A stretch of DNA of 14,705 bases. It comes from Candidatus Hermodarchaeota archaeon. Its GTDB lineage: Archaea > Asgardarchaeota > Lokiarchaeia > Sigyniarchaeales > SOKP01. Location: NCBI GenBank assembly GCA_048885525.1, contig JBHLLP010000063.1, positions 1 to 14,705 of the forward strand, in the 5' to 3' direction. The notes beneath the pieces were generated by a model that saw only the letters and a list, made by a program, of their open reading frames with translations, was not told the origin of the DNA and did no database searches. Below, piece by piece: positions 1-14,705 of this stretch (position 1 is its first letter; every line of letters starts with the position of its first letter). A program made the position numbers and the translations under genes.

Positions 1-2
1 GC

Positions 3-140
3 CATAGCATTTTTTTAGGTGATTTTAATGTATACCAATGTGAAAGTTGTAAATCATATTACCATGAACCTTGTCTTCAAAAAATGAATAAAGAAATCAA
101 AGCTTGTAGATTTTGTGGGGCTAAACTAATCATTGAATAA
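3..140 (+). CDS. 3' end of a RING/PHD-like (C4HC3-type) zinc-finger protein, truncated by the window edge
   Basis: Not in the ORF track. Manual translation from position 3 gives HSIFLGDFNVYQCESCKSYYHEPCLQKMNKEIKACRFCGAKLIIE* with TAA at 138-140. The pattern is CxxC-x4-H-xx-C-x10-CxxC, i.e. the last six ligands of a C4HC3 finger. Confidence 0.75.
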   Translation, partial: HSIFLGDFNVYQCESCKSYYHEPCLQKMNKEIKACRFCGAKLIIE

Positions 141-214
141 CTAATTATTTATTTTTACTTTGTTTAAATTATTTAAGATATCCTTCTTTTTATTAATAAA
201 TTAGAACAGAGAGG

Positions 215-2272
215 TTGATTAAATTAGATACCAAAAAGGGAAGTAAATGGGTCGTTACATCAGCGTGGCCTTATGTAAACGCTACACCGCATTTAGGGAA
301 TCTAATAGGTAGTACTTTATCTGCAGATGTATTTGCTAGATTCTTGAGAATGAAAGGAGAAGAAGTAGTGTTTGTTTCTGGATCAGATTCTCATGGAACA
401 CCCGTTTCGGTAGAAGCAAAAAAATTAAATGTCCCCGCGGAAGAATTAGCATTTAAATATCATAATATTATCAAAGATTTACATGAAAAGTGGAAAATTT
501 CATTCGATAATTACACGATAACACATAATCCAACCCATATCGAATTTGTACAAAAAATGTATTTAGATATACAGAAAAATGGGTATATCTTAGAAAAAGA
601 GATTGAATCATTATATTGTGATAATGATAACTTATTCTTGCCTGACAGATATGTAGAAGGAACTTGTCCGAATTGTAAAGATGATGGGGCTAGAGGAGAT
701 CAGTGTGATAAATGTCAAAAATTATTAACTCCATTGGAATTAATAAAGCCTAGATGTGCAATTTGCGGAAATTCTCCCACTATCAAAAAGTCAAAACATT
801 GGTATATAGATTTACCTAAATTACAAGATCGACTAACAAAGCTAATTGAAGAAAATAAAATTATTCCATCTAACGCTCGACAAATGTGCCTAAATATGAT
901 TGCAGAAGGATTATTTGAACGTGCAATAACCAGAGATTTAGACTGGGGAATTCCTGCACCATTTAAAGGTGCTGAAAATAAAACAATTTACGTCTGGTCC
1001 GAAGCAGTATTAGGTTATATTACTGCTGTAAAAGAATGGGCTGAAAAAATAATTAATGAACCAGATAAATTTGACTATTTCTGGAAAGATTCAGAAACTA
1101 AAACAGTTTATTTCATTGGTAAAGATAACATAATATTTCATTTAATTCTCTTTCCAGGACTTATTTTGGGATATAACGATGATAAAAAAAAAGACGAGCA
1201 GTTAGTTCTCCCATACAACGTTTCATCAACAGAATTTTTAATGTATGAAAACGATAAATTTTCAAAATCGAGAGGAATTGGGATATGGATTGATGAAGCC
1301 TTAAAATTAGCGCCTCTTGACTATTGGAGATTTAATTTGGTATTTAATCGTCCAGAAACAAGTGATACCTCGTTCTTATGGTCTGAATTTGAAAATAATA
1401 TAAAAACTCTTAATGATAATATTGGAAATTTTATACATCGGACATTAACCTTTATCGAAAAGCAGTTTAATAGCAAGATTCCCGAAAAAATTGAACTTGA
1501 TGATACAGATATTAAATTTATAGAAAAGATAAATAAAATTGGTAAAGAAATAGGTGAAAGTTTATATAATTTTAAAATAAGAAAAGCAATAAGAGATATT
1601 GTAAATTTTGGAAAAGAAGGGAATATTTATTTAAATGAAAAAGCTCCTTGGCATTTAATTAAGAAAAATAAAAAAGCTGCTGGACATGTTTTTAATTTAT
1701 GTGTTCAAGCATCATATGCTTTAGCTATATTGTTAAGCCCATTTATCCCTGGAACATCTGAAAAGATTTTATTTTATTTAAATGCTCCAAAATTATCGGA
1801 GTTAACATGGGATAGTATTAATGAAAATTCTATTAATATGGGGCAAAACATTAAAAAACCTAAACCACTATTTCAAAAATTAGATATTGAGGAAATCAAA
1901 CAAAATTATCAAAAATTAAAAGAAGGGAAACCTGAAGAGGGTGAAAAAGAAATAATTTCTTATGATGAGTTTAAAAAATTAGATATTCGAGTCGCATTGG
2001 TTGAAAAAGTTGAAAAAGTTTCTAAAGCAGATAAACTCTATAAACTTTCTATTGATTTAGGAACTGAAAAAAGAACCTTAGTTGCTGGATTAGCAGAACA
2101 CTATAAAATCGAAGACTTACTAGGAAAAAAAATCGTAGTGTTAACTAATTTAGAACCAAGAAAATTAAAAGGGATCTTAAGTGAAGGAATGCTTCTTGCG
2201 GGTGTTGAGGGTGATAAAGTGTCAATTTTAATACCTGATAAAGATCTTCCTCCTGGTGCTAGAATAGAATAA
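215..2272 (+). CDS. metG: Methionine--tRNA ligase (class I) with C-terminal Trbp111-like tRNA-binding domain
   Basis: TSAWPYVN..HLGN (HIGH motif), GSDSHGTP, zinc knuckles (CxxD/CPNC/CDKC/CAIC with ARGDQC), ITRDLDWGIP, FIGKDNIIFH, KFSKS (KMSKS motif) and a C-terminal OB domain (ISYDEFKKLDIRVA...NLEPRKLKGILSEGMLLA). TTG start. Confidence 0.98.
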   Translation: MIKLDTKKGSKWVVTSAWPYVNATPHLGNLIGSTLSADVFARFLRMKGEEVVFVSGSDSHGTPVSVEAKKLNVPAEELAFKYHNIIKDLHEKWKISFDNYTITHNPTHIEFVQKMYLDIQKNGYILEKEIESLYCDNDNLFLPDRYVEGTCPNCKDDGARGDQCDKCQKLLTPLELIKPRCAICGNSPTIKKSKHWYIDLPKLQDRLTKLIEENKIIPSNARQMCLNMIAEGLFERAITRDLDWGIPAPFKGAENKTIYVWSEAVLGYITAVKEWAEKIINEPDKFDYFWKDSETKTVYFIGKDNIIFHLILFPGLILGYNDDKKKDEQLVLPYNVSSTEFLMYENDKFSKSRGIGIWIDEALKLAPLDYWRFNLVFNRPETSDTSFLWSEFENNIKTLNDNIGNFIHRTLTFIEKQFNSKIPEKIELDDTDIKFIEKINKIGKEIGESLYNFKIRKAIRDIVNFGKEGNIYLNEKAPWHLIKKNKKAAGHVFNLCVQASYALAILLSPFIPGTSEKILFYLNAPKLSELTWDSINENSINMGQNIKKPKPLFQKLDIEEIKQNYQKLKEGKPEEGEKEIISYDEFKKLDIRVALVEKVEKVSKADKLYKLSIDLGTEKRTLVAGLAEHYKIEDLLGKKIVVLTNLEPRKLKGILSEGMLLAGVEGDKVSILIPDKDLPPGARIE

Positions 2273-2273
2273 A

Positions 2274-3518
2274 CTATAGTTTTAAAGAAAACAATGGATT
2301 TAAACGAGCAATAATGTCTCCTAGATCTAACTGAATTGATTTAAGAACGATATCCCGTCCTCGATATCCAAATTGCAATTCACTTACGTCTCTAACTATT
2401 TTTAATCTGCTTATATTTGTTTTAAGAGAACTGACAAAATATCTTTGATCTTTATATTCTAATATATCTAATACATCTTCTATATCATTAAATTCATATC
2501 CTCCTCCATGAGGAAGAATACAGGCACTTTTTAATAATTGAAGGAGCTCTAGAGTTTCTGCCCTTTCTAATAGATTTTGATTTTTAAGAGTTGTTTCAGA
2601 TAAATTGTTTTTGCCTTTAAATAAATAAGCTGCTATATCTGCTCTAAGAGTTGTAGGAAAAATATCTGATTTAATTAAATCACACTTAATATCTGTACAA
2701 TTACTTCCTAAATACATATTATTATAATCCTTTAAAAATTGGTGTGGTTGATTACATATAATTTCATATCCATAATCAAAAAGGTTATTAGCGATAATCT
2801 CTCTCTTTACATTAGAAAATTCTAAAGCTTTTTTGTTGAATTCAAGATATTCTTTAGCATCAGAATCAATTAATATATAATGTATGCCTAATTTGCTTTT
2901 TTCTTCAATCGCAACATCTTTTAATGTTTTTGACTTATCAATATAGAGGCCAATCCCATATTCGTCACTTCTGAATTCTGGAGCTGAGCCATGAATAAGA
3001 AAAATATAACGTGGAAGTTCAATATCAGACAAATTTTTCATTTCAAAGCAATTAATAAAATGATTAGATATACCATAATCCCAATTAATTAAGACTCTAT
3101 CATGATAAAGTTTTTTTGATTTAATTGCGTCTATCTTTTTAATTAAATTATATGGATCGGGTAATTCTTCTAAACCACCAACTAAAATTCCGCAACAATT
3201 AGGTTTGGTATTGAGAAAGATCAATTTTTCATTACCTTCTCCCCAATTCAATCTTCCTCCATATCCCAATCCAGAATTCCATCTAAATTTATTTCTCGAT
3301 ATTGTTTCATCAGGAGAAGAAATAAATGTTGCCTTAGGTTCAAACCCATATTTTTCTTGGATAAGATGAAATTGAGCTAAACCATATTTCATGTTTGCTT
3401 GGCACAATTTCGATGTTCCATCATTTAAACCAGTTGAAAAAATGAACTGACTTGCTCTATCTAATAAATTTAATCTTGAAAGTTCTGAAATTTTTAGAGA
3501 TAGGATGGAAGAACCCAT
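2274..3518 (-). CDS. Divergent RtcB-like protein (putative GTP/Mn-dependent RNA 3'-phosphate/5'-OH ligase family)
   Basis: RtcB motifs appear in collinear order: PD70, GLGYGG, PNCCG (C109), SNHF (N152/H153), FLIHGS (H176), EYLEFNKKALEFSNVKR helix, PHQ (H259), AYLFKG, LPHGGG (H337), GYR and the C-terminal ARLNPLFSLK (K413). Recognised by eye only; no profile search was run. Confidence 0.72.
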   Translation of the reverse strand: MGSSILSLKISELSRLNLLDRASQFIFSTGLNDGTSKLCQANMKYGLAQFHLIQEKYGFEPKATFISSPDETISRNKFRWNSGLGYGGRLNWGEGNEKLIFLNTKPNCCGILVGGLEELPDPYNLIKKIDAIKSKKLYHDRVLINWDYGISNHFINCFEMKNLSDIELPRYIFLIHGSAPEFRSDEYGIGLYIDKSKTLKDVAIEEKSKLGIHYILIDSDAKEYLEFNKKALEFSNVKREIIANNLFDYGYEIICNQPHQFLKDYNNMYLGSNCTDIKCDLIKSDIFPTTLRADIAAYLFKGKNNLSETTLKNQNLLERAETLELLQLLKSACILPHGGGYEFNDIEDVLDILEYKDQRYFVSSLKTNISRLKIVRDVSELQFGYRGRDIVLKSIQLDLGDIIARLNPLFSLKL

Positions 3519-3567
3519 TTTATAAAAGATGCTCGCATATGTAATATACTCTATCTAAAAATATATG

Positions 3568-3586
3568 GAAAGAATATATATATAAT
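3568..3586. promoter_or_regulatory. Possible BRE/TATA element in the divergent intergenic region
   Basis: Purine-rich GAAAGAA followed by (TA)5 at 3575-3584, inside the 135-bp gap between two divergent genes. Weak evidence given the AT-rich background. Confidence 0.3.
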
Positions 3587-3653
3587 ATTAATGATATTAG
3601 ATTGGAAAACTCGGATAAAAAGACTCTAAAATATTGATGAAAAATTAGTTACC

Positions 3654-4277
3654 ATGAAAAATTCAAAGAGCTTTATTTTATTTGATTCACAAAAAAATAT
3701 AAAGATAAATGGAGAATTTACAGGTTCTATTATATCTAAGTGTCAAGATAAAATTATCTTTTCAGATAATATTAAAATTTCAGATTCTGAAGGAATTATA
3801 ATAACTGAAGGTTTACTTACCGGGTTTGAAAAAAAAGGGAAAAAATTAACTCCAATATCAAGAAACTCTGATTTTAAATGGAATTTAAAAGATGTTCCAT
3901 TAGAATATTCTGTTTCGATCCCAGATGATACAATGGAACAGTATGACCAAGGACAGTTTTCCAATGAATTTCCATTTACCATTAATCTTCTTCACACAGC
4001 TGCCTTGCTTTTAAATGACCTCGAATTTGGACTGAATCATTTAGATTTTTTTAAAGGAGAAATTCTAAAAAATCCAGTTTCAATGATAAGAAATGGAATT
4101 ATTGTAGCTGATAGATTAGTTATTGATGATAATGGTAACCCTGTCTTTTATGATTGTTTGATTGTTGGAAGGGATAAAAATGATAATCTTAATATAAGTT
4201 ATGAACCAATAGTTAACGTTGATGATAAGGTAATTGAATATATTATAATTTTAGGTATAGAGGAATTAAAAATTTAA
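3654..4277 (+). CDS. Hypothetical protein (207 aa)
   Basis: Uninterrupted ATG-initiated ORF with codon usage like its neighbours, ending 17 bp before the ATPase gene. No family confidently recognised. Confidence 0.8.
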   Translation: MKNSKSFILFDSQKNIKINGEFTGSIISKCQDKIIFSDNIKISDSEGIIITEGLLTGFEKKGKKLTPISRNSDFKWNLKDVPLEYSVSIPDDTMEQYDQGQFSNEFPFTINLLHTAALLLNDLEFGLNHLDFFKGEILKNPVSMIRNGIIVADRLVIDDNGNPVFYDCLIVGRDKNDNLNISYEPIVNVDDKVIEYIIILGIEELKI

Positions 4278-4294
4278 AATAATTCTGATTTAAA

Positions 4295-5515
4295 ATGCTT
4301 CTTTTTGAGAACAAGGAACAAAAATTATTGAATCTCTTAAAATTTATAGGTTCACCATTTAAAAAATTTGTATCTACTGGAGAAATTAAAGAAGACATTG
4401 GATTAGTCAAATCAAGACAAGATTTATTGCATTCTATAATAAATATACTTGAAAAAAAAGAAAACGTAATCTTACCAATAATTGGTGAAGTAGGAACAGG
4501 AAAAACACATTTGTACTGGGCTCTTAAACATGGGTTGTATTATTATAATCTCGTCTATATTTCTTTAGAAAATGTCGTTAAGAAATTTTATTACAATACA
4601 TATTCGGAATTTATAGAAAATATGGGTATTGACGTTTTAAGAAACATTGCAAGAAGATTGTGTAATAAATGGGGTGCTTCAGAAAGGAAATTTGGTTTTT
4701 TCAATTTGGCAGATATTGAGAAAGTTAAAAAGGAAGCATTTGAAACTTTTGCTCCAAATTTTGAAAATCAAGATTCAATATCAGACATCATTAACGCAAT
4801 AGTAGCTCATCAATTAGATCCATATAAAAAAATAGAAGTTGAACGATGGTTCTTAGGAGAAGTAATAGATATAAGAGATCTTTCAAGATTGAAATTAAAA
4901 AATGATTTAAGAGAAAAGAATAACGCATATACAATGCTTAAAGTATTAGTTGAAAATGCAATGGTAAGTAGTGTATTATTTATTGATGATTTTGAGAAAA
5001 TTCTTTCTATGATGAGACCAATACCAATAGAAGAACAGACTGAAGAAGTTTTTGACAGAAGTTGGCTTTATGGGACTAAACAATCACCAGAAAAGCGTAC
5101 TGCTGATAAAATCTTAAAGAAAATCATCAATTTAAATAAAATTAATGGTCTAAGAATTATTATTACCTTAAAATCAACCGAATTTTACAGAGAAATTATA
5201 GATAAACTAAAAGAAAGAGATAGTAAATTGTTAAATGTAGTAAACGACCCTATTATTTTATCTAATTTTATTGAAGAAGATCTATCGACATTTTATAGAA
5301 AGAATTTAGAATTCTTTTTTGGACAAATTAATTACTTTGACTACATACAAGATTTTTCAAATTCATATTATCCACTAAATCAAGATGTACTAAATTATAT
5401 ATATAATAATACGAAAGGTAATCCAAGAGATATAATAAAGTTATTAATAAAGATCTTCAATGATATTATATTAACCTATGAGGATTTAGAAGATATACTT
5501 AAAAAATATCAATAA
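4295..5515 (+). CDS. P-loop AAA+ ATPase (Orc1/Cdc6- or DUF2791/BrxD-like)
   Basis: Walker A GEVGTGKT (aa 64-71), Walker B VLFIDDFE, a large helical insert between them containing RWFLGE, and a lid/sensor-2 region YPLN...TKGNPRDIIK. Confidence 0.85.
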   Translation: MLLFENKEQKLLNLLKFIGSPFKKFVSTGEIKEDIGLVKSRQDLLHSIINILEKKENVILPIIGEVGTGKTHLYWALKHGLYYYNLVYISLENVVKKFYYNTYSEFIENMGIDVLRNIARRLCNKWGASERKFGFFNLADIEKVKKEAFETFAPNFENQDSISDIINAIVAHQLDPYKKIEVERWFLGEVIDIRDLSRLKLKNDLREKNNAYTMLKVLVENAMVSSVLFIDDFEKILSMMRPIPIEEQTEEVFDRSWLYGTKQSPEKRTADKILKKIINLNKINGLRIIITLKSTEFYREIIDKLKERDSKLLNVVNDPIILSNFIEEDLSTFYRKNLEFFFGQINYFDYIQDFSNSYYPLNQDVLNYIYNNTKGNPRDIIKLLIKIFNDIILTYEDLEDILKKYQ

Positions 5516-5525
5516 TTAAACTGGA

Positions 5526-6260
5526 TTATAATTTTTTTAACAAAATTCTTTTATAAATGTCAATTTCTTTAAAAAAATTCTCTTTATACTCAATTTCCCA
5601 TTTTGAATTAGAAATTTTTTGCCGAAATGATTCTAAATAAAGTGCAGATTTAAAATATATTAACAATAAAGCTCTAATGGCTTTTTGTTTCAAAATTTTA
5701 TAATCCTGTAAGTAATTCAAGGAATTAAATAATTGATTATAATCAGGAACAAATTTCTCTAATATTTTTACACAGAGTGCTTCTAACTCAAAATTTTTCG
5801 AATTCAATGCTTGAAAAATGTTACCTCTTATAGAGAGTGGAAGTTCTTTTAAATTTAAGATTACTTTAAGAGCATTAACTTTAATAGGAGAATAATCATC
5901 ATTCACCGCATTTCCCACTATTTTTATTACATCATCAATTATATCAGAATAAGTGGAAATCTTACCAATCGCTTGAATTATTTCATTTCTAATCCATCTA
6001 TCTGATGAATAATATGTTTCAATTAAAAATTTAAAATATCTTTCTTCTAATGTCGTTATTTTTCCAATCTCTCCAACTAAAAAAACCAAGTTTATTTTTA
6101 CTTTATCAAAAATTTGAGTGTCTAAATTATTTATGAAGTAATCTATACACTCAAGATAATCTATGTTTGGATCTTTACTTATTTCTATTAAAAAATCATT
6201 TATTATCTCTGGGTTTTTGGTCTTTTTGATTTCTTCAAAATTATTTTTCATTAATTCCAT
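5526..6260 (-). CDS. HEAT-repeat (alpha-solenoid) protein
   Basis: Repeated HEAT-like helical pairs: VKINLVFLVGEIG, DRWIRNEIIQAIGKI, NDDYSPIKVNALKVI, LNSKNFELEALCVKIL. Confidence 0.75.
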   Translation of the reverse strand: MELMKNNFEEIKKTKNPEIINDFLIEISKDPNIDYLECIDYFINNLDTQIFDKVKINLVFLVGEIGKITTLEERYFKFLIETYYSSDRWIRNEIIQAIGKISTYSDIIDDVIKIVGNAVNDDYSPIKVNALKVILNLKELPLSIRGNIFQALNSKNFELEALCVKILEKFVPDYNQLFNSLNYLQDYKILKQKAIRALLLIYFKSALYLESFRQKISNSKWEIEYKENFFKEIDIYKRILLKKL

Positions 6261-6278
6261 AAATCTAAAAATAACTAT

Positions 6279-7673
6279 TTATTTATCTGGATTTTCGACA
6301 ACACGTTTTAGAGGTTTTATCATTTCAGTTTTTAATACAGAATAGAAAATCTTTCTAAACTTCTCATTTTGAGTTAAAGGGATAAACTTTTCATTCATTT
6401 TTTTAGCATATTTATCGTCATGGGGGAAATCATAATATCCATGTTCTTCATAATATCTATGATCAGCTTGGAAGACAAACCTCATTCTACCATATACAGC
6501 GTCTCTAAATATTTTATTCCCTCCTACTGACAGGAAGGTTTGTGGTTTTTTATAACCAGATTGGGAATCCATGATCAGCTTTTTAGCTAAAGTATAGATC
6601 AATGAATCAATAATCTTCGAATTTGCATATTCATCAGTAATAATATCTACAAGGTTACTCTCTTCTAATTCAGGCATTAATTCCATGATTTGTCTTAGAT
6701 TAGCAATTTGACCCAATGGTCCAGAAATAAGAAAACCAAATTGTTTTTTTCTTAATGTTGGAATATGTCCATTGAAAAAACTTCTATCAATAACCATTTT
6801 CCACCTTGATGATAAATATCTGTCTACTATGTTTCCAGCAAAAACCAAAATATCAGCAGATTCTAAGTTCACGCTCCAAAATTCATTAAAATCATCCTTA
6901 TCTTTATAAACACAAATATTGTCATATCCACATTGAATACATCCTAAACATCCACCTTTAATATTTAGATCATTGATATTTATTATTTCAATTTCATTAG
7001 AAAAGCAATCTTGAAACCGTTGGATCATTTTACCCAGATTAGTGCTTTTATCAATTGAATCTGTAACAACAAGTACTCTTTTTTCTAAAGTATCTATTTT
7101 TTTTTCTTCTTTTTCGAGTTTTCCTGGAATATAATCAAATGATTGTTTGATTAAAGGTATATTTTTTCGTGATGTGGGAAGATTTTTTTCGATTGCATAA
7201 AACAAATTTTCAGCAAATAAAATTAATTGTTTTCTCTTATCTGGAAACATAAGATCAAACATATCAGCAGAAAAAGATCCGACATATTTCATTTCCAAAT
7301 CATCACAAATAGCATTCATATAATTTATCGCAGTATGATCATAGAAATGAATTGACGTTGCGAGTAGAGCAGTATATTTATCCCTAAAATATTGTTCTTT
7401 TTTTCTTTCCGTAATGAGTTCAATAAATCTTTTGTATTGAGATGGAACAAGTGCCACATATAAAGGGAAACCCCAAATTATACCATCAGAATTCTTCACG
7501 TCATCTATAACTTCTTTAAATTTTTCCTCATTTTTTTCAAGTTTTTTAATTTGCTGGGCAATATTTAAGATTTTGAGTTCATATTGAGGAAATTTCTTCT
7601 GAATATACAAAATATACTGCATTGTAGCACTTTCAATCCCTTTAGGACTTCCATTTAAAACAATTATTTTCAC
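6279..7673 (-). CDS. NAD(P)H-dependent FMN oxidoreductase / iron-sulfur flavoprotein with two flavodoxin-like domains
   Basis: N-terminal MKIIVLNGSPKG and DGIIWGFPLY...VPSQYKRFIE (FMN_red family). The second domain has GCLGCIQCGYDNIC (Cx2Cx2Cx5C, Isf-type) and ADILVFAG...WKMVIDR. GTG start with a purine-rich RBS (AAGGGA) upstream. Confidence 0.88.
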   Translation of the reverse strand: MKIIVLNGSPKGIESATMQYILYIQKKFPQYELKILNIAQQIKKLEKNEEKFKEVIDDVKNSDGIIWGFPLYVALVPSQYKRFIELITERKKEQYFRDKYTALLATSIHFYDHTAINYMNAICDDLEMKYVGSFSADMFDLMFPDKRKQLILFAENLFYAIEKNLPTSRKNIPLIKQSFDYIPGKLEKEEKKIDTLEKRVLVVTDSIDKSTNLGKMIQRFQDCFSNEIEIININDLNIKGGCLGCIQCGYDNICVYKDKDDFNEFWSVNLESADILVFAGNIVDRYLSSRWKMVIDRSFFNGHIPTLRKKQFGFLISGPLGQIANLRQIMELMPELEESNLVDIITDEYANSKIIDSLIYTLAKKLIMDSQSGYKKPQTFLSVGGNKIFRDAVYGRMRFVFQADHRYYEEHGYYDFPHDDKYAKKMNEKFIPLTQNEKFRKIFYSVLKTEMIKPLKRVVENPDK

Positions 7674-7772
7674 TCATCTATCCCTTCTCTCAACTAATTA
7701 ATGTTAGATATTGATAATATATCAAAACTAATAATGATTTTCAAATAGTTTCTTAAATTAAACTATAATTCC

Positions 7773-7792
7773 AAAAAAAAGAATAAAAAAAA
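7773..7792 (-). terminator. Archaeal oligo-T terminator downstream of the response regulator
   Basis: T8-ATTC-T8 on the minus strand, starting 2 bp after the stop codon. Confidence 0.55.
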
Positions 7793-7793
7793 T

Positions 7794-8639
7794 TTAATAT
7801 TTCTCCTTTAGATATTTGAATAGAACATCTAAATCTTTTAATCTGTCAATAGGTTTAAAAATAATATCATCTGCCCCTGTTTTTCTTAAAATTTCCTCTT
7901 TTTCTTTTTCGCAGAAAGCAGCGGAAATTAAAATTATTGGAATATAATTAAACTGAGGACTCGATTTAAGCATTTGACAGAAGCGATCTCCATTAATTTT
8001 ACTAGTCTTTAAATTAATATCGAGTAATATAACGCTAGGAGTTAAACTCTTAAGAATATATAAAGCTTCATCAGAAGTTTCTATTGATCTTATATTGACA
8101 TTCTCTGCTTTAAAAAAATAATCAACAGTCTTACGTTCTAACTCATTATCTTCAATATATAGAAGATCAATTTTTCTTACAAATCTTACGATATTCGGTT
8201 CTTCAAAATGGCGCTCCACAGAAATCTCCAACTCTTCTAAAGCGCCTAATGCATCCTGAATGCCATCTTGGAGTTTTTCTTTTTCTTCGATATAATTATT
8301 CAACATTAAGAGAGAAAGTTTAAGTGGCGATAACTTCTGCTTTAATATTTCGTGAAACCCATCACCAAATTCATATTCTTTAATTGCTTTTCTTATTAAA
8401 TCATCAAGTTCACTTTCATCATAATTTTGATGATCTCTATGCGATCTCTTTTTGAACATTTCTTTAAAATAATCAATACAATGATCAACACAATTTCTTA
8501 TGATATTCGCTTGATTAGTTAAATTATATTCTTTCATAAACTCTCTTAATTTAGAGTCAAGATAAGAATCAACATAAGTATACCATTTTACATCTTTCTT
8601 CAATTTACCTGATTTTATTTTTTCATAACCTAAGGTCAT
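7794..8639 (-). CDS. Response regulator: C-terminal REC domain with N-terminal ribbon-helix-helix-like region
   Basis: REC motifs are LLYIEDN (E163/D164), ILLDINL (phosphoacceptor D207), NG, IPIILISA (S239) and FKP (K262). The N-terminal WYTYVDSYLDSKLREFMKEYNLTNQANIIRNCVD has RHH-like strand-helix-helix patterning. The gene overlaps the kinase stop by 4 bp (ATGA). Confidence 0.88.
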   Translation of the reverse strand: MTLGYEKIKSGKLKKDVKWYTYVDSYLDSKLREFMKEYNLTNQANIIRNCVDHCIDYFKEMFKKRSHRDHQNYDESELDDLIRKAIKEYEFGDGFHEILKQKLSPLKLSLLMLNNYIEEKEKLQDGIQDALGALEELEISVERHFEEPNIVRFVRKIDLLYIEDNELERKTVDYFFKAENVNIRSIETSDEALYILKSLTPSVILLDINLKTSKINGDRFCQMLKSSPQFNYIPIILISAAFCEKEKEEILRKTGADDIIFKPIDRLKDLDVLFKYLKEKY

Positions 8640-9397
8640 TGAATATCACCCTTTTTTGCTAATGGAATTAGGATTATGAAATTAGTTCCTTTTGAGGAAT
8701 CTCCTTTTATTCGATCTTCAACCCAAATAGTTCCACCATATAATTCTATTAATTTAGCTACTAATGATAACCCTATACCCATACCTTTAGAATGCCCCTT
8801 TTTTGAATAGTTTTCTTGGAAAATAGTCTTTTTTTGAGTATCATCAATACCTATACCATTGTCTTTGAACTCGATCTTTGCAAAATTCCTCTCTCGAAAA
8901 TCAATAACAGAGATAACAATATCAATTTGAACGACTTTGTTGTTATTGTAATTAATAGAATTTGTTATTATATTTTCAAACAATTCACTCAATAGCTCGT
9001 TTGCCATAAGGAAAAGGGTTTCATAATCTGAGATAACCCTAATCTTAATATCCTTTGTAGGAAAACTAATATTCATAAAATTAATAGTTGTTTTTAATGT
9101 AGAAAAAACTTCTACAGCTGCTAAAGGCATTTCAAATTCTTCCAAATCTGAAAGGTTTCTAACGTTTCTGATTAACTGCTTGCCTCGGTTTAACTGTCGT
9201 ACAATCATCTGAAAATACCCCATAATATCTCCTTTTTTTATCTCTTCTAGGAGTAGGGATTCACAGAGCTCTATAGAATTACTGATTATCTGAAATAAAT
9301 TTGAAATATCATGAATAAATAGCCCTTTAAGGCATTTTGTTCTGTAATAAGCATCCTGATATATATTTTCTACATCTTGCATTATTTTTTTTATCAA
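8636..9397 (-). CDS. Histidine kinase (HisKA + HATPase_c) with no sensor domain
   Basis: H-box FIHDISN (H29), N-box LFENIITNSINYN, G1 FKDNGIGI, F-box IFQ, G2 GMGIGLSLV and G3 GTNFIILIP. The start is uncertain (TTG 9397 or ATG 9382). An in-frame stop lies upstream at 9449-9451. Confidence 0.92.
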   Translation of the reverse strand: MIKKIMQDVENIYQDAYYRTKCLKGLFIHDISNLFQIISNSIELCESLLLEEIKKGDIMGYFQMIVRQLNRGKQLIRNVRNLSDLEEFEMPLAAVEVFSTLKTTINFMNISFPTKDIKIRVISDYETLFLMANELLSELFENIITNSINYNNNKVVQIDIVISVIDFRERNFAKIEFKDNGIGIDDTQKKTIFQENYSKKGHSKGMGIGLSLVAKLIELYGGTIWVEDRIKGDSSKGTNFIILIPLAKKGDIQ

Positions 9398-9531
9398 TAT
9401 TCTAGTTTTTTTTGTTAATTTATAATGAGAAACCAGTTCATTTATAGTCTATGTTCTAGAACTTTTGATGGACTCTTGGACTATTTTTAGAATCTCTACT
9501 TTAAAATTAATTCCGTAAAGAGAAAACTCTT

Positions 9532-9552
9532 AAAAAAAGAAATAGAAAGAAG
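9532..9552 (-). terminator. Pyrimidine/oligo-T terminator downstream of the first TPR gene
   Basis: Minus strand reads CTTCTTTCTATTTCTTTTTTT about 60-80 bp past the stop codon. Confidence 0.4.
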
Positions 9553-9614
9553 ATTAGATTTTGAACTTAATATATTTAATTCATAACTTTAAAATATAGA
9601 AAGATTTTTAATTT

Positions 9615-11567
9615 TTAAATTGTTAGATTAACAGTTTTTTCAATAAATATATCTTTTATTATGGATTTTAAGGATGGAATATCTTTTAATTGAATTTCCT
9701 TATTCAATTTGTAGAATTTTCCAAAAGTTTGCCAAATTAGCTTATTATTCTGTATTTTATCAATAAAATATTTAATTCTTTGTTGAGCAGAATAAGATTG
9801 CCCTTTATATACATAAAACATTAAAAAAGGCGATATCGGATTCATGAGGAGTGTATGTTCACCAAAAGAAGCACGATCAAGACCCTCAGAAAATTTTTCA
9901 TTAATAAAAGAGTTGATTGCCGTAAAAAATCCTCCAAAAAGGTGGTCCTCAAAAGATTTATCCTCTATAAATGATTGGGAGAAATACGGTGTGCCACCCT
10001 CTGATACAATTAATAGAAGAACAGGCTCTTCATCTGGAAATTCTGGAATCTCAATCATACGCTTTTTTACCATATGTTCCATTTGTTCGTTCAAACGAGT
10101 AAGCTTCCAACGTTCAGATAAAGAGGCATCTGATTTTTTTAGGTTCTCCCACATGTTTAAATGTTTAAGTAATTCATCATGTTCATGCGAAATTTTCATT
10201 GCTAATCGTTTTATTCCATAGGATTCAGCAATTTTTTGAGCTTGGGTTAAATAACGTCGTGCTGCTTTAATATCCAAATTTAATAAAGCTAATTTCGCTT
10301 TTAATATGAATGTTTCACAGAATATTAAATATGAATGTGAGTTTTCAGCTATAGTTAATAATTGAGCAATATAACTGTCAATCTCGTCAAGTACTTCAGG
10401 ATTTTTATTTAGATGATATTCCGAAAGAAGTAAATCACAAAGATCGATATATGCCTCAATAGCAACATTAAATCTATATGGCTTTTTTTCGAGAAGCTGT
10501 TTTAATAATTCTTCAGCTTTAGCTATATCTCGGATTCGAGAACTCATTTTCAACATTTTGGCTTCATAGTATTGGTACATTATTTCGAGACCTCTATCTT
10601 TACTTTTTTTATATAAATCTTCTAAACGTTGAAAATATTTTTGAGCACGTTCAGTATCTCCCTTTTCGAGAGCTACAGATATCAAACCGCTAATACAAAA
10701 TTCTATTCGTATAGGATTTTGCTCCCAAATTATTAAAGCTTCCTCCAAATATTTCAAAGCAAGATCATAATTACCGATGGAAATATTTACTGCCCCTATA
10801 TTACTTTTTAGACTAGCTACCCATAATTCATTTTTGATTTTTTCATAGAGTTGTAGACTCTTAATAAAATGTTCTAAACTAAGCGTATATTCACCTAATT
10901 CTGAATAAAATACTCCTAAATTAGTATGACACGAAGCAATCCAATAATGGTTAAATTTTATTTCCTTTGCAATTGATAATGCTTTGTTGGCGTATTCCAA
11001 ACCAAGATCAAATCTACTTTTAGCTGTACACATTATCCCTGACATTTCAAGATGAGCCCAGACAATTGGAAGAGTGTTATTAATTTCATTTTGTATCCCT
11101 ATAACCCATTTATGACACTTCTCTGCTAATTCTATATTACCTTTATTGAAATTTATATTTCCTCTAGCAACTCTTATATAAGCTTTTCTTTGCAGTACTT
11201 CTTTTTGAGAGATTTGAGAAGTGAGTTTCAATAAATCTTCAGCTTTTTGGATCACTTCGAGTGCTTCATCAAATCTATTAAATAAAATTAAACCAAAACA
11301 AATCAAAGATAATCCATCAAATGATTGGAGAGGTGCATTAGATTTTTGACTCTCTTTAAATATTCTCCTTCCCAATTTAAAGACATCCTTGATTTTTCCT
11401 TGATGAATTAGAATATGACCCTTGAGAAATTGATATGAAACTTTTTGCTGAAGGTTAATTCCTTCGCGTTGTATTAAGTCATCCAATAAATCAATAGCTT
11501 CATCAACTTTAAATGCATCATAGAGGTTTTCAACTTCTGATAATTCATTTAGTTCTAGATGAGACAT
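9615..11567 (-). CDS. Tetratricopeptide-repeat protein with C-terminal longin-like domain
   Basis: Multiple long TPR repeats (e.g. NLGVFYSELGEYTLSLEHFIKSLQLY; NIGAVNISIGNYDLALKYLEEAL). The C-terminal ~135 aa (PVLLLIVSEGGTPYFSQSF...LFGGFFTAINSF...LDRASFG...) show beta-beta-alpha-beta-beta-beta-alpha patterning. Confidence 0.85.
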   Translation of the reverse strand: MSHLELNELSEVENLYDAFKVDEAIDLLDDLIQREGINLQQKVSYQFLKGHILIHQGKIKDVFKLGRRIFKESQKSNAPLQSFDGLSLICFGLILFNRFDEALEVIQKAEDLLKLTSQISQKEVLQRKAYIRVARGNINFNKGNIELAEKCHKWVIGIQNEINNTLPIVWAHLEMSGIMCTAKSRFDLGLEYANKALSIAKEIKFNHYWIASCHTNLGVFYSELGEYTLSLEHFIKSLQLYEKIKNELWVASLKSNIGAVNISIGNYDLALKYLEEALIIWEQNPIRIEFCISGLISVALEKGDTERAQKYFQRLEDLYKKSKDRGLEIMYQYYEAKMLKMSSRIRDIAKAEELLKQLLEKKPYRFNVAIEAYIDLCDLLLSEYHLNKNPEVLDEIDSYIAQLLTIAENSHSYLIFCETFILKAKLALLNLDIKAARRYLTQAQKIAESYGIKRLAMKISHEHDELLKHLNMWENLKKSDASLSERWKLTRLNEQMEHMVKKRMIEIPEFPDEEPVLLLIVSEGGTPYFSQSFIEDKSFEDHLFGGFFTAINSFINEKFSEGLDRASFGEHTLLMNPISPFLMFYVYKGQSYSAQQRIKYFIDKIQNNKLIWQTFGKFYKLNKEIQLKDIPSLKSIIKDIFIEKTVNLTI

Positions 11568-11666
11568 TTTTACATTTAAAGTGGATTATAACCTTATTAA
11601 TAAATTAAGCTAATTATAATTTTAAATATAATCTACAGGTTAAGAATATTTGAAATAAAAATTCTG

Positions 11667-11685
11667 AAAAAAAGAAGAAAAAAAA
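11667..11685 (-). terminator. Oligo-T terminator downstream of the LVIVD gene
   Basis: T8-CTTC-T7 on the minus strand. Confidence 0.45.
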
Positions 11686-11704
11686 GTAATTTAATTTGAG
11701 GATT

Positions 11705-11725
11705 ACTTACTTTACTGCTTCAAAA
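11705..11725 (+). repeat. 21-bp direct repeat, copy 1 (copy 2 at 13146-13166)
   Basis: ACTTACTTTACTGCTTCAAAA versus ACTTACTTTACTACTTTAAAA, 19/21 identical. Confidence 0.7.
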
Positions 11726-11786
11726 TGAATATACTATTGCTCATTGAAATCATAAGGAGTGTATATCCTCCAAAATAATTGTCGTT

Positions 11787-11830
11787 GCTCATAAACTACT
11801 TCGACTTGAAGTCTGTAGTTTCCTATGAGT
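11787..11830 (-). mobile_element. Imperfect palindrome resembling an IS200/IS605 (TnpB-type) right-end remnant
   Basis: Nested arms CTCATA/TATGAG, AACTAC/GTAGTT and GACT/AGTC around a 3-nt loop. The minus strand reads GGAAACTACAGACTTCAAGTCGAAGTAGTTTAT, similar to the GGAA...GACTTCAGTC...GTAGTTCAC style of IS605-group right ends. No transposase or tnpB ORF is nearby. Confidence 0.5.
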
Positions 11831-11858
11831 ACGCTCGAACATTTCATATCCATCTGAA

Positions 11859-12983
11859 TTAATTTTTAATGATATAGTGTTTTTTTCTTATCCATATTGT
11901 TATTAATAATATAGTTGCTAACACAAAAAGCATATAAAACAACTCAAAACCCACAATAGTTTCATTTTTGTTATTCTCTTTAATTTTGTCCTTCTCTTCA
12001 ATCTGAATAATTTCTAAACCATGATCTTCATCTGCTAAAAAAACGAGGCCTCCAATGATCTCAACTGAATGTATTCTTCCCCCATCGTGGAATTCAGTTA
12101 ATTTGATGGGGGTGGTTGGATCACTGATATTAATTAGTTCTAGACCATCTGACCAGTCTGCTAGATAAGCAATTTTTAAAGATTCGTTGTAAACTTCAAT
12201 ATCGACATCAACAACATTCCCATCATTGTCAAATTGTCCTATTTTTACAGGATTATAGGGATCGCTTATGTTAATTATTTCCAGTCCATCATTACTATCC
12301 GCCACAAATGCAATATTATCAATCACATCAACAGCAACAGCTTGCCCACCGTCATAAAACTTTCCAATTTCCTCAATATTCGTGGGACTGCTTATATTAA
12401 GTATATACAACCCATCATCAAATTCTGCAACATAAGCTAATTCTCCTTCAATCTGAAGTGAAAAAACTGCGTCGTCACCAATATATGTGTCAATTCTAGT
12501 AGGAGCAGAAAGATTTGTGAGATCTAATATCTCTATACCTGCATAATAATTGGCGAGGTAACCGATATTTCCTCTTTCAACTAATTGGTGGGCATCTGAG
12601 GCATTATAATGACCTAATTTAATGGGCTGGGTTGGATTACTGATATTAAGAATCCACAAACCATTCCGATTACATGAAAGATAGACAATGTCTCCAATAA
12701 TATTTACTCCACGTGCTTCTTGAACAGTAAATTGTCCAATCTTCACAGGATTATAGGGATCTGTAATGTTCACTATCTTTAGTCCATTGTCAAAATCTGC
12801 TATAAAAGCAACATCATCAACAATTTGGATATTTACAAATTGACCCCCATCATTATAAAATCCCAATTTTGTGAGGAACAATTCTTTTTCGTTTCCTTGA
12901 ACATTTACAGCAGTTGTAGTGTAGAAACAGAAACTCATTACTATGAAAATAATGAATATAGCACTCTTATAAGTATATCCCAC
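11859..12983 (-). CDS. Secreted, membrane-anchored LVIVD-repeat (7-blade beta-propeller) protein with PGF/Loki-CTERM-like tail
   Basis: Seven ~42-aa LVIVD repeats (AFVAD...GLEIINISDPxNP). Hydrophobic signal peptide from GTG at 12983, which has an AGGTGA SD 7 nt upstream, so this start is preferred over the ORF-track TTG at 13046 (374 aa). C-terminal IVGF + TM helix + RKK, and many N-x-S/T sequons. Confidence 0.88.
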   Translation of the reverse strand: MGYTYKSAIFIIFIVMSFCFYTTTAVNVQGNEKELFLTKLGFYNDGGQFVNIQIVDDVAFIADFDNGLKIVNITDPYNPVKIGQFTVQEARGVNIIGDIVYLSCNRNGLWILNISNPTQPIKLGHYNASDAHQLVERGNIGYLANYYAGIEILDLTNLSAPTRIDTYIGDDAVFSLQIEGELAYVAEFDDGLYILNISSPTNIEEIGKFYDGGQAVAVDVIDNIAFVADSNDGLEIINISDPYNPVKIGQFDNDGNVVDVDIEVYNESLKIAYLADWSDGLELINISDPTTPIKLTEFHDGGRIHSVEIIGGLVFLADEDHGLEIIQIEEKDKIKENNKNETIVGFELFYMLFVLATILLITIWIRKKHYIIKN

Positions 12984-12990
12984 GTCGATT

Positions 12991-12996
12991 TCACCT
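12991..12996 (-). promoter_or_regulatory. Shine-Dalgarno sequence AGGTGA for the LVIVD gene
   Basis: Minus strand reads AGGTGA-aatcgac-GTG GGA TAT, in frame with the ORF. Confidence 0.7.
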
Positions 12997-13096
12997 AATT
13001 TCTCTATATTAGATAAATTTGAATTTTGGTTATACAATTGTTGCAATACATTTAAACATAAATATAATGTTATAAATTAATTCAGGAAAAGCAAAC

Positions 13097-13124
13097 AAAA
13101 TAAAAAAGAAAGGATAAAAAAAAA
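13097..13124 (-). terminator. Oligo-T terminator downstream of the second TPR gene
   Basis: T9-ATCCTTTC-T6-A-T4 on the minus strand. Confidence 0.45.
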
Positions 13125-13145
13125 TATTAATTTTAAACTATGAAC

Positions 13146-13166
13146 ACTTACTTTACTACTTTAAAA
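13146..13166 (+). repeat. 21-bp direct repeat, copy 2 (copy 1 at 11705-11725)
   Basis: ACTTACTTTACTACTTTAAAA, 19/21 identical to copy 1. Confidence 0.7.
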
Positions 13167-13190
13167 ACCTACTTAATTTTTCATAAATTC

Positions 13191-14705
13191 TTAACTTGTA
13201 AGGTGAATAGTCTTTTCAATAAAAACCTTCTTTATTAAAGGTTTTAGAGCTGGAATATCCTTCAATTGAATCTCTCTGTTAAGTTGATGATATTTTTTAA
13301 AATTATCCCATATATCTTTATTTATTTGTAGTTCATTGATAAATGATTTAATTCGTTGTTGAGCAGAATAGGATTGACCTTTATATATATAACACATTAA
13401 AAAAGGTGATACTGTATTCATAAGAAGGGTATGGTCACCAAAAGAAGCCCGATCAAGCCCTTCAGAGAATTTTTCATTAATAAATGAATTAATAGCAGTA
13501 AAAAATCCTCCAAAAAGATGGTCCTCAAAAGATTTATCTTCTATAAACGATTGCGAAAAAAAAGGGGTTCCCCCTTCTGATACAATTAAAAGAAGAACTG
13601 GTTCCTCATCTGAGAGTTCTGGAGCTTTAATCATTCGTTTTTTTACCATATGCTCCATTTGTTCATTTAAACGTGATAATTTTATACGTTCAGCTAAAGA
13701 TGCTTCTGATTCTTTAAAATTCTCCCATATCTTTAACTGTTTCAATAATTCATCATGCTCATTCGAAATTTTTATAGCTAACAATTCAAGTCCATATTTT
13801 TCAGCTAAACCTTGCGATTTTGCAAAAAGTCTCCGTGCTTTATTCATATTTAATGTAAGTAACGATACTCTCGCTTGTAGCAGATAAGTTTCAGCTAATA
13901 ACCAATAAGATCGCCCGTTTTTGACAATAATAATCAATTGAGACAAATAACTTTGAAATTCATCTAGTATTTGCGGCTCATTCGTCGCATTTAATTCAAA
14001 TAGGAGCAATTCACATAAATCGAGGAGTGAATTGATAACCAGTTCATAACTTGAATCCTCATCTTCAAGTATTTGCTTTAAAATTTCTTGAGCTTTACCC
14101 TTATCAATGATTCGAGGACTGGTCTTTAATATCATTGCTTTGCATTTGAGAATATATAATTTTATTAATTTGGATTTCAATTCAATATTCATTTGTTCTA
14201 ATTGGTTAAGATATTCTTGTGCCCTTTTAAGATCACCCTTTTCAATCAATATATGAATTAAATTTGCGTGAGCAGTAGCAAGCAAGAATAAATTCCCCAA
14301 CTCACGTCTTAATGCTATACATTGTTCTATACACTCTAAAGCACGTTCAAGTTCTCCTTTCGATCTATAAGCGTTTGTTAAATTATTGAGAATAGACGAA
14401 ATAAAAATTTTATTATTAAGTTCCTTAAACAATGTCAAGCTCTGCTGATAAAGCATAATGCAACGATCCAACTCCCCTTTGAACCCGAAATAAACTGCTT
14501 CATGAAAAAGGCTATGTGCGATATGACACTTCATGTTACTTTCTTTGGCAAGAGTTAAAGCACGCTCTAAGTGCTTAAATGCTTGATCTAGTTCGCCCAT
14601 TTGAAACCATAGAATTCCTACAATAAACAAAAGACTTGCAGCAACTTCATATTTATCACCATATTTTTCTCGCAATTCTAGACTCTTTTCAAATTGCTCT
14701 AATGC
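13191..14705 (-). CDS. TPR protein with C-terminal longin-like domain (paralogue of 9615-11567), 5'-truncated by the window edge
   Basis: The frame stays open from the ORF-track TTG (14675) to the window edge (ALEQFEKSLELREKYG...), continuing a TPR repeat. The C-terminal domain is nearly identical to that of the 650-aa paralogue. Confidence 0.87.
   Translation of the reverse strand, partial: ALEQFEKSLELREKYGDKYEVAASLLFIVGILWFQMGELDQAFKHLERALTLAKESNMKCHIAHSLFHEAVYFGFKGELDRCIMLYQQSLTLFKELNNKIFISSILNNLTNAYRSKGELERALECIEQCIALRRELGNLFLLATAHANLIHILIEKGDLKRAQEYLNQLEQMNIELKSKLIKLYILKCKAMILKTSPRIIDKGKAQEILKQILEDEDSSYELVINSLLDLCELLLFELNATNEPQILDEFQSYLSQLIIIVKNGRSYWLLAETYLLQARVSLLTLNMNKARRLFAKSQGLAEKYGLELLAIKISNEHDELLKQLKIWENFKESEASLAERIKLSRLNEQMEHMVKKRMIKAPELSDEEPVLLLIVSEGGTPFFSQSFIEDKSFEDHLFGGFFTAINSFINEKFSEGLDRASFGDHTLLMNTVSPFLMCYIYKGQSYSAQQRIKSFINELQINKDIWDNFKKYHQLNREIQLKDIPALKPLIKKVFIEKTIHLTS

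Follow-up and report, generated by a model that had tools for sequence, protein, structure and literature searches.

The window analyzed here is a stretch of 14,705 nucleotides from Candidatus Hermodarchaeota archaeon (contig JBHLLP010000063.1). Its minus strand carries an open reading frame with an ATG start and a TAG stop at 2274–2276, which encodes a protein of 414 aa, P0001 (Table 1). The gene is monocistronic, divergent from two unknown genes and convergent with metG, the stop of which (2272) is 1 nt from its own. A homolog search returned 822 proteins of the same length, and every named homolog is annotated as "hypothetical protein". The gene is real and under purifying selection, with a dN/dS of ~0.10 against five congeners. 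Fifty-two representatives of the family, which share 25–71% identity, were aligned, and the residue counts given below refer to this alignment.

Table 1. The P0001 gene and its RtcB-related sequence elements, in window coordinates; RtcB numbering is that of the P. horikoshii protein.
Feature	Position	Strand	Remarks
Gene for the RtcB-fold protein P0001	2274..3518	minus	Open reading frame and translation; stop codon included
D70 codon	3309..3311	minus	Counterpart of D65; invariant (52/52)
K105-P106-N107-C108-C109	3192..3206	minus	C109 = metal-bridging C98; K105/P106 at the D95 position of DINCG
N152-H153	3060..3065	minus	Counterparts of N202 (contacts phosphates/5´-OH) and H203 (M2 ligand)
H176	2991..2993	minus	Counterpart of M1 ligand H234; 52/52
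H259-Q260	2739..2744	minus	Counterparts of M1 ligand H329 and of N330
H337-G-G-G-Y341	2496..2510	minus	H337 = nucleotidylated H404; Y341 in place of R408 of HGAGR
C-terminal nucleotide-pocket elements, Y385 to K413	2280..2366	minus	Counterparts of Y451 and K480

Relationship of P0001 to RtcB

The initial annotation had described P0001 as a highly divergent RtcB-like protein. In structure searches with its AF2 model (pLDDT 95.5, pTM 0.93), no solved protein family other than RtcB has this fold. The top 16 Foldseek matches, with E from 9e-8 to 2e-5, are RtcB proteins without exception, and the following one lies above E 0.04; with VIA, the model superimposes on 2epg (2epg_B) with a Z of 21.4 and an rmsd of 3.3 Å over 301 aa, the next chain reaching Z 5.0. 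The best four matches of the family profile in the PDB are likewise all RtcB, and hhalign, run locally at a low MAC threshold, relates the family to canonical RtcB at E 2.7e-4. Aligned profile to profile, the family and canonical RtcB are colinear over their full length, across 345 columns (alternative 2). The fold of P0001, as predicted by the model, is that of RtcB, and no other fold was matched. P0001 shares both this fold and the motif order with canonical RtcB (PF01139), including PH1602 (1uc2, 4dwq and 4dwr), TTHA1785 (2epg) and human RTCB (7p3b and 8odp).

Family models do not recognize P0001, the sequence of which is about 10% identical to canonical RtcB. Pfam gives zero matches even at E 10, and sub-threshold PF01139 matches occur in only five of the 52 members; the best has E 0.007, well short of the 27-bit cut-off. 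The NCBIfam RtcB models score 11 bits on P0001 (E 0.13–0.15) against cut-offs of 272–407, and these sub-threshold matches are only to the short bacterial RtcB models TIGR03073/PRK09588. This non-recognition shows that the family is distinct from canonical RtcB and constitutes an uncurated sister family of it. Together with the label carried by every named homolog, the absence of a Pfam match supports the claim, made from the sequence alone, of a distinct RtcB subfamily that pipelines may label hypothetical. The family tree comes from a quick search and contains several open forks. The two families also differ in charge: P0001-family proteins are near-neutral or acidic (median pI 6.3, net charge −4), whereas canonical RtcB is basic (pI 8.6, net charge +4).

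Residues retained and residues lost

The initial annotation had paired the motifs of P0001 with those of P. horikoshii RtcB, and all of its pairings are reproduced by the 345-column alignment and the residue map. The counterparts of D65 (D70), C98 (C109), N202 and H203 (N152 and H153), H234 (H176), H329 (H259), H404 (H337), Y451 (Y385, followed by R386 at the Lys position) and K480 (K413) are kept; GLGYGG aligns with GFPIGG, and the Y..A..F...R helix, which ends at R239, is matched. H153, H259 and H337 are present in all 52 members and N152 in 51, the NHF motif being aligned by both hmmsearch and hhalign. The C109 column holds Cys in 48 of 52; two of the representatives, P0154 and P0157, are without the Cys. 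G338 and G340 after the putative nucleophile are conserved, although for this loop it is the presence of the residues that is observed and the chemistry that is inferred. In the C-terminal part of the pocket, the Y385 column is Tyr in 44 and Phe in six members, and the K413 column is Lys in 33 and Arg in eight; K480 of RtcB contacts guanine O6 (PMC9745838).

The alignment has nine invariant columns. The pairing with RtcB is not due to chance, because five of these nine, at 25–71% identity, are catalytic positions (D70, H153, H176, H259 and H337), and conservation reaches 90% or more at C109 and N152. At the M1 site, P0001 retains the Cys-His-His triad (C98, H234 and H329 of RtcB) as C109, H176 and H259; of the three M2 ligands it has two, C109 and H153. 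N152, D70 and H337 are present as well, and the nucleoside pocket is kept in part, through Y385, K413 and the HGGG loop. That these residues cluster in one site is inferred from the 301-residue superposition on RtcB and from the profile alignment.

The losses listed in the initial annotation (D95, HRKGA, PGSMG, the Arg of HGAGR and a shorter Cys-to-NH segment) were all confirmed, and further ones were added, namely N330, which is replaced by Gln in 38 of 52 members (His in seven), and R190, Q194 and R238. In RtcB, C98 bridges the metals and D95 is an M2 ligand (PMC9745838). The counterpart of D95, position 105, is Lys in 25, Arg in 12 and His in three members; Pro comes next, and acidic residues are absent. 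The M2 site is therefore incomplete, the Cys and His being present and the Asp absent, and the claim of an intact catalytic core holds only with this qualifier, M1 and the His nucleophile being intact. In RtcB, the M2 site with D95 binds the β- and γ-phosphates of GTP (PMC9745838), and it is possible that loss of the Asp abolishes guanylylation of the RtcB type.

The contacts to the 5´-OH strand are also gone. R190 falls in a deletion, Q194 is replaced by Ile, Leu or Val, and R238, a 5´-OH-strand contact, corresponds to P180 (roles from PMC8051266); position 180, four residues after H176, is Pro in 14, Ser in 12 and Arg in six of 52 members. HRKGA is a gap in the P0001 alignment, the PGSMG guanine loop (loop 378–381) is replaced by a family-specific LRxDLPxY motif, and Tyr takes the place of R408 (HGAGR) in 43 of the 52 members. 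The position of E206, a guanine contact, varies (Asn in 15, Glu in 12 and Asp in 11 of 52), and the nucleotide preference cannot be read from the contacts. The Cys-to-NH segment comprises 43 aa, as against 104 aa in the RtcB of the same genome. P0001 is thus without the M2 Asp, the guanine-specific loop and all residues known to bind the 5´-OH polynucleotide strand.

Distribution and genomic partners

The initial annotation had proposed a check for canonical rtcB and archease in the genome, and both are present on contig C56, where an RtcB of 571 bits adjoins Archease. This pair co-exists with P0001, which is therefore not the ligase that splices tRNA in this genome. A predicted complex of P0001 with the Archease of the same genome, GTP and two Mn scored 0.00, which gives no verdict for or against binding. 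Canonical RtcB, with Archease as its partner, is near-universal in the phylum (PF01139 in 192 of 201 genomes), whereas the P0001 family is accessory and patchy (84 of 201) and has small-molecule phospho-enzymes as partners. The family forms 227 clusters at 50% identity. It is widespread in Asgard archaea and also occurs in Altiarchaeota, Bathyarchaeota, Chloroflexota, Armatimonadota and others, the names outside Asgard being taken from source labels and Atlas clusters.

Fused forms are absent from the longer homologs of P0001 in the homolog search; those described here came from the representative list and the Atlas. Two proteins from different samples (P0143 and P0292, 71% identical) join an APH small-molecule kinase to a P0001-type domain, and both sit in a cluster of radical-SAM, aminotransferase, SDR and HAD or PRK genes. 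A 936-aa Atlas cluster, 80% of which carries Metallophos, aligns with the P0001 model over 365 aa. Operons link the family gene (T) to further enzymes of this kind: Metallophos>T>GDPD, in which the Metallophos partner has an SpdA-like NCBIfam match (E 6e-12); HD>T in Thor and other archaea, once after a GHMP sugar kinase and a GH38 mannosidase; and GT4-like>T>IPCT-like>DIPPS-like, in which T is a paralog within the family. The gene orders GT2>T, PstS/ABC>T and ABC-3>T>nucleoside-phosphorylase-like are also found. Within the clade to which the gene in the window belongs, the closest outside lineages have an HD-T operon, whereas the gene in the window stands alone; the only HD protein of its genome is 30% identical and lies on another contig, and an HD pairing in this genome is not claimed.

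In one bacterial member, a promoter, a c-di-AMP riboswitch (83 bits), a terminator and an SD lie directly upstream. c-di-AMP has links to the maintenance of the cell wall and to osmotic and potassium homeostasis, and the targets of its riboswitch are a K+ transporter operon and a cell-wall peptidase (PMC9960051, PMC6488665, PMC5919688). Neighbors related to nucleic acids also occur. One bacterial member has PolX-PHP, a Clp1-type kinase and RtcA on the same strand within 5 kb; another, the member with the riboswitch-controlled promoter of its own, adjoins RtcB-Archease, which is convergent with it; an altiarchaeal member adjoins a tRNA m1A methyltransferase (Trm61/GCD14).

The partners of the family are mostly small-molecule phospho-enzymes. 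Their variation among clades makes one substrate for the whole family unlikely, and transfer of function from these contexts to P0001 is weak. Linkage to metG was rejected as functional evidence, the synteny being confined to one taxonomic family. PADLOC gave no match for P0001 or three other members, only generic Metallophos and TIR matches among neighbors, and identity as an anti-phage defence system was rejected on this ground.

Separately, an AAA-like gene (c6) is divergent from the P0001-family member in two taxonomic families, and the N-terminal domain of the divergent neighbor is weakly Sm/LSm-like. No identification was obtained for the neighbors c6 and c8; the c8 model is poor (pLDDT 60), and its Sm-like matches reach a Z of at most 5.4, below a trustworthy level. 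A three-gene module of the family gene, c6 and c8 is possible and remains a lead only.

Proposed activity and alternative readings

On balance, we favor the view that P0001 is a catalytically competent enzyme that activates phosphates, depends on a nucleotide and a metal, and has a substrate that is not tRNA and probably not a polynucleotide. There is no biochemistry for any member; nucleotidylation, the use of a metal and the identity of the substrate are matters of inference. In this view, P0001 would bind an NTP and a transition metal as RtcB does and form a covalent His337-NMP. The NMP would be passed from His337 to a phosphomonoester, yielding an NDP-activated phosphate, which may then be resolved by a hydroxyl of a second molecule to give a phosphodiester; alternatively, a hydroxyl of the same molecule may attack to give a cyclic phosphate, or the product may be released as an NDP-ester. 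The substrate would not be a tRNA exon pair. Judged from the partners, a phosphorylated small molecule (sugar, polyol or head-group phosphate) appears likelier than a polynucleotide end, and it may be processed in concert with an HD or Metallophos phosphoesterase. The suggestion in the initial annotation of a changed substrate or activity fits these findings. Since P0001 no longer has the residues that engage the 5´-OH polynucleotide, and most partners of the family are small-molecule phospho-enzymes, the label "ligase" given there is not shown and the substrate is possibly not a nucleic acid.

Known systems offer precedents for parts of this scheme. RtcB2 of the RtcB2-PrfH ribosome-repair module and the Myxococcus RtcB paralogs are RtcB scaffolds re-targeted to other substrates. 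These act on RNA (PMC13166195, PMC9223846) and are recognized by RtcB models, whereas the P0001 family is unrecognized and lacks the strand-binding residues. Myxococcus RtcB3 is reported to have capping activity, and one Atlas cluster, made up of Myxococcota proteins of 366 aa of which 13% carry PF01139, is a structural neighbor of P0001 (TM 0.70). The RNA 3´-phosphate cyclase RtcA (PF01137) is a functional analogue only, with an unrelated fold, and no homology is claimed. The His-NMP chemistry of RtcA activates a terminal phosphate that a neighboring hydroxyl resolves; by analogy, such cyclization is one possible outcome for an RtcB-type enzyme without a second-strand site. IPCT/DIPPS, Kennedy-type pairs and GalT-type His-NMP transferases are likewise functional analogues with unrelated folds. 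Activation of an alcohol phosphate as an NDP-ester and its transfer to a hydroxyl, as in the IPCT/DIPPS pair, would by analogy be the net chemistry of the second and third RtcB steps. To our knowledge, no RtcB-fold member acts on small molecules.

A bolder form of the favored reading, which taken as a whole we consider rather less secure and more apt to fail than to hold, is that the family is the first class of RtcB-fold small-molecule enzymes, one active site doing the work of a nucleotidyltransferase and CDP-alcohol phosphotransferase pair. The APH or GHMP kinase would supply a sugar, polyol or head-group phosphate, and His337 would charge it with NMP. The NDP-ester would be released or joined to a hydroxyl to form a phosphodiester solute, a lipid head group or a glycan linkage, with trimming or recycling of the products left to the HD, Metallophos and GDPD partners. 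Bacterial expression would follow c-di-AMP, an osmotic and cell-envelope signal.

The strongest alternative, which remains possible, is a specialized nucleic-acid end enzyme, namely an RNA/DNA 3´-phosphate ligase, cyclase or capping enzyme whose acceptor site is built in another way and which would serve repair alongside end-healing phosphoesterases (HD and Metallophos) and apart from tRNA splicing. The characterized RtcB-fold enzymes all act on polynucleotide ends (PMC10630183), a bacterial member shares its strand with PolX-PHP, the Clp1-type polynucleotide kinase and RtcA, other members neighbor RtcB-Archease or Trm61/GCD14, and the gene in the window lies beside metG. In addition, HD and Metallophos enzymes include 2´,3´-cyclic phosphodiesterases, and the weak Sm/LSm resemblance of the divergent neighbor can be counted on this side. 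However, R190, Q194 and R238 are lost, HRKGA and R408 are gone, and the family is near-neutral or acidic where RtcB is basic. The fused kinase is of the small-molecule APH type in a biosynthetic cluster and not a polynucleotide kinase, and GDPD, IPCT/DIPPS-like genes, glycosyltransferases, the sugar kinase and PstS do not belong to RNA repair. The RtcB-Archease neighbor is convergent with a member under its own riboswitch promoter, and the metG synteny is limited to one taxonomic family.

It is unlikely that P0001 is a plain metal-dependent phosphoesterase that works without NTP, for example a cyclic phosphodiesterase that serves phosphate scavenging, with H337 as general base or phospho-histidine nucleophile. 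The lost M2 Asp, the replaced guanine loop and Pho-regulon-like partners (GDPD, Metallophos and PstS/ABC) favor this reading, as does the intrinsic cyclic phosphodiesterase step of RtcB; that step, however, is GTP-dependent (PMC3458531). The conservation of Y385 (Tyr or Phe in 50/52), K413 (Lys or Arg in 41/52) and the HGGG loop would be difficult to account for if no nucleotide were bound, and an enzyme that only hydrolyzes would duplicate its HD, Metallophos and GDPD partners. A protein that has the RtcB fold but no catalytic activity, for instance a subunit with a binding or regulatory function, would accord with the absent Cys of P0154 and P0157 and the incomplete M2 site but is very unlikely, given the invariance of D70, H153, H176, H259 and H337, the conservation of C109 and N152 (at least 90% at 25–71% identity) and the dN/dS of ~0.10; pseudo-enzymes typically lose such catalytic residues.

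RtcB is not known to have a role other than that of a polynucleotide ligase. The P0001 family is a second large branch of its fold, absent from Pfam and NCBIfam and annotated as hypothetical. It keeps the residues of the chemistry and has discarded those that hold RNA, and thereby provides a testable case of RtcB-type phosphate activation recruited to another class of substrate. If the substrate is a metabolite or a head group, the family would represent a new type of enzyme in phosphodiester or NDP-ester biosynthesis, and hundreds of Asgard genes would be annotated; if it is a nucleic-acid end, a new repair activity would stand beside RtcB. Under either reading, the fusions and operons name the partner enzymes.

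The RtcB-like gene and its predicted fold

The gene for P0001, the RtcB-like protein, is convergent with the methionyl-tRNA synthetase gene, with 1 nt between the two stops. On its other side, a gap of 135 bp precedes two unknown genes, c8 and c6, which are transcribed divergently from it. The window has a G+C content of ~28%. The labels of its homologs assign it to Lokiarchaeia/Promethearchaeota. It is a real gene under constraint: it has 822 homologs at E <= 0.001 (the best 120 show 75–100% identity over the full length) and a dN/dS of ~0.10 against five congeners (dS 0.8–0.96). It is present as one copy in its genome (99% complete). The features are summarized in the table below.

Coordinates of the features described in the text. 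T, family member gene; L-numbers, fetched loci.
Feature	Location	Strand	Remarks
RtcB-like gene P0001	window:2274-3518	-	414-aa ORF, ATG start
c8, 207-aa protein of unknown family	window:3654-4277	+	divergent from the RtcB-like gene
c6, 406-aa P-loop ATPase	window:4295-5515	+	Walker A 64-71, Walker B ~229-231
FMN-reductase-like protein with long C-terminal extension	window:6279-7673	-	no link to the P0001 finding
Receiver-domain protein, then short HATPase_c kinase core	window:7794-9397	-	unlinked to the P0001 finding
650-aa TPR protein	window:9615-11567	-	unlinked to the P0001 finding
LVIVD-repeat beta-propeller protein	window:11859-13046	-	unlinked to the P0001 finding
Lokiarchaeia paralog operon	L040:5656-10852		GT4-like/RtcB-like/IPCT-like/CDP-alcohol phosphotransferase; also L043, L055, L056
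APH/RtcB-like fusion clusters	L090:3518-11751 and L091:96-8391		conserved cluster, unknown product
Bacterial array downstream of family member	L092:8967-14386	same strand	PolX-PHP, NTPase_1, DUF429, Clp1-type polynucleotide kinase, RtcA
Regulatory unit, Anaerolineae-like contig	L014:7718-8003		
Promoter	L014:7718-7746		11/12 consensus positions matched
c-di-AMP riboswitch RF00379, full-length	L014:7764-7906		83 bits, E 2e-17
Terminator hairpin with T-tract	L014:7942-7976		
ATG of family member	L014:8001		preceded by Shine-Dalgarno sequence
Same promoter/riboswitch/terminator/SD unit	L015:6584-6726		near-identical contig

The c8/c6 pair is kept in 7–8 of 10 genomes of the window's taxonomic family. 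c6 shows faint DnaA/IstB-like matches, and a c6 homolog of 548 aa lies divergent from an operon of an HD gene and a family member in another taxonomic family (L033). The predicted model of c8 is poor (pLDDT 60), with only weak Sm/LSm-like matches (Z <= 5.4) in its N-terminal beta domain.

A Pfam search of P0001 gave no match, even at E 10, and NCBIfam returned only two short bacterial RtcB models over residues 216–248 (11 bits, E 0.13–0.15). Nothing relevant was found when PDB sequences were searched with P0001 as a single sequence. Searching 1.84 billion representatives exhaustively with phmmer yielded 227 clusters at 50% identity, and 52 full-length representatives with 25–71% identity to P0001 make up the family alignment (A1). 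With the family profile, the best four PDB matches are all RtcB (E 0.006–0.06), in alignments that cover the NHF motif, the next His, HGxG and the C-terminal motif. Aligned by hhalign, the family matches the canonical RtcB of its own genome at E 2.7e-4, and PF01139 matches 5/52 members (best E 0.007, all sub-threshold), with no other Pfam family matching two or more.

An AlphaFold2 model of P0001, built on A1, has very high confidence (pLDDT 95.5, pTM 0.93). Foldseek against the PDB gave 16 matches at E <= 2e-5, all of them RtcB/RTCB, and the next match lies above E 0.04. An aligner independent of Foldseek matched T. thermophilus RtcB with Z 21.4 (rmsd 3.3 Å over 301 residues), followed by a chain at Z 5.0. 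P0001 thus has an RtcB fold in the predicted model, and the initial annotation, which a different fold would have refuted, stands on this point. It would also have been refuted if C109, H153, H176, H259 and H337 did not cluster in one site; that they do so is inferred from the superposition together with the alignment.

Active-site residues compared with canonical RtcB

The family was compared with a profile of 32 canonical RtcBs, from the phylum and one bacterium, using the full-length colinear hhalign alignment (alternative 2); P. horikoshii landmarks were placed by motif in the own genome's RtcB and then mapped onto the 52 members. The invariant columns of A1 are D70, G87, H153, H176, G211, H259, G271, H337 and G340, and those conserved to at least 90% include C109, G110, N152, F154, R239, P336, G338 and R386.

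In RtcB, C98, H234 and H329 form M1 on the alpha-phosphate, and D95, C98 and H203 form M2 at the beta- and gamma-phosphates. The phosphates accept hydrogen bonds from N202 and N330, guanine is recognised by K480 and E206, and H404 attacks the alpha-phosphorus (PMC9745838). D65, H203, H234, H329 and H404 correspond to D70, H153, H176, H259 and H337, each kept in 52/52 members, and C98 and N202 to C109 (48/52) and N152 (51/52). Y451 maps to Y385 (Y in 44 and F in 6 of 52) and K480 to K413 (K in 33, R in 8). E206 and N330 are changed: the former position is N, E or D, and the latter is Q in 38/52. The M1 site, the His nucleophile and the nucleoside-pocket elements are conserved.

The 5´-OH is anchored by N202, and the first phosphodiesters of the 5´-OH strand are held by R238, R190 and Q194; Ala substitution of the E. 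coli counterpart of R238 makes sealing 200-fold slower (PMC8051266). In the family, R190 is deleted, Q194 is I, L or V, R238 is P, S and others, and D95 is K/R/H followed by Pro. HRKGA is deleted, PGSMG gives way to a family-specific LRxDLPxY motif, R412 is variable, and R408, for which we found no documented role in the RtcB literature searched, is Y in 43/52. The M2 Asp and all known acceptor-polynucleotide contacts are missing. The Cys-to-NHF segment spans 43 aa, in contrast to 104 aa in the own genome's canonical RtcB.

By the published residue roles, the family retains the residues needed for nucleotide and metal binding and His-NMP formation but lacks one M2 ligand and the acceptor contacts; the retained function is inferred from residue conservation. 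Whereas canonical RtcBs of the phylum are basic (pI 8.6, net +4; own genome's RtcB 8.8), members of the family have a near-neutral median pI of 6.3 (net -4; P0001 pI 6.4), which is consistent with the loss of polynucleotide contacts.

Two related members, P0154 and P0157, retain the histidines but have Ser or Gly in place of the metal-bridging Cys of the C109 column, and could represent an inactivated or re-purposed sub-branch.

Distribution and genomic contexts

On contig C56, the own genome encodes a single canonical RtcB, which scores 571 bits against PF01139 and has Archease adjoining. Of 201 genomes sampled across the phylum, 192 carry PF01139 and 84 carry the P0001 family. The family is patchily distributed: members are present in 38/40 genomes of the window's taxonomic family and 10/10 of family f22, and were not found in many other taxonomic families of this sample; two or three paralogs occur together in some genomes. 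It is therefore an accessory family and no substitute for canonical RtcB, with which it co-exists. Source labels include Promethearchaeota, Thor-, Hod-, Odin-, Heimdall-, Hermod- and Sifarchaeia within Asgard, as well as Bathyarchaeota, Altiarchaeales, Anaerolineae and Armatimonadota. Among the structural neighbours in the Atlas are a cluster of 366 members, mostly from Altarchaeota (TM 0.89), a cluster of Chloroflexota fragments, an 843-aa cluster from Bacillota and a 366-aa one from Myxococcota, with PF01139 in 13% of the members of the last. One family-member contig is unambiguously bacterial, carrying a nusA-infB-rbfA-truB-ribF array.

Neighbours were called, clustered and, where recurrent, annotated at 40 Asgard loci and on contigs of other members, and a tree of 71 members, from a quick maximum-likelihood run, served to place the contexts. 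In the window's clade, which is a single taxonomic family, metG synteny and the divergent c8/c6 pair are the only contexts. In the nearest lineages outside it, an HD phosphohydrolase adjoins the family gene: the two overlap by 4 nt at L033 (Thor), follow GHMP sugar kinase > GH38 mannosidase > unknown in a complete Thorarchaeota genome (L096, HD > T) and pyruvate kinase at L093 (HD > T), and are divergent at L036, with a GDPD gene nearby. Two further lineages among the nearest relatives have a Metallophos neighbour.

Other clades show Metallophos (528 aa) > T > GDPD, with spacers of 3–94 nt in at least 8 genomes; GT4-like > T > IPCT-like > DIPPS/AIPS-like; S9 peptidase > GGT > T > unknown; PstS-like > ABC ATPase > T; ABC-3 permease > T > nucleoside-phosphorylase-like; GT2 > T > TTL-like ATP-grasp (weak match); TIR > T > HAD; and T > AP_endonuc_2 beside Trm61. 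In two proteins from different samples, 71% identical, the RtcB-like domain is fused with an APH domain of the small-molecule kinase type. Their clusters are ordered as two radical-SAM genes, an unknown 363-aa protein, class I/II aminotransferase, the fusion and SDR; next come HAD hydrolases at L090 and a PRK-family kinase at L091. The P0001 model also aligns, over 365 residues, with a 936-aa Atlas cluster that is 80% Metallophos. The family is recurrently linked, by fusion and operon, to small-molecule kinases and phosphoesterases, and its nucleic-acid-type contexts are fewer than the others.

The Lokiarchaeia paralog operon resembles a pathway to an inositol-phosphate solute or to a lipid head group. 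Its GT4-like call rests on Atlas features alone, the IPCT-like gene is a nucleotidyltransferase, and the 485-aa CDP-alcohol phosphotransferase is related to DIPP and archaetidylinositol-phosphate synthases.

A bacterial member (L014) is convergent with an RtcB-Archease pair. The member's own riboswitch unit suggests that this neighbour is incidental. Published work links c-di-AMP to osmotic homeostasis (PMC5919688), and to the maintenance of the cell wall and the homeostasis of potassium (PMC9960051). Genes under c-di-AMP riboswitch control include the kdpFABC K+ transporter operon (PMC6488665) and one for a cell-wall peptidase (PMC9960051).

Proposed activity

We moderately favor a reading in which the enzyme would still form His337-NMP, the NMP would pass to a phosphomonoester, and the activated phosphate would then be resolved by a hydroxyl, the substrate being a phosphorylated metabolite or head group more likely than an RNA end. 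This is inferred in the absence of biochemistry. Since the window's gene has no informative operon partner of its own, the inference rests on sister lineages.

A specialised nucleic-acid end enzyme remains possible, below this reading: the L092 array resembles a nucleic-acid end-repair cluster, set against the missing acceptor contacts and the few contexts of this type. An NTP-independent phosphoesterase, which the phosphoesterase neighbours might suggest, is unlikely given the retained nucleotide-binding residues, and a non-catalytic protein, for which the two C109-variant members and the incomplete M2 site could speak, is very unlikely with the nucleophilic His invariant.

Substrates may well differ between clades. 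No paper on the family was found in the literature searched, and no curated family model covers it. The fold and the probable chemistry are known; the family, its active-site periphery and its probable substrate class are new, and its riboswitch-controlled member extends the c-di-AMP regulon to a class of gene new to it.
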